A stretch of DNA of 64,000 nucleotides from a bacterium (lineage in GTDB: Archaea; Micrarchaeota; Micrarchaeia; Micrarchaeales; CABMGC01). Shown piece by piece: positions 1 to 64,000 of the stretch (within the stretch, counting starts at the first letter, position 1; each line of letters starts with the position of its first letter). The notes beneath the pieces were generated by a model. It saw only the letters and a program-made list of their open reading frames with translations, was not told the origin of the DNA and searched no databases. The stretch lies in assembly GCA_021829835.1 (NCBI GenBank), contig JAKBPE010000003.1, forward strand, positions 3,427 through 67,426, written 5' to 3'. A program made the translations under genes and the position numbers.

Positions 1-399
1 ACTATACCATTGCAGATACTATTGATGGCTCTAGTTTTCCTCTTCGTAATTAGTGGCATCTATCGATTGGTCAGACTTTTCAATGGTGACATTTCGATAG
101 CTATCCTAATCGGATTGGTCTTAAGTTTCTTTTTTGTATCTTTGATTGTCCTATTTTATTTTGCTTTGTTTAAGACTTATAAATATAGGAATGAAATAGT
201 TGTAAAGAGAATCAAGGACCTCATTGAAAAGGGCCATAATAAGATTATGGCAGTATACGGTCAGGCGCACATAAGTTCAAGGAATCCGGATAATGTACTT
301 TACAGTATACTATTCAAAATGACAAAAAACAAATCTCTAGAGGATATATTCGAAAGGGAAGGAATACATACAAAGATAATATCAGTAAAGTTTGCTTAA
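1..399 (+). CDS. Partial membrane protein (5' end outside window), possibly TraB/PrgY/GumN-like C-terminus
   Basis: Frame open from base 1; two hydrophobic segments followed by RNE...IMAVYGQAH, resembling the RN...VVG.GH C-terminal motif of TraB-family proteins. Confidence 0.4.
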   Translation, partial: TIPLQILLMALVFLFVISGIYRLVRLFNGDISIAILIGLVLSFFFVSLIVLFYFALFKTYKYRNEIVVKRIKDLIEKGHNKIMAVYGQAHISSRNPDNVLYSILFKMTKNKSLEDIFEREGIHTKIISVKFA

Positions 400-412
400 T
401 AAACACCATAAA

Positions 413-1264
413 TTATTTATCCAACTCCTCTTTCATCTTCTCGAAAATAGTGACCGGCTCCCAAGAATTCTGAGTGCCTCTGCGTGTTGGGTAAATACTG
501 ATATTTCGTGAGTTGCATAATCTCGTGATATTTTATCTGCAACTATTATATCTTTTTCCAGATCTTCCCTATCGGGTTCTATTATTCCACTGGTTTTAAG
601 ATAATCTATTACAAATTTGATTCTTCCTTTTTCTTTAAGTTCCTCTTTCGAAGGTTTTATTGAGATACGATTCCATGCTTGCTCCAGTATATGAGCGAAA
701 ACTTTACTTGAAATCATTGCAGGTGCTAGATCGTGCCCATTCTCAGCTTCTTCTATTGCCAATTCTATATTTTTAGTGTAAAGTTTACAAGTGTCACTTT
801 TTGTATTGGTGGATATTCGTTCCAATTGTGCTATCAAATGCCCTAACCTTTCCACATCTGCAAGTGGTATGGGTTTGATCTTAGAATCTAACACAGTCTT
901 AGATTTCTTAGAATTTCTAAGCATCATATCCAAATCTGGTTTTATCAGACGTGCTATTGGTATCGCATCCGGGGTCCGCATTACCTGCAGCCATAAGCTT
1001 ATCTATATCTACCACCTCTAAGCTTATGTTGGTAAGTTTGCTCATCTTTGTTGCTGCTTCATTGTAATCCTGGAATAAATCCATCGCAGTCTTGAGTTCT
1101 ATCTGCAATACATTGTATATACCAACAAATGCGACCTCATAACCTGCATAAACAATTGCAGTTTTGTCTAGAAGTGAGTTCATACGTCTCATAACTTCTG
1201 TACCACTTGAGATAATGGTAACAAATTCTTCATCCGGTTCTATGAAATCTGCTTGGTTATTCAT
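413..1264 (-). pseudogene. Frameshifted HEPN-like (DUF4145-like) protein
   Basis: ORFs 917..1264 and 433..981 join by removing one base in the C4 run at + 971-974 (..AD-PDAI..); a probable second shift near 458 gives a C-terminus VTIFEKMKEELDK* ending at 413; R-x4-H motif RDYATH. Confidence 0.5.
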
Positions 1265-1553
1265 ACGATCCGTTCGTACTGCTTCTACGGATTTATTAAT
1301 CTTTTATAATCTTATATTCTTCATAGATGCTATATGATTTTCTTTATCTTTGACTAAGTAGCTTGCACAAAGATGGCTTATAATCCAGGCATAGCCTATA
1401 TAACAGACTTTTTAGCATTGCTTCCAGTATATACACATACCAATTGGTGCAGACTATGAACAAAATCAAAGCTCGGCCAAGGCGCTTTCGTTTTAATTCG
1501 AGTGTTATAAAGGAACGCATATATTTGCATATGTAGTTGGCATAATCATCTTT

Positions 1554-2432
1554 GTGTTAGGTGTAACGTTGTCTAATTTTTTGATAGGCATTCTTTTTGG
1601 AATCTTTACCATGATTAGTTTTGGAATTCAGGACTTTTTAATGGCGAAGATATCAAGACAGATAGGCTCTTTCAGAACCTCCTTGTGGTTTGTTTTGCTA
1701 TCGTTTGTTGTTTTCATCATTCTGGCACTGTTTTTGTTCACAGATAGTGGAATAAACCCCTTTATGATTGTACTTCTGATAGCAACAGGTTTTGTCTCAG
1801 TTACAGCAATACTTTCATTTACTAAAGGTTTGGAAATTGGCAATATTTCAATTATAGCTACAATAGGAAACACGTGGGGAGCAGTTACTGCGCTTCTTGG
1901 GTTTTTGATTCTGGGGCAGAGGATAAGCAGCTTCCAGATTTTAGATATCTGCATCATAATAATAGGTACTGTCTTAGTCTCGTTAAATCTGAAGGACATT
2001 TTCAAGCTTAATCCAAACAAGATTCACGTAGGCCTGAAATATGCTTTTATTGCGGCAATTACTTTCGGGCTTTATTTCTTTCTCCTCTCATTTTTGACAA
2101 AGGCGTTGGGATGGTTTGATACGGCATTTCTTGTTACCATACCTATAATTCTGTTTTTGCTGTTGTACGGAACCTTGACAGGCAATAAATTGAGAGTAAA
2201 GAAAAGCAGGATGCCCCTTCTCTTTCTTATTGGTTTGTTAAGCATAGTGGGTCTTTTGTCATACAACCTTGGTGTGACATATAACTACACAGACATTGTT
2301 GCGCCTGTAAGTTCTGCTTCTCCTCTTGTAACAATAATTTTGGCTTCTCTGTTTCTTAAAGAGAGATTAACAAACAGCCAGAAAATCGGCGTGTTTCTCA
2401 TTTTGATAGGTTTAGTTTTATTATCAGTATAG
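1554..2432 (+). CDS. EamA/DMT family transporter
   Basis: About 10 TM helices in two repeats; C-terminal LASLFLKERL...IGVFLILIGLVLL signature. Confidence 0.9.
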   Translation: MLGVTLSNFLIGILFGIFTMISFGIQDFLMAKISRQIGSFRTSLWFVLLSFVVFIILALFLFTDSGINPFMIVLLIATGFVSVTAILSFTKGLEIGNISIIATIGNTWGAVTALLGFLILGQRISSFQILDICIIIIGTVLVSLNLKDIFKLNPNKIHVGLKYAFIAAITFGLYFFLLSFLTKALGWFDTAFLVTIPIILFLLLYGTLTGNKLRVKKSRMPLLFLIGLLSIVGLLSYNLGVTYNYTDIVAPVSSASPLVTIILASLFLKERLTNSQKIGVFLILIGLVLLSV

Positions 2433-2521
2433 CCTTAATCCGCTTTGTGTTGTTTGCAGTGGGATTTTTTACTTGTATGAAGCACTTGGACAGATAATGT
2501 AATGCAGCGTGTTATATTTTC

Positions 2522-3580
2522 TTACGCACTTTCTTTATTGTCGAGAAACTTTAATGATATCATTGCATTCATGTGCTGCAATGTAACTATGCCTATTGCC
2601 CTGCCATTTTTCGAGACAACTCCGAGTGGTTTGCCTTCCATCTCTATTTTTCTAATTGCAGATAGTATGTTAGTTCCGCTGTTGAATTGAGGTATAGGCA
2701 TGCCTATGGCAGTTATATCTGAATCGGAGCGAACATTTTTCCTAAAAAGATCCAGCAGCAGGAAATCCTTTCCGTTTTTAGTTATGGCGACAGATGTGCC
2801 TCGTCCTTCCATAATCCGATATAGGTCTTTTATGGTGGTCTTTTTGTCTATGAGTACAAATCGCTTGTCTATGGCGCTCTTTATATTCATTTTTTCCGTC
2901 TTTTTTGTTATTATTGCATTCTGCACCTCAGCTATGGCTCCCCCATACAGGATAAACCCTACAAAGGCAAATATTACAAAGTCGAGTATCTTTTCAGTTA
3001 ATGAAAAGTTGGAGAGCCATAGGTAACCTATAGATCCTATGACAATAATGACTGCAACATACTTGCTTATCTTCCCAGTAAGCATTGTTGAGTCTAACAT
3101 ATTCCTCTTTTTTTCAAGGTAGCTTCGGAAGACTCTGCCCCCGTCAAGGGGAAATGCGGGGAGCAGATTTAGTACTCCGAGAGCTACATTTAGTATGAAG
3201 AGTTCTTGCAGTACAAATACAAAATTCCCCATTGGAGCAAAGACGGAAAGGATTCCAAAAATGCCACCTAAGAAGACGCTCATCAACGGCCCTGATATGG
3301 CTATATTTAGCTCCTGTTTTCTATCTATTTTATCATTGTCGAGGGATGTTGCTCCGCCTAAAGGAGTCAGGAGAATGTCTCTTACTTTTATATTGTTTTT
3401 CCTTGCAGTATAGGCATGTGCCGCTTCGTGTATGAAAACGCATACAAAAAGGAGCAGGAATATCAGGAAGATCATAATGTTGTAAAACAGCAGGAAAAAA
3501 AGCATAAGCATGACAAATGTCCAGTGGAGATTTACATTTATCCCCCAGATCTTGCCTATGCGTATAGAATTCAAAGACAA
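2522..3580 (-). CDS. Site-2 protease (M50) with C-terminal CBS domains
   Basis: HEAAH zinc motif, ISGP, NLLPAFPLDGG; CBS-like GIVT repeat at C-terminus. Confidence 0.92.
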   Translation of the reverse strand: MSLNSIRIGKIWGINVNLHWTFVMLMLFFLLFYNIMIFLIFLLLFVCVFIHEAAHAYTARKNNIKVRDILLTPLGGATSLDNDKIDRKQELNIAISGPLMSVFLGGIFGILSVFAPMGNFVFVLQELFILNVALGVLNLLPAFPLDGGRVFRSYLEKKRNMLDSTMLTGKISKYVAVIIVIGSIGYLWLSNFSLTEKILDFVIFAFVGFILYGGAIAEVQNAIITKKTEKMNIKSAIDKRFVLIDKKTTIKDLYRIMEGRGTSVAITKNGKDFLLLDLFRKNVRSDSDITAIGMPIPQFNSGTNILSAIRKIEMEGKPLGVVSKNGRAIGIVTLQHMNAMISLKFLDNKESA

Positions 3581-3720
3581 ACTAAAACCTGATTCTGGAT
3601 GGGGTATTTAAGTATAAATATCATTCTGCACTTTGAAAGTGCGCATGTGGGTATAAAAATATGTAATATGTATAAAGATATTAATTTTCAATAGATATTG
3701 AGAAGTTGCATAGGTATAAC

Positions 3721-4170
3721 ATGGAGAAAACAGAAGGAATTTCTGGAAGGTGGCCTGGAGGATACAGAAGGATACAGTGGCTTAGGTTAAGTATGGTATT
3801 CTTTGCCCTTCTCGGTGCCGCATCGCATATATTTGCAAGCCCTGGCGCTACTCCGGAAGTAACATTCTGGATAGAGACGGAAGTGGTAGCATATGTCATA
3901 ATAGGGGTAGTCTACCTTTTTGGGCTTAAGATGTGGTATGTTCCAGCGATACTTTATACTGTGCTGAATCTGACCATATTTTTTACATCCGCAGTTGTAG
4001 TCATACCAGGAATAACATCGGGGCTTTTAATAGGGCACATGCAGTTTGCAGAATACTCGTTCGGCAGGGCGGGATCTCTTGTCTCATGGATGTATCTTCT
4101 TGTGGTAGGCATAATAATGCTGAAGATAGACAAGGGTTCAAAGATCAATGATCTTCTGAAACAAGGATAG
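3721..4170 (+). CDS. Hypothetical membrane protein (about 4 TM)
   Basis: ORF with several hydrophobic segments; AT-rich promoter-like region upstream. Confidence 0.65.
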   Translation: MEKTEGISGRWPGGYRRIQWLRLSMVFFALLGAASHIFASPGATPEVTFWIETEVVAYVIIGVVYLFGLKMWYVPAILYTVLNLTIFFTSAVVVIPGITSGLLIGHMQFAEYSFGRAGSLVSWMYLLVVGIIMLKIDKGSKINDLLKQG

Positions 4171-4179
4171 AATTGGGAA

Positions 4180-4461
4180 TCATCTATCTGCAAAAATATA
4201 AGTGCTCCCAGAGTAATGGATTATCCATGTGTCATTTATATGCACTATAGAGGAGTCTGGAAATGTTATAAGGCCATAGTCTGCGCGAACTGGAAAATTT
4301 ATCGGAAATGATTCAGACTCGGCAGTGGCATATGCAAGAGAGTTGAGCCTGTAGTACATGGAATTCAGGTTGCTTGATTGAATATACATGCTTAACATTA
4401 ATCCCATTTGTATCGTAGATGCAAAAATTATGGATATCAATAGTATTCCGTAAAAAGACAT
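4180..4461 (-). CDS. Small pilin-like protein, last gene of pilus operon 1
   Basis: N-terminal hydrophobic helix; abuts the upstream pilin genes. Confidence 0.55.
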   Translation of the reverse strand: MSFYGILLISIIFASTIQMGLMLSMYIQSSNLNSMYYRLNSLAYATAESESFPINFPVRADYGLITFPDSSIVHINDTWIIHYSGSTYIFADR

Positions 4462-4839
4462 TCAGCCAGCCTCTATGCATATATAACCAGTACCAGATGC
4501 TGCGTTATATGTGAAACACCTTGTTTGATAAGGCCCTGAAGACGCATTTCCAAATGGAACTACCTCGAATAACCTGAGGCCGTAAATATCCCGGTATTCC
4601 TGGGTTTTTATTCCACATGAGGGGTATTCCGGACCGTGTAAAAATATGCATTCGCTTTCGGATGAGTTGCGTGCAAGCTGGCTCATGAAGTCATATGATG
4701 CAAAGCCTGAAGCCATTATTTCTCTGGCTTTAGATGAAGATGCGGAGAAGCTTTTTATGCAGTATGTTGAGAATAAGAGCACGAGAAGAACTACCATTAA
4801 AGAGGCTATTGATTCGAGGCTTGCAAACTGGATTTTCAT
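4462..4839 (-). CDS. Minor pilin (class III signal peptide-like)
   Basis: MKI|QFASLES followed by hydrophobic helix; four Cys in the globular part. Confidence 0.7.
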   Translation of the reverse strand: MKIQFASLESIASLMVVLLVLLFSTYCIKSFSASSSKAREIMASGFASYDFMSQLARNSSESECIFLHGPEYPSCGIKTQEYRDIYGLRLFEVVPFGNASSGPYQTRCFTYNAASGTGYICIEAG

Positions 4840-4843
4840 CAGA

Positions 4844-6133
4844 TCAGCTCACTTTCAGGTTTACTATTGAACCATAATAAGGCAGAGTGGTATTGCCCGG
4901 ATAGGTATTGTTGTAGAGAGTCAGGTTTATTATGTACGTAAATGGATAAGCCGGCTTGCAGTCATAGTATAAGCCGCTTATGCCGCATGATAAATTGCTG
5001 TTGTTATATTGATGGACACTGTCGAGAAGGCTCCTTGCATTCAAGTCCATAGCTGAAACAGCTTCCTGGATTGCTGATGAAGTGGAATAAGATACGCCTG
5101 TTGAGTTGTAGAATCTTAGAACCTGATATGCGTTATTTTCCGCTTCGATATATCCGGAGTATGCAAAGTTGCTTATTTGGGAATATCCCTGCTGGCTTTG
5201 TATATATGGTGAGGTTGTTAGGCTGGATACGGTCACACTTTCCACTGTTGCATTTCCTATGATTTTGCCGTCCTGCATTATTAAAGAGGAGGGTTTTGCA
5301 GAAGAAAGATTAAATAGCAAGGTCTTTGAATCTCCATTTATTCTTACAAGTATCTTATAGTCGTAGGAATAGTTAGCAGTATTGGGAAGCAATATTCTGT
5401 ATCCTGATTCTCCTGGAACAAAGCAGTAGGTTCTTGAGTATGACCAGTCTGGGGATTCACAACTCCCGTCAAAGACCATGTAATCCCAGGAATTTGTTGA
5501 ACCGCATTGTATGCTTGGGGGATATATAAGGCCAGACCAGACATCTTTTTCGGTGCAGTGATTGGATTCGTTTATATATGAGACGCTTGATGCGCTGAAG
5601 GGATATGAAACACTTTCATTTTCATAGGTTATTGCGGCTGTAATTGCACTTTCATTTTTCTGTGCAGGAGCTGTGGAGGAATAGGTATTGTATTCGGAAG
5701 AGCCGGAGTTGCTGTATTTTCCGCAGGTGATGTTGTAATCAAGGTTTAGAAGATGCTGTCCTGAATTTTCAGGATCGAAATAAAGATATTTTATTGTTGC
5801 TCCTGTAAAGTTGTAGGAAAGGCTGTTATTTGAAAAGGCTACTGAGGCGGAACTCAGGCTTAATTCCGCCTTTCCATTATTGCATCCGTAAGTTTCCATA
5901 AACATTGGATTTCCAGAAAGGGTAGTTGAATTTAATGGAACGTATGCGTAAAGATTAGGATGCTCTCCGGATGTTGAAGATAAGTTGTTTTGGATGTTAT
6001 TTGGATTTGTGAATGCGTCATATGCCTGACGGCTTACAGCAAGAGTGTTTCCATACAGTGAGAGTATGCCGAGTGATAGGGCTGCAATGGCAGATAGTAT
6101 AAGAAGAAATTCAAGGCTTGACTGGATATTCAT
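4844..6133 (-). CDS. Large minor pilin / putative adhesin
   Basis: MNI|QSSLEF plus TM; Ser/Asn/Tyr-rich extracellular domain with paired Cys and many N-x-S/T sequons. Confidence 0.75.
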   Translation of the reverse strand: MNIQSSLEFLLILSAIAALSLGILSLYGNTLAVSRQAYDAFTNPNNIQNNLSSTSGEHPNLYAYVPLNSTTLSGNPMFMETYGCNNGKAELSLSSASVAFSNNSLSYNFTGATIKYLYFDPENSGQHLLNLDYNITCGKYSNSGSSEYNTYSSTAPAQKNESAITAAITYENESVSYPFSASSVSYINESNHCTEKDVWSGLIYPPSIQCGSTNSWDYMVFDGSCESPDWSYSRTYCFVPGESGYRILLPNTANYSYDYKILVRINGDSKTLLFNLSSAKPSSLIMQDGKIIGNATVESVTVSSLTTSPYIQSQQGYSQISNFAYSGYIEAENNAYQVLRFYNSTGVSYSTSSAIQEAVSAMDLNARSLLDSVHQYNNSNLSCGISGLYYDCKPAYPFTYIINLTLYNNTYPGNTTLPYYGSIVNLKVS

Positions 6134-6483
6134 CGGCTAACCCTGAGTAGATACTGGATACCCTTCAGATAAACAATCCTGCACACATCATATGCTCTGC
6201 AGCCTAGAGTGTTTCCCATGGGAGATAGGGATGCGTTTACACCATATGCTTCTGCAAGCCTTGTTGAGATTTCCAATGCTTGGGAATATCCTGCATTTTC
6301 CCTGTATATGGATAAAACAATCAACTGTGAGTCTGAGTATAATACTATCTGGTTAGAGTAGGCTGATTCGGATTTCTCATATGAGAACCTTATACCGTAG
6401 AATCCCACAGATATTATGAACATAATTATCAGTACTATGGGCATTGCCATCATAAGGTCCATGGAGATTAATTGCATCAACAT
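6130..6483 (-). CDS. Minor pilin (class III signal peptide-like)
   Basis: MLM|QLISMD plus TM; ATGA overlap with the next gene. Confidence 0.65.
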   Translation of the reverse strand: MLMQLISMDLMMAMPIVLIIMFIISVGFYGIRFSYEKSESAYSNQIVLYSDSQLIVLSIYRENAGYSQALEISTRLAEAYGVNASLSPMGNTLGCRAYDVCRIVYLKGIQYLLRVSR

Positions 6484-6672
6484 CTAACTACCCGAATTTA
6501 AACATCCACATGCTTCTACAACCGCAGCTACGCTGGAGTTGGCGGAATGCGTTGTATTATCCATACTTTTGGGATAAGTAAAACCTCCTAAAACATAATG
6601 CAGTATAGCAAAAACTATGAGCATTGAAATGAACATGCTGATGATTACCTCAAAAAGAGACTGCATTTTCAT
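6484..6672 (-). CDS. Very small pilin-like protein
   Basis: MKM|QSLFE plus TM; tightly packed in the operon. Confidence 0.6.
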   Translation of the reverse strand: MKMQSLFEVIISMFISMLIVFAILHYVLGGFTYPKSMDNTTHSANSSVAAVVEACGCLNSGS

Positions 6673-7040
6673 TTTGATATCACCACAGTGCCGTTTGTTT
6701 TATATTGAAGGTATAGGCGCGTGTAACTGCCTCCGGGACAGAAAGGGCTCCCCGAAAGTACCAACAACGCCACTTCTGAGAACTCACCATATTGAGTAGA
6801 TAAATGGTATCCTGAAATTGTGGCATTGCAGAGCCCTTTTGGGATGTATGTGTAAAGGGTAGTATTTCCAGCCATTATTCCGGAGCTTATCTCTTCTGCA
6901 AGCCTTTCTGTAGAGTATGTTGAAATAATCCCTTCGGCTTTTGGAAACATCCGCATCGACTCCGATCCCGCTATAAGGATGGCTATGGCAGCAAGTGAGA
7001 GATAGAGCATTAGCTCAAGGGACATCTGGGCTTTTGCCAT
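6669..7040 (-). CDS. Minor pilin (class III signal peptide)
   Basis: MAKA|QMSLEL plus hydrophobic helix. Confidence 0.8.
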   Translation of the reverse strand: MAKAQMSLELMLYLSLAAIAILIAGSESMRMFPKAEGIISTYSTERLAEEISSGIMAGNTTLYTYIPKGLCNATISGYHLSTQYGEFSEVALLVLSGSPFCPGGSYTRLYLQYKTNGTVVISK

Positions 7041-7044
7041 CGGC

Positions 7045-7308
7045 TCAGCTTATGTTTTTTGACAATGAGCTTATCTCTGATGATATCGCGCTTGAAACAC
7101 TTAGATTTGAACCGCTTACTGTAACTCCTGAGCCCATGCTTCCTTTTAGCTTGACTATCATAGCTAAAGCCATGACTATAACAATGCTTGCTGCTGCAAC
7201 CATCATCATGTATTCCAGGGAACCCTGTCCTTTCCTGCTTCTTGCAAGTGCAAGAAACGAGACTGCTTCCAACGGCAGTATCTTTTCCAGTAATTCATTT
7301 GTTTTCAT
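7045..7308 (-). CDS. Probable major pilin (class III signal peptide)
   Basis: RSRKG|QGSLEYMMM canonical archaeal pilin motif; short mature protein. Confidence 0.85.
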   Translation of the reverse strand: MKTNELLEKILPLEAVSFLALARSRKGQGSLEYMMMVAAASIVIVMALAMIVKLKGSMGSGVTVSGSNLSVSSAISSEISSLSKNIS

Positions 7309-7316
7309 AAGATTAC

Positions 7317-8075
7317 CTATAATATTGAGACAGCATAATGCGCTGTTGCAGTCATCATGAATGCGGATATGGAAAATAAGGGCAGAACAGAGCCGAGCCT
7401 CTCCAATATGCCTTTATCGTGTTTTGAGAAAGTCTCGGTGATGTACAGAATTATCCCGATGTATGCAAGAACAGTCAGTAAAAATCCATTCTGAATTTCA
7501 GTGTAATTTTTCGCTATGAATCCCATAGATGTGCCAAGTATGCTTGAACTTATCCCTGCAAATAAAGGGAGGAAGAAGATGAGGCCCATATAGGTGATTC
7601 CCTTAAGGCCATTTACCTTCGAATAGAATTTCTCTTCGTTGCGTATTTCGGATTCTAGCCTTCTTGAAAAGAGGGAAAGTCTCTTAGATACGTTTTTTCC
7701 GTTCTCGATATGGATTGTAAGCATCTCTTGTATCTCGCCGATATGGCCTTTTGCAAGATTTTTTGAATGCAGGTTTAATTCTCCCAGCATTTTTCGCTTA
7801 AGGAGATTTATAACAGATATCATCCCTGGATTTTTTTCTTCTTCACCGACATATTTCAGATACGTGGATATGTTTCCTCCGGTTTCCAACATTGTCAGGA
7901 TTTTTCTTGAGATTAGGAGAACTTCTCTCTTTTTGAAAGTATATGATCGTCTTTCCCTGTGTAGATACATTATGTAAATTAAAGGCGGCAACAACAGCAG
8001 ATAGATAGTATATTTTATCGCAGCAAAGATGGCCAGTGCATCTGTAAGTATAAACAATATTTTTGTTTTATCCAT
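7317..8075 (-). CDS. TadC/T2SS-F-like pilus platform membrane protein (divergent)
   Basis: TM-soluble-TM layout; located between the ATPase and the pilins. Confidence 0.65.
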   Translation of the reverse strand: MDKTKILFILTDALAIFAAIKYTIYLLLLPPLIYIMYLHRERRSYTFKKREVLLISRKILTMLETGGNISTYLKYVGEEEKNPGMISVINLLKRKMLGELNLHSKNLAKGHIGEIQEMLTIHIENGKNVSKRLSLFSRRLESEIRNEEKFYSKVNGLKGITYMGLIFFLPLFAGISSSILGTSMGFIAKNYTEIQNGFLLTVLAYIGIILYITETFSKHDKGILERLGSVLPLFSISAFMMTATAHYAVSIL

Positions 8076-8763
8076 TTAATCTACCGTTAAGTCTGGAGTT
8101 TCCAATTGCATAGAGGGCAGGCAGGGCGAAAAGCATTATAACTGAGAATATCAGGAGTGAAGGATTGCTTTGGGAGATTATTGAACTTCCCACAAAACCG
8201 AATATAATAAAGGAGGGAAGCACAGACGATAGGAACATGTTTATAGTGGCATATCTCTGTGAATATTGTTCTATGGACGATACTTTCTCTTCTTCTTCTG
8301 AATTTATTTTTTCAGTGAAAACCTGTAACGCTGAAGGCTTTAGCGATAGAGGAAGACCTGAGCCATCGAACATTTTAGACAATTTGGAAGAATTTTCATT
8401 AAACGGTTTTTCTGAACCTTCAAGATATTCTTTTTTGCTTAATGGCAATAGAATTTCTTTCAGTTCTCTGTCGTCAGATGAGTTGATGATTTTTAAGAGG
8501 GAAGAATATAAGGGCATATTACAAGAATGGTATTCTAGGAGTACATGCATTGCTGCGACAAACTTTTTTCTCAATGCTGAAAGAGATATTTTCTCATCCG
8601 AAGACTTGATTATGGCATAAAACAACAATGATGAAAATATTGAAATAGAAGCTAAAAAGGCAACAGTGAATATTTTTGTGTTTCCGTAGAAGTGCAGAAT
8701 TATTAATGAGGGTAAGAATGCGAATGAAAAAAATAGTATCAAATCTGTTCTTCGGTCATTCAT
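8068..8763 (-). CDS. TadB/T2SS-F-like pilus platform membrane protein (divergent)
   Basis: N- and C-terminal TM pairs, VLPSF motif; overlaps the ATPase stop. Confidence 0.65.
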   Translation of the reverse strand: MNDRRTDLILFFSFAFLPSLIILHFYGNTKIFTVAFLASISIFSSLLFYAIIKSSDEKISLSALRKKFVAAMHVLLEYHSCNMPLYSSLLKIINSSDDRELKEILLPLSKKEYLEGSEKPFNENSSKLSKMFDGSGLPLSLKPSALQVFTEKINSEEEEKVSSIEQYSQRYATINMFLSSVLPSFIIFGFVGSSIISQSNPSLLIFSVIMLFALPALYAIGNSRLNGRLNG

Positions 8764-10267
8764 GCACTACACCGTATCTGTATTCAGATATTGAAGCTAT
8801 GATGTCATTCTGCTCTGGTTTTGAGTATCTTTCTTTCAGAAATGCTATTCGTTTTGCAATTTCGGATTTTGCCGCACTAATTGGGATTTTGTTCTTTGAT
8901 GAAAAGAGTAACAGAGCCTTGGAGGCTGCAATAGTATTTCTTGATGTTCTTCCTTCGGAGCATATGACTCTGCCTTCAACAGAATCTCCGTTTCCTAGAG
9001 GCGTGCCATCTTTTATCTCTGCCTTGCTAAGCCACATGTATTCCATTATTGAGGATATTATTCTGGAATTTATCCCATTCTGGCGCATATAGATACAGGC
9101 GTCAAGCATTGATATGGAGCCGGGTTCGACTGACATAGGCCTTACCATTAGTTTTTTTATTGCAGAAAAACCGTCTGAGTTACTGTGCATGGTGGTTAAA
9201 AAGGGAATGCCTATGTTTGCACCGGCGAAGAGATCCTTGGTTTCCTCTCCACGTATTTCTCCGACTATCATCCAGTCTGGCCGCATGCGGAGGGCATTTA
9301 TCATCTGGGACCTCGTATTTGAGATTCCATCATTTTTACCACGCAGTGATACCGTGTTTTGGATGCCGTAATTTATATCGAGTTCATCTATCTCCTCTTC
9401 TATTATTACAGACTTATAGGTTTGCGGAATCAGCCTTGATAACGATCCTAGCATTGTTGTCTTGCCGCTTGCTGGAGACCCTGAAATTATTATATTCATA
9501 CCCGCGTCTATAGCAATCCAGAGATATGCTATTGTTTCTATATCCATTGTTCCCATGCTTAACATGGAATTGAAGCTTATGCGTTTGCCTTTGCCTATCC
9601 GGATTGATGCGACCCCTCCTGATGAAGCATAAGGATGCATCTGCGCATGTACCCTGGATTCCGATATCTGTGCATCTATTATGGGAAAATCTTCATTTAG
9701 TTCCTTTTCAGATTTTAGGATAAGCTTATTTACCGAATGCCTGAATGCGGGCTCCCCGGTGAATCGGATGTTTGTTTGGCATCTTCCATATTCAGAAGAA
9801 TATATAGTTATAGGAGAACAGGGAGCATTGACCTCTATTTCCTCTATGCCTAATTTATCTTCCATCAGTATGCTGAAAGGTCCGGAGCCTGCAGTGTCAT
9901 GTGCCACAAAATATGAGAGGTAATCAGCATTGGCAGTGTTTGTAAACTCCGATAGTTTTGCAAATGCAATCTTCCTGGAATCTTCAATGGAAGGCTCTTC
10001 ATGCATTGAAAGATTTGAAGAGAGCAGATTTATGACTTGCGCCTTGGCAATAGCCATCAGGTCAAGGTCCTTTGAACTGAAACCATAATTACCTATAATA
10101 TAAAAATATGAATTTTTGTGCATGATAAACCTTCCGGATGGAGTTTGGCTGGTGCTGTCTTTTGGAACTACGTATGAAAAATTCTCAATCACGAAGTTTA
10201 AAGGAGATTTTGCTTCTTCCTTCTGTTCGGGTTTCTTGCGGATAAATGCAACAATATTATTTATCAT
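8756..10267 (-). CDS. Type II/IV secretion (TadA/VirB11/FlaI-like) ATPase
   Basis: Walker A GSPASGKTT, ALRMRPDWMIVGEIRG, TTMH. Confidence 0.92.
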   Translation of the reverse strand: MINNIVAFIRKKPEQKEEAKSPLNFVIENFSYVVPKDSTSQTPSGRFIMHKNSYFYIIGNYGFSSKDLDLMAIAKAQVINLLSSNLSMHEEPSIEDSRKIAFAKLSEFTNTANADYLSYFVAHDTAGSGPFSILMEDKLGIEEIEVNAPCSPITIYSSEYGRCQTNIRFTGEPAFRHSVNKLILKSEKELNEDFPIIDAQISESRVHAQMHPYASSGGVASIRIGKGKRISFNSMLSMGTMDIETIAYLWIAIDAGMNIIISGSPASGKTTMLGSLSRLIPQTYKSVIIEEEIDELDINYGIQNTVSLRGKNDGISNTRSQMINALRMRPDWMIVGEIRGEETKDLFAGANIGIPFLTTMHSNSDGFSAIKKLMVRPMSVEPGSISMLDACIYMRQNGINSRIISSIMEYMWLSKAEIKDGTPLGNGDSVEGRVICSEGRTSRNTIAASKALLLFSSKNKIPISAAKSEIAKRIAFLKERYSKPEQNDIIASISEYRYGVVHE

Positions 10268-10330
10268 AGTATAATCTTTTTACTTAAGTATATGTTTAGG
10301 TATATTAGTATATATTAAGATTTATATATC

Positions 10331-10366
10331 TTTCTAGAAATAGGCAGTTTAGGAGCAGTTCTAGAA
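10331..10366. promoter_or_regulatory. Two TTCTAGAA palindromes in a divergent promoter region (candidate operator)
   Basis: TTTCTAGAAA at 10331-10340 and TTCTAGAA at 10359-10366, between the pilus operon and a wHTH gene. Confidence 0.3.
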
Positions 10367-10428
10367 TCAGAGTAAATAAAATATACCTTTATAAAACTTA
10401 ACAGAGAATATCTCTTGTGTGTGTCGCT

Positions 10429-10782
10429 ATGGTTAACACCATTTCAAAAAAATCAAAAGATGAAGATGATATCTGGCTTATAAGAAAGCTGCTAAGCAAG
10501 CCAAACTACGCTGTACTTAAATTGCTCATGGTGAAGTCACCCAGAACTACAAGGGAGCTGTATACGATGTTGGGCAAGAGCTTTACTAGGAAGACACTTA
10601 TTCTGACTTTAAGGAACCTGTCTATGCACCTGAATGTACTCCAGCCTACACACATAAGGACTGAGAGAGGCTATGATCTCGGGTATAACATAAATCCGAA
10701 GATGAAGGAAGTCATAAAGGTATTCCAGAAGCAGGAAAAAATAGCCGAATCCATAACGGAGGCCAAGCCTGGAGGCCAGTAA
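10429..10782 (+). CDS. Putative winged-helix transcriptional regulator
   Basis: Basic 117-aa protein with ArsR/HxlR-like helix-turn-helix-wing pattern; divergent from the pilus operon. Confidence 0.55.
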   Translation: MVNTISKKSKDEDDIWLIRKLLSKPNYAVLKLLMVKSPRTTRELYTMLGKSFTRKTLILTLRNLSMHLNVLQPTHIRTERGYDLGYNINPKMKEVIKVFQKQEKIAESITEAKPGGQ

Positions 10783-10942
10783 TTTGTTAAAAGTATGCAC
10801 GTGAACGCTTAGGAATTAAAAAATCCAGGTTTTTGTGCATATTCCCGTTTTGCGATAGATTTATAAAGCAGATTAACGTAATTAATATTACGTAGTAAAG
10901 CATGGCTGAAAAGCACAGCTGATCCTACAGAGGAAAAATAGA

Positions 10943-11212
10943 ATGAACGGAGAATTTGGAGGAGACTCCAGACCAGACAGAGAAGACAGAAGAGAAGGAC
11001 CAGGAATGAAACCTAACTATTTCCTGCCTAAGCCCGTAAAGGTCGGTGATGAGCTTGACCTTACAATAGAGGCTGTTGCTTCGAAAGGAGACGGAATAGC
11101 AAAGAAAGACGGATACGTTATCTTTGTTTCCGGAGCAAAACAGGGAGACACAGTAAAGGCCAAGATTACCGAAGTAAGGGCAAGATTTGCTATAGCAGAA
11201 TTAGTGGCATGA
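10943..11212 (+). CDS. Stand-alone TRAM-domain RNA-binding protein
   Basis: PVKVGDELDLTIE..GDGIAK..GYVIFV.GA..GD.V TRAM signature; TATA TTTATAAA near 10860; T-rich tract downstream. Confidence 0.92.
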   Translation: MNGEFGGDSRPDREDRREGPGMKPNYFLPKPVKVGDELDLTIEAVASKGDGIAKKDGYVIFVSGAKQGDTVKAKITEVRARFAIAELVA

Positions 11213-11329
11213 ATAATTTCATGCGCCCCTTAAGGTAAAACAGTTTAATTTTAATATTTATTTTCTTATTTTATTGCAGTTCTTATTTTAGTATATTGAT
11301 TTGGATCGGGTATTCGGAATTCTGTAGTC

Positions 11330-12322
11330 TTATGATTTTGATCTTGAACTCAGGTTTTCAAATTTGATTGAGTTCTGGTATAAGTATTCAAACCTTGACT
11401 TTGAGTCTTTTGTATTTATCCTTGTAATATGTTCGCTTTTTTTATTTATTATATTAAACGGAGGTATTTTGTATGAACCGTTGTCATCAAAAATAAAGCG
11501 TTCGTGTTGTGCAGTTGCATCAGCTTCTGCCATTATTTTCACTTCGAAATTTATGCCGATGTTCTTGAACTCTTCCTTCAGGTCATAATAATTCTGCCCG
11601 AATTTTGAATCCAGCATCGATTCAGATGTCAGCACTTTTATTGATTTTATCTTTGGATTGTCAGTAGAGATTAGGCGGTATAGGTTGTAAAGCGCTATGG
11701 AGTTGAAATGTTTGTCTACAATGCCTATCTCTCCTTGAAGCTTTTCGAATAACGTATTTTTCAATTGAACTATGTTGCCAAATGGAGTAAGCGGATTTAT
11801 TGATATGTTTCCAGATAGCTTCCTTGATGATTCATATTTGCGGAGACCATATTCTAGATATATGTCAAAGAACAGAGAGAGGAATATTGAGGCATATGTA
11901 AGATATGAGTCAAAACTTGATATCCTGACAACTGCGGTTGCCCTCATTATTAGAAGCATTGAAAGGTATACTATTGCAAGCATCATATGAACGGGAACAT
12001 GGCGCCTTATGTATGATCCGTATCTGCTGTTTTTGTGGGTTAGAAGAGAGAATGCCATTAGCGACATTATGAATCCTATGCCAGTCATAAAGACGGATTC
12101 AAGCACCATTTGGTAAGTACTCTGTATTTGTGAAGTTATAGTGCTAAGAACAGGTATAACGCTTATATTGTACGCACTGCTTTCTAGCAATGCGCCGGCG
12201 CCTACCCCGTATTGAACCGAAAACTGCTCTATTGCGAAAATTCCGTTTGCCAGAAGTACGACTGAAAACGCCAGAAGGAGTATTGCAATTGTTTTGTCTT
12301 CATATACATATAACGGATCCAT
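11330..12322 (-). CDS. Membrane protein with C-terminal PLD-like domain
   Basis: About 4 TM helices, then IVDKHF...HERFIFDD, resembling the IxDxYF/HDRF PLD-like fold. Confidence 0.5.
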   Translation of the reverse strand: MDPLYVYEDKTIAILLLAFSVVLLANGIFAIEQFSVQYGVGAGALLESSAYNISVIPVLSTITSQIQSTYQMVLESVFMTGIGFIMSLMAFSLLTHKNSRYGSYIRRHVPVHMMLAIVYLSMLLIMRATAVVRISSFDSYLTYASIFLSLFFDIYLEYGLRKYESSRKLSGNISINPLTPFGNIVQLKNTLFEKLQGEIGIVDKHFNSIALYNLYRLISTDNPKIKSIKVLTSESMLDSKFGQNYYDLKEEFKNIGINFEVKIMAEADATAQHERFIFDDNGSYKIPPFNIINKKSEHITRINTKDSKSRFEYLYQNSIKFENLSSRSKS

Positions 12323-12365
12323 AAGGATAATTATCCATTAAGCTATAAAATCCCACAGGGGAAGG

Positions 12366-13007
12366 TTATCTTTTCAGATTGCGCATTATCTTTTCGAGGA
12401 GGGAAAACTGTCTTGTAGTTATAACAGGTTTCATTGAAGTTATTTCTTCTGCAAGTCTGCCTGCAAGATCTAGACGTTCCTGCCTTTCAGGAGATATTCT
12501 TGGTTTCTCCATGTATATAGATATAGGAGCTTTTGTAGTCGAAGGAAGGCTTGCATGTATTTCCATAAAAGCATCGCTTCCTTCTCTGAAGATATTATCC
12601 CTGCCTTCATCATATATTCCCACTTGCAAAGGAGATCTGCCATTAAAAAAGCGCACTCTCTTGGTAAAATCGTATGCCAACCAATCTTTTTCGTTGGATA
12701 TATGTTTGAATCGCTTACTTGGCTCTGCAGTGTAGTCTACAATAAACAACCCTTCTTCCTTGTTTTCCGTTAGGGATGCGTTCTCGATAGGAAGTGCATA
12801 GAACCATATATTCCCGTATGTTTTGTATCTCTTTGTATTTTTTAGCTGTTTTATGATTTGGGGTTCCAGTACTCTGTGCAGTTCGCCAAAAGTCAGAAGC
12901 TGGAAAAGTTCTCTGGATTCATTGAATGTTCTGTTTCCGAGAGAGACCCTGACAGGTTGCAATTTATTGTCAGGAAGGCTTGTTCTCAAAGTTTGCATGT
13001 AATCCAT
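12366..13007 (-). CDS. Hypothetical protein
   Basis: 213-aa ORF immediately downstream of tRNA-Gly. Confidence 0.65.
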   Translation of the reverse strand: MDYMQTLRTSLPDNKLQPVRVSLGNRTFNESRELFQLLTFGELHRVLEPQIIKQLKNTKRYKTYGNIWFYALPIENASLTENKEEGLFIVDYTAEPSKRFKHISNEKDWLAYDFTKRVRFFNGRSPLQVGIYDEGRDNIFREGSDAFMEIHASLPSTTKAPISIYMEKPRISPERQERLDLAGRLAEEITSMKPVITTRQFSLLEKIMRNLKR

Positions 13008-13041
13008 CAATTTATCAGAAGACTATTGCATTTTTAGAAGA

Positions 13042-13114
13042 TGCGAATGCCGGGATTTGAACCCGGGCTCCTGCCTTGGCAAGGCAATGTCCTACCAGGC
13101 TAGACTACATTCGC
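13042..13114 (-). tRNA. tRNA-Gly(GCC)
   Basis: Reverse complement GCGAATG...TTGCC-TT-GCC-AA-GGCAG...GTTCAAATC...CATTCGCA folds as a cloverleaf; no intron, no encoded CCA. Confidence 0.97.
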
Positions 13115-13257
13115 ATTGATTTCAGATTGATATGCAGATTCATCCATAAAAACCTTTTGCAAAGAGCAGCTTTGCATATTATTATGCCGAAATATTGCTA
13201 GATAGGTTATTGCTTACAATTACGGCAACTTCAAAATTCTTGCTCTGATTGAAGCAA

Positions 13258-15450
13258 TTATTCCAGGAACTGCTGTGGTGTTGGAGGCTCCGGTGGAATT
13301 CCCTTTCTTGTCCTTATCTCCCTGACAACCTTGTCTTTCAACTCCTTAGGAAGCTTTTCGTAGCCCGCATATTCAGGATACCATATGGCCCTGCCTGCTG
13401 TCAGGCTTCTTATCTCGTTAGAAAAGCCTTTTATGACTTCAGCGACAGGCATCTTTGCTATGACAGTAGCCTGTTCGGCTTCCTGTTGTATGTCGACTAT
13501 CTGCCCACGCTTGCCTCCTACAAATGTTATTATGTCTGAAAGATACTCCTGAGGTATGTTTATGGTGAACTTCTGCTTAGGCTCAAGAAGATCTACGCCT
13601 GCAAATAACATTCCCGCATAGATAGGTCTGCGCATGGCAGGTATTATCTGTGCCGGACCCCTGTGAACAGGATCCTCATGTATTGTGGCATCGGTTATAA
13701 GCACCTTTATTCCTGTGCATTTTTCCCTTGCAAGAGGCCCGTCTTTCATTGCTTCCTCAAATCCTTCTATCAGAAGTTCCATAACTTCATCAAGATACTG
13801 TACTCCCTTTGTTGCATCTATAAGGACATTAGTATCTGCAATATCAACTATGCCTTTTGCTTCGTCTCTTGACATTCCTCCTTTTATGAAATCATCTACA
13901 TAGGCTTTGCCTTTGGGCTTGCCTGGTTTTATATCCCCTGATTCTATAAGGGCTATAACTCCCTGCTCGAGAGGCATTACATTTACATAGAAACGGGAAT
14001 GCTTGTTTGGGGATTTGCCTTCTATGTCCTTTACGGTTTTTTCTATAGTTTCCTTGTATACGACTATTGGCTCGCTTGTAGTTATATTTATCTTGTGCTC
14101 GTTTCGTAATTTAGTCTCTATTACTTCAAGATGAAGCTCTCCCATTCCGCTTACTAGATGCTCTCCTGTCTCCTGGTTGAGCTCTACGCGTATGGTCTGG
14201 TCTTCCTTTGATAGGCCTCGAAGAGCTTCTATAAGTTTCATAAGGTCTCTGGAGTCCTTGGCTTCTATGGCCTTGGTTACTACAGGCTGTGAATAATGTT
14301 TTATTAGCTCGAATGGAGTTATGTTGTTCTCGCTTGCGGTGTCTCCTATTGAAACATTTTTCAATCCGACGAGGCCTGCGATGTTTCCTGCAGATATCTC
14401 ATCCACGATTACTCTTTCTGGGCCCATGAATATGTTTACCTGCTGCAACTTTTGCAGATTTGGATTTCCGGTAACATAGAGTTCTGTTCCCTTTTTTACC
14501 ACTCCGGAGAATACTCTGCCTATGGCAACTTCGCCGCTGTGAGGGTCGTTTGTTATTCCGAATATTACCATGTTTACCTTTGCTTTGGGATCTACACTTA
14601 TCATGGCCTTCCCATCTTCGGTTTCAGCATCTCCGTGCCATAATTTTGGTATTCTGTATGGCTGTGCGACTGAAGGATCTGGAAGGTGCTCTATTATCAT
14701 TGAGAGGGTAGCCTCGTCTATAGGTGCGACCTCTTGAAGCTTGGCAAGATCCCCTTTCTCGCTTAGGGTGAATATGTCCTTGAATGTAACCTTGTATTTA
14801 TTCATTATCTGGGAGGAGATTGCCCATTTGTCATATGCTGAACCGAAGCAGACACTGCCGTCTCCAACTTTCAGTATCCATTTTTCACGGAATTCCTCCG
14901 GAGCATATCGTCTTATCATGGTATTTATATCATTTATAAGCTTGAGAAGGCGCTCCATTGTCTGTTCCTGAGTTAGTCTTAACTCGGTAAGAAGCCTGTC
15001 TGTCTTATTTACGAAAAGAACTGGCTTTGCCCTTTCCTGAAGAGCCTGCCTCAGCACAGTCTCTGTCTGCGGCATTATTCCCTCTACAGGATCAACAACA
15101 AGTACGACTCCGTCTACAGCCCTCATTGCTCTTGTGACGTGGCCTCCAAAATCCACGTGGCCCGGAGTGTCTATGAGATTTATGATGTGATCTACACCGT
15201 TATACGGGAATGCCAGTGATATGTCTGCAGATTTGATTGTCATTCTCCTGTCTTTTTCTATCTGCTCGTAGTTGGTATATAAGGCATCTCCGGCTACTGA
15301 TTTTGAGATTATTCCGGCTTTAGCCAGAAGGGAATCGGTAAGTGTAGTCTTTCCGTGGTGTACGTGAGCTATTATGGCAACGTTCCTGACTTTATTTATG
15401 TCCTTCATAATTCTTGCTACTTCGTCAGCTACAAATTCCTTCCTTACCAA
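13258..15450 (-). CDS. fusA: Translation elongation factor aEF-2
   Basis: G-domain motifs AHVHHGKT, DTPGHVDF, NKTD; GMGELHLE; diphthamide loop HEDPVHRG; TTG start after AGGTGA. Confidence 0.98.
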   Translation of the reverse strand: MVRKEFVADEVARIMKDINKVRNVAIIAHVHHGKTTLTDSLLAKAGIISKSVAGDALYTNYEQIEKDRRMTIKSADISLAFPYNGVDHIINLIDTPGHVDFGGHVTRAMRAVDGVVLVVDPVEGIMPQTETVLRQALQERAKPVLFVNKTDRLLTELRLTQEQTMERLLKLINDINTMIRRYAPEEFREKWILKVGDGSVCFGSAYDKWAISSQIMNKYKVTFKDIFTLSEKGDLAKLQEVAPIDEATLSMIIEHLPDPSVAQPYRIPKLWHGDAETEDGKAMISVDPKAKVNMVIFGITNDPHSGEVAIGRVFSGVVKKGTELYVTGNPNLQKLQQVNIFMGPERVIVDEISAGNIAGLVGLKNVSIGDTASENNITPFELIKHYSQPVVTKAIEAKDSRDLMKLIEALRGLSKEDQTIRVELNQETGEHLVSGMGELHLEVIETKLRNEHKINITTSEPIVVYKETIEKTVKDIEGKSPNKHSRFYVNVMPLEQGVIALIESGDIKPGKPKGKAYVDDFIKGGMSRDEAKGIVDIADTNVLIDATKGVQYLDEVMELLIEGFEEAMKDGPLAREKCTGIKVLITDATIHEDPVHRGPAQIIPAMRRPIYAGMLFAGVDLLEPKQKFTINIPQEYLSDIITFVGGKRGQIVDIQQEAEQATVIAKMPVAEVIKGFSNEIRSLTAGRAIWYPEYAGYEKLPKELKDKVVREIRTRKGIPPEPPTPQQFLE

Positions 15451-15454
15451 AAAC

Positions 15455-16336
15455 TCACCTTGCCCTCCTTGCTATCCTTTCGGATTCGACTCTCTTCTTT
15501 ATCGCATAGCTTTCAGGAAGGTTCTGTGATGCTGTTGACAACTCGTCAGCAAGTGCTTCGGAGAGGCTTTTTTTCTTCTTGAATGCACCTATAAGTGCAG
15601 CAAGCGCAATATTCTTCAATGCCACATCCACTCTTCTGTTTGCGCTTATGCCTACAGCCACATTGTAGGATATCCCGCCATATCTTACCCTAGTAGTATC
15701 TTCTATGGGTGCAGAATTTTGGAGTGCGTCAATAAAAACCTGTACAGGATTCTTTCCGGTCTTCTTGTGTATTATAGAGAATGAATTCTCCACAATGTGA
15801 AGTACCTTGAGCTTCTTTCCCTGAAGGCGGCCGTTGGTCCTTATAACCTTTCCACCTACCTTCTTGCCTGTTCCTCCACGCATTAACTTGTTTATAAGCC
15901 TCTCTATTATGCTTATATGTGAATCATAATATGACTTCCTGCGCCTTCTTCCGAATATGTTTGGGTATGCCTGCATGTTGAACTTTACATATCCTAACAT
16001 GCTTGGATCGGTTATCACTACATCCTTTATAGGATACTTGCCGAAAAGCATTACATTTTCGCTGTCCAGTTCAAGATCTGCCGCAGTATGGATCTTTGGT
16101 GGGGTTTTGTATACAGGCTCCTTCTTCTCTTCTAAGTTTGGCTCTTCTGATTTTGTTTCCTGAGTATCCTTTGCTGCGGACTTGTGGACTGCTTCATTGG
16201 ATGCATGTTGAGGTACTGTTTCAGATTCGGATTTTGTAGATTTTTCCTTTCTTCTCTGAGGCTTTGAAGCATTTGCATTCTTTATACTCTCATCTGCTTG
16301 AGCTTCAACGATTGGTTTATTTGTATCTTCTGGCAT
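15455..16336 (-). CDS. rps7: 30S ribosomal protein S7 (uS7) with long N-terminal extension
   Basis: IERLINKL, NPVQVFIDALQNSAP, YAIKKR; about 90 extra charged residues before the conserved core. Confidence 0.96.
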   Translation of the reverse strand: MPEDTNKPIVEAQADESIKNANASKPQRRKEKSTKSESETVPQHASNEAVHKSAAKDTQETKSEEPNLEEKKEPVYKTPPKIHTAADLELDSENVMLFGKYPIKDVVITDPSMLGYVKFNMQAYPNIFGRRRRKSYYDSHISIIERLINKLMRGGTGKKVGGKVIRTNGRLQGKKLKVLHIVENSFSIIHKKTGKNPVQVFIDALQNSAPIEDTTRVRYGGISYNVAVGISANRRVDVALKNIALAALIGAFKKKKSLSEALADELSTASQNLPESYAIKKRVESERIARRAR

Positions 16337-16342
16337 AAATCA

Positions 16343-16771
16343 CTACCTCTTAGGTTTCTCCTTCCTGCCTTTCACGACTTCGAAGAGATCTGCTCCGTTT
16401 ACCATTACTACCCTGTATCTAAGCCCTGGAATGCTTCCCATCTGGCCTCTTTGTGAGCCTCCCATGCCCTGGATTGTTACCTCGTCGTGCTCTTCTATTA
16501 CATTTATTGAACCGTCGTAAGGCACATATGCGCCTACTATCTTGCCGTTCTTTATGAGTTGTACTCTTACACATTTTATTAGACCCGAGTGTGGCTGCTT
16601 CTGCTGAAGTACGAACTTTTGGAGGACTAGGGCCTTTGCCATTGGAACTGGACCTACAGGATCAAACTTCTTTTTAAGGCCGAAATACTTACGCTTCCAG
16701 GCTTTATTTAAAAGCCTCTGCTTCTTTCTCTTCCTTATCAATTCCTTTGCAGCAAATTCTCCGTTAGGCAA
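16343..16771 (-). CDS. rps12: 30S ribosomal protein S12 (uS12)
   Basis: KQPHSG..KCVRVQLIKNGK, IPGLRY; probable TTG start at 16771 giving 142 aa. Confidence 0.96.
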   Translation of the reverse strand: MPNGEFAAKELIRKRKKQRLLNKAWKRKYFGLKKKFDPVGPVPMAKALVLQKFVLQQKQPHSGLIKCVRVQLIKNGKIVGAYVPYDGSINVIEEHDEVTIQGMGGSQRGQMGSIPGLRYRVVMVNGADLFEVVKGRKEKPKR

Positions 16772-16779
16772 TAAATCAT

Positions 16780-17079
16780 CTAGTAATTCTCTTTTAATAT
16801 GTTGGAATTTCCTGGAGAGAGCACTGCGAGGGCGTTTACTGAAAATGGTTTTCCGCATACTGTGCCGAGCTCAAGTGAATTTCCTGAAAACTTAAGCAGT
16901 TTTATCTGTGCTACTGAGCACATATGTATTATATCTTCTATTATCTCCTTCTTTCCTCTGGAAGATATGATGACAGCCTGTACGCTTGAATCGTTTATGG
17001 CACGTATAACTGATTTGTTGCCTATCACAACCTTGCCTGTGTCCACGGCTAAACGTATATCATTGTTAATATCCGATAT
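16780..17079 (-). CDS. rpl30e: 50S ribosomal protein L30e
   Basis: IRLAVDTGKVVIG, LELGTVCGKPF, PGNSNIL; start uncertain (ATA at 17079 or TTG at 17103). Confidence 0.93.
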   Translation of the reverse strand: MSDINNDIRLAVDTGKVVIGNKSVIRAINDSSVQAVIISSRGKKEIIEDIIHMCSVAQIKLLKFSGNSLELGTVCGKPFSVNALAVLSPGNSNILKENY

Positions 17080-17237
17080 AAAATCACACTTTACTGATTT
17101 CAAAAGAATGCAGAAGCATCCGAATTGTAAGTATATTCTGTACAAAAAAGTATTTAAGCGCTATTGTTGTTATCCAGAAGGCAAGTCTGCTTAGTTTTAT
17201 TTTGGAAAAGAGTTTAACAGGTTGTTAAATAGCATAT

Positions 17238-17666
17238 TCATACATGCTTCTGCTTCACGTGCGGCCTTAAACCTATTACTTCTATTGCATCTGTCATCGA
17301 TATCACATCTCCTACTTTATGCGGTTTTGCAGCGCGTATGTATAGCATTTCGTCAGGATTGCGTTTATAGAGCTCGTTAAGCCTGTCATAAAGCCGGTTA
17401 AGCAGAGGAAAGCCGGTTTTATGACAGGAGCCTGAGTATACCACGCCTCTCGCCGCATTTGATAGTGATACGCTTCGTTCCCTGTCCTGCAGTTCCCTTA
17501 CTGTTTCTTCAATAAGAGAGCAGGTATCCGCTTCCTTCTTACCCATGATTAGCACAGAATATATGAAAGGGAAGCGTTGAGGGCTTGGAGAGGCTTCACT
17601 GTGCCTGCCAATTACATAATATACAATATCAGCATCTGTTTGAGGTGTAGTGCCGGAAGCATTCAT
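17238..17666 (-). CDS. Hypothetical protein
   Basis: 142-aa ORF with upstream TATA-like element; no recognised motif. Confidence 0.55.
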   Translation of the reverse strand: MNASGTTPQTDADIVYYVIGRHSEASPSPQRFPFIYSVLIMGKKEADTCSLIEETVRELQDRERSVSLSNAARGVVYSGSCHKTGFPLLNRLYDRLNELYKRNPDEMLYIRAAKPHKVGDVISMTDAIEVIGLRPHVKQKHV

Positions 17667-17938
17667 GGAATCCGGAATTGTATAGGATCAGTTCAATATA
17701 AAAATATTTTGAAGTTGTCTTGAAGTAACAATATGGAAGAAAGGTTTTTATCTTTTTAAGAGTATAAATTTGATATTCCTTCTTAGCTGCAGGAAAGATA
17801 TCCTGGAAGGTTTAGCATTACTCTTTCTTGGAAATTGCTTAACTTGCGAGGAAATCGCACTATATGCTGGCTTCAATATTCGATGGGAAAAGCGCTGCGG
17901 ATTTTTTCTTCCTATGGCATATTAAAGCGTTTATTATG

Positions 17939-18745
17939 TCATAGATTTGCCCTGAAAAAATCCAGAAGCATAACCCATGCCTCATCTGCAGCCTTTTTGT
18001 TATATGTCTGAGGCCTTGTGTCATTGAAGAATGCGTGGTGTGCCCCTGGAAATACCTTTAGCGTAAATGGCTTTTTATACTCAACCATGGCTTTTACAAG
18101 ATCACCCAGCCCTGAGTTTATGCGATGGTCTTCTCCGCCATATAGGCCCATTATGGCTCCTTTTACGTTTTTTATCTTGTCTATAGGGCTGGGATTTTCC
18201 CCGTAGAATATGACACATGCATCTGTCTTTCCCGTACATCCTAGATTTATTGACATGCCTCCTCCGAAACAGAAGCCTGCGCTGCCAATCTTTCCATTTA
18301 CATTTTCCAGAGAGTTTAAATAGTCGGCACCGCTTGAGAGATATTCTGTGAGTAGGTCTACAGGCCTGTTTACGAATAGGATCTGGTTTGTATTGTTAAC
18401 GGCTTCCTTTTCTGAAGGTTCTAGCTTTGAGAGCATCTCTTCCCTATATTTGGGATCTCGCTGTTTGTCTACAGGTATTGACATCATAAATTTCATTGTG
18501 GATGAGATGTTGGATGGAGTAAGCACACTTGAGAGTCTTCTGCTTGAAAAGAGATGTGGGGCAAGGACAACATATCCTTCCGCTGCAAGCCTGTCTGCAA
18601 CCTTTTTAGTATGGTCATCAAGCCCGAAAATCTCATGTATTAGTACTATGCCCGGGTATTTTCCATTGTCTTCAGGATATGCAAGATGTGCTGATATAGA
18701 ATCTTCTGCAGTCTTATAGGTTACATTTTCGGATTTTATCTTCAT
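17939..18745 (-). CDS. Dienelactone hydrolase family protein
   Basis: HEIFGL, nucleophile motif GFCFGG, GAHHAF. Confidence 0.93.
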   Translation of the reverse strand: MKIKSENVTYKTAEDSISAHLAYPEDNGKYPGIVLIHEIFGLDDHTKKVADRLAAEGYVVLAPHLFSSRRLSSVLTPSNISSTMKFMMSIPVDKQRDPKYREEMLSKLEPSEKEAVNNTNQILFVNRPVDLLTEYLSSGADYLNSLENVNGKIGSAGFCFGGGMSINLGCTGKTDACVIFYGENPSPIDKIKNVKGAIMGLYGGEDHRINSGLGDLVKAMVEYKKPFTLKVFPGAHHAFFNDTRPQTYNKKAADEAWVMLLDFFRANL

Positions 18746-18850
18746 TTTATTACCTAATTGATATTACCGGCAAAAAATATATTGCCTTAGTTTCAGTTAG
18801 GTTTGGCCTTCTGCTGCTGGAAAAAATTAATTAAAGTGCTGTATGCCTCT

Positions 18851-19936
18851 TTATTTTATCAGGTAGAATATTTCAAGTATTATTTCGACGATTATGAGCA
18901 CTATGACTATGCGTTCTAGGAATGCTTCATGCCAGAATGCCTCGATGTCTGAGATATATTTTCGTTCGTTGTCTATCGCTTCCAGATCTTTTTCTATAGA
19001 GCTCTTGAGCACATCAAGCTTGAATACATTGGAAAATAGCGAATACACTCTTGAAAGATACCATTCGCCTAGGCCGAAGACAGTGTCATTTACATTATTT
19101 ATTACGGTGCGTGTATTGTCATAGACGCTGCCCAGGGATCTGTTCATTTTTGCCATTTCGGAGTTTTTCATGCGCATGATTCCGGAATCCAATGAGTTAA
19201 GGACAGAACTGGATGATTCTAGCTTGACAGTGAGCATCTGGTGATATATTCGCATTTCTAGCAGTTGCAGATTGGATATCTCGGCTATTAGAAGCTCATG
19301 CTCGTAGGAATTTTCTTTGTCTATCATCACCGCGCCTTCCCATCCGACGAAAAGGACATTGCTTGAATTGTAAGAGATGTTTTTGCCGAGTATGTAGTCT
19401 ATATATTCTGACTCTAAGGTATCCGCATGTACCTCGTCTATAAGCAAACCGGATATAAGCTTCTTTGATTTTAAAAGAATGTTCGATTTGTCACCTTCTA
19501 AATAGTAGAATTTATAGGTTTCGGAGATCTGATTTATGTTTATTTCCTTCTTTTTTGATAGAGCAGACGACACTTTTTTCTTTGTCTTGGATACTACTGC
19601 GTTGATGATGTCGTTTATCTCTTTATTGAAAGTCATCTTTGAGATAGTATCATTATTCCAATTTGCTATGGGATATCTTACCCTTATTGAGAATCCTCCG
19701 AATGGATATATAGCTACCTGCACTTTGAAATGGTATTCGGTGTTGCCTATTTTTTCCGTTTCTTCTTTGAGGTTGAATATGGAAGGAATGTTGAATGTTG
19801 CTATCTCTTCAGGCTCTGGTTTTGAGAATTCGTATTTTGAGAAGTCTTCAGGATTTTTAAGAAGGCCTGAAAGCTGGTCTTCGGTAAACCTGACTCCTGA
19901 GTCATACATAAACAAGTAGATTATTTCGCTGTTCAT
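18851..19936 (-). CDS. RMD1/DUF155-like protein with C-terminal TM helix
   Basis: Alpha/beta N-terminus, long helical region, LERIVIVLIIVEI C-terminal helix. Confidence 0.55.
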   Translation of the reverse strand: MNSEIIYLFMYDSGVRFTEDQLSGLLKNPEDFSKYEFSKPEPEEIATFNIPSIFNLKEETEKIGNTEYHFKVQVAIYPFGGFSIRVRYPIANWNNDTISKMTFNKEINDIINAVVSKTKKKVSSALSKKKEININQISETYKFYYLEGDKSNILLKSKKLISGLLIDEVHADTLESEYIDYILGKNISYNSSNVLFVGWEGAVMIDKENSYEHELLIAEISNLQLLEMRIYHQMLTVKLESSSSVLNSLDSGIMRMKNSEMAKMNRSLGSVYDNTRTVINNVNDTVFGLGEWYLSRVYSLFSNVFKLDVLKSSIEKDLEAIDNERKYISDIEAFWHEAFLERIVIVLIIVEIILEIFYLIK

Positions 19937-20199
19937 AAAGATATCAGAGCCATATTGGCACAATAACATCTATACTTTGAATAATAAGAACCTTACGCAT
20001 TCATAGTATGTTGATATCTGCATCTGGGACTTTTAGGATTTGATTGCCGGTTCACCGGATTTACTTCTTTCGTTTTATGTTCGCTTCTTAAATGATATCT
20101 GCTTCTACCTAGTAATATGTGATTTGCAGTTCACTTTGCCAGATTTATAGCTTATATGAGTTAACAAGCCGACTTTTACCTTTTATAATGGATGCTGTC

Positions 20200-20338
20200 T
20201 GGGGTTGTGGGGATTTGAACCCCAACTTGCTGGTTACTTCATTTTTCGGATTTCCAGATTTTCATCATCGCGTATTAAAGCTCAAAAACCTATTAAATAT
20301 CTGGAGCCAGCCGCGCTGCCAAGTTACGCAACAACCCC
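20200..20338 (-). tRNA. tRNA-Trp(CCA) with 66-nt intron at position 37/38 (20235-20300)
   Basis: GGGGTTG acceptor, GCTGG-CT-CCA-G[intron]A-CCAGC anticodon arm, GTTCAAATC T-loop; relaxed BHB. Confidence 0.95.
20235..20300 (-). ncRNA. tRNA-Trp intron-encoded box C/D guide RNA (Cm34)
   Basis: ATGATGA (20262-20268), guide AAATCTGGAAAT, box D CCGA (20246-20249); 5th nt upstream of D pairs with C34. Confidence 0.75.
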
Positions 20339-20411
20339 TTTTACAGCAGACTCTGGTAGAATTAGAGATAACCATTTTTATATATTAGTATCATAAGAGC
20401 TATGTGAGTAA

Positions 20412-21002
20412 TTGATAAAGGCAGTCATCTTTGATCTTGGCGCAGTTGTGGTAGACTTTACTAATCAGGATTATTATGCACAACTGGCTAAAAAAACAGG
20501 ACTGAAATTCAGAACTGTGGAAAAGACTTTTGATGGGATGGAACTGGATCTCATGGAGAAAGGCAGGATGAAACTCGGTACTTTTGAAAAGAAAATGGCT
20601 GAAAAGCTGAATATAAAAGGAATTGGGTTAGGGTGGTGTGATTTTTTTGTCGAGAATGCTAAGATTAATTTTGATGTACAGGAACTGGTTGGAATGCTCC
20701 ATAAGGAGTACATTACTGCATTTATCAGCAATGTGGACAAATCAAGATATATATACACTAGGAAGATGATAAATCTTGATTTTTTTGATTATAAGTTTGC
20801 CTCATGTTATATAGGATCCAGAAAACCTGAAAGAAAGATCTATGATTTTGCCATTAAGCGCATGGGAATAGCGTATGAGAATGCAGTATTCATAGATGAC
20901 CTTCAGGAGAATGTGGATGGAGCAAAAAAACTTGGAATAAAAGCCATAAGGTTCGAGAATAGAAGGAAACTTGATAAGGAACTTTACAAACTTGGACTTT
21001 GA
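20412..21002 (+). CDS. HAD-superfamily phosphatase
   Basis: FDLGAVVVD, ISN, RKP, FIDD motifs. Confidence 0.92.
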   Translation: MIKAVIFDLGAVVVDFTNQDYYAQLAKKTGLKFRTVEKTFDGMELDLMEKGRMKLGTFEKKMAEKLNIKGIGLGWCDFFVENAKINFDVQELVGMLHKEYITAFISNVDKSRYIYTRKMINLDFFDYKFASCYIGSRKPERKIYDFAIKRMGIAYENAVFIDDLQENVDGAKKLGIKAIRFENRRKLDKELYKLGL

Positions 21003-21103
21003 GGATTTCCGATATGGGAATATTCGGATGATATCTATTTTGTATTACGGCACTAATATATAAGCATTAAAAGAAATTAACATCTGCTTGACGAATTGGT
21101 ACC

Positions 21104-22255
21104 TTGAAACTTAATGAACATGAAAAGATAATTATAGTACATTTTGGTGAGCTTTGGCTGCGTGGGCAGAACAGGAATGTTTACATAAAGAAGCTTGCCT
21201 CAAATATGAGAGAGATACTTTACGGGGAAGACATAAGGATAGATAGGCTATACGACAGGTTCTTAATAAGATTAGGCAGGGATGCTGATCTGGAGAGCAT
21301 CAAGAAAAAACTTGGGTATGTTTTCGGAATAAGCAATTTCGAGATAGCATACATTACTAAACCGGAAATAAAAGCAATTTGCAGCCTTGGGGAGGAGATG
21401 CTTGAAGGACTTGATGGCAAGATAGTCAAGATATCTTCGCATAGGACATACAAGGAGCTTCCTTTTGATTCCATAGAGATAATGGATAAGCTTGCTACTG
21501 CTGCGAAAAAGATGGGGCTGAGCCTGTCTAATAAGGGCTTTGATGTGGAGCTAAGAATTAATGTGACTAAAGATGCTGCTTTCTGCTCTTGTGAGAAGAC
21601 AAGCGCACCGGGAGGTCTTCCTGTCGGAAGCAGTGGAAAGGGAGTAGTTCTCCTTTCTGGAGGTATAGATTCGCCTGTTGCTGCATGGTATGCAATGAAG
21701 AGAGGAGTAGAACCGATATATGTACATATACATGGCTATTCCAGTACAGATGAAGCACTAAAATCAAAGATACCTGAAATAACCAAGATACTTGATAGAT
21801 ATTCTCCCGGATCGAAGACCTATTATCTGCCTTCCCATATCTTTCAGCTTGGAGCAATAAAGGCCGGAAGATACGAACTTATACTTTTAAAGGCATTTAT
21901 GCTTATGATTGCGGAGAAAATAGCTGAGAAGGAGGGTGCGGTGATGATATTCACAGGAGAGAGTCTTGGCCAGGTTGCATCACAGACCCCTTCAAATCTT
22001 GCAGCAGAGCAGAACGGAGTGGAGATGCCTGTTCTTAGGCCGCTGATAGGCTTCGACAAGCAGGAGATAATAAAGATGGCAAAGCAGATAGGCACATACG
22101 AGCTATCTATACTTCCTTATAAGGATGTGTGCTCCATAAACTCGAAAAACCCTAAGACATACACCGATATAGGTAGGATGAAATTGTTGAAGAAAGAGAC
22201 AAAACTGAAGAGCATAGTATCCAGAACCCTGAAGTCTGGTTATATATCAGAGTAG
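21104..22255 (+). CDS. thiI: tRNA 4-thiouridine(8) synthase ThiI
   Basis: THUMP domain, GGLPVGSSG, PP-loop SGGIDSPVA, TGESLGQVASQT; no rhodanese domain. Confidence 0.95.
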   Translation: MKLNEHEKIIIVHFGELWLRGQNRNVYIKKLASNMREILYGEDIRIDRLYDRFLIRLGRDADLESIKKKLGYVFGISNFEIAYITKPEIKAICSLGEEMLEGLDGKIVKISSHRTYKELPFDSIEIMDKLATAAKKMGLSLSNKGFDVELRINVTKDAAFCSCEKTSAPGGLPVGSSGKGVVLLSGGIDSPVAAWYAMKRGVEPIYVHIHGYSSTDEALKSKIPEITKILDRYSPGSKTYYLPSHIFQLGAIKAGRYELILLKAFMLMIAEKIAEKEGAVMIFTGESLGQVASQTPSNLAAEQNGVEMPVLRPLIGFDKQEIIKMAKQIGTYELSILPYKDVCSINSKNPKTYTDIGRMKLLKKETKLKSIVSRTLKSGYISE

Positions 22256-22286
22256 AGAAAAACGAGGATCTGTATTTGCAGGGTAT

Positions 22287-23372
22287 TCATTTTTGACTGA
22301 AGGCTGGTTTTCCACCGCCCAAATAACTGGCATAAAGGGTAAGCTCCTGCCTGTTCGCAGGAAGGCATCTTATGCTTATAATCTTGAATTTTCCAGAAAG
22401 TGCCTTTTCAGTTTTGCGGATATGGAGTTCTGCTTTTCGGTTTATGCATTTTACAGTTAGGATAAGCCCTGCGCCCGGATTGAGGTTCCCTAAGAGATTA
22501 AGAAGAATTGAAACTGAAGCTTCGGGTTCCATGTTCATATCGTCAAGGATAAGATCGACCTTTACTGCATCTCCGAGATATGAGACATCTCTGGCATTTG
22601 ATTTTATATGGATAATATCATTCGTTTCTATGTCATAATGTTTTATAGGGAGTGATTCGGGTATTTTTACCCTTGTACCGTTGTTTTTGAATTTTTCATA
22701 TTCTAGAAGACCATTGTCGATAGCGATTACCTTGTATTTATGGCGCAGCAGGCAGTTAGACCAGCCACCGGGAGCTGCACCCAGATCTATTGCAATCGTT
22801 CCTTGCCTTACTTCAAACTCATCAAACGCCTGTATCAGCTTGAGTTCAGACCTGCTTATTGGGTATTTGGCATTTGTATGGTAGTGGCGCTCGGGCTCTA
22901 TGAATTTTTTCCATAATTTTCTGAAGTCTGAGACTCCCGAGTAGCAATGGTCATTTATCATAATTACATATGCCAGATAATCTGGAGATTTCAGATCTAT
23001 GGCTCTGCCTTCCGCTTCAAGGCGTTCTCCCATAAATATCTCTATTTCTTTTGCAGAATATGAAGTCTTGCAGTTAAGATCTACACATTCTATTTTCAGG
23101 CTTCCTTCTTTTGGAAGTGCCTGATGCAGCTTTTGATAAAGTATTTCAAGGTAGTTTTCTTCTGTTATCTTAGCAACTCCATCCTGAAGAGACGCCATGT
23201 TGTAGATGAATATTGGACTACTTTGAATCAATTTACCTACAAAATCTCTTTCTTCCGATTCTATAACCATTGAATTAAGAAACTCATCAAGTATCTTAAA
23301 TTGCGAGATCTTGTTTAGCTCGTCTATACTGCTCTTCCTGAAACTGTTTGAGGTTATTGCAAAATACAGCAT
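22287..23372 (-). CDS. THUMP plus RlmM/FtsJ-like RNA 2'-O-methyltransferase
   Basis: SRSELKL, DLGAAPGGW; K-D-K-E tetrad (ELKL, LDDMN, LTVK, RQEL). Confidence 0.85.
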   Translation of the reverse strand: MLYFAITSNSFRKSSIDELNKISQFKILDEFLNSMVIESEERDFVGKLIQSSPIFIYNMASLQDGVAKITEENYLEILYQKLHQALPKEGSLKIECVDLNCKTSYSAKEIEIFMGERLEAEGRAIDLKSPDYLAYVIMINDHCYSGVSDFRKLWKKFIEPERHYHTNAKYPISRSELKLIQAFDEFEVRQGTIAIDLGAAPGGWSNCLLRHKYKVIAIDNGLLEYEKFKNNGTRVKIPESLPIKHYDIETNDIIHIKSNARDVSYLGDAVKVDLILDDMNMEPEASVSILLNLLGNLNPGAGLILTVKCINRKAELHIRKTEKALSGKFKIISIRCLPANRQELTLYASYLGGGKPAFSQK

Positions 23373-23446
23373 TATGGTACCTTCTCTAGATTAATTACAT
23401 TACGCATGGTATTTATAATTTGAAGTTGTATTATAAATGTGATTAA

Positions 23447-24043
23447 ATGAAAGCATTATGGAATATTGGAGAGAAGGCACCTTCTATAAAGGCAAAGGGA
23501 TGGTTTCCTGAGATTAATAAAATAAAAGAGTTCAATCTTTCAGATTATTCGGGAAAGTGGGTGATATTAACATTTTATCCTGGTGATTTTACATTTGTCT
23601 GCGCAACTGACATAGAGGCTTTCATGTCAAGTTATGAAGAATTCAGAAAAAATGGTGCCGAGATAGTTGCAATAAGCACAGACAGCATTTATTCACATAA
23701 AGCATGGAGTGATTCTTCGCCTAGAGTGAAGGAAAGCAAGATACCTCTGATAGAAGACTTTAACAAGAAGATATCCGTTGATTACGGCTTTCTTAATGAG
23801 GAATCTGGGGCATCGAGACGTGGAACAATAATAGTGGACCCTGATGGAAATATACAGTATGTATCAATACATAATGATGCCCTTGGAAAGGATGTTGACC
23901 ACGTGTATACCTCTTTCATGGCGCTTAAGTATGTAAGGGATACCAAGACAGAAGAAGGCCACGTATGCGCTATACCTGCTAACTGGAAGCTTGGAAAGAG
24001 AGCATTGGACATAGACATAGTAAATGACATAGGTAAGCTCTGA
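23447..24043 (+). CDS. ahpC: Peroxiredoxin (AhpC/TSA)
   Basis: FYPGDFTFVC peroxidatic motif; VCAIPANW resolving-Cys region. Confidence 0.93.
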   Translation: MKALWNIGEKAPSIKAKGWFPEINKIKEFNLSDYSGKWVILTFYPGDFTFVCATDIEAFMSSYEEFRKNGAEIVAISTDSIYSHKAWSDSSPRVKESKIPLIEDFNKKISVDYGFLNEESGASRRGTIIVDPDGNIQYVSIHNDALGKDVDHVYTSFMALKYVRDTKTEEGHVCAIPANWKLGKRALDIDIVNDIGKL

Positions 24044-24165
24044 TTGGCCAGTGAATATTTTCACGGATATGAAGTTAGAAAAATAGATTAGTTAGTATTT
24101 TTTTATTCTCTTTTATTTTAATTATATTATATAGTTTAAAAACCCAGAGATCAGGAGGATTTTGC

Positions 24166-24555
24166 ATGAATAATTTTATTAGAAATAGGGTTGCCGCTTC
24201 TGCTTTATCAACATTGGTTCTGTTGAAGCCTGCAATAGCAGCTGAACCTGAGCATAGCATGGAGAGATGTGAATCGGCAAAGACTTCAGAAGCAATAGCA
24301 GGAAATAATCCTTTTATTATACGCAGGCTTATGCTTGAAGATAAAAATAGGCTTGTCGAAATAAAAAGAGAAGAAGATAATGGCAGGTCTCTGGAAAATT
24401 TCAAAGAGATGCATACTGAGTGTACAAAGCAGATAAATAAGCTTAAGGAAGCGTTGAGGATAGATACACAAATAACACCAGAATTGAAGCTTCTTGCAAT
24501 TATAATAATCGCATTGATTGCCGGCGGACAGCAGGGCAGCATAATAAGTAAGTAA
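24166..24555 (+). CDS. Hypothetical protein
   Basis: AGGAGG SD before ATG; hydrophobic N- and C-termini. Confidence 0.55.
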   Translation: MNNFIRNRVAASALSTLVLLKPAIAAEPEHSMERCESAKTSEAIAGNNPFIIRRLMLEDKNRLVEIKREEDNGRSLENFKEMHTECTKQINKLKEALRIDTQITPELKLLAIIIIALIAGGQQGSIISK

Positions 24556-24678
24556 AGAGGGAAATTGAAAGTAGCTGTTTATTTTCAATATTGAAACGTT
24601 ATTGGAACATTATAATCTTTTTATAACCGGAAAAAAGAAAAATGCAGGCATTTAAGCCTGCCTTAAGAAATAGTGGCG

Positions 24679-25698
24679 TCAGTATATGGCAGAAATGTTT
24701 TCCATCCTTAGGGAGGAAGACGTTTCAGAGTCACGCTCCTTTCTCGAGTCAAACTTTGCCTTGACTCCCGTTACTATAGACATGACTCTGACTGTGTCCC
24801 CAAGCTCTGGAAGCATTCTGGCACCGAAAATCACGTTTGCGTCCGTAGCTAGATCTGAGGTTACACCTTCTCCAAGGCGAGTTGCATCGCTTATGGTGAG
24901 GTTTGAACCTCCTGCGACATGCAGAAGGGCGCCTTTCGCGCCTTCGTAGTCTACAGAGAGCAGTGGATGCGATCTTGTGGATTTTATCGCCTGCTCTATG
25001 CGTCCAGGCCCTGTTCCGGTGCCTATGCTTATTACAGCAGTTCCTGTATTCCTAACAACATTCCTCAAGTCTGCGAAGTCGAGGTTTATCAGGCTTGGAA
25101 GAGTTATGGTATCAGCTATTCCCTTAACTGCATTTCCAGTTACATTGTCTACAAGCTCAAAAGCCTTCTCTATAGGAAGGTTTGGAACATAGGATAGAAG
25201 CTTATCATTCTCTATCACTATTGTGCAGTCAGCCTGCTTGCTGAGCTGTTCTATGCCCCATTCGGCCTTCTGCTTCCTGCTTCTCTCCAATGCAAACGGA
25301 AAGGTTACTGTGGCGATAACAGTAGCTCCCATCTCACGTGCTGTCTTTGCTATTATTGGGGCAGAACCTGTTCCTGTTCCGCCTCCCATTCCTGCACATA
25401 TGAAGACCAAGTCAAAGCCATTTAGAGCGTCTTCTATCTCGGCCTTGCTGACTTCGGCTGCCTTTGCTGCTACCTCCGGGAAACCTCCTGCGCCTAGACC
25501 CTGCGTTATGTCTTTTCCCAACAGAATCTTCTTGTGCGCCTTTATCATGTTAAGGTGTCCTACGTCGGTATTCATGGCGATCGTAGTTGCACTCTTTATT
25601 CCATTCGTAAATAACCTATTCACCAGGTTACTGCCCTGCCCTCCTGCACCGACTACTGCTACTTTTGGAGTGTAGAGATCATAGTCTATTTCTGTCAT
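24679..25698 (-). CDS. ftsZ: Cell division protein FtsZ (FtsZ2-like, downstream copy)
   Basis: GAGGQG, GLGAGG, GMGGGTGTG, INLDFAD. Confidence 0.96.
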   Translation of the reverse strand: MTEIDYDLYTPKVAVVGAGGQGSNLVNRLFTNGIKSATTIAMNTDVGHLNMIKAHKKILLGKDITQGLGAGGFPEVAAKAAEVSKAEIEDALNGFDLVFICAGMGGGTGTGSAPIIAKTAREMGATVIATVTFPFALERSRKQKAEWGIEQLSKQADCTIVIENDKLLSYVPNLPIEKAFELVDNVTGNAVKGIADTITLPSLINLDFADLRNVVRNTGTAVISIGTGTGPGRIEQAIKSTRSHPLLSVDYEGAKGALLHVAGGSNLTISDATRLGEGVTSDLATDANVIFGARMLPELGDTVRVMSIVTGVKAKFDSRKERDSETSSSLRMENISAIY

Positions 25699-25699
25699 T

Positions 25700-26758
25700 T
25701 TAGATCATCTCTAGGCCGAACGACTGTGTCGATTTATCCCTGTCGGCATATTTGCCGAGTATGCTTGAGCCGCTTACTCCGGTTACTATTGCAACTATCT
25801 CTAACTGGCCTTCGTATCCGGGTATGACTCTTGCGCCCCACTTTACGTTTGCCTTTGGATCCATCTTCTCAGTTATTATCTCGCCTGCCTTTATTGCGTC
25901 TCCGAGAGTGAGGTCTGCAGCTCCTGAAATATGTATGAGCGCTCCCTTCGCATTCTCAAAGTCTACATCAAGCAGTTTGTTCTTTACTACGGATTCTGAT
26001 GCTGCCTGAACCTTGTCATTTCCTTTGCCAGTTCCTACAGAGATAAATCCTACATCTCCGCTGCCCATTATCGACCTTACGTCTGCGAAGTCGATGTTTA
26101 TCAGGCTTGGCTGTGTTATTGTCCAGACAAGTCCGCCTATTGCCTTTGCAAGTATGTCATCTGCAACTGCGAACGCATCATTCATTGGTAGATTAGGGAA
26201 TAATTTTACCAGCTTGTTGTTGTCCAGTATTATGACGCTGTCTGAGTATTTTCTCAAGCGCTGTATTCCTTCCTCTGCCTTAACCTTTCTGACTCTTTCG
26301 AGATCGAAAGGATATGTTACCATTGAAACGACTATTGCTCCCTGCTCTTTTGCAATTTGAGCCATGACAGAGATTGCGCCTGTTCCTGTTCCGCCTCCCA
26401 TTCCTGCACATAGGAATACCAATTGTGCTCCTGAAACTACTTCCTCGAGCTGCTGCCTGTCTATCTCTGCGGCTTTTGCGCCTACTTCTGGGTCGCCTCC
26501 TGCACCCATTCCTCTTGTCATACTTTTTCCGATCAGTATCTTTTTGATTCTGTCATCAAGTATTTTGAAATGCTGTGCATCGGTGTTTACCGCCACAAGC
26601 TCTGTGCCTTTTACACCCACCCTTATCAGCCTGTTTACAGTATTGTTTCCTCCTCCGCCTAGTCCGAGAGTGACTATCTTTATCTGCGGTGTGAAACTTA
26701 TGCTGTTATCCACGCTGCTGCTGCCTTTACCTAACAAATCGGTTCCGAATTCTACCAT
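25700..26758 (-). CDS. ftsZ: Cell division protein FtsZ (FtsZ2-like, upstream copy)
   Basis: GLGGGGNN, GMGAGG, GMGGGTGTG, LDNN..PNLP, INIDFAD. Confidence 0.96.
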   Translation of the reverse strand: MVEFGTDLLGKGSSSVDNSISFTPQIKIVTLGLGGGGNNTVNRLIRVGVKGTELVAVNTDAQHFKILDDRIKKILIGKSMTRGMGAGGDPEVGAKAAEIDRQQLEEVVSGAQLVFLCAGMGGGTGTGAISVMAQIAKEQGAIVVSMVTYPFDLERVRKVKAEEGIQRLRKYSDSVIILDNNKLVKLFPNLPMNDAFAVADDILAKAIGGLVWTITQPSLINIDFADVRSIMGSGDVGFISVGTGKGNDKVQAASESVVKNKLLDVDFENAKGALIHISGAADLTLGDAIKAGEIITEKMDPKANVKWGARVIPGYEGQLEIVAIVTGVSGSSILGKYADRDKSTQSFGLEMI

Positions 26759-27099
26759 TTGATCGCCGATTAACTAATTATGATTAAGTTTATAAAACTT
26801 CTGTATTGCCACATATTAGTGGACGTAAAGCATTTTGAAGTCGCTATGCCATGCTTTAAATAAAGATTTAATACTAAGACTTCTTTAAAAATTAAAAAAT
26901 GTCCTTTTTGGCATCATACAAATTGCCTTTTGTTATAATAGTTTTGTATTCGGAAGGAAGAAATTTAGAATTGAAAAGTAATAGACAATTGCGAATTTTT
27001 TTGAAATAGAACCGAGAAAAATTTCCTTCGTCTTAATCCTGCTTTGATAAAGATATTTTAAATTATATGGTGCTTAGTTGTAGTAATACAGATGAAAAC

Positions 27100-27984
27100 A
27101 TGGAAATCAAACTTCAATCGGCAGTAGAGTACCTGATGACATACGGATGGGCCATACTCATCATAGCAGTTGTGCTCGGAGCTCTCTTCAGCCTCGGAAT
27201 ATTCAATTCGTTTAGTCTTGCACCTAAGGCAAGCCCAGGAGCATGCTCCGTAAGCAGGCCTAATGGGCCCGGAAGTACCTCTTTTGTAAATACAGTAGGA
27301 ACATGTGACAACATTCCGGAATATACCATGCTCGTGAAAGGCAATGGTTACGTATACATCCAAAACATAAGCCAGATGGTAAGCCCGTATAACACTATAA
27401 CAATCTCCGGATGGTTTTACAATCTTCAGGGAAGCGGGACAGAGACAGGTTTTGTTGCTGGCAATACTGCAATAAACCAGGGTTACATTTATTTCAGCAA
27501 TGGAGGAGCCTGTGGGAATGGAGAAGTAGCTGTAGGAATTGGAAACACATATGCATGTACAGCTCCAGGAAGCCTCTCTTTCGTAAATAATTGGATTTTT
27601 GTTGTGGCCACATATAACGGAATGGATCTTAGCGGATGGGTATGCAGCAGTGGAGTCTGTACTGCCTCAGATACAGTAACTCCTTCTTTCGCAATGAATA
27701 ATTATGGGTATCTTTATATAGGAAGTGATCCTTCCAATCCACAGAATGGATGGCAGGGATACATATCAAACATAGAGGTATACAACACTTCATTCTCATT
27801 GAACGATACATTAGCTCTTTATCATGAAGGGATAGGAGGTGCACCTATAGCACTGCGCTGGCTACAGGGATGGTGGCCTCTGAATGATAATCCAAATGAT
27901 TATTCAGGCAATGATAACACAGGAACGGCAACTAATGTTATATATATAACTAACTGGGAGAGTAACTACGCTAACCCAGGCTGA
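27100..27984 (+). CDS. Class III signal-peptide pilin with LamG/ConA-like domain
   Basis: KL|QSAVEYLMTYGWAILII; ITISGW, WIFVVATYNG, GYISNIEVYN, GWWPLN LamG-like motifs. Confidence 0.85.
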   Translation: MEIKLQSAVEYLMTYGWAILIIAVVLGALFSLGIFNSFSLAPKASPGACSVSRPNGPGSTSFVNTVGTCDNIPEYTMLVKGNGYVYIQNISQMVSPYNTITISGWFYNLQGSGTETGFVAGNTAINQGYIYFSNGGACGNGEVAVGIGNTYACTAPGSLSFVNNWIFVVATYNGMDLSGWVCSSGVCTASDTVTPSFAMNNYGYLYIGSDPSNPQNGWQGYISNIEVYNTSFSLNDTLALYHEGIGGAPIALRWLQGWWPLNDNPNDYSGNDNTGTATNVIYITNWESNYANPG

Positions 27985-28116
27985 TTGTACAGGTTAGAAA
28001 TAAAATGAGAACAGCAGAATGAATCACTGAAATGGATGCCAGGAATAGGTTATGTTTGGGATGATACCATCCCATAACATCCCTTATTCTTTTCGCAGAT
28101 TTCTGAAACGAAGAAC

Positions 28117-28725
28117 TTATACAGTCTCCTTGCCGAAACGCTTGTCTACATCGTCCCAGTTTACAACATTCCACCATGCGTCCACATACTTTGCCCTGTC
28201 ATTCCAGTATTGCAGATAGTATGCATGTTCCCAGACATCAAGGCCTAACAAGATAGGAAGACCTGCAAGATGCATGAAGTTCTGCTTTTCTATCTGGGTA
28301 AGAACAAGCTGGTCTGTTTCCTGGTCATATAGAAGAAGAGCCCAGCCGCTGCCTTCTACGGTCTTTGCAGCTTCTGTAAATTGCAGCTTGAATTTGTCGA
28401 AGCTGCCGAAATCAGTGTTTATTTTATCGGCTATCTTGCCGCCAACTTTACCGCCGCCCTTTCCAGGAGGAGCCATGTTAGGCCAGAAGAGGCCATGCAG
28501 CTTATGCCCGCCGAAATTGAAGCTGTAGTCCCTCAAGACCGCTTTTATATCTATCTGAATTTCTCCGTTCCTCGCTTTTTCCAGTTTCTCGAGAGCGGCG
28601 TTTGCGCCGTTCACGTATGCTACATGATGCTTGTCATGATGCAGTTTCATTATCTGTTCGGATATATATGGTTCCAATGCATTGTATGCGTATGGCAGAT
28701 TAGGAACCTCGTATTTTTTTCCCAT
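28117..28725 (-). CDS. sod: Fe/Mn superoxide dismutase
   Basis: LHHDKHH, GSGW, DVWEHAYY. Confidence 0.97.
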   Translation of the reverse strand: MGKKYEVPNLPYAYNALEPYISEQIMKLHHDKHHVAYVNGANAALEKLEKARNGEIQIDIKAVLRDYSFNFGGHKLHGLFWPNMAPPGKGGGKVGGKIADKINTDFGSFDKFKLQFTEAAKTVEGSGWALLLYDQETDQLVLTQIEKQNFMHLAGLPILLGLDVWEHAYYLQYWNDRAKYVDAWWNVVNWDDVDKRFGKETV

Positions 28726-28831
28726 GTTTTACACCTGGATTATTAGGGAATGTCAAATTATTTAAAACCAGCCAGAGGATTTTGGGAATATTTTTCAGAT
28801 TGTTTATAAATTACAACTTGGAAATAATAAT

Positions 28832-30397
28832 ATGATGGATATGTCTTTTGATCAGAGATGGCTTGGGATAGGCAGCGGCGTAGGAATACTCAACATGGAA
28901 GGGCTGGACTTCAGGGAATACCAGCTTAATATAATTAAAGCAATAAATGAAAATGGAAATACGCTTGTAGTGATACCTACAGGTCTTGGAAAGACATTCA
29001 TAGGAACTGCCGTTATAGCCAATGCGATATCAGGAGGAGGAAAGGCCCTTCTTCTTGCACCAACAAAACCTCTTGCCGAACAGCATTACTCCAATCTGGT
29101 AGGCATGCTTAATATAGATCCTGGTAGGATACTTCTTCTTCTCGGTTCTACCGGAAAAGCCAAAAGGAAAGAGCTCGAATCAGATGCCAGCCTGATAATA
29201 GCGACCCCTCAGACCATAGCTAACGACATCAAAGCAGGACAGCTCTCCCTTGACGGATTCAAGGTTGCTGTCTTCGATGAATGCCATAGGGCTGTGGGAA
29301 AATATGCATATACTTACATAGCGAACGAGTGCATGCTCAGGGACATGCTAATAGTTGGGCTTACAGCCTCTCCCGGAGCTAAAAAGGAGAAGATAGAGGA
29401 GCTTACAGACTCGCTTGGGATAAGGCACATAGCGATAAGGATCTCTACAGATCCTGACGTTGTCAGGTATGTCATGCCGAAAAATACGCATGTTGTAAGA
29501 GTTGGAATAGGAGATAAGCTTAATGAAATATCAAGGCTTATAGCCCCAGAGGCTGAGGCAAGCCTTGTGGCACTAAACAAGACTGGACTGATCCATTTCA
29601 AGAATTTTACCAGGATACCTAAAGGGAGGCTTCTGCAGATTGGCGAAGAGATAAACAGGATAAATGCCGTAAACTTCAAATTTGCTGCAGTATACAGCTA
29701 TGTGAGGCTTCTTAACCTGACACATGCCTACGACCTGCTTCTTACTGAAGGCATATACCCATTTTACAAATATATGGAGAGTCTGGATATGCGTGAAAAA
29801 AAGAGCAGAGCTGTGGAGAGCCTTCTTAAAAACAAGAATATAATGCAGGCCAGAAAACTGGCTGAAGAGGCTATGAAAAATGGGGAGGAGCACCCTAAGA
29901 TAAAATCAGTATTAAATATTCTTAGGGAACACAGCGATAAGAGTGTAATTATTTTTGTCCAGTACAGATCTACAATAAAGATGCTTGTGGAGCATTTAGT
30001 GAATAATGGATTCAGGGCAAAAGCGTTCGTAGGGAAGAAGGAGGGAGTGACCCAGGAGATGCAGAAAGAGATAATTCAGGAGTTCAGAGATAAAAAATTT
30101 GATGTGCTTGTGGCAAGCTCGATAGCTGAGGAAGGGCTTGATATACCAAATGTGGATCTTGTCTTGTTTTACGAACCTATCCCGAGCGAGATAAGGAATA
30201 TACAGAGAAGGGGAAGGACAGGAAGGTTTAGAGACGGTGAGATATACATACTTGTGGCAGTAGGAACTAAAGACGAGGTGTATATGCGCGTTTCAGACCA
30301 GCGGGAGAAAAAGATGCTTGGGATTATTCTTAAGATCAACGAAAGATTAAAGAAGGAGAGAAAAGAGAAGGATAAAGGGCAGAAATCCCTGCAATAA
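28832..30397 (+). CDS. Hef/FANCM-like SF2 helicase without the ERCC4 nuclease domain
   Basis: PTGLGKT, DECHRA, GLTASPG, EEGLDIP, QRRGRTGR; protein ends shortly after HelicC. Confidence 0.9.
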   Translation: MMDMSFDQRWLGIGSGVGILNMEGLDFREYQLNIIKAINENGNTLVVIPTGLGKTFIGTAVIANAISGGGKALLLAPTKPLAEQHYSNLVGMLNIDPGRILLLLGSTGKAKRKELESDASLIIATPQTIANDIKAGQLSLDGFKVAVFDECHRAVGKYAYTYIANECMLRDMLIVGLTASPGAKKEKIEELTDSLGIRHIAIRISTDPDVVRYVMPKNTHVVRVGIGDKLNEISRLIAPEAEASLVALNKTGLIHFKNFTRIPKGRLLQIGEEINRINAVNFKFAAVYSYVRLLNLTHAYDLLLTEGIYPFYKYMESLDMREKKSRAVESLLKNKNIMQARKLAEEAMKNGEEHPKIKSVLNILREHSDKSVIIFVQYRSTIKMLVEHLVNNGFRAKAFVGKKEGVTQEMQKEIIQEFRDKKFDVLVASSIAEEGLDIPNVDLVLFYEPIPSEIRNIQRRGRTGRFRDGEIYILVAVGTKDEVYMRVSDQREKKMLGIILKINERLKKERKEKDKGQKSLQ

Positions 30398-30458
30398 GAA
30401 GATTGATGAATGGAGTTTCTGTTTTGTGATGCGCCGCATCCACAGATTTGGTAAGAGC

Positions 30459-31007
30459 ATGGATACATTAAAAACAAGCAGCGAGCTTTCTAAGCGGCTG
30501 CCTATGATTCACGAAGCTGGAAACTTGAAGTGGTTTGATTCGAGAGCCGATTACCATCATTCGAAAATAATACTTGAAAAATATTCGTTGCGATTTTTGC
30601 ATAGGGAGGATGTTGTTCGCGAGATAGTGCTTAATGAAAAATTAGCTGAAGCGTTCAGCGGTAAAGGTTTCTATATCGAAAGAAGAGAAAATGAGATCCT
30701 GAATACGGATAGGCCTATTGGATTTTTTATACCTGGGAAAAACAACAATCTTGAGTACATAGGGAATGAATACAATGAAGGAGTAGAGTCATGGAAGAGG
30801 GGTGTTTTTAATGGAAAGCCGGTAATATATCTCTATTCTGGTAGCAGTTTTGAGATATTTTTTGTTTATAAGTGCCCCGTGGATGGCAGAAGGTTCGTAC
30901 TTGATTCAAGCTACAACAGCGACAACATTGTGCCACTAGTTGTAGGAATGGAAAAAGAGTTGAGATCTGAGGGTATAAATAAATCTTCGGTTCCTCTTAG
31001 AATCTGA
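30459..31007 (+). CDS. Hypothetical protein
   Basis: 182-aa ORF; weak similarity by eye to 12366..13007. Confidence 0.65.
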   Translation: MDTLKTSSELSKRLPMIHEAGNLKWFDSRADYHHSKIILEKYSLRFLHREDVVREIVLNEKLAEAFSGKGFYIERRENEILNTDRPIGFFIPGKNNNLEYIGNEYNEGVESWKRGVFNGKPVIYLYSGSSFEIFFVYKCPVDGRRFVLDSSYNSDNIVPLVVGMEKELRSEGINKSSVPLRI

Positions 31008-31097
31008 TATTTTGGAACCGATATTTGGAAAATATTGCATCTTGTTATGTTTTGCATATATGGATTCTATTTTGAATCTGGCTTGCCTTTCTTCTCT

Positions 31098-32003
31098 TCA
31101 ATACATATTCTGAAGTCGTTTTATTCTCTCATCTATAGGAGGATGTGTTGAGAATATGTTTGATATGCTTGATTTTTTAAATGGATTTGAAAAGTACATT
31201 GGTGCTGTAACCTGACTTACATTGTGTACAGGTCCTTTCGTTGGACTTGGAGTGAAATTCTTTATTTTTGTAAGTGCTGATGCCAGTGACTGCGGGGAAC
31301 GCGTAAGCCTTGCTCCGTTCGCATCTGCCATATACTCTCTTCTTCTGGATATTGCAAGGCGTATCAACATGGCAAAAAATGGCGCTAAGAGCCCTACCAG
31401 AAGGCCTATTAGCAATAATATTCCTGCCGATTCCCCATTTCTCCTGCCTCCTGGGCCTCCAAAAAAGAAAGACATGCGCATTATTCCAGCTATAATCCCT
31501 ATTGCTCCTGCAAATACTATTGCGATCATCATGAATTGTATGTCGTTGTTTCCTATATGGGAGGCTTCATGCGCTATAACTGCCTCAAGCTCTGACCTAT
31601 TCATGATTGCAAGAAGACCGGTTGTTACCGCTATGGATGCATGTTTCTTGTTCCTTCCTGTGGCAAATGCGTTGGGATTCTGGTCATTTATTACATATAC
31701 CTTTGGCATCGGTATCTGCTGCGCTGCCGCGAGGCCTTCTACAGCACTGTATAGAGTAGGATATGCTGCTTTGTCTGCAGGCTTTGCTCCTGATGTCTTC
31801 AGTATGAATTTGTCGCCGGAATAATAAACGAAAAGACCATAGATCAGCAGAACAACTCCAGAGATAACCAATCCTAGCTCAATACTTAATCCGAAGTAGT
31901 ATGATACAAAAGTTATCACAATGCAGAAAAATGCGCCGAAGACTAAGAGCATGAGTATTGATTTTATTCTGTTGCGTGCTATTTCGTCAAAAAAACTTGC
32001 CAT
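31098..32003 (-). CDS. htpX: Zinc metalloprotease HtpX (M48)
   Basis: PNAFATG, AHEASH, SRRREYMAD, STHPP. Confidence 0.95.
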   Translation of the reverse strand: MASFFDEIARNRIKSILMLLVFGAFFCIVITFVSYYFGLSIELGLVISGVVLLIYGLFVYYSGDKFILKTSGAKPADKAAYPTLYSAVEGLAAAQQIPMPKVYVINDQNPNAFATGRNKKHASIAVTTGLLAIMNRSELEAVIAHEASHIGNNDIQFMMIAIVFAGAIGIIAGIMRMSFFFGGPGGRRNGESAGILLLIGLLVGLLAPFFAMLIRLAISRRREYMADANGARLTRSPQSLASALTKIKNFTPSPTKGPVHNVSQVTAPMYFSNPFKKSSISNIFSTHPPIDERIKRLQNMY

Positions 32004-32227
32004 TTTATTCACCTAACCTTTTCACCGGTAAAATATTTTTGTGTTACGCTACCACCGCTAAAAGCGTACAGGCTGGACATACAGTGAAATTGTATGTTTT
32101 TTGAAGCCTGTATTGTTCATGCAGGCATTTATGTTTGTATGCCTTTTTTGTATTGTGGTTTGCTTTCATCCTGCCCATAAATAGGCAGGTTTTCCCGTTC
32201 ACTTTATTAAAATGGAACATTGCCTCT

Positions 32228-32857
32228 TCATTTTTTTGCAGGCTTCGGTTGAACTGCAGGCTTGTCTTTTCCTGCGGTAGCATTGTTGACATCACTGAAA
32301 TCCACCTTGACATTTTCCTTCTGCTCTGCCGGAGTCTGGAAGAAGTCTGCCTTCTTGAAGCCGAACTTTGTAGCAAATACATTGCCTGGAAACTCCTGAA
32401 GCGCGTTGTTGTAGTCCAGAACGTAGTCGTTGTATGACGTCCTTACAAAAGCTATCTTGTCTTCAGTGTCCATGAGCTGCTGCTGCAGATTCATGAAGTT
32501 CTGGGATGCTTTCAGGTCAGGGTAATTCTCAGCTACTGCAAATATGCTCTTCAAAGCCTGGCTTAACTGGTTATTGGCATCTGCCTTTGCGGCTGCGGAG
32601 CCATTCATTATTGATGTCCTTAATTGGGTAACCTGGGTTAGAACGCTCTTCTCATATGTCATGTAGCCTTTTACCGCGTTGATAAGATTTGGTATCAAGT
32701 CATATCTACGCTTTAATTGTACATCTATCTGCGCCCATGCGTCCTGAACCCTGTTGCGTTTTGAGACGAATCCGTTAAACACGCTTATTACAAGAATTAT
32801 TATAGCGAGTATTACTACTGCCACAACACCTATTAAAGCATCAAAAAGAAATCCCAT
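32228..32857 (-). CDS. lemA: LemA family protein
   Basis: AWAQIDVQLKRRYDLIPNL, ENYPDLKAS; upstream of htpX as is typical. Confidence 0.95.
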   Translation of the reverse strand: MGFLFDALIGVVAVVILAIIILVISVFNGFVSKRNRVQDAWAQIDVQLKRRYDLIPNLINAVKGYMTYEKSVLTQVTQLRTSIMNGSAAAKADANNQLSQALKSIFAVAENYPDLKASQNFMNLQQQLMDTEDKIAFVRTSYNDYVLDYNNALQEFPGNVFATKFGFKKADFFQTPAEQKENVKVDFSDVNNATAGKDKPAVQPKPAKK

Positions 32858-32967
32858 AATAAAATCCCATAATATTTATAGTTTACAATAGAATATCGAA
32901 ATACTTAAATAAAAAGCTTCCTAAACGATTCGGCAGACTGGGCTTTGAGCTTGTTTGGATTCATACA

Positions 32968-34737
32968 TCATACCTTGGTTTTCTTCTGCTGGCTGAACAT
33001 CTCTATTATCTCCTCTGTTGTTGTGGTCTCCTCTGGCCCTTTGTCTTTTCTTATGCCGTCACTTATAAGTCTCGGAAATCTTAAGGCATATCCTGATTCT
33101 CCAGTTTTTGCAGAACTAGCCATGCCGCAGGTATGCATTGGTGACCTTGTTATCTCGTCGGCATTTACCGTTATTACATACTTTGGTTCTACCCAGAAGT
33201 CAGGTTCAAGAAGGGAATCTACCCGCGCAGGCTTCTTTTTTAAATGGATCTTCTCCAAAACAGATTTGAACATCTTCATCTGTTCTTCGGTGAAACCTGT
33301 TCCTATTTTGGTTATTGTTTCGAACATGTCTCTTTTTTGGTTGTATACCGCGGCAAGCAGTCCGCCGAATCCTAATTCTGCCCTCTGCCCTTTTCCGAAG
33401 TAGTAACCTATTATAACCAAGTCTATGGAATCGGAAAGTTCACTCTTGTAACTGCGTTTCATCTTTATCCAGTTGAATTTTCTTGCGCCTGCTATGTATG
33501 GAGCTCTGGGATCTTTTGCAACTATGCCTTCAAGTCCACGCTCTATTGCAGATGCAAAATACCGTTCAAGCTCTTTTGGAGAGTCTGTGGTGATCATTTC
33601 AGATATTTTTATTACGCTGCCTTTTCCGACCACATCGGAGAGTTTCTTCCTTCTTTCACTGTAAGGATGGTTAAGATAACTTTCACCATCGCAATAGAGC
33701 AGGTCAAATGCGAAGAGAACCACCGGAAGCCTCTTGCTTGCTTCTTCGATTCCGTGCTTTCTTTTTCTCTGCACAGTTTCCTGGAACGGATAGAATGTCC
33801 CTGAAACTTCATCGTATGCGATGGCTTCGCCTTCAAGGATACAGTTATCGCAGTTTGTATCTTCGAGAAGAGCCTTTGCGATATCCGGGAACATTTCAGT
33901 TATGACTTCCAGATTTCTTGAAAAAAGCCTTACCTTCTTGTTTTCCTTATCAAGATGTGCCTGCACTCGCATGCCATCGTATTTGCTCTCTACAGAACAG
34001 ACGCCTCCTGTACGCTCCAGGATTTCTTCAGCAGTAGGAAGGCGCTCTGCAAGGGCGGGCCTGATAGGACTGAAGAGGATTACGCCTAGATGTTCTATTC
34101 CTGGAACGCCTTTAGTTGCAAGTACATATGCCACATTTCCAAGGTCACTACATATATTATATGCATTCTCAAGCTTGGGCTTTAACTTCCTGTCTCCTGT
34201 GGCATTTTTTGATAGTGCCTCTAGGATTGTAGCATCTCCGACCCCGAGCCTTAACTGGCCTAATACAAGACGCATTATATACCTTGCGCCAATAGGGTTT
34301 GATGATGATATAAGAGAAGAAAGAAGTTTTATCTTCGCATCCTGACTCCCGTGTCCGCTGGTAGCTGATATCTTGATAAGCTTCTCGTGTATATCATTTA
34401 CAGTGTGTGAAGTGTGTTCTATTCTTTTTAATTTTGTATTTTTGCGAAACTCTTCTGCAACTAAACCCATGTCCCCGCTTTTGTGGTAAAAATTGATTAT
34501 CTCCGAATGATTATGGCCTGTAGACATTTCTACTGATAATTGTGCATATTTTTCAGCTATTCCGGTTTCTATCGAGTTGAAAGGCGGCCCTAGAAGACCT
34601 TGGGTCATGTATACTAGTACCTTAATCTCTTCCTTTGAAGCTTTTCCAAAAAGTTCTGCAAGTACATCTATCATCTCTAATCTTGAGGAGATAGATTCAA
34701 GTTTTTCATAATATAAGGCAACTTCATCGAAGAGCAA
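32968..34737 (-). CDS. lig: ATP-dependent DNA ligase
   Basis: KYDG, LEGE, FDLLY, EGIVAK, WIKMK, LRFPR. Confidence 0.97.
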   Translation of the reverse strand: MLFDEVALYYEKLESISSRLEMIDVLAELFGKASKEEIKVLVYMTQGLLGPPFNSIETGIAEKYAQLSVEMSTGHNHSEIINFYHKSGDMGLVAEEFRKNTKLKRIEHTSHTVNDIHEKLIKISATSGHGSQDAKIKLLSSLISSSNPIGARYIMRLVLGQLRLGVGDATILEALSKNATGDRKLKPKLENAYNICSDLGNVAYVLATKGVPGIEHLGVILFSPIRPALAERLPTAEEILERTGGVCSVESKYDGMRVQAHLDKENKKVRLFSRNLEVITEMFPDIAKALLEDTNCDNCILEGEAIAYDEVSGTFYPFQETVQRKRKHGIEEASKRLPVVLFAFDLLYCDGESYLNHPYSERRKKLSDVVGKGSVIKISEMITTDSPKELERYFASAIERGLEGIVAKDPRAPYIAGARKFNWIKMKRSYKSELSDSIDLVIIGYYFGKGQRAELGFGGLLAAVYNQKRDMFETITKIGTGFTEEQMKMFKSVLEKIHLKKKPARVDSLLEPDFWVEPKYVITVNADEITRSPMHTCGMASSAKTGESGYALRFPRLISDGIRKDKGPEETTTTEEIIEMFSQQKKTKV

Positions 34738-35118
34738 AATTACCTACCTGTTTTTTGAAGAAGGAACTGACATTTCCTGAAGAGCTGGTCCGTATCAATA
34801 TGGCATCAGTTAATTGATACACGTATCTGAAACGGGGATAGAAGCTGGAATCTGACATTTCCCTAAATCCCATTTTACCAGTATAATATTACTCCGTTCA
34901 TGTTTATATGCTTTCTTAGCTTTACCTGAATTTGACTTTTGTGGACCTTTATTGCAGTAGCTCTGTCTTGCGTTTTATGAAAAATACAGGCAGAAATGTA
35001 AAGATGGAGCCCATTTCACATAAAAATATGAAACGGGATGTTTCCCTTTTGGTTTTAAGCTTTCCTAAAGCTATTTAATTTATTAAGTTGTCTATTTACA
35101 ATTAGGTCAGGTTGCCGC

Positions 35119-36315
35119 ATGGTAGATGGAACAGGAATCTTTACAAATATAGACGCCTTTGTAAAATACCTTAATGAACACGGTGAAACGGATAGCACAG
35201 TACTTGCCCAGGCGATGGGAGTAGGAGAAAGGAACATTGAGGAATGGGCAAAGATACTTGAAAGTTCGAAGATGGCCAAGATAACTTATAAATTAGGCAG
35301 AATGTTTATAGCCCCAGTCAATAGTAATTCGGTCGGAGGAGCAGAAGAAAAACAGACAGAAGAAGTAAAGAAGGCAGTAGTTGGCAGTGAAATAGATGCG
35401 CAGTTGAGGGATACTGAAAGAATACTTCGCAGGATAGATGAGTTTAAGAAAAACATATCTGCCAGCGAAAGTGTGATAGATGAGAATTCTGCAACTATAA
35501 AAAAGACGCTAGATAAGATAGAGGGCTTTAGAAATGAAGCTTTAAAAAGCTACGGAGAGATAAAAAGCAAGAAAGAAGAGGTAGAAAAGTTTTCTGAGGA
35601 GATAGGCAACATGCTGGATTCTCTTTCTGGTACTACAGAACTTACAAAGATAGAGACAACAAGAAAGAATGCAGAAGCACTTGGGGAGGATATACGGAAG
35701 AGGATAGAGACATACCAGAAAAGCATCATAGATATGGCAAAAACTTATGATCAGAATGTAAAGGAGCAGCACAAGAATCTCCTGGAATTTATAAAAAATG
35801 CAAAACAGGAGATAGGCCTTCTTAAAGATATGCTGAATGAAGAGAATAATGGATTGAAAAGATTTGATTCTACATATAAGAGATATAAACAGGAAGCGGA
35901 AAAGGCGAAGAAAACAGTTGAGAGTGATAGGAGAGAACTTATTGACAAGACATCTAAGTCTAAATCGGATCTTGATAATATATTCAACGAGACAGAGCAG
36001 GAATGGAAGAATATGGATCAGATACTTTCAAAAGCAAATTCTGGGATATCGGGATTCGTTGAAATGCAGAATAAGATAGGAGATATAAGGAAAGAAATAG
36101 ACGAGGCTGAGAAAAATACAAATGAGATAAGAGCCCAGATAGAAAGCTTGTCGCAGCGCATTAAGATAGTGGGAAATACAAACAATCCTGAAACGAAGAG
36201 CAAAATAGAGAAGGTAGATTCGGAAGCCATAGCTACCTCAAAGAAGATAAAAACTCAGGAAGATAAACTTGTTGGAATAAAGAAAGATATTGATGAACTT
36301 GGAGGTAAGGGATGA
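35119..36315 (+). CDS. Long coiled-coil protein with N-terminal winged-helix-like domain
   Basis: TNIDAFVKYL..LAQAMGV..IEEWAKILE, then about 320 aa of heptad-rich sequence; ATGA overlap with the ATPase. Confidence 0.7.
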   Translation: MVDGTGIFTNIDAFVKYLNEHGETDSTVLAQAMGVGERNIEEWAKILESSKMAKITYKLGRMFIAPVNSNSVGGAEEKQTEEVKKAVVGSEIDAQLRDTERILRRIDEFKKNISASESVIDENSATIKKTLDKIEGFRNEALKSYGEIKSKKEEVEKFSEEIGNMLDSLSGTTELTKIETTRKNAEALGEDIRKRIETYQKSIIDMAKTYDQNVKEQHKNLLEFIKNAKQEIGLLKDMLNEENNGLKRFDSTYKRYKQEAEKAKKTVESDRRELIDKTSKSKSDLDNIFNETEQEWKNMDQILSKANSGISGFVEMQNKIGDIRKEIDEAEKNTNEIRAQIESLSQRIKIVGNTNNPETKSKIEKVDSEAIATSKKIKTQEDKLVGIKKDIDELGGKG

Positions 36316-37829
36316 CCGTGGAAGAGCAAAACATTGTAAAAAAGAAGTATGACTCGTATAATCTCAATGCGCAGGGGCTCAAAGTTACGGTAGACATAGA
36401 AGACAGAGGAGATTTTGTACCCATATATTCGGTAAATTTTCCTGAGCTTGGAGAAGCAACTAGAACCTTGCTTATGTCACTCAGACAGGAGCTGCTCAAC
36501 ATAGTACCTATAGACACTAGAAGAGTTGAAGATGAACAGTACCTTAAGGAACTTTCGATCAAATACAACGAAGCCGCAAATCTTATGATAGATAGATATC
36601 TGCCGGGTACTCCTGCAGAATCAAAAACAATACTTATAGCATATGTAATAAATACGATGTTGGGGCTTGGAGATCTGGAACCCCTTCTTGCAGACAATAA
36701 ACTTGAGGAAATAGCAGTCAACGATGCAAAAAGCCCGATATGGGTATTTCATAGCAAATATCAGTGGTGCAAGACTAACATAACTATGCGAAGCGATGCT
36801 GCAATATATGATACAGTAGAACAGATAGGGAGAAGAGTCGGCAGAAGCATAACAAATCTTGCTCCTTTGATGGACGCAGAACTTCCTGACGGCTCCAGAA
36901 TAAATGCTACATTGTTCCCCATATCGCAGAAGGGAAATACAATTACAATAAGAAAGTTTGCGGAGAACCCTTGGACAATGACCGCTCTCGTTGCAAACGG
37001 GACAATCTCTTCTGAACTGGCAGCCATGATCTGGCTATGCATACAGAATGAGATAAGCATACTTATATCGGGGGGTACCGCAAGCGGAAAGACCAGTTTT
37101 CTTAACGCTATGAGCATATTTATGCCTGCGAACCACAGAATAATATCAGTAGAGGAGACTAAGGAACTTAGGCTCCCTAGGTTTTTACATTGGCTCCCGA
37201 TGCTTACAAGGCAGGCGAACCCAGAGGGAAAGGGAGAGATACTGCTTTATGACCTGATGATAAACGCATTAAGACAGCGTCCTGATATAATGTTAGTAGG
37301 AGAAATCAGAGTTAAGAAAGACGCAGAAACACTCTTTGAAGCTATACATACCGGGCATGCAGTATATGGAACTGTCCACGCTGACAATGCTGAGGATACA
37401 GTGATAAGGATGACGAATCCGCCGATAGATATACCTAAGATAATGCTTAACTCACTTGGAGCAATAGTTTCACTCTTCAGGCATAGACGTCTTGGTATAC
37501 GTAGGGTTCTTGAGTTTGGGGAGATGCTGCAGGTTGGAGATGTTACAGTTACAGACAGATGGGATATACGTTCTGACACATTTACTCAAATAAATGCGCT
37601 TTCTAGACTCGTTGAGACCATCTCTCTTTATGGTGGATATACGAGAAATGAGATAAAAGGCGATATTGCAGATAAGGTAAAGGTACTTCAGTGGATGGTT
37701 AAAAACAAGCTGCTTGATGTTGAGGTTTCTGGTGCCGTAGTTGCAAACTACTACAAAGACCAGAACAGGGTTATCAAAATGGCAGAGGATGATGTTCCAT
37801 TCTCAAATGATCTGATAAAGGGACTTTGA
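36312..37829 (+). CDS. TadA/CpaF/VirB11-family pilus assembly ATPase
   Basis: GGTASGKT, ALRQRPD..VGEIR, TGHAVYGTVHA. Confidence 0.95.
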   Translation: MTVEEQNIVKKKYDSYNLNAQGLKVTVDIEDRGDFVPIYSVNFPELGEATRTLLMSLRQELLNIVPIDTRRVEDEQYLKELSIKYNEAANLMIDRYLPGTPAESKTILIAYVINTMLGLGDLEPLLADNKLEEIAVNDAKSPIWVFHSKYQWCKTNITMRSDAAIYDTVEQIGRRVGRSITNLAPLMDAELPDGSRINATLFPISQKGNTITIRKFAENPWTMTALVANGTISSELAAMIWLCIQNEISILISGGTASGKTSFLNAMSIFMPANHRIISVEETKELRLPRFLHWLPMLTRQANPEGKGEILLYDLMINALRQRPDIMLVGEIRVKKDAETLFEAIHTGHAVYGTVHADNAEDTVIRMTNPPIDIPKIMLNSLGAIVSLFRHRRLGIRRVLEFGEMLQVGDVTVTDRWDIRSDTFTQINALSRLVETISLYGGYTRNEIKGDIADKVKVLQWMVKNKLLDVEVSGAVVANYYKDQNRVIKMAEDDVPFSNDLIKGL

Positions 37830-38653
37830 TGTCAGAAGAGTATGATAGAGTTATAGGAAAGCTTACAGGAATGGAAAAAAAGACTACGGAAGAATCTCCA
37901 GTGGAACTGGATCTCAAGATTGCTATTTCAGATGAAGAAAATTTCTTTCATGAAGATGAATATAATAAAGCAGTGGAGAAGGTAAATAGGATAGTAGCCA
38001 AGATAACTGCCTTGGAGAAAGAGCAGAAAGGAAAATCTGCATTTTTCCTGCACGAAAAGGATGATAGTGATAAGGTTGCAGCTGTAAAAAACTTTAAGGC
38101 TCTTGCAAATAATACTTATGGTAATATATTTAAAAGGAATAAAGGCAGAGAAGCAACTGAAATAAAAGGCCAGTCTGCCGGTAATGTTTCAGGAAAGACA
38201 GACATGCCTGAAAAGACCAAAGCGGCGGATTCGATGTCAGGAATGGGGCTTGCAAAAATTCCTGAAAATATTCAGAAAGATATTTTAAAGGCAGTGGATA
38301 GTGCGAGTGAAAAGGCAAGGTTAGGCAGTAAAATGATTGATTCTGTAATCAAGCAGGATAGGCGGAAAAAACCCCTTAGCGGAAGACCTGAAGACCTTTC
38401 GCCTCTAGATCAGATAAATCTTCTTAATAAGATAATAGACAGCATAGGCAAAGGAGAGGTAAACCAGGATAAATTACAGGATTATATAGATACGGTAAGA
38501 AGGATAAAGAAAAACGCGGAAGATGGAAATACAGTTGCTCTGGGAGGTGCGGATTCATACATATATAAAATGAGGGAGGAGAGAATAGATTATGCCTGGA
38601 AAATTTTGGATTCTTACTCTTCAAAAAAAGGAAATTCGGGACAGGGACAGTAA
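37829..38653 (+). CDS. Hypothetical charged protein in Tad operon 2
   Basis: TGATG overlap with the ATPase stop; hydrophilic, predicted helical. Confidence 0.65.
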   Translation: MSEEYDRVIGKLTGMEKKTTEESPVELDLKIAISDEENFFHEDEYNKAVEKVNRIVAKITALEKEQKGKSAFFLHEKDDSDKVAAVKNFKALANNTYGNIFKRNKGREATEIKGQSAGNVSGKTDMPEKTKAADSMSGMGLAKIPENIQKDILKAVDSASEKARLGSKMIDSVIKQDRRKKPLSGRPEDLSPLDQINLLNKIIDSIGKGEVNQDKLQDYIDTVRRIKKNAEDGNTVALGGADSYIYKMREERIDYAWKILDSYSSKKGNSGQGQ

Positions 38654-38691
38654 TTTAATAATGGTAGTATTACTAAAAGATAGTAGATTGG

Positions 38692-40026
38692 ATGGAAGAA
38701 AACATCGTAAGTATTGGAAGTAATCCCAACACTGACGTTGGAAGTAGTACTGCTCCAGAACAGCCCAGATTTACTAAAAGAAAGCAGTTTCTTTTCTTCA
38801 AGATAAAATCAAAACCCATAAACCAATCTCAGAGTCAGACGAATGCAGATCAACAGGCTAGGAAAAGAAACGGTGGAATTAAAAACCCTGAGCCTATTGG
38901 ATGGCTAATATCAATTATAGTAGCCGCCGCAGTTATAATTTTCTCCAAATATTATGGATTCAGTAAGATTATAGCAATTATATTCGGGATTCTTTCTTAT
39001 ATCGTTATATTCGGGATTTTTGCAGTTAGACAGTCTAGAAAGGTAAAAAGGTATGTGCAAAGAGAAAAAATCATATCTTCAATAACCGGCGAACAGACTT
39101 ACCAAAATCCGGTTTCTTCAAGAATAAATGTGCAACCAAGCCATGTCCAGAAGAAACAGCATGTTGGCTCTCAGAAGGAAGAAGGTGTACCTTCGGGACC
39201 TTTGGGGAAATATATAGATTCAACAGTTAAAAAGAGAAAGACACTTGAGATGGATCTCAGGGCAGCAAACATAAAGAAGAGTCCTTACGAGTTCGTTAAA
39301 TCCATGATGCTTTATGCCATTATTGTGGCAGTTACAATCACGATTGTTATGATGGTTGTTCTGGAACATTTTGGAGCGCCTTTGGCCCTAATGATCCTCG
39401 GTCCAGTGATAGGTTTCGGAGTGTACATGGCAATGTTCAACAGGTTTATGATGTACCCGAAACAGAGGAATAAGGTAATAGGCAGAAATGTTGAAAGAGA
39501 CATACTTTTTGCGGCTAGAGACATAGTTATAGGAATGAGATCTGGAATGCCACTCTATAACGCAATAGCTGCAGTAAGTGCAGGATATGGAGATGCAAGC
39601 AGGGAATTCGGGAAAATAGTGGAACTTACACAATTAGGCATGCCCATAGAGCAGGCGATGGATCAGATAAGTGAAAAGAGCCAGTCTAAGACATTTAAGA
39701 GACTTATGTTGCAGGCAACAGTAAGCATAAAGGCAGGAGTTGACGTGACAAGCGCATTGCAGGATGTAGTAGATGATGTCACGCAGGAAAGAGTTATAGA
39801 CCTGAGAAGATATGGACAGAAGCTCAACGCCCTGGCTATGTTTTACATGCTTTTCGGAGTAATATTCCCAAGCATGGGAATTGCGGTTGCTACCATAATG
39901 TCTACATTTATCAGCATATTTCCAATAACATACATAGTACTTATAGTTGCATTGATATTCATTGCGTTCGTACAAATAATGCTGTTAAACATAATGAAGA
40001 ATTCGAGGCCGGTATTCTCAATGTAG
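38692..40026 (+). CDS. TadB/T2SS-F platform protein with extra N-terminal region
   Basis: RSGMPLYNA, YG.ASREF, LGMPIEQA, YGQKLN.LAMFYM..GVIFPSMG. Confidence 0.88.
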   Translation: MEENIVSIGSNPNTDVGSSTAPEQPRFTKRKQFLFFKIKSKPINQSQSQTNADQQARKRNGGIKNPEPIGWLISIIVAAAVIIFSKYYGFSKIIAIIFGILSYIVIFGIFAVRQSRKVKRYVQREKIISSITGEQTYQNPVSSRINVQPSHVQKKQHVGSQKEEGVPSGPLGKYIDSTVKKRKTLEMDLRAANIKKSPYEFVKSMMLYAIIVAVTITIVMMVVLEHFGAPLALMILGPVIGFGVYMAMFNRFMMYPKQRNKVIGRNVERDILFAARDIVIGMRSGMPLYNAIAAVSAGYGDASREFGKIVELTQLGMPIEQAMDQISEKSQSKTFKRLMLQATVSIKAGVDVTSALQDVVDDVTQERVIDLRRYGQKLNALAMFYMLFGVIFPSMGIAVATIMSTFISIFPITYIVLIVALIFIAFVQIMLLNIMKNSRPVFSM

Positions 40027-40033
40027 GGATTTT

Positions 40034-41026
40034 ATGGTAAATTTTGAGAGGCTTGTATCAAGAAATGTTGCAAAGTATCTTTCTGATGAGCTTGACCTTT
40101 CAGGATTAAAAATAAGCGTGAACAAGCTCATAGAGATGGCAATATTGGGGGCAGTGGCCATGCTTTTAGTAGGTACACTTGCGCCTTTCTTGATACTTAA
40201 ATACAGTATAATCCTATCAGTGCTTATAGGTATTGGAGCCGGTGCACTGGTTGTTGTCTCAATATACGCGTATCTTGAATTTGTGATAGACAAAAGAAAA
40301 ACATTCGTAGAGGGTATTCTCCCAGATTACATACAGCTTACAGCTGCGAACCTGAGGAGTGGAATTTCACTCGACAATGCCATGGTTTCTGCTGCCAGGC
40401 CCGAGTTTAAATTCTTCTCTGATGACATAAAAAACATGGATAAGCAGATATATTCAGGAGAAACAATGCAGAATGCTTTGATAATGCTTGGAAAGAGATA
40501 CAGGTCAAGGCAGCTGCAGCACATGATGCGCATGATAAATGAATCTATAAGATATGGAGGGAGCATGAACGACCTCCTCAAGCAGATGGCAAAAGACCTT
40601 AGAAATCAGGCAATAATACAGAAGGAGATATCCGGACAGCTCTTCCTTTATACCATATTTATTACGTTTGCAGTATTGATAGGCGCTCCTGCACTTTATG
40701 CCCTTACAAATAAGATGATTGCAGTTACGGATGGAGTCTGGGCGGGAATACTGCAAAGCAATCCCAATGGTCTTCCTTCTACAGGAATATCATTCATAAG
40801 ACCGAGCCCGCCTAAGATCACAGTCAGCCAGTATTACAACTTTTCAATAGTTGCAGTGGTAATGATATCTTCTTTAGGAGCTTTAATAGTCTCGGTAATA
40901 TCGAACGGTTCAGTACTTAGAGGCATTAAATACCTGCCGGTTTTTCTTATAGTAGGCATTGCAGTCTTCTATGTTGTTTCAATAATAATAGCTACCATGT
41001 TTGCAGCTACAGGAACAGGTGTCTGA
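40034..41026 (+). CDS. TadC/T2SS-F platform protein
   Basis: LPDYIQL.AANLRSG, ARPEF, YGG...LL. Confidence 0.9.
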   Translation: MVNFERLVSRNVAKYLSDELDLSGLKISVNKLIEMAILGAVAMLLVGTLAPFLILKYSIILSVLIGIGAGALVVVSIYAYLEFVIDKRKTFVEGILPDYIQLTAANLRSGISLDNAMVSAARPEFKFFSDDIKNMDKQIYSGETMQNALIMLGKRYRSRQLQHMMRMINESIRYGGSMNDLLKQMAKDLRNQAIIQKEISGQLFLYTIFITFAVLIGAPALYALTNKMIAVTDGVWAGILQSNPNGLPSTGISFIRPSPPKITVSQYYNFSIVAVVMISSLGALIVSVISNGSVLRGIKYLPVFLIVGIAVFYVVSIIIATMFAATGTGV

Positions 41027-41058
41027 AACTTTGACATTTGGATTGGAAGGAGATCGAT

Positions 41059-41589
41059 TTACTCTATGCCTAGAGTACTGTTTGACCATATTTCTAGTTG
41101 GACGGTAACAGGCCTTCCGTTTAGTACTGCCGGGAATTTTTCCACTTGTACTGAAGTTATGTTCTCCGTTGAAGGATTCATGCCAGCTTCGTAGTTGATG
41201 CCTTCTCCGGTTATTGTTATGTAGTAGTCATAGGCCAGACCAAGCGGAGGCTTTGTCTCCTGATAGTCATATTCGGAAAGAATCCTTAGCGCAGTCATTT
41301 TGTTATATGAGAGGCCATCGGCAGTCCCATTTCCTAAGCCTATGCTTATGTTTGCCCATTCCAGAGTATTTGTGACACTTGATGTGTACTCCCAGTTTGG
41401 AGGGTAGCCTGTTGACATTAATTGTGCCCCGGTCTCTACAAGCTGTGATTGCATATGCTGTATGTTTGAACTGTATGCCAATGAGAACTCGTTGTTTATA
41501 TTTATCCATATGTAGGTCATAATGACCATTGCTAGGACAAATATTATTATAGCGAATACAAGATCAAATGACCAGAATTGAGCCTTCAT
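41059..41589 (-). CDS. Pilin-like protein (class III signal peptide-like)
   Basis: MKA|QFWSFD plus TM; G.P.NW motif common in archaeal minor pilins. Confidence 0.75.
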   Translation of the reverse strand: MKAQFWSFDLVFAIIIFVLAMVIMTYIWININNEFSLAYSSNIQHMQSQLVETGAQLMSTGYPPNWEYTSSVTNTLEWANISIGLGNGTADGLSYNKMTALRILSEYDYQETKPPLGLAYDYYITITGEGINYEAGMNPSTENITSVQVEKFPAVLNGRPVTVQLEIWSNSTLGIE

Positions 41590-41704
41590 CAAATGCACAT
41601 AGGGATTAGATAAATAGAAGTTTATATAGATTTATATTAGCACCAGGATTTTGTGGCATGGTTGGCTTCCCATTTCCGTGTTCAGTGAACAGAATATTGA
41701 CATG

Positions 41705-42514
41705 TCATATATCTTCGCCTATGACATTTCCATTAACTGTCACACCATAGGTATAATAGGGAGATTTGCTCATGAAGAAATTTCCGACAGCAATGAATTG
41801 ATTCTGCTGTGATGAGGAAGTCTGGGAGACATTAGATACTATGCGAAGTGTTACGCTCTTGCATAGCATTCCGGTAAGGTTTATGCTTGCAAATGTGAAT
41901 ATTCCAAGCGTGTTTGCGCCTGGTGCCGATGTTGTGTTATAATGATTTACAAGCAATTTATTTCCATTATATAGTATCTCTACATAGAGATTTTTGCTTC
42001 CTGGGGATGTTATCTGGAAGTTTAAATACGGTTCCACAACTACAAAATTTGAAGAGAGAATCCCTGGAAGAATCGGATGCGATTGTGAATAAGTAGTTGC
42101 GGCAAAATTACCGTAGTAGCCACTCCAAGGATTGCCATAATATAGCCCATTGTAATTTGCCTCGGATAGGTTTAACGGCCCGGTTCCAAAGCCTGTCCCA
42201 CTCGTAGACCATGCATAATATGTACCTGTGCTGAAATTTCCGTTGCCTACCCATACGTAAGAGGTATTTTGTGGTATGCAGTAAGTATTATTAGTTTTCA
42301 CCGTTCTGTTTGCAGGGAGGCTTGGCAAGGGAATATTTGCGCTCTCACTTTTTGGTGAGGTAATTGCATTTCTGCCTGTCGCTGTCTGATTTTTAGGCAG
42401 TATTGCCTTGCTTGGAGCTTTGCCTGATGAAGACTTGAGATATAGAGTAAGGCCTATTACGGCGCCAAAGATTACTACCACGAGTATAATTGCCATCCAG
42501 CTTTCCATAGACAT
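41705..42514 (-). CDS. Membrane-anchored extracellular protein
   Basis: N-terminal TM, Pro/Ser linker, beta-rich domain (NGNFSTG..W) with N-glycosylation sequons. Confidence 0.65.
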   Translation of the reverse strand: MSMESWMAIILVVVIFGAVIGLTLYLKSSSGKAPSKAILPKNQTATGRNAITSPKSESANIPLPSLPANRTVKTNNTYCIPQNTSYVWVGNGNFSTGTYYAWSTSGTGFGTGPLNLSEANYNGLYYGNPWSGYYGNFAATTYSQSHPILPGILSSNFVVVEPYLNFQITSPGSKNLYVEILYNGNKLLVNHYNTTSAPGANTLGIFTFASINLTGMLCKSVTLRIVSNVSQTSSSQQNQFIAVGNFFMSKSPYYTYGVTVNGNVIGEDI

Positions 42515-42562
42515 ATTTAAAAGGATGGATTTTTATCTTTAATTGTAAGATCGCTTAGCGGT

Positions 42563-43279
42563 TTAGGCTCTTACTTCACAACGGCCAACATAGCCTAGCC
42601 CGTTTATCTCTAGGCATGTCTTATCTAGAATATTTTTTGAATATGGTTTTACTAAAGAGAGTTTACGGTCCAGAGTTTTTTCTGAATTGAATTGCTGCAG
42701 ATAATAGGAATCTGCGCCTTTTATGGCCATTGAAATGCTTATCAGGTCAGAAGGGGAGACCAATCCAGGAACAACAGTTGTCCTGAATTCGTGTGTTATC
42801 CCTGAGTTTATTATTAGGTTTATGCTCTTTATTATGTTTGATACTACCGATGTGCCTTTTAATCCGGTAGCTTCTGCATATTTTGAATTGTCAAGACCTG
42901 TTTTGATGTCCATGGCAATATAATTTACAAGACCGTTTTTTATTATGTCTTCTACTTTGTAAGGATTTAGCCCATTTGTATCTAACTTTACGGAGAGGCC
43001 TATTTTCTTTATTTTCCCGAGAAATATTTCAAGATCTTTTTGCAGGGTGGGCTCGCCGCCGGTTATAGTTACAGCTTCTATAAAATTCTTGGATTCGTTT
43101 AGCTTTCCTAGAATTTCTTCCTCCTCATATATGTGCAAAGAACTGTAATCTCTTTTGACAAGACTGCCGTTATGACAGAATGGACAGTACATGTTGCATC
43201 CGGTAAGAAAGATGATGGAGGTTATCTTCCCAGGATAGTCAATCAGACTGATCCTCTGAAAACCCCCTATCTCGACCAT
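42563..43279 (-). CDS. nrdG: Anaerobic RNR activating enzyme (radical SAM)
   Basis: SLIDYPG, CNMYCPFCHN, TGGEPT, EFRTT. Confidence 0.95.
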   Translation of the reverse strand: MVEIGGFQRISLIDYPGKITSIIFLTGCNMYCPFCHNGSLVKRDYSSLHIYEEEEILGKLNESKNFIEAVTITGGEPTLQKDLEIFLGKIKKIGLSVKLDTNGLNPYKVEDIIKNGLVNYIAMDIKTGLDNSKYAEATGLKGTSVVSNIIKSINLIINSGITHEFRTTVVPGLVSPSDLISISMAIKGADSYYLQQFNSEKTLDRKLSLVKPYSKNILDKTCLEINGLGYVGRCEVRA

Positions 43280-43283
43280 GCTA

Positions 43284-43481
43284 TCAGGCTTTCTGCTCTC
43301 TTGCTTTGTCGTAGGTCTTTCTATCCGAAAACTCTTCTTTCTTTCCCTGGTTCCATTGGGATACTGGCCTTAGATAACCCACGATTCTGGAGTATACCTC
43401 ACACTTTGTCCTTTCGGATGCATGCATTTCAAGTATCGTCTTTTCATTTACATCTATCTCGATCTGTTTTTCGTATTTCAT
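43284..43481 (-). CDS. Stand-alone glycyl-radical domain of class III RNR
   Basis: CEVYSRIVGYLRPVSQWNQGKKEEF..R; SD AGGTGG and ATGA overlap with the nrdD stop. Confidence 0.9.
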   Translation of the reverse strand: MKYEKQIEIDVNEKTILEMHASERTKCEVYSRIVGYLRPVSQWNQGKKEEFSDRKTYDKAREQKA

Positions 43482-45496
43482 TTTTCCACCTTTTTAAGTA
43501 TAAGTTCATCGCATTTTGGGCAGTACTCGTGTGAACCGTATATATGGCCATGTTTTGGGCATACACTGAATGTCGGAGTTATGGTATAGTAAGGCAGCTT
43601 AAAATTCTCAGCAATCTTTCTTACTAAAGCTTTTGTGGAATCCACAGAAGGCATAGCTTCGCCCAGGAAAGTATGTATAACTGTTCCACCAGTGTACTTT
43701 GATTGTATTTCGTCCTGATGTTTCAATACCTCAAATACATCATCAGTATGACCTACAGGAAGATGTGAGGAATTTGTATAGTATGGAGCTGCGCCATTTC
43801 TGAATGAATCTTCGTTTGCGACGATTATATCTTTGAAGGCTTTTTTATCCTTTAAGGCGAGGGAATAAGCTGTGCTTTCTGCAGGAGTCGCCTCCAGGTT
43901 GTAGATGTGGTTAGTCTCAATCTGATAATCCTCAAGAACATCTCTCATGAAGTCTAGTGTTTTCAATGCGAACTTTCTTCCTTCGCTGCTGGCTATGCCG
44001 TTTTCCTTTCCGAGGAGGTTCATGCATGCTTCATTCATCCCTACTATGCCTATTGTTGCGAAATGGTTTTTCCAGTATTCTCCGTATGCTGACTTTATTC
44101 CGCTGAGATAATGCTTAGAATATGGATATAGGTTCATTTCGGTGAAGTTCTCAAGTGTCTTCCTCTTCACTTCAAGACCTTCTTTTGATACATCCATTAT
44201 TTCATTAAGGCGCTCGAAAAACCCTTTCTCATCCTTTGCCAGATAGCCTATTCTAGGAAGGTTTATGGTAAAGACACCTATTGATCCTGTTAGAGGGTTG
44301 GCTCCGAAAAGGCCGCCGCCTCTCTTCTTTAATTCTCGTGTGTCAAGCCTTAGTCTGCAGCACATGCTCCTTGCATCTTCGGGGCGCATATCGCTGTTTA
44401 TGAAATTTGAGAAGTATGGTATGCCATACTTCCTTGTCATCTCCCATATTGAATTATATCTCTCGTTTTCCCAGTCGAAATCCTTGGTTATGTTGTATGT
44501 GGGTATTGGAAAAGTAAATACCCTGCCCACCGCATCTCCTTCAGTCATTACTTCTGCGAATGCTCTATTGATCATATCCATTTCATTCTGAAATTCCGAG
44601 TACGTGTTCTCAGTTATCTTGCCTCCTATTATGACACCTTCGCTCTTGAGATAATCCGGTACTTTGAGGTCAAGGGTCAGATTTGTAAAGGGGGTCTGAA
44701 AGCCGACTCGTGTGGGAACATTCATATTGAATAGAAACTCCTGCATTCCCTGCAGCACTTGGTTGTAGTTTAGACCATCGTATTTGATGAATGGCGCGAG
44801 ATATGTATCAAAATTTGAAAAAGCCTGGGCGCCTGCGCTTTCTCCTTGAAGAGTGTAGAAGAAATTGACTATTTGCATTAAGGCTGTTCTGAAATGTCTT
44901 GCAGGTTTTGATTCAACCTTGCCCCTCGCTCCACCGAAGCCTCGTATCAGCAGGTCTTTAAGATCCCAGCCGACACAGTATGGACCCAGGACATTCAATT
45001 GGTGTATATGCAGATCTCCGCTTTGATGCATCATTCTTAGCTTTTCGGGATATATGCGGTTAAGCCAGTATGCGGAAACTATCTTAGAAGTAACATAGTT
45101 GTTCAGGCCCTGCAGCGAGTAATCCATGTTTGCGTTTTCTTTTACTGCCCAGTCTTTTTTGTATATGTAATCTTCAACAGTCTCTATGTCTTTAACCAGT
45201 GATGAAAGCTGCCTTATTTCCTTGTGCTGTTGCCTGTATAGGATATAGGATTTTGCAAGTTCGGGGTAGTTGTTTTCTATTAAGGTAATCTCTACAATGT
45301 CCTGAATCTGCTCTACGGAAGGCGTGCTTTTATAATACTGGTCTATCTTGTCTGAAACTTCTGAAGTGAGTCTCGCCGCTTCGTTTTCCGAACCTTTAAA
45401 ATTCACAGCAAGCATAGCTTTCTGTATTGCATCTTTTATTTTCTCAGGCTGGAAGGGAACCACTGATCCGTCTCTTTTTATTACAAAATTGGCCAT
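43478..45496 (-). CDS. nrdD: Class III ribonucleotide reductase catalytic subunit (ATP cone; lacks the glycyl loop)
   Basis: VIKRDG ATP cone, PYC, FTFPIPT, SMCCRL, EATPAES, YTGGT, C-terminal CPKH..CPKC then stop. Confidence 0.95.
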   Translation of the reverse strand: MANFVIKRDGSVVPFQPEKIKDAIQKAMLAVNFKGSENEAARLTSEVSDKIDQYYKSTPSVEQIQDIVEITLIENNYPELAKSYILYRQQHKEIRQLSSLVKDIETVEDYIYKKDWAVKENANMDYSLQGLNNYVTSKIVSAYWLNRIYPEKLRMMHQSGDLHIHQLNVLGPYCVGWDLKDLLIRGFGGARGKVESKPARHFRTALMQIVNFFYTLQGESAGAQAFSNFDTYLAPFIKYDGLNYNQVLQGMQEFLFNMNVPTRVGFQTPFTNLTLDLKVPDYLKSEGVIIGGKITENTYSEFQNEMDMINRAFAEVMTEGDAVGRVFTFPIPTYNITKDFDWENERYNSIWEMTRKYGIPYFSNFINSDMRPEDARSMCCRLRLDTRELKKRGGGLFGANPLTGSIGVFTINLPRIGYLAKDEKGFFERLNEIMDVSKEGLEVKRKTLENFTEMNLYPYSKHYLSGIKSAYGEYWKNHFATIGIVGMNEACMNLLGKENGIASSEGRKFALKTLDFMRDVLEDYQIETNHIYNLEATPAESTAYSLALKDKKAFKDIIVANEDSFRNGAAPYYTNSSHLPVGHTDDVFEVLKHQDEIQSKYTGGTVIHTFLGEAMPSVDSTKALVRKIAENFKLPYYTITPTFSVCPKHGHIYGSHEYCPKCDELILKKVEK

Positions 45497-45500
45497 ATAA

Positions 45501-45547
45501 CCACAACAGGTAGTGTTTTGAAGCTATTTGAATACTACATATTGCTA
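45501..45547. promoter_or_regulatory. Tandem NrdR-box-like operators upstream of nrdD
   Basis: ccaCAAcAggTAGtgt (45501-45516) and ataCTAcATATTGcta (45532-45547) versus consensus acaCwAtATaTwGtgt; 31-bp offset; TATA-like element adjacent at about 45546-45557 (minus strand). Confidence 0.65.
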
Positions 45548-45641
45548 TTTATATTTCCGCCACGGACCGCTGGAAAATCAAGTATATCCAAAATAGGATT
45601 TAAATAAAAAGGTAAAAGTATACTTAAGTATAGCTGAATTT

Positions 45642-46052
45642 CTAGTTTTTACTCGGTAATTCTGCTTTTTCGGGATTGTGCTGCAGGAATAGATAGCATT
45701 CTGCACACTTACGTTCGGTGCAGAGTGGGCTTGTCCCATATGCCTTTGTTCCGAATGATTTCAGATCCTTTATGATCTTCTCAAGTCCAAGACCGTTTTT
45801 CGTGAGCGTGTATTTAATATGTGTTACTCCGTTTTTTTTATATTCTGATTTTTTCACTATACCCGCATTGGAAAAATCCCTGAGTATCGCACTCAGGCCT
45901 CTTGGTGTTATCTCTTTCAACGAGAGCAGTATTTCGTTAAAGGATGTACTGCCACCTGCACCACTTATACTCTCTACTACAGGGATAGACCATCTCTTCC
46001 CCAGTATATGCAGAAGATTTAGGGTTGCGCATGATTCTGTTTCGGCTTTCAT
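45642..46052 (-). CDS. HxlR/DUF24-family transcriptional regulator with Cys-rich tail
   Basis: C...L..LGKRWS, FNEI, ITPRGLS..L, YTLT..G; C-terminal CTERKCAEC. Confidence 0.88.
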   Translation of the reverse strand: MKAETESCATLNLLHILGKRWSIPVVESISGAGGSTSFNEILLSLKEITPRGLSAILRDFSNAGIVKKSEYKKNGVTHIKYTLTKNGLGLEKIIKDLKSFGTKAYGTSPLCTERKCAECYLFLQHNPEKAELPSKN

Positions 46053-46177
46053 AATTGTTTTTTTGTTAATCTATTATAAAAAGCATACTTTTGATGATGT
46101 GGGTAGAGTTGCCCGATAAGGCATCCTTTGTGGTAATTAATAAAAGCTTTTCTTTCCTACTCTGCCTAGGTAATAGT

Positions 46178-46909
46178 TTGATAGAGTTTTTATTGCAGAC
46201 AGTGACTAACAGCAGTACGGTCATCAATAATTATGTTACTGCCGGGGCTACATATACGGAAAATACAGTAATTGTGCTGCTTACAATGCTGACTGTCCTT
46301 GCACTTTCAATACAGATTGCAAGAAGGTATTTCATAAGGGTACTTAGAAAGTTTACCCTCAGGCTTGCTGCTGATATCTGGTGGCTTATTTATGTAATAC
46401 TTAGAGATGCAAGCATATTTCTGGTTGTATTCATGGGTTTGATGCTCTTCTGGCCTGGAATATATCAGGACTTCCCTATAGCTATGCCCTTTGCTCCTCT
46501 GGCTATTGATTTCTTTGCAGTTGCTCTTGTACTCATGCTGGTTGTTGACACTGAAGACAATTCATTTTACAATAGCCTTGTCTCGATATTCGTAATAATA
46601 GGATCGCTCCTGTATCTTGGAGGTATAGTCTTCGTTACCGAAAGCGCAGTGCAATTGGCAAAACTTCCACCTACGGTGGCTACAAACACAGGAAATATAT
46701 GGGGTTTTGCTTACAAATATTTCAATTCCATGAATAATCCCACGCTTTCAATATACACATTCTATGTATCTATCACGATACTCGGAATATGCGGTCTGGT
46801 TGCCATAATCTACTCTTTTAACGGAGGAGTATTCAAGAGGGAGATAGAGCCTAAGGCAAATCCGATAGTGAAACAGGCAGATGTTCCTTCGCCTGCGCAA
46901 AAGAAGTAG
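46178..46909 (+). CDS. Uncharacterised multi-TM membrane protein
   Basis: About 5 hydrophobic helices; probable TTG start after AGGT; 5 nt from the ferredoxin gene. Confidence 0.7.
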   Translation: MIEFLLQTVTNSSTVINNYVTAGATYTENTVIVLLTMLTVLALSIQIARRYFIRVLRKFTLRLAADIWWLIYVILRDASIFLVVFMGLMLFWPGIYQDFPIAMPFAPLAIDFFAVALVLMLVVDTEDNSFYNSLVSIFVIIGSLLYLGGIVFVTESAVQLAKLPPTVATNTGNIWGFAYKYFNSMNNPTLSIYTFYVSITILGICGLVAIIYSFNGGVFKREIEPKANPIVKQADVPSPAQKK

Positions 46910-46914
46910 AGTGC

Positions 46915-47364
46915 ATGGCATTCAAATTTACCTTTGATGACAATACATGCATACAATGCGGCATATGTGGGGACTCGTGCCCCGTAAATGCGCTTGATTT
47001 CACAAGACCTAGGCATCCTAGGGTAGAAAATACAGACAGAGACAATACAGATACTGAATATATGACAGAGTATCCGATCCAGGTTTCGAAATGCACAGGA
47101 TGCATGATATGCCCGACTGAGTGCCCCGTCTCCTGCATAACCATAGTCAAGACTGTGAAAGAGCCAAAATATGCGCCAAGACAGGGACCTATGCTTGATG
47201 AAGAACCTACCAAAGATGAGTTTGCCCTTTCCAAATATACTAAAGCAAGGCCATACAGGATGAAGATGAAAGATCCTTGGGGGCATGAATATATCTATAT
47301 GCCCAGAAGAAGAAAATCTACTACTCAGACTTGGGAGAAGCATGATGAAATGAATAAGGGTTAG
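46915..47364 (+). CDS. 2x[4Fe-4S] dicluster ferredoxin-like protein with C-terminal extension
   Basis: CIQCGICGDSCP and CTGCMICPTECP. Confidence 0.92.
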   Translation: MAFKFTFDDNTCIQCGICGDSCPVNALDFTRPRHPRVENTDRDNTDTEYMTEYPIQVSKCTGCMICPTECPVSCITIVKTVKEPKYAPRQGPMLDEEPTKDEFALSKYTKARPYRMKMKDPWGHEYIYMPRRRKSTTQTWEKHDEMNKG

Positions 47365-47371
47365 GAGTGTT

Positions 47372-47941
47372 ATGAAGAGAGCGATTCTTATACACAGGGC
47401 AAAGGGAGACTCCACAAGCGATTGGATACCTTGGCTCGGAGAAGAACTTTCTAAAAAAGGATTTGAGGTTATCTCGCCAGATATGCCTGAATTTGATTCG
47501 GCATCTATTGATGAATGGGTGAGTGTTATCTATAATCTGATTGGAGAGCCAGATATGGATACATATATAGTAGGGCATGGATTTGGATCTCTTGTAGTAT
47601 TGAGATATCTTTCAACATTAAAGGAAGGAAGCAGGATAGGTGCTGTGTTTATGGTTGCGCCTTGGACTAAAGCAAAAAAGAACTGCATTGAAAAAACGCC
47701 AGACCTTAAGGAGTGGTTAAATGACTGGGTTTGGTGGAAACGGGCCAGGGATCATTCTCGGGACTTTTTTGTCTTCTATTCGGACAATGACAGGTGTGTA
47801 ACCGAAAAAGAGTCATTGGAATTCGGCAGGATGATCGGAGCGGAAGTGATACTTGAGAGAAATAGGGGACATTTTACAGAGAGTGATGATGTTACCCAAC
47901 TGCCTACGCTCTTGGAGAGAATTGTAAAGATTTCCGAATAA
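47372..47941 (+). CDS. RBBP9/YdeN-family alpha/beta hydrolase, probably inactive
   Basis: WIPWL, VAP, SDND, GHF family motifs, but GHGFG replaces the GHSLG nucleophile motif. Confidence 0.8.
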   Translation: MKRAILIHRAKGDSTSDWIPWLGEELSKKGFEVISPDMPEFDSASIDEWVSVIYNLIGEPDMDTYIVGHGFGSLVVLRYLSTLKEGSRIGAVFMVAPWTKAKKNCIEKTPDLKEWLNDWVWWKRARDHSRDFFVFYSDNDRCVTEKESLEFGRMIGAEVILERNRGHFTESDDVTQLPTLLERIVKISE

Positions 47942-47966
47942 ACGCCATTTGTTTTACCTGCTGCGT

Positions 47967-48818
47967 TTATTTTTCATATGTGTAGAACCCTTCACCTGAT
48001 TTTCTGCCAAGCTTGCCTTCTTTTACTAAACTTGCAAGCATATCCGAAGGTATGAATTTTGGATTGCCTGTTTCGGCATATATGGAATCCATTATATCCT
48101 TGCATACATCAAGGCCTATGAAGTCAGCAAGCTCCAGCGGGCCCATAGGGTGATTGAATCCCAGTTTTGCGATAGTATCTATGCCTTCTTTGTCTGCGGC
48201 TCCTTTTTCAAGCGCTATGATTGCCTCATTTATGAATGGCATTAGTATTCTGTTTGCTATGAATCCGGGATAATCATTTACCATTACCGCAGTTTTTCCT
48301 AGTTTGTCTATAATCTTTTTTGCATCTGATATTGCCTGTTCGGATGTCTCATCACTTACTATCAGCTCGATGGGCTTCATTACTGGAACCGGATTGAAAA
48401 AATGCATTCCGAGAAATCTTTTTCTGTTCTTAAGTCCGTTTCCAAGTTTATGTATGGGAATTGAGGAGGTATTCGTAGCTATTATTGAATTGTTGCCAAC
48501 ATATGCCTCTGCGTTTTTTAAAACGTCGGTTTTTATATCGAGATTTTCAGATACTGCCTCCATTACCAGTATCGAGTTCTCAATGTCGTGATAATCAGAT
48601 GAGAGATGAAGATTATTTAGCATATGTTCTGCCTCTCTTTCATTCAGGCTGCCTTTTTTTATCGCTTTGCTCATGCTTGTTCTTAGCCTTTCTGCCCCTT
48701 TATCAAGGGATTCTTTGTTTCTGCCTACAAGTATGACTTTATAACCAACCTGCAGGAATACCTGTGTTATTCCGGTGCCCATGTGCCCTGGGCCTATTAC
48801 GCTTATTTCATCTGCCAT
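47967..48818 (-). CDS. 3-hydroxyacyl-CoA (3-hydroxybutyryl-CoA) dehydrogenase
   Basis: GPGHMG, EAVSE, TNTSS, GMHFFNP, PMGPLELADFIGLD, GRKSG. Confidence 0.95.
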   Translation of the reverse strand: MADEISVIGPGHMGTGITQVFLQVGYKVILVGRNKESLDKGAERLRTSMSKAIKKGSLNEREAEHMLNNLHLSSDYHDIENSILVMEAVSENLDIKTDVLKNAEAYVGNNSIIATNTSSIPIHKLGNGLKNRKRFLGMHFFNPVPVMKPIELIVSDETSEQAISDAKKIIDKLGKTAVMVNDYPGFIANRILMPFINEAIIALEKGAADKEGIDTIAKLGFNHPMGPLELADFIGLDVCKDIMDSIYAETGNPKFIPSDMLASLVKEGKLGRKSGEGFYTYEK

Positions 48819-48819
48819 A

Positions 48820-50049
48820 TTATTCAACTCTGCTGACGACCATGGCCTCTGCGCCTCCGCCGCCGTGGCAGAGCGAGGCTATTCCCAGATCCTTTTTCCT
48901 GTCTTTTAGGGAGTAGATTAAGGTTGCAAGTATCATTGCGCCTGAGGCACCGAGCGGATGACCCAATGCCGTTGCTCCTCCGTTAACATTGAGTTTGTTT
49001 GTATCAATATTCATTCTTTTTACGACTCCGAGAACTTGCACGCAGAATGCCTCGTTTATTTCTACAAGATCCATATCTCCCAGAAGATGTCCTGATTTGT
49101 TTAGGGCCTTGTTCATGGCAGTTATTGGTGCGTAGCCGTACCAGCTTGGATCTATACCTGAACTTGCGTTGGATTCGATTTTAGCCAATGGTTTTACGCC
49201 TAGCTCTTTTACCTTGCTGCCAGACATGATGAGTGCGAATGATGCACCATCACTTATTTGTGACGCGTTTCCTGCGGTGACCGTTCCGTTTTTTTCAAAG
49301 GCAGGCTTTAGCTGTGCAAGTTTTTCCATGCTTGTGTCTTTTCTTATCCCTTCGTCTTCTGCGTAGATTCTGCCATCACTCAGCTTTATCGGTATTATTT
49401 CATCCTTGAATTTGCCTGAAGCGGTTGCCATGGCTGCCTTTCTATGGCTTTCGAAAGCAAACTTATCCTGGTCTTCCCTGCTTATGCTATCTTCCACCCC
49501 TATCTTTTCTGCCAGTGAACCCATATGCAGGTCGGCATAGCAATCCCACAAACCGGCATGGAGCAACTCGTCAACCATCATCGCTTTGCCTGAGTCTTCT
49601 CCAATGCTGTTGATATAATCATAGTATTCCTTGATGCTTGAATTTCCAAGTTTTTTAAGTCTTCTGGCTCCTCTTACCGTATGCGCCGCATTTGTCATGC
49701 TTTCCATTCCGCCTGCAATTACAATTTCAAGATTTCCAGTTTTTATGCCTTCTGCTGCAATGGAGATGGCTTTTAGCCCTGATGCGCAGACTTTGTTTAC
49801 ATTCAGGGTAGATATTTCAGGATTGAGACCTGCATACATTGCAACCTGTTTTGCGGGATTCTGGCCCAATCCTGCAGATAAGACATTTCCAACAATTGCC
49901 TCTTCGATAGTTTCCTTCTTTATGTTGTTTCTTGCCAATAATCCTTTTGCAACTTCTCTGCCGATCTGTACAGCTGAGAATTCTGAAAGTGAGCCCATGA
50001 ATTTCCCTATGGGGCTTCTGACTATGTCAACAATATATGCCTCTTCCAT
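48820..50049 (-). CDS. Acetyl-CoA acyltransferase (thiolase)
   Basis: NKVCASG, GGMESM, EINEAF, GHPLGASG, LCHGGG. Confidence 0.96.
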   Translation of the reverse strand: MEEAYIVDIVRSPIGKFMGSLSEFSAVQIGREVAKGLLARNNIKKETIEEAIVGNVLSAGLGQNPAKQVAMYAGLNPEISTLNVNKVCASGLKAISIAAEGIKTGNLEIVIAGGMESMTNAAHTVRGARRLKKLGNSSIKEYYDYINSIGEDSGKAMMVDELLHAGLWDCYADLHMGSLAEKIGVEDSISREDQDKFAFESHRKAAMATASGKFKDEIIPIKLSDGRIYAEDEGIRKDTSMEKLAQLKPAFEKNGTVTAGNASQISDGASFALIMSGSKVKELGVKPLAKIESNASSGIDPSWYGYAPITAMNKALNKSGHLLGDMDLVEINEAFCVQVLGVVKRMNIDTNKLNVNGGATALGHPLGASGAMILATLIYSLKDRKKDLGIASLCHGGGGAEAMVVSRVE

Positions 50050-50057
50050 TCAAACAC

Positions 50058-50825
50058 CTATTTCTCTCTGTTTTCCTGTTTTCTATGCCTGAGAAAGGCA
50101 TTTATCCCATTCTTTCCTTTTTCGCTGATAAGATGCTCCACAAATTCCTTCTTTTCTTTTTCGTAATCGAATACTATGCTTCTAGTTATGCTTCTTTTTC
50201 TTTCTATAGCTGCAGTATACCCGTTTTCCATTATCTCTGAAGCCAGCCTGGTTGCCTCCGAATCTAGATCTTGATTGCCTACAAGTAGGCTTACAAGACC
50301 GATTTTCAATGCTTCCTCTGCACTGAAAGTCTTGCCAGTCGATATTAGCTCTTCGGCCTTCTCCCTTCCTACTATTATGGGAAGTTTATGCTGTGCGCCT
50401 CCGCCTGGCACTATTCCGAGAGTAGTTTCTGGCTGGCCGAATACTGAATCGTAGGAGGCTATTCTTATATCGCAGGCTATTGCAAGCTCGTTTCCTCCGC
50501 CTAGACAGTATCCATGTATAGCCGCTATGAATGGCTTTTCGATCAGCTCTATCTGGTGAAATGCTGAGTAGATGAGATCGTAAAATTCTCCTGCGTCTTT
50601 TTTGTTTTCCAGACTATATAGATATTCAAGATCCGCTCCTGCAGAAAATGCCCGAGTACCAACGCCTTTTATTATTGCGCATTTGCAGTTTTGATTTTCT
50701 GAAATCTTATTTAACGCCTGTTTTAGCTCATTGATGGTATCTCTGTCAAGTGAGTTCAGCTTGTTCGGCCTATTTAGCGTTATCTCTGAAATGGTTCCTT
50801 CTTTGTATATTATATTTTGGTTCAT
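50058..50825 (-). CDS. Enoyl-CoA hydratase/isomerase
   Basis: LNRP..LN, FSAGADL, GGGNELA, PE..LG.VPG.G. Confidence 0.95.
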   Translation of the reverse strand: MNQNIIYKEGTISEITLNRPNKLNSLDRDTINELKQALNKISENQNCKCAIIKGVGTRAFSAGADLEYLYSLENKKDAGEFYDLIYSAFHQIELIEKPFIAAIHGYCLGGGNELAIACDIRIASYDSVFGQPETTLGIVPGGGAQHKLPIIVGREKAEELISTGKTFSAEEALKIGLVSLLVGNQDLDSEATRLASEIMENGYTAAIERKRSITRSIVFDYEKEKKEFVEHLISEKGKNGINAFLRHRKQENREK

Positions 50826-52045
50826 TTGTATGCCTCGAAATCCTTTCCTAGAAGGCTTGATGCGATTTTGAGATCCTGAATTTCGTCGGTGCCTTCATAT
50901 ATTCTTGTTACTCTGCTGTCGCAGAATAACTGCCCTACAGGGGAGAGAAGGGAGTAGCCGAAGCCTCCGAAGACTTGGACTGCGCGGTCTGCAGACTCGA
51001 ACGCAAGCCTTGATGAGATGCGTTTTGCAAGGGCCGAATGCAGATCCATTTCTGCGATTAATTTTTTATCGCTGGGATTTTTGTCGTATGCTTCCTTTTT
51101 CAAGGCCGCGGTATATACAGGCCATCTTGCCATCTCAAGATTCTGCCTTATTGCAGAGATATGTTGTTGGATAAGTTGGTGTCTGCCTATTGGCTTTCCG
51201 AATTGGGTTCTCTCTCTTGACCTGTTTATAACAGCGTTTAATGCACCGCTTATCAGGCCTAGACTTGCCGAGCCTATGCCCAATCTGCCATTGATTAGCG
51301 ATGAATATCCTACATGAAGGCCTTTGCCAAAATTACCCAATATGTTTTCCTCGGAGACTTCTAGATTATTGAATTCCAGCATTGCGGTGTCTGATGTGAA
51401 GAGGCCTATCTTCTCTTTCAGGTGCATCGTTACCTCGAATCCGTCGCTTTTTGTATCTACTATAAATGCAGTTATGTTGCCTTTCTCTTCTGCGGATGTT
51501 GCAAAGAGGATTATAAAATCGGCTATCGATCCGTTTGAGATCAGATACTTGGTCCCGTTTAATATGAATTTGCTGCCTTTTTTAATGTAATTCGTATGCA
51601 TTGAAGATGGATCGCTTCCTGCTTCAGGCTCTGTCAGTCCAAATGCGAATATTTTATCTCCATTTGCAATCTCTTTTAGATACTCTTTCTTTTGCTCTTC
51701 ACTGCCCCAGCGTTGTATTGCCAGTCCGCATATGAATATTTGGACATCATATAAAGTGGAGAATCCAAGCCCATTCCGGCTTAGCCTCTCTTGCACTAAT
51801 GCTAATGTTAATGGACTTGCGTCCTGTCCGCCGTACTCTTTTTTTATAGGAATTCCGAATAGATTGTACTTTTTAGCTATTTCAATGGATTCTCCGCTTA
51901 ATTCGTGCTTTAGATAATGTTCGTACTCTGGCATTGCCATCTCTTCTGCTGCCTTGTCTGCATTTTCAAGAATCTTCATCTCGTCTTCGGTGAATTCGTG
52001 AAATTGCTTTAGATCGGTTATGCTCTGTTGAAATGTTTCTTCCAT
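50822..52045 (-). CDS. Acyl-CoA dehydrogenase (copy A)
   Basis: FGLTEPEAGSD, LNGTKYLISNG, QFGKPI, QVFGGFGY, IYEGT. Confidence 0.95.
   Translation of the reverse strand: MEETFQQSITDLKQFHEFTEDEMKILENADKAAEEMAMPEYEHYLKHELSGESIEIAKKYNLFGIPIKKEYGGQDASPLTLALVQERLSRNGLGFSTLYDVQIFICGLAIQRWGSEEQKKEYLKEIANGDKIFAFGLTEPEAGSDPSSMHTNYIKKGSKFILNGTKYLISNGSIADFIILFATSAEEKGNITAFIVDTKSDGFEVTMHLKEKIGLFTSDTAMLEFNNLEVSEENILGNFGKGLHVGYSSLINGRLGIGSASLGLISGALNAVINRSRERTQFGKPIGRHQLIQQHISAIRQNLEMARWPVYTAALKKEAYDKNPSDKKLIAEMDLHSALAKRISSRLAFESADRAVQVFGGFGYSLLSPVGQLFCDSRVTRIYEGTDEIQDLKIASSLLGKDFEAYK
50829..51033. repeat. 205-bp direct repeat, copy 1 (3' end of ACAD A)
   Basis: Identical by eye to 52601-52805. Confidence 0.9.
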
Positions 52046-52585
52046 CTAGACAACTCCTACGCTCTCTTTTTTTTGTGCTTCCAGGTACCTATCCTTGAGT
52101 GCTACGTAATCTTTCCAGTTTTTGCTTATCCTTCTCTTATGCCTTTCGGATATTTTTCCAACTACTTTTCCTGGAATTCCGAGGACTATGGAGTTTGAAG
52201 GGATCTTTGCTTTTTCAGTGATTACTGCACCTGCGCCGATTATGCACCAATCCCCTATTTCGGCTCCTTCGAGTATTATGCTTCCCATTCCAACAAGGCA
52301 GTTATTGCCGATTACACAGCCGTGTATTATGGCATTATGGCCTATGGATACATTGTCACCGACTATTGTAGGGTATTTGTCTGCAGTTCCATGCATCACT
52401 GAATTGTCCTGTACACTCACGTTCTTCCCGATTTTTATATAATGCATGTCGCCCCTTAAGACTGCGCCGAACCATATGCTGGAGTTGCTTCCTATATCCA
52501 CATCGCCTATAATGGTTGCATTCTCAGCTATGAAAGTACTGTTGCTTATTTTTGGGCTCTTTCTATTGAATTTGATAACTTTCAT
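52046..52585 (-). CDS. Gamma-carbonic anhydrase family protein (CaiE/PaaY/YrdA-like)
   Basis: Hexapeptide repeats, LRGD, QDNSVMH, GHNAIIHG, G.PGKV. Confidence 0.93.
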   Translation of the reverse strand: MKVIKFNRKSPKISNSTFIAENATIIGDVDIGSNSSIWFGAVLRGDMHYIKIGKNVSVQDNSVMHGTADKYPTIVGDNVSIGHNAIIHGCVIGNNCLVGMGSIILEGAEIGDWCIIGAGAVITEKAKIPSNSIVLGIPGKVVGKISERHKRRISKNWKDYVALKDRYLEAQKKESVGVV

Positions 52586-52593
52586 TTCATCAC

Positions 52594-53826
52594 TTATGCA
52601 TATGCCTCGAAATCCTTTCCTAGAAGGCTTGATGCGATTTTGAGATCCTGAATTTCGTCGGTGCCTTCATATATTCTTGTTACTCTGCTGTCGCAGAATA
52701 ACTGCCCTACAGGGGAGAGAAGGGAGTAGCCGAAGCCTCCGAAGACTTGGACTGCGCGGTCTGCAGACTCGAACGCAAGCCTTGATGAGATGCGTTTTGC
52801 AAGGGAGACTCTGAGGTCAATTTCCTTTAGAAGGTCTTTATTATTTGGATTTTCTTCGTATTCTCCTTTTCTTATTGCTGCAAAATACGTAGGCCATCTG
52901 GCCATCTCAAGATTCTGCCTTATTGCAGAGATATGTTGTTGGATAAGCTGGTGTCTGCCTATGGGCTTTCCGAATTGAGTTCTCTCTCTTGACCTGTTTA
53001 TAACAGCGTTTAATGCCGCTTCTATTACGCCTACGCATCCTGATGCAACGCCTAGCCTGGCATTAAGCAGTGCGGAATAAGCAATATTCAGGCCTTTCCC
53101 TGGCTCTCCTATTTCACATTCTTCGCCTATTTCTACATTATTTAGGTCGATCATTCCTGTATCTGATGTAAAGAGGCCTATCTTCTCTCTTAAAGCAGTA
53201 CGTTCAATCCCGCTGCTTTTTGTGTCTGCAATGAATGCGCTTATATTACGTCCGTTGCCAACACCTCTTTCTTTGGATCTTGCAAAGATTATCAGGTAAT
53301 CTGCAATTGTGCCGTTTGAGATCAGATACTTGGTTCCGTTTAGTATGTACTTGTCGCCTTTCTTCTCGTATTCTGTCTTTAATGAAGAGGGATCGCTTCC
53401 TGCTTCTGGCTCTGTTAGGCCGAATGCGAAGATTTTATCTTTTTTGACTGCTTGCGGTAGGTATTTTTTCTTCTGTTCTTCACTGCCCCAGCGCTGTATT
53501 GTCTGTGCACAGAGAAACACCTGTACATTGAAGAAACTTGAGAAACCCATCCCTAATTGGCCTAGCCGTTCCTTGGCTAGAGTAGATATTATAGGTTTGA
53601 AACCTGAGCCACCGTACTCTTTTTTTATAGGGATTCCTAACAATCCGTATTTTGCAGCTATCTCGGTAGCTTCATGGTTAAATTCATGCTTTAGGTAATG
53701 CTCGTATTCGGGCATTGCCATCTCTTCTGCTGCCTGGTCTGCATTTTCAAGAATCTTCATCTCGTCTTCGGTGAATTTGCAGAATAAATTTAATTCCTCT
53801 ACAGATTTGCTAAATAACTCTTCCAT
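52594..53826 (-). CDS. Acyl-CoA dehydrogenase (copy B)
   Basis: Same motifs as copy A; probable start at 53826. Confidence 0.95.
   Translation of the reverse strand: MEELFSKSVEELNLFCKFTEDEMKILENADQAAEEMAMPEYEHYLKHEFNHEATEIAAKYGLLGIPIKKEYGGSGFKPIISTLAKERLGQLGMGFSSFFNVQVFLCAQTIQRWGSEEQKKKYLPQAVKKDKIFAFGLTEPEAGSDPSSLKTEYEKKGDKYILNGTKYLISNGTIADYLIIFARSKERGVGNGRNISAFIADTKSSGIERTALREKIGLFTSDTGMIDLNNVEIGEECEIGEPGKGLNIAYSALLNARLGVASGCVGVIEAALNAVINRSRERTQFGKPIGRHQLIQQHISAIRQNLEMARWPTYFAAIRKGEYEENPNNKDLLKEIDLRVSLAKRISSRLAFESADRAVQVFGGFGYSLLSPVGQLFCDSRVTRIYEGTDEIQDLKIASSLLGKDFEAYA
52601..52805. repeat. 205-bp direct repeat, copy 2 (3' end of ACAD B)
   Basis: Identical by eye to 50829-51033. Confidence 0.9.
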
Positions 53827-53827
53827 T

Positions 53828-54271
53828 TTATCCTGCCTCAAGCTTTTCTTTCATATTTGCTATTATGCCATTTACCTTTTCGTTGGTGACATTCTTTATT
53901 ATCTGTGAGCCTATTCCGCTGACTATGCCCCTGAACTCGGCATCTGCTTCCCATGATATCCCAGTTTTGTCTTCTTTTACAGACAAACTTGTCTTAAGGA
54001 TTATCTTAGCTCTGCTTCCTAATCCAGACCCGGTTATAGTATATTTTACATTTTCTTGATCTTGTTTTTCTATTTCCACACGAATGGCTAATGAGCCGCT
54101 GACTGCCCCGAGTGAGAGGTCTGTAGTTACAGAGAAGCTTTTTTCGTCTGTTTTTCTGAAGTCCCTGGAGTCAGGTATACAAGAAGAGACTTGACTAGGA
54201 TCGTTTATTAAGGCACTTACTTTGACTATCGGTGCACTTACTATAACTTCCCCACTTAATTTGAACTGCAT
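53828..54271 (-). CDS. CoxG/SRPBCC-family protein
   Basis: G...VSAP..V..LINDP..V.SCIP CoxG pattern; first gene of the acyl-CoA operon. Confidence 0.85.
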   Translation of the reverse strand: MQFKLSGEVIVSAPIVKVSALINDPSQVSSCIPDSRDFRKTDEKSFSVTTDLSLGAVSGSLAIRVEIEKQDQENVKYTITGSGLGSRAKIILKTSLSVKEDKTGISWEADAEFRGIVSGIGSQIIKNVTNEKVNGIIANMKEKLEAG

Positions 54272-54456
54272 ATTTCATCTATGATTAGAAGGTATATATT
54301 ACTTTTTAATCGGCTTTTTGGGTGTATTGTCCTGATTAGGGTTCTCATGCCTAAGAAGTTATTCTTTGATGAGTTCGATAAAATGCATAAAGAAGTTAAT
54401 TCAGATTATACATGGAGGAGGAATGGAAAGGAATAGATATTGGATTATTATTGAAA

Positions 54457-55203
54457 TTATTTTACTTCTGCCAAGATATTTCTCTGGAAATGACTCATTT
54501 CATCAAATCCGTTTATCTTTCTTCCAGTTTCAAGTTCAGTAAAAGAATTGTATCCTAAAGAATTTAATTCGTCAAATACTTCATTGTATTTACAATTTTT
54601 TCTATATAAAATATCCATCTGGACCTCAAAAATTATCTTCGGCTTCTGGTTTTTTATTAGATTACTTCCGCCTTTTATAACTTCTTTTTCATAGCCCTCC
54701 ACATCTATTTTTACCAATTTCAAAGTAGGATACGGCTTTTGAAATAGAGAATCTAAAGTAATCGTATTTAATTTATGTTTAGTTTTTAAGGATTTTGCAG
54801 GTATCAGAGAATTGCCTCCTGAGATCCCATCAGTAAAGAAGGTCTTTGATTCTTCTGATGCGCCCAAAGCGTAATTGAATAGAGTTATATTTTTTTTATT
54901 TAACGTTTCTTTTTGCAAGACAGTAAATGTATCTGGTGTCGGTTCGAATGAATATACTTTCCCATTTTCTCCTACAATTTCAGATGCTAGTTTTGTGAAA
55001 TGGCCAATATTCGCACCGATATCAATAAAAAAATCACCTTTTTCTAGAATACTTCTTAACATCTCTGATGTTGCAGGTTCATATTCTTCATATTTGTTGT
55101 TTCGTGCAATAATTTCTCCTACAGTTATCCATAAGTATCTTATGCCTATTTTTGAAATTATATTGAATAAGGGAGAATGTTTTATGAAAAATTTTGCATA
55201 CAT
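54457..55203 (-). CDS. FkbM-family SAM-dependent methyltransferase
   Basis: FIDIGANIG, SFEP, ITLDS, KIDVEGYE; visibly AT-rich. Confidence 0.92.
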   Translation of the reverse strand: MYAKFFIKHSPLFNIISKIGIRYLWITVGEIIARNNKYEEYEPATSEMLRSILEKGDFFIDIGANIGHFTKLASEIVGENGKVYSFEPTPDTFTVLQKETLNKKNITLFNYALGASEESKTFFTDGISGGNSLIPAKSLKTKHKLNTITLDSLFQKPYPTLKLVKIDVEGYEKEVIKGGSNLIKNQKPKIIFEVQMDILYRKNCKYNEVFDELNSLGYNSFTELETGRKINGFDEMSHFQRNILAEVK

Positions 55204-55453
55204 AATCCATACACTTTAATTTATTTTGATAATTGGATAAAATATTGTTTACTTTTTCCATCTTTTACTTCAAATTATAATTTAGATTATTTGAATAAAA
55301 TTATATATGTTTAGTATTGATGCCTGCCTTGACCTGTTTTCTTATCTGTCAAATTTAAACAGTAAATGGTAGACCTCTTCATTAGTTAGTATTTATTTGT
55401 AATTAAACTACAAAATAGTAATGAGTATTTAACTCTATAATATACACCAATGG

Positions 55454-55487
55454 AGGGATTCGAACCCTAAAGCCCCGAAGGGCACTG
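55454..55487 (-). repeat. 34-bp copy of the tRNA-Ser 3' half (att-like remnant)
   Basis: agggattcgaaccctaaagccccgaagggcactg identical to 55640-55673; flanks degenerate. Confidence 0.85.
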
Positions 55488-55630
55488 TTGTCTACTCCAG
55501 TTAAATTATTGTTTTTATGAAAGAAACCTATTGAAAATAAAGTATTCGCACCTGTTTACTTTTTGTTTACTAAAGTTCTGCTTGTTAGATTCAATATTTT
55601 CGAATCTACTTTGTCGATGAATTGGGAAAT

Positions 55631-55754
55631 CGCCAGGGTAGGGATTCGAACCCTAAAGCCCCGAAGGGCACTGGTTGGCTTGTTCGCATCACTAATCAGC
55701 TCTTGATGATTTAAATCTCAAGACCAGCGCGTTACCAGATTCTGCCACCCTGGC
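55631..55754 (-). tRNA. tRNA-Ser(TGA) with 40-nt intron at 37/38 (55677-55716)
   Basis: GCCAGGG acceptor, CTGGT-CT-TGA-G[intron]A-ACCAG, long variable arm GCCCTTCGGGGC, G73; BHB helix CUUG/CAAG. Confidence 0.95.
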
Positions 55755-55780
55755 ATATGTAGAAGTATTAGTCGCTTGCT

Positions 55781-55796
55781 TATTTATAAAGCTTTC
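55781..55796 (-). promoter_or_regulatory. BRE-TATA promoter of tRNA-Ser
   Basis: Minus strand GAAAGCTTTATAAATA, about 27 nt upstream of the tRNA 5' end. Confidence 0.6.
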
Positions 55797-55830
55797 AGCA
55801 TGCTTATTAATTTTTCTTTTTAATAGATAT

Positions 55831-57090
55831 ATGGTCTATATGGCGATTAACAGGCTCAACAAGGAACAAGACGAGAGGATACTTGTACTCGCCATAGATG
55901 TAGATAATGATCTTTACAGAAAGACAAAGATAAGCGGGCCATTGATTGGAAAGGTGCAGAACCTAAACGGCGCAACACAGCTTGCACTGGCTGATCCTGA
56001 AGAGACTGATGCAAATACAATGTTTGAAGCGGTGAAGATTTATGATGAGCTGAAGGAGAAGGGATATATAGTAAACGTTGCTACGGTCACGGGAACAGAG
56101 ACAGAGGGATATGATTCGGACCGAGAGGTTGCAAGACAGATTGATCTTATTCTTGAGAGAAACCATTCAGATGTATGCATTCTTGTGACAGACGGCGCTA
56201 GCGATAATAGGGTAATACCCATCATACAATCAAGAATCAAGATAAACAGTGTCAAATATGTCAGAATGAAACAGTCAGAAGCTTTTGAGAACGCATACTT
56301 CACAGTGCTTGAGAAGCTCAAAGAACCGCATTACGCAAGGATAGTATTCGGAATACCTGCTGTGCTTATCCTTGGCCTGGCCATAAGCTATATGGCAGGG
56401 ATAGGCTGGGAACCTGCGGCGGTGGTAATAGGGCTTTACCTGGTTCTTGTAGGCTTTGGAGTTATTGAATCGATAGAAAATTCATTCAGAGGCTTTGGAT
56501 TCAGCATAGAACATATGAGTTTTGCTTTCTATCTGGGTTCATTTATCTTCCTGGTAGCAAGTTTTGCCATAGGAGCCGGAAATTATGCAAGCCAGATTCT
56601 TAGCTTGGGAAATAATCAAGTTCTGGCATTGGCTTATGGAGTGGAAGGATTCATGCTTCTGCTTCCGATAACATTAGTGCTCTACCTTATTGGAAGGATA
56701 ATAGATGCCAGAAAGACCAAATATATATTTAGGGAGTTCAAGTATGGAGGATATATAGGCTCATCGCTGATATTATGGGTTTTGATCTACTCGTTTGTAG
56801 CATGGATAATAGGTCAGATATACTTCTCAGCTTTTGTAAATTATACAGCAATTGCCATAATAATAGGGGTTGCGATATCCTTTTCTTCAGGATTCCTGAG
56901 AAAGAGAGTTTTGAGAACAAAGAAGCTTAGGGGAAGGCTTGTTGTAAATGAACTCGGAGCCTCAATAGGCAAGGTTGAAAGGATAGACATAAACCAGGGG
57001 AGATTTATAATAAATACCAACTTTGGAAATCCTATAACTTATAACATAGACAGGATAGTAGAGGTATCCGACAAGGTAGTAATAAAATAG
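55831..57090 (+). CDS. DUF373-family membrane protein with C-terminal PRC-barrel
   Basis: LVL.IDVDNDL, LADPEETDAN, TDGASD, V..QS; C-terminal LRGRLVVNELGASIGKV..I..VSDKVVIK. Confidence 0.85.
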   Translation: MVYMAINRLNKEQDERILVLAIDVDNDLYRKTKISGPLIGKVQNLNGATQLALADPEETDANTMFEAVKIYDELKEKGYIVNVATVTGTETEGYDSDREVARQIDLILERNHSDVCILVTDGASDNRVIPIIQSRIKINSVKYVRMKQSEAFENAYFTVLEKLKEPHYARIVFGIPAVLILGLAISYMAGIGWEPAAVVIGLYLVLVGFGVIESIENSFRGFGFSIEHMSFAFYLGSFIFLVASFAIGAGNYASQILSLGNNQVLALAYGVEGFMLLLPITLVLYLIGRIIDARKTKYIFREFKYGGYIGSSLILWVLIYSFVAWIIGQIYFSAFVNYTAIAIIIGVAISFSSGFLRKRVLRTKKLRGRLVVNELGASIGKVERIDINQGRFIINTNFGNPITYNIDRIVEVSDKVVIK

Positions 57091-57232
57091 AGGTCATGCT
57101 ATCTTGCGAATGGAATAGATGATTTGGTATAACTCCCATTTTCCTCGGATTGATACCTGAAGGATAATCTTTCCCTTCCAATTCCTGCATTTGACATGAA
57201 GAACCTAAAAACAATAACTTTCAATAATAGAT

Positions 57233-57919
57233 TTAGTTCTTTACTATGCTTCCGTTATGCTTCCTGTTTATTATTGCGGACCTGAGCTCTTCTATCTGAT
57301 CGTTTACAAACCTTATCTCGATATTCGCCCTCTTTGCAAGCTTGCTTGCCACAAGATCAAAGATGAATGATGCATCAGCTTCCCTCGTATCGTATTTTGC
57401 AGCTATCTCGACGAGTTTGTTGTGGTCTAGCTTTTCGAGCCTTTTTGCTCCAGGCTTGGAAGGAGGTCTGTCATATACGAACGAACCGTTACCTATGTTT
57501 ATCATTACTTTGCTGTTTACAACTTCAGAAGCTAGCACTGCAACAGAATCGGTTGTCATGCCCGGAGTAAGGCCTCCCATGAATACTATCTCGCTTGTTC
57601 TTGTGGCTGACCTTAGATCATCTAAGTTTGTTATTACATTTGGATATACATTAAGTTCGGAGAATATGTCTTTGACTATGAGTGCATTTATACGCGTTAT
57701 TGCTATTGCAATCTCATCAAGGACTTCGTTGTTTTTTATTATCTCCCTTGCAGGCTGGGTGTAGAGCCTGCTGGCATAACCTCCGCCGACAACTATTACA
57801 AATTTGTATATTCCTACATAATCTTTTATAAGTTTAAGAAATTTGTTTATGTAGTTTACATTTACCCCGTTCTTTTTGAAAACAACATGCCCGCCCAGAG
57901 ATAAACATATAGTGTCCAT
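57233..57919 (-). CDS. pyrH: UMP kinase (divergent)
   Basis: SLGG, VVGGG, D.I.I.ITRINA, PG.TTD.VA, FD.VA..L, GS.V. Confidence 0.8.
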   Translation of the reverse strand: MDTICLSLGGHVVFKKNGVNVNYINKFLKLIKDYVGIYKFVIVVGGGYASRLYTQPAREIIKNNEVLDEIAIAITRINALIVKDIFSELNVYPNVITNLDDLRSATRTSEIVFMGGLTPGMTTDSVAVLASEVVNSKVMINIGNGSFVYDRPPSKPGAKRLEKLDHNKLVEIAAKYDTREADASFIFDLVASKLAKRANIEIRFVNDQIEELRSAIINRKHNGSIVKN

Positions 57920-58094
57920 TATATCGAATAATAAGTACGGTTTATATTTATAAATCTGCCGCATTTTGGAAGGATATATCAAGCTTTTCTGTATAATATT
58001 ATATTTTAGCAAGATTTCTTTTCAGATTTTTATCCGTGTTAATCCCGTATATGAAAGGACTCAGATTGCTTTTTGATGCCTGGGAAGGAAAAAC

Positions 58095-59000
58095 TTATTT
58101 TCTGATTTGGCTTGAGAGATAGACAAGGATGGCAGCTTCGACATACATCTTGTTTCTTGCCTGTTCCCAGATTATGGATGATTTTCCGTCTATAACTTCT
58201 GATGTTACCTCTTCTCCGCGATGCGCAGGCAGGCAGTGCATGAAAAAAGATCCGCTGGAAGCATAGGACATCGCTTTCTTGTTTACCTGATAGCCGGATA
58301 ATTCTTTTTTCTTCTTTTTGGCTATAGATTCTTCCCCCATGCTTACCCATGTGTCAGTATATACAAATTCCGAATCTTTTAATCCGTTTTTTAATGAATC
58401 AGATATGCTTACTATGCCCTGTGATCTGGCTTTCTTAAGGTATTCAGCGTTAGGCTTTATTGAATGTGGACCTACCATTGAGAACTTCATGCCGAGCTTT
58501 GTTGAAGCGAGAAGCAGTGAATTTGCAGTATTTGTTGCTATGTCTCCGACAAATGAGAGCTTTATGCCGTTTAAGTCTTTTCTTATTTCGCGTATAGTGT
58601 ATATGTCGCTGAGAGCCTGGCAAGGGTGTTCGAGATCTGTGAGTGCATTTATTACAGGCACATCTGAAGCTTTGGCGAATTCCAGCAGATCGCTATGCTT
58701 GTTCATTCTTGCAGCAATTATATCAGTATAAAGGCTTAGAATTTTCGAGGTGTCTTGATATGTCTCACCTCTTGATGCCTGCATGGTTTTAGTATCGAGG
58801 TATATTGGAGAGCCTCCTAGCATAAGCATTCCAGACTCAAAGGATGTCCTTGTCCTGGTTGAAGGTTTTTCAAAAAGAAGGGCAAGCCTCCTGTCTTTCA
58901 TTGAGTCTTTTAATCCGCCTCGCTTTATTCTGTCAGTAATCTCGAATATCTTGACGATGTCTTTCTTCCCCAAGTCATTTATGCTTACAAGATTTTTCAA
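58095..59000 (-). CDS. argF: Ornithine carbamoyltransferase
   Basis: FEKPSTRTR, HPCQAL, TDTWVSMG, MHCLP. Confidence 0.95.
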   Translation of the reverse strand: MKNLVSINDLGKKDIVKIFEITDRIKRGGLKDSMKDRRLALLFEKPSTRTRTSFESGMLMLGGSPIYLDTKTMQASRGETYQDTSKILSLYTDIIAARMNKHSDLLEFAKASDVPVINALTDLEHPCQALSDIYTIREIRKDLNGIKLSFVGDIATNTANSLLLASTKLGMKFSMVGPHSIKPNAEYLKKARSQGIVSISDSLKNGLKDSEFVYTDTWVSMGEESIAKKKKKELSGYQVNKKAMSYASSGSFFMHCLPAHRGEEVTSEVIDGKSSIIWEQARNKMYVEAAILVYLSSQIRK

Positions 59001-59010
59001 CTTACAGCAC

Positions 59011-59385
59011 CTATCCGAAGATAGAGCCTATCCCTGATTCGCTGTTGGATATCTCTTCCTCTATCATCGAGATTACTTTTTTTTCTGTTTCTGGATCTGC
59101 GCGTTTTGCATTTTCTATAGCTGAAAGAAGTTTTGGTTCTGCGAGCGCTAAGAATTCTTCGTTTGCATTTAGATATAGGTAGCATTTGTCTTTCTCCATG
59201 CCTATGGATATGCCATCTTTTATCTGGTAGTCCTGCCTTGCGAATATTACGTTTGCGGCTTTGTCCTGTTTCAACGATGCAAGCTCTTCTTCTGTTTTGC
59301 TTTTGTCGAGATAGGGATCGTATGCCATCAGGGCCTTCAGTTTTTCCATATCCTTTTCGTCACAGAGATATACGCGTGCAGGCAT
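59011..59385 (-). CDS. Hypothetical protein with P-stalk-like C-terminus
   Basis: 124 aa, 5 nt downstream of S8e; ends EEEISNSESGIGSIFG. Confidence 0.8.
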   Translation of the reverse strand: MPARVYLCDEKDMEKLKALMAYDPYLDKSKTEEELASLKQDKAANVIFARQDYQIKDGISIGMEKDKCYLYLNANEEFLALAEPKLLSAIENAKRADPETEKKVISMIEEEISNSESGIGSIFG

Positions 59386-59390
59386 CCTGA

Positions 59391-59786
59391 TTACCCTATC
59401 AACCTTGCATTTACGCTGCCTTCCTTCCCGGGTCTGTTGGTTATAATCGCCTTGCCTGCTTCTGTGGAAATTATGGAGCCTTTTGTCATTATCCTTAATC
59501 TTGAGAAGTTTCTGTTGTCCGGAGATTCCAGAATGTCGGTAATCTTGACTTTTTTATATCCTGAAGGAGTAAGAAGGTTGACATTTGCAGCATATTGCAG
59601 CTTGTTCTTTTTGTTTGATCCTCTGCCTCTCACGCTCTTGAGATGATCTGTTTCCGATAAGGTTGTCTTTGCGAAGAATCCTCCGCTTTCGCTCCTCCTT
59701 TTGTCTCTGAATTTCTTCTTGGCTTTCCCATTGCCTTCCTTCTTTCTGAATGGTTTTCCATGGAATTGGGATCCGAACTGGCTCAT
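59391..59786 (-). CDS. rps8e: 30S ribosomal protein S8e
   Basis: VRGRG.N.K, TKGSII.TE.G.A.ITNRPG.EG.VNA. Confidence 0.95.
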   Translation of the reverse strand: MSQFGSQFHGKPFRKKEGNGKAKKKFRDKRRSESGGFFAKTTLSETDHLKSVRGRGSNKKNKLQYAANVNLLTPSGYKKVKITDILESPDNRNFSRLRIMTKGSIISTEAGKAIITNRPGKEGSVNARLIG

Positions 59787-59863
59787 ACTACCACTTATTA
59801 ATATAGTTATTATTTTTGCAACTAAAGGAATATATCCCTATGCCCTCTGCCAATATATGCCAT

Positions 59864-61621
59864 TCATCTGTTTTTTTTGGTTTTCTCTTTTATTTGGTCA
59901 AGCTTTTCAAGAAGATCGTTGTCGTCATCAGAAAGGAAGTCGCGGAATTTGTATTTTAATGCGCGTTCTTCGTCGTCATTTAAGAATACGGTGAGGATAT
60001 CACCATCGTTTATCTGCCTTCCGAAGGTGACTCCATCCATAGATACGGCTATGTTTGCTGATTTTTTTGCCTCCTGCATGCTTATACCGTTATCCTGCAT
60101 CTCTTTTATCTTTCCGAGGATCTCCCCCTGTGCATTTATCATCTGTACTCCGGGCCTTATCTTCCCCCTGATCACCTCGACACCGAATATGGCAGGGTGT
60201 GATACCCTAAAGCATGAGTTTGGCAGTATCTTTATTTCTCCCGGATAACTTAGGGATCTCTCTATTGCGGTATGCTCCCTCTTCCTCTCTTCGGCCAGCC
60301 ATAGATTGTAATCGTCTATTATCTTATAGATTATATTTCCAGAGATTATGTTTACCCCGGTTGCATATGCCTCCGCTTTGGCTTCTTCTTCAAGAGGCAC
60401 ATTGAATGCCAATATTACAGAACTGAATGGGTCAGTAGCTCTCATTCCGAAAGCATCAAGGACATCTCTTTTTGTGACGCTGCCTATCTCTTTCTTTCCG
60501 ACATTTACTCCTGAGGATTTGAGCATTCTTGAAAGAGCCTCAAGACTCCCCATTGTGTCAGTCTTCAATATTACGCCTGCCTTGTCCGTAGCAAAAAGCT
60601 CCTGTATCTCCGATCTTATTATGTTTTCATAATTCGGAGTGTCAGTAGATACTAGAAGTGATCCAGGAAGTGCATCTTCCAAGTCTGTTCCGCTTATCTT
60701 TACACCTGAAGCTGCACTTACACTGTCAACGTAAACGAACCTGCTTCCTGAAGCGCGTATATCCTCTGTTTCTTTCGGCTTGAGCAGGGCCCTGATCTTT
60801 GAGGTCTTTATTCCTGATTGCGTTGAGAATGCCACAGTGTCATTGACCTTTAGAGTTCCGTTGTATAATATTACAGAGATAGTTGTACCAAGGCCTTTGT
60901 CTTCTTTTCGCTCTATTATGCTGCCAAGCCCAGGACCGTTGACCTCTATCTGCAACTTCATCTCTAGGAAACGCTGCGAGAGTCCTGTTGCATAAACAAG
61001 AAGCTCGGCTATGCCCTCGCCTGTCTTTGCACTCACAGGAACTATGACTATTTCTTTCCTGAAATCCTTCACGCGGTCAAATCTCTCTGCGTTAAATCCG
61101 CGTTCACTGAGCTTCCCTACCAAGCCATAGATTTTTGCCTCCAGATCTTCAGATGCGTTCATATTTTGCTTTGAAAGGCTTTCACTGAAACTGTATGTTT
61201 CATATGATTTCCATCCGTTTACCAAATCAATCTTATTTGCTGCTACTATAAATGGAGTCTTGTATTCCTTTAATATGTCAAGAGCCTCGTAGGTCTGCGG
61301 TTCAAAGCTCTTGGATACATCAACAACAAGAATTGCAAGGTCTGCAACGGAGCCTCCCCTTCGCCTGAGGTTTGTAAAGGCTTCATGGCCTGGGGTGTCT
61401 ATGAAGAGAAGCCCGGGTATGGTTATATTTATATTGAATTTCTTCAGAAGTTCCCCTGATATTTTCGAGATTGTACTTAGAGGCACTTCGCTTGCGCCTA
61501 TATGCTGTGTTATTCCTCCGGCCTCTGTTGCTGTCAGTGTTGTATTTTTTATCTTATCCAGTATGCTGGTCTTGCCATGGTCTACATGCCCCATGACTAC
61601 TATTATAGGCTGGCGTATCAT
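59864..61621 (-). CDS. infB: Translation initiation factor aIF5B (IF-2)
   Basis: MIRQPI, GHVDHGKT, GGITQHIGA, DTPGHEAF, NKID, D..GSLEA. Confidence 0.97.
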   Translation of the reverse strand: MIRQPIIVVMGHVDHGKTSILDKIKNTTLTATEAGGITQHIGASEVPLSTISKISGELLKKFNINITIPGLLFIDTPGHEAFTNLRRRGGSVADLAILVVDVSKSFEPQTYEALDILKEYKTPFIVAANKIDLVNGWKSYETYSFSESLSKQNMNASEDLEAKIYGLVGKLSERGFNAERFDRVKDFRKEIVIVPVSAKTGEGIAELLVYATGLSQRFLEMKLQIEVNGPGLGSIIERKEDKGLGTTISVILYNGTLKVNDTVAFSTQSGIKTSKIRALLKPKETEDIRASGSRFVYVDSVSAASGVKISGTDLEDALPGSLLVSTDTPNYENIIRSEIQELFATDKAGVILKTDTMGSLEALSRMLKSSGVNVGKKEIGSVTKRDVLDAFGMRATDPFSSVILAFNVPLEEEAKAEAYATGVNIISGNIIYKIIDDYNLWLAEERKREHTAIERSLSYPGEIKILPNSCFRVSHPAIFGVEVIRGKIRPGVQMINAQGEILGKIKEMQDNGISMQEAKKSANIAVSMDGVTFGRQINDGDILTVFLNDDEERALKYKFRDFLSDDDNDLLEKLDQIKEKTKKNR

Positions 61622-61694
61622 TAGATCTACTTTATGACAAGTAATATAAATAGAATGTGATTAAAATATAAAATAATACACTATCAGTGAGAAA

Positions 61695-62252
61695 ATGGAA
61701 AAAGCATTAGTAGTAATTAAACCAGATGGAATGGAGAAGGCCGTTATCGGAAAGGTTATATCCGAATTTGAAAAAGGAGGCCTTAAGGTAGTGGGAATAA
61801 AGATGCTGAATGCGGATAAGAAACTCGTAGGAAGGCACTACATAGCAGATGAGAAATGGCTTTTTTCAGTTGGAAAGAGTGCAAAAGCGTCTGATGCCAA
61901 AAGAGGGATAGTCAACAATGAAACAGAGAGGGAGATAGGCATGAGGATAAGGTCATATCTCATAAATGAACTTACAAGGCTTCCAGTCATTGCAATAGTG
62001 CTTGAGGGAAGAGATGCGAACAAGACAGCAAGGAAGATAGCTGGCGCAACGGAGCCTAAATCAGCAGATCCAAATACAATAAGAGGCATGCTCTCCACAG
62101 ACACATATAAGCTTGCGGACAGCGAGAAGAGATCCATAAGAAATATAGTACACGTATCTGACAGCCCCAAATCTGCAAGCAGGGAGATAAGCGTATGGTT
62201 CAAGCCTTCCGAACTCTATAAATACAAGACAGTAAGCAGGCAGAGCAGATAG
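61695..62252 (+). CDS. ndk: Nucleoside diphosphate kinase
   Basis: IKPDG, GATEP..A.P.TIRG, NIVHVSDS, EI.VWF. Confidence 0.94.
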   Translation: MEKALVVIKPDGMEKAVIGKVISEFEKGGLKVVGIKMLNADKKLVGRHYIADEKWLFSVGKSAKASDAKRGIVNNETEREIGMRIRSYLINELTRLPVIAIVLEGRDANKTARKIAGATEPKSADPNTIRGMLSTDTYKLADSEKRSIRNIVHVSDSPKSASREISVWFKPSELYKYKTVSRQSR

Positions 62253-62516
62253 GATAGGCGGTAAACTTCTGATAGCATTTTCAGCTAGCCTGATTTAAAT
62301 AATATGGCTAGATTCCTTTTCTTCAGTTAGATTAAAGGATAACTTAGGCAAAAGATACCATAATAGTGCTTATCCTGAAGCTGCAGTTTTTATTTATTAT
62401 AGCTAGCCTGCTTTAGATTTTAGATTTACGTATCAATAGTTCTGCAGCGATTGGAAACCTAACTAAAATATAAGGGCAAATGCCCAAATCAATAAGCAAA
62501 ATTTCTTTTTAGGATA

Positions 62517-64000
62517 TCATGAAGGCGGACCGAACCATGAAATAGATACCATTCCGCCTGCGCCTGCTCCTCCGGATGAGTAGCCGGTTCCAATCTGGCC
62601 TCCGGTATGTGGAACTCCGGTAGAAGAAACTGCAGATCCTCCGCTGCCTCCGCCGCCGTAAGGATTTCCAGGGTTTCCATTTACATTTAAGCTGACTGGT
62701 TGACCAGCAGAGTTTAGATAGTATGGAGTGGCGCCACCTGTGCCCATGTTTCCTCCGGAGTTTCCGCCATTATTGGCATCTCCCTCACACATAGGTGTTG
62801 ATCCGGTAGTGCTTCCTTGGTAGCCTTGATCATTTGTAAGTACATTTACATTTGATCCTGAAGCAGAATTTGTGCCTCCGTTGCCTCCGTATATGTAGGC
62901 ACAGTATATTCCACCTGAGATGAAATATTGGCTTGAGTCCCATGCACTCGCGCCTCCGGTTCCGCCGCCCGCGTTCAACGTAAAGCTCGAGGTACTTGCT
63001 GATGATGAGCCGCCTGGGGTACCGGTATTTGAAAGAGTATAGCTTCCGCCAGCGCCGACGGTTACTGTTATTGTTGTGCCAGGCTGAAGTCCTGAAACGT
63101 CTGCCACAATATAGCCTCCGCCGCCTGCACCAGTTCCTGGTACTGAAGGTCCACTAGATAGAATGGTGCCATCTCCTCCGCCTCCTCCGGCGCCGACAAC
63201 TGAGATCTGATATGTTGTGCTTGTAGTTGTTCCACTTGGTGTTGTAAAGTAGTATGTACCTGGTGTAGTGTATGTAACTGTCTGCTGTGAACCTGGCAGA
63301 TACTCTGCAACTATTGAGGTAGTTCCTGCTGTTGTGGTTATGCCTGGATTCAAGCAGGGTGTGGAAGATACAAACTGCCCGTTCACATACCATCCGCTGA
63401 AGTAATAGCCTCCGGTTCCGTTCCATGCACCAGTACAGAACTCCTGTATCTGACTTCCCGCCGGAAGCATTGCCGTTGCGGAAGAGGTGCCATAAGGTAT
63501 GCTCGTGCATGTAGTGCCTACCTGCCCTGCCTGTCCATTTGCATTTAAGCTGAAGCATGCGCCCCAGTAGTTTGATGCCGCAGAAGGATTGGTTGAGATT
63601 ACTACAGGATATTCCTGATTGAAGTTTGCAGTCTCAATTACATTGTTTGTAATCATGACAATGGCATTGGTATCGCTTCCAGAATAGCATCCTGTGCCAC
63701 TGCATGTCCATCCTGTAAATACATATCCTGAAGCCGGAGTTTCAGAGATAGGTACATTTGTTCCATATGCATATGAACCACTTCCAGGGGATACTGTGCC
63801 TGCACCTGAAGGAGAGACACCCTCAGTAAGTGTGTAGTAGTTTATCTTGCATGTTGCAGTCTCTATTATGTTTGAACCCATAGTTACTGAAGATGATTGC
63901 AGAGATCCGGTGTATGAGCCTGTTCCTGTTCCTGTCCATGAGCCGAATGAGTATCCTGTTGAAGGAGTTGCACTAAAATCTACAACAGTGCCGTAGTCAT
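62517..64000 (-). CDS. Large surface protein, partial (5' end outside window): InlB-B/Flg_new-like repeats plus Gly-rich C-terminal domain
   Basis: Repeats with P..GY.F..W..G.G.Y.G...ETA; then TYTTPGTY.F...VVGAGGGGG..GGGG Gly-rich domain; frame open to the window end. Confidence 0.8.
   Translation of the reverse strand, partial: DYGTVVDFSATPSTGYSFGSWTGTGTGSYTGSLQSSSVTMGSNIIETATCKINYYTLTEGVSPSGAGTVSPGSGSYAYGTNVPISETPASGYVFTGWTCSGTGCYSGSDTNAIVMITNNVIETANFNQEYPVVISTNPSAASNYWGACFSLNANGQAGQVGTTCTSIPYGTSSATAMLPAGSQIQEFCTGAWNGTGGYYFSGWYVNGQFVSSTPCLNPGITTTAGTTSIVAEYLPGSQQTVTYTTPGTYYFTTPSGTTTSTTYQISVVGAGGGGGDGTILSSGPSVPGTGAGGGGYIVADVSGLQPGTTITVTVGAGGSYTLSNTGTPGGSSSASTSSFTLNAGGGTGGASAWDSSQYFISGGIYCAYIYGGNGGTNSASGSNVNVLTNDQGYQGSTTGSTPMCEGDANNGGNSGGNMGTGGATPYYLNSAGQPVSLNVNGNPGNPYGGGGSGGSAVSSTGVPHTGGQIGTGYSSGGAGAGGMVSISWFGPPS

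Follow-up and report, generated by a model that had tools for sequence, protein, structure and literature searches.

Where does a class III ribonucleotide reductase (RNR) carry its glycyl radical if its nrdD gene ends before the glycyl-radical loop? The question arises from a minus-strand locus in the window, the 64,000-nucleotide stretch of DNA analysed here, where nrdD (43478..45496) encodes a 672-residue polypeptide, the body, that comprises an ATP-cone, an alpha/beta-barrel core and a putative zinc site and lacks the glycyl-radical loop. The ATP-cone occupies body residues 4-93 (45218..45487, minus strand; PF03477, 94.3 bits), and the zinc-site motif C646-x2-H649-x9-C659-x2-C662 lies at the end of the body (43511..43561, minus strand). 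C646, H649 and C659 are invariant across 15 aligned NrdD bodies, and by analogy with solved NrdDs, as described in the P. copri paper, this motif would bind zinc. The translated open reading frame (ORF) terminates in CPKHGHIYGSHEYCPKCDELILKKVEK followed by the stop codon, 10 residues beyond the zinc site, and contains no RxxGY. The body covers positions 1-528 of the 562 in Pfam NRDD (591.8 bits) and positions 3-649 of the 684 in NF006126 (1024.4 bits, cut-off 548), scores 517.2 bits against TIGR02487 (cut-off 326.35), and aligns with the T. maritima NrdD 4COI over body residues 162-664.

The portion missing from the body is encoded by a separate ORF of 65 residues (43284..43481, minus strand) in the -1 frame, whose ATG overlaps the TGA stop of nrdD as ATGA (43478..43481, minus strand) and is preceded at 4 nt by a Shine-Dalgarno-like (SD-like) AGGTGG (43486..43491, minus strand). 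Its product, the small chain, consists of a variable N-terminal linker (residues 1-22), the glycyl-radical loop and a C-terminal tail, and includes ERTKCEVYSRIVGYLRPVSQWNQGKKEEF with the loop motif RIVGY. Of the 562 positions in Pfam NRDD the small ORF covers 530-562 (43.8 bits, cut-off 26.2), and of the 684 in NF006126 it covers 649-683; jointly the two ORFs complete the NrdD profile, with both loop and RxxGY off the body polypeptide. RIVGY (R32-Y36; 43374..43388, minus strand) aligns with YMRIVGYL at residues 616-623 of T. maritima NrdD 4COI, and by homology G35 (43377-43379, minus strand) is presumably the glycine that carries the radical. On its own the small chain gave no match at E <= 0.01 in a phmmer search of PDB sequences, and a 40-row profile of small chains reached T. 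maritima NrdD in the same sequences at E 0.002. The gene for the radical-SAM activase NrdG (238 residues; 42563..43279, minus strand; TIGR02495 NrdG2, 203.6 bits, cut-off 131.15; Radical_SAM, 78 bits) begins 4 nt beyond the stop of the small ORF. Thus, the description given in the first-pass annotation, of an NrdD that ends after its zinc site without RxxGY and of its loop as a separate, ATGA-overlapping ORF behind its own AGGTGG and followed by nrdG, is borne out by the ORF translations and by the profile matches.

Modelling of the complex, a step that the same annotation had proposed, gave confident docking of the small chain to the body, with ipSAE values of 0.82, 0.81 and 0.80 in three runs compared with 0.00 for the best of three controls, although the prediction may draw on memory of solved one-chain NrdDs (4COI, 4U3E, 8P23, 1H78) and thus reflect likeness rather than binding. 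Of 157 solved complexes 116 attained the score mark used, as did 2 of 215 mismatched pairs; our predictions were run with author-built alignments and a zinc ion, outside the calibration of the tool. The partner pLDDT was 76-77, and the contacts agreed between runs to at least 91%. In the predicted complex, residues 28-30 of the small chain form a strand that pairs with residues 642-645 of the body beside the zinc site, and the small-chain Cys27 (43401..43403, minus strand), which is invariant in the alignment, touches C646, H656 and C659 of the body, a placement in which it may serve as a zinc ligand or as a redox partner.

The small ORF is conserved, and a start signal of its own precedes it. 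Fifteen alignment columns are invariant across 40 small chains, and the core of the ORF (36 codons) is under strong purifying selection: within the window's clade its dN is 0.01-0.21 with dS saturated in 24 of 28 pairs, and its dN/dS is 0.03-0.11 in the four pairs for which it could be computed. The linker, with a dN/dS of 0.30-2.27, evolves nearly neutrally, and hence no specific docking element is evident in it. SD-like 4-mers are present at positions -18 to -4 of 40 out of 47 small ORFs, and SD-like 5-mers precede 36 of the 47; for the 5868 ATG triplets that these loci contain in total, the corresponding frequencies are 21.8% and 7.7%.

The idea of a split NrdD would have been refuted if close relatives all possessed the fused protein, a possibility raised in the first-pass annotation. 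We find the split in all seven genomes of the genus that contain the region, the window's own genome included, among which NrdD identities range from 62 to 96%. The ATGA overlap is present in five of the seven, whereas in one of the others (G005) the frame is again -1 and the body ends differently, and another (G002) has an in-frame TGA with a fresh ATG 18 nt further on; the same overlap is seen at loci L001-L005, L034, L035 and L037. A survey of nrdD neighbourhoods, likewise suggested at the outset, extends the arrangement beyond the genus. In a phylum sample of 401 genomes, 70 had a match; the locus is split in 44 of these, 25 have the fused gene alone and one could not be assigned, making the split form the commoner. 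Across 47 split places the body stop is TGA, TAA or TAG, the small ORF lies in the same or in another frame, and the spacing runs from -77 to +254 nt. The layout also occurs in Bacteria, cultured isolates among them, and at eight bacterial loci nrdG sits between the body gene and the small gene. The suspicion that similar short ORFs exist in other genomes proved correct, with 601 proteins of 35-114 residues homologous to the small chain, and most of the 120 matches listed among these homologues are unnamed; among 50,697 phage records, three were matched by the small chain in a tblastn search. At one split locus (L073 of G094) a stop falls within the conserved Trp codon of the small ORF, and some split copies may therefore be decaying.

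Our results suggest that the body and the 65-residue chain very probably constitute an obligate two-chain class III RNR, the two together forming the active enzyme. The two-chain interpretation, already put forward in the first-pass annotation, is well supported by conservation in genus and clade, by the varied junctions, by purifying selection, by the SD-like motifs before 40 of 47 small ORFs and by the confident predicted complex. Also in its favour, three fused NrdDs form the sister group of the 8-row split clade to which the window belongs (support 90), all within an 11-row group of the NrdD tree (support 99, starred). In such an enzyme the 672-residue body would supply the ATP-cone, the barrel with its Cys finger loop and the zinc site, while the separately translated small chain would supply the radical glycine G35 within RIVGY together with the C-terminal tail. 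The small chain would be produced by translational coupling, from an ATG lying over the nrdD stop behind the SD-like AGGTGG, and would take up in the body the position that the C-terminus has in a one-chain NrdD, with its Gly loop inserted into the barrel, where NrdG, encoded 4 nt downstream, would put the radical in place with SAM. The ATGA coupling points to stoichiometric co-production and not to a separately regulated spare.

Readings of the split differ in whether the enzyme gains anything from it. The alternative that survives best accepts the two-chain enzyme and denies that a replaceable module brings any advantage: since the parts can assemble even when the linker is broken, the split would arise and revert repeatedly without benefit. 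On a 72-row NrdD tree the split or fused state changes at least nine times (at least six if the starred branches alone are trusted). Such a history agrees with neutrality, as do the highly varied junctions, the near-neutral linker and the splits of class I alpha in phage Aeh1 and of class II NrdJa/NrdJb, which the literature describes without a repair role. Against it stand the prevalence of the split form in the phylum sample and its maintenance across saturated synonymous divergence; moreover, a stand-alone radical domain that accompanies a full-length NrdD (G396) and an unlinked copy of such a domain (G327) are hard to obtain through neutral fission alone. We place a selectively neutral split a little short of an even chance.

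Oxygen destroys glycyl radical enzymes by cleaving the backbone at the radical glycine. The split might confer a benefit through cheap replacement of the oxygen-cleaved chain, or because NrdG could activate the chain while it is still free of the body; we consider each rather unlikely, although the replaceable radical module put forward in the first-pass annotation is a plausible idea. The same modest credence applies to a reading that combines them, in which the 65-residue chain is a consumable radical cartridge, activated by NrdG in the free state, subsequently docked, and replaced once cleaved by O2; cleavage at G35 would then cost the cell only the small piece, and the 672-residue body would survive pulses of oxygen. 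This tentative proposal fits the organism because of its habitat at an oxic-anoxic boundary and its class I RNR, superoxide dismutase (SOD) and peroxiredoxins. The stretch turns up in metagenomes from mine drainage and sediment, a class I NrdA-like alpha subunit (NF005544, 1299.5 bits) is encoded in the genome, and matches to Sod_Fe_C (window 28138-28440) and AhpC-TSA (window 23465-23863) confirm the SOD and peroxiredoxin that had been noted from the sequence alone. A strict spare part of the GrcA kind is disfavoured since there is no full-length NrdD to rescue and no real second copy, and because of the ATGA coupling: the genome, a bin that is 89% complete, contains one loop-less nrdD body, and neither a full-length NrdD nor a second small gene was found in it. 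A second match to the small ORF (contig C21 of the same genome, G000, positions 1-123) was considered as a spare gene and rejected as a strain-variant contig of the same locus, since it is followed by the 238-residue nrdG and then by the gene that comes next in the window too.

A different alternative is that the two ORFs are only apparent and that recoding at the junction, by a -1 ribosomal frameshift or stop readthrough, yields one fused NrdD. An A-run does precede the ATGA at L001-L005 and L034, and a tRNA-Lys that slipped by -1 there would carry translation on into ATG AAA; in this manner the run GGAAAAATGA in the window's closest relatives could permit some fused product in the subclade. 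However, the run is broken in two of the eight clade members (L035, L037), and the device is unusable where an in-frame TGA (G002), a TAA or TAG stop, a gap of up to 254 nt or an interposed nrdG (the eight bacterial loci) separates the two parts; an SD-like motif and an ATG also stand before nearly all small ORFs. We regard recoding as very improbable.

Least credible, and already largely refuted, is a broken gene: the split would be an error of sequencing or assembly, or nrdD would be a pseudogene in decay, tolerated thanks to the class I RNR. NrdD may indeed be dispensable because a class I NrdA-like alpha is encoded, and the genome is a metagenome bin with 3% contamination. However, the same junction occurs on independent contigs: records 12 and 13 of run X4, from a study that differs from the possible source study, span 43478-43481, and the sole indel listed in the four runs compared, which are assembled contigs and not raw reads, is a 9-nt in-frame insertion behind 43451. 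(Record 23 of run X8, with just 26 letters on one side of the junction, was left out of the bridging count.) At the junction, where the first-pass annotation had recommended looking for an indel that fuses the ORFs, the bridging contigs, which are assemblies, show no frame-changing difference. Among the sequencing runs listed as containing the stretch, none was an RNA run. Body, small ORF and nrdG are all intact, the core of the small ORF retains its low dN/dS, and the split is kept across the full range of NrdD identity in the genus. The split is not an artefact. A special genetic code or selenocysteine at the TGA is ruled out because relatives have TAA and TAG at the same place.

In the literature searched, which comprised openly available papers in their main text, we found no account of an NrdD whose radical loop has a gene of its own. 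A Biochemistry 2026 review states that only the formate lyases have known spare parts, and according to that review and a JBC 2021 paper spare-part proteins have been validated only for pyruvate formate-lyase (PFL), with other family members open. A widespread natural NrdD with its radical loop as a separate protein is thus a direct experimental handle on the spare-part question, and it bears on how an activase gains access to a glycine that lies in the interior of the finished enzyme; in trans, the small chain could be activated, labelled, exchanged or titrated. If the cartridge proposal is true, a glycyl radical enzyme other than a formate lyase would have its own built-in supply of spare parts. 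There is also a consequence for annotation, in that split nrdD genes appear truncated and their partner of 40-80 residues is easily overlooked or left unnamed.

The closest known systems are the one-chain NrdDs with their NrdG (T. maritima 4COI/4U3E, P. copri 8P23, phage T4 1H78), which belong to the same Pfam and NCBIfam families, share the ATP-cone and barrel core, and have the Gly loop and tail after the zinc site, with nrdG adjacent. The window's NrdD differs in its break, which falls after the zinc site and ahead of the Gly loop, and in having His at the presumed second zinc-ligand position (C-x2-H) instead of Cys; the zinc site of T4 NrdD consists of four Cys. Relative to the fused sister NrdD of G025, in which CPIC is followed by 8 residues and then by CEVYSRIVGY, about 28 extra residues are present at the cut (10 on the body and about 22 on the small chain). 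A second point of comparison is GrcA/YfiD of E. coli and Y06I of phage T4, which are likewise small stand-alone glycyl-radical-loop proteins with a poorly conserved N-terminal part; by analogy, the cognate radical-SAM activase would act on the small chain, which would fill the enzyme's own radical-domain site. GrcA, however, belongs to the PFL family and rescues a full-length enzyme after oxygen cleavage, whereas the small chain belongs to the NrdD family (NRDD is its only Pfam match at E <= 0.01, with no PFL-type Gly_radical match listed), is the only radical domain of its enzyme and is coupled to the body gene, its role in rescue being hypothetical. Splits of nrdD in phages (six cases) have been ascribed to introns, inteins, homing endonucleases or unknown processes by Dwivedi et al. 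2013. Lastly, the class II NrdJa/NrdJb of P. aeruginosa and the class I NrdA-a/NrdA-b of Aeromonas phage Aeh1 encode the catalytic subunit of one enzyme as two adjacent ORFs, and, unlike the split in the window's NrdD, these leave the radical-bearing element unseparated.

On the minus strand of the window, nrdD (45496..43478; 672 aa), a small ORF (43481..43284; 65 aa) and nrdG (43279..42563) form a head-to-tail trio in which the ATG of the small ORF shares letters with the TGA of nrdD as an ATGA overlap, an AGGTGG motif lies 4 nt ahead of that ATG, and nrdG starts 4 nt past the stop of the small ORF. The nrdD product (the body) ends in ...CPKHGHIYGSHEYCPKCDELILKKVEK, stopping 10 residues past its zinc-site motif without an RxxGY loop, and the small ORF contains ...ERTKCEVYSRIVGYLRPVSQWNQGKKEEF.... 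Profile searches place the cut site in NrdD exactly: the body and the small ORF cover positions 1-528 and 530-562 of the Pfam NRDD profile (562 positions), and 3-649 and 649-683 of NF006126 (684 positions). The nrdG product matches the TIGR02495 activase profile at 203.6 bits (cut-off 131.15). The split NrdD described in the first-pass annotation proved right in all details. Directly upstream of nrdD, a 136-aa ORF on the same strand (window 45642-46052, minus) resembles by eye a small winged-helix regulator.

The window stretch was found in contigs of runs from nine metagenome studies of mine drainage, mine tailings and sediment. Two assembled contigs of run X4, which belongs to a study distinct from the possible source, span the nrdD/small-ORF junction, the first identical across 43360-43532 and the second carrying 14 differences and an in-frame 9-nt insertion behind 43451; these bridging contigs show no frame-changing indel of the kind the first-pass annotation had asked about, and no 1- or 2-nt indels are listed in the assembled contigs of the four metagenome runs compared with the window stretch. 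The bin holding the window comprises 0.99 Mb in 38 contigs (89% complete, 3% contamination). A second contig of this bin (G000:C21:1-1623, L032) repeats the small-ORF end, nrdG and the next gene, its small-ORF part being 95% identical to that of the window; two strains were co-assembled, in keeping with the contamination figure.

Close relatives, which might all have been fused, are split in all seven genus genomes with the region, the window's own included, at NrdD identities of 62% to 96%. The ATGA overlap is present in five of the seven; in G005 the -1 frame is kept and the body end differs, and in G002 the TGA is in frame with a fresh ATG 18 nt downstream. G025, from another family of the same order, has a fused NrdD with a probable intein, and since only 8 residues separate its CPIC from CEVYSRIVGY, the split forms carry ~28 extra residues at the cut. 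The same split recurs across the phylum: with the small ORF as query against 401 sampled genomes, and every place fetched and mapped, 70 genomes gave a match, 44 with a split locus, 25 with fused genes only, and one unjudged with its match at a contig start. One genome counted among the 44 (G309) has a fused paralogue in tandem; here (L062, G309:C18:5500-12000) two nrdD paralogues lie around a single nrdG, of which the split copy (body 631-2616, small 2780-3022) has an ATP-cone and the fused copy (about 3793-5628) does not. Three further genus members brought the survey to 47 split and 28 fused places. In the 47 split places the body stop is TGA, TAA or TAG, and the start of the small ORF falls between 77 nt upstream and 254 nt downstream of it, in the same or another frame, a variety of stops, frames and spacings that rules out both a single common recoding trick and an altered genetic code at the junction. 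At one locus (L073, G094:C18; small ORF 2104..2247, minus) the conserved Trp codon is TAG, which may reflect either decay of this copy or an error in sequencing. Large in-frame inserts, probably inteins, occur in the NrdD genes of L007/L027 (G025:C2), L078, L085, L120 and L170, whose open frames run to 1043-1958 aa; the inserts of G025 and L078 are located at about body residue 380, adjoining the conserved CC finger loop.

The 72 NrdD bodies placed on a tree comprise 45 split and 27 fused ones; the tree came from a quick IQ-TREE search with SH-aLRT as its only support, leaving out three rows shorter than 250 residues. The split/fused label changes at least nine times (at least six trusting starred branches only), against an average of 22 for shuffled labels; because the tree is unrooted, these changes may be gains or losses of the split alike. 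The window falls within an 8-row split clade (support 90) whose sister is a 3-row fused group, the joint 11-row group being starred with a support of 99. The NrdDs of genus members G005 and G002 come from another clade and are likewise split.

Alignment of 40 small chains revealed 15 invariant columns (C27, Y30, S31, R32, V34, G35, Y36, R38, P39, W43, N44, G46, K47, E50 and R54). For the core of 36 codons, comparisons within the window's clade give a dN of 0.01-0.21 with dS saturated in 24 of 28 pairs, and a dN/dS of 0.03-0.11 in the four pairs allowing computation; the N-terminal linker (14-25 codons) is near neutral and noisy (dN/dS 0.30-2.27). SD-like 4-mers at -18..-4 precede 40 of the 47 small ORFs versus 21.8% of the 5868 ATG triplets that these loci contain in total, and SD-like 5-mers precede 36 versus 7.7%. 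Conservation, selection and SD-like motifs together constitute sequence evidence for a small ORF that is translated and needed. In clades whose small chain carries a CPHCG knuckle (L101-L105) or a second Cys four residues ahead of the invariant one (L062, L074-L081, L097, L099), both chains seem to share the zinc site. Many small chains (L034, L035, L037, L044, L062, L074, L076-L078, L097, L099) end in a Cys or Cys pair (CC, CEC, KC), a feature reminiscent of the redox cysteines at the C-terminus of class I and II RNRs; the small chain of the window has no terminal Cys.

For a model of the complex, as the first-pass annotation had suggested, body residues 100-672 (15-row alignment) were folded together with the small chain (40-row alignment), with zinc included. 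Docking was predicted confidently, with ipSAE values of 0.82, 0.81 and 0.80 in three runs against 0.00 for the best of three controls, a partner pLDDT of 76-77 and at least 91% of contacts common to the runs; the tool's mark is attained by 116 of 157 solved complexes and by 2 of 215 mismatched pairs, a calibration that does not extend to jobs like this one with custom alignments and a zinc ion riding along. In the predicted complex, small-chain residues 23-38 and 42-59 contact the body, pairing is seen between residues 28-30 and body 642-645, C27 contacts C646, H656 and C659, and residues 122-123 of the body's NxN motif (N121, N123) contact the small chain; in the published P. copri work, a bridge to the radical domain is formed by the NxN flap of NrdD. 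Since one-chain NrdD structures have been solved (4COI, 4U3E, 8P23, 1H78), the pass may come from the predictor's memory of them, and the prediction shows likeness rather than binding.

We consider it very probable that the trio encodes a two-chain class III RNR: the two ORFs would give two polypeptides that together build a class III active site of the normal kind, and NrdG would then generate the radical on G35 of the small chain. Neutral, recurrent fission of nrdD accounts for the data equally well as a benefit from replacing the radical module, the idea of the first-pass annotation. The logic of that idea is supported by what is described for glycyl radical enzymes, since oxygen cuts their backbone at the radical glycine and, in pyruvate formate-lyase, the small activated protein YfiD/GrcA takes the place of the damaged domain; the NrdD radical domain is also reported to be mobile in the P. 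copri work. A lifestyle exposed to pulses of oxygen would suit the organism, given a class I NrdA-like RNR alpha subunit (997 aa with ATP-cone; G000:C30:25305-26912, L186), which together with NrdD provides an oxygen-dependent and an oxygen-sensitive RNR, and the superoxide dismutase and peroxiredoxin remarked on in the first-pass annotation, both matched in the window (Fe/Mn type, 28138-28440, minus; AhpC-TSA, 23465-23863, plus, one of five matches genome-wide). Against a true spare part, however, this genome has neither a full-length NrdD to rescue nor a second small gene, and the small ORF is tightly coupled translationally to nrdD. We consider a small chain acting as a replaceable or pre-activated cartridge less likely than not.

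A search of the protein database at E <= 0.001 extends the survey beyond the phylum, with 601 homologues 35-114 aa long, part of which may be contig-end fragments; those from the cultured bacteria Orenia marismortui and Sporohalobacter salinus are labelled "anaerobic ribonucleoside-triphosphate reductase". In a genome scan, the 80 best loci hold 81 matches, of which 52 are one-piece (48 fused, and 4 fused up to the end of the locus) and 29 are short. The order is body-small-nrdG in 15 of the 29, including Micrarchaeota, Woesearchaeota, Saccharibacteria, Dojkabacteria, Elusimicrobia, Hippea and Anaerolineae, and body-nrdG-small in eight, including the isolate Halanaerobium saccharolyticum MA284_T2, Pyramidobacter, Synergistales and Bacillota. 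One is ambiguous, and five have no detected upstream body, four of them also without nrdG and the fifth (L135) with an nrdG match about 730 nt upstream. Within the phylum survey, in one genome with a normal split locus (G327, L066), a 62-aa stand-alone Gly-loop ORF (L067, G327:C136; 2111..2299, minus) lies on a 2.9-kb contig without nrdD or nrdG and lacks the otherwise invariant Cys; it may be viral or an unlinked second copy.

In a genome of the same class as that of the window, locus L063 (G396:C3:13000-19000; ORFs 3881..4282, 3493..3780, 1212..3434 and 4638..5186, all minus) holds a full-length, divergent NrdD of 740 aa, preceded upstream by a glutaredoxin/NrdH-like ORF and a 133-aa protein with a Cys-rich N-part and an NrdD-type Gly loop resembling the full-length enzyme's own, and further upstream by an NrdR-like ORF. 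This pairing of a full-length enzyme with a stand-alone radical domain is a GrcA-like layout. In the text returned by a full-text literature search, no description was found of an NrdD with its radical loop as a separate gene; some of the small proteins are already labelled by annotation pipelines in the protein database. Split RNRs have, in the reports retrieved, been described for class I (phage Aeh1) and class II (NrdJa/NrdJb), and interruptions of phage nrdD genes, whether by introns, inteins or endonucleases, are likewise on record.
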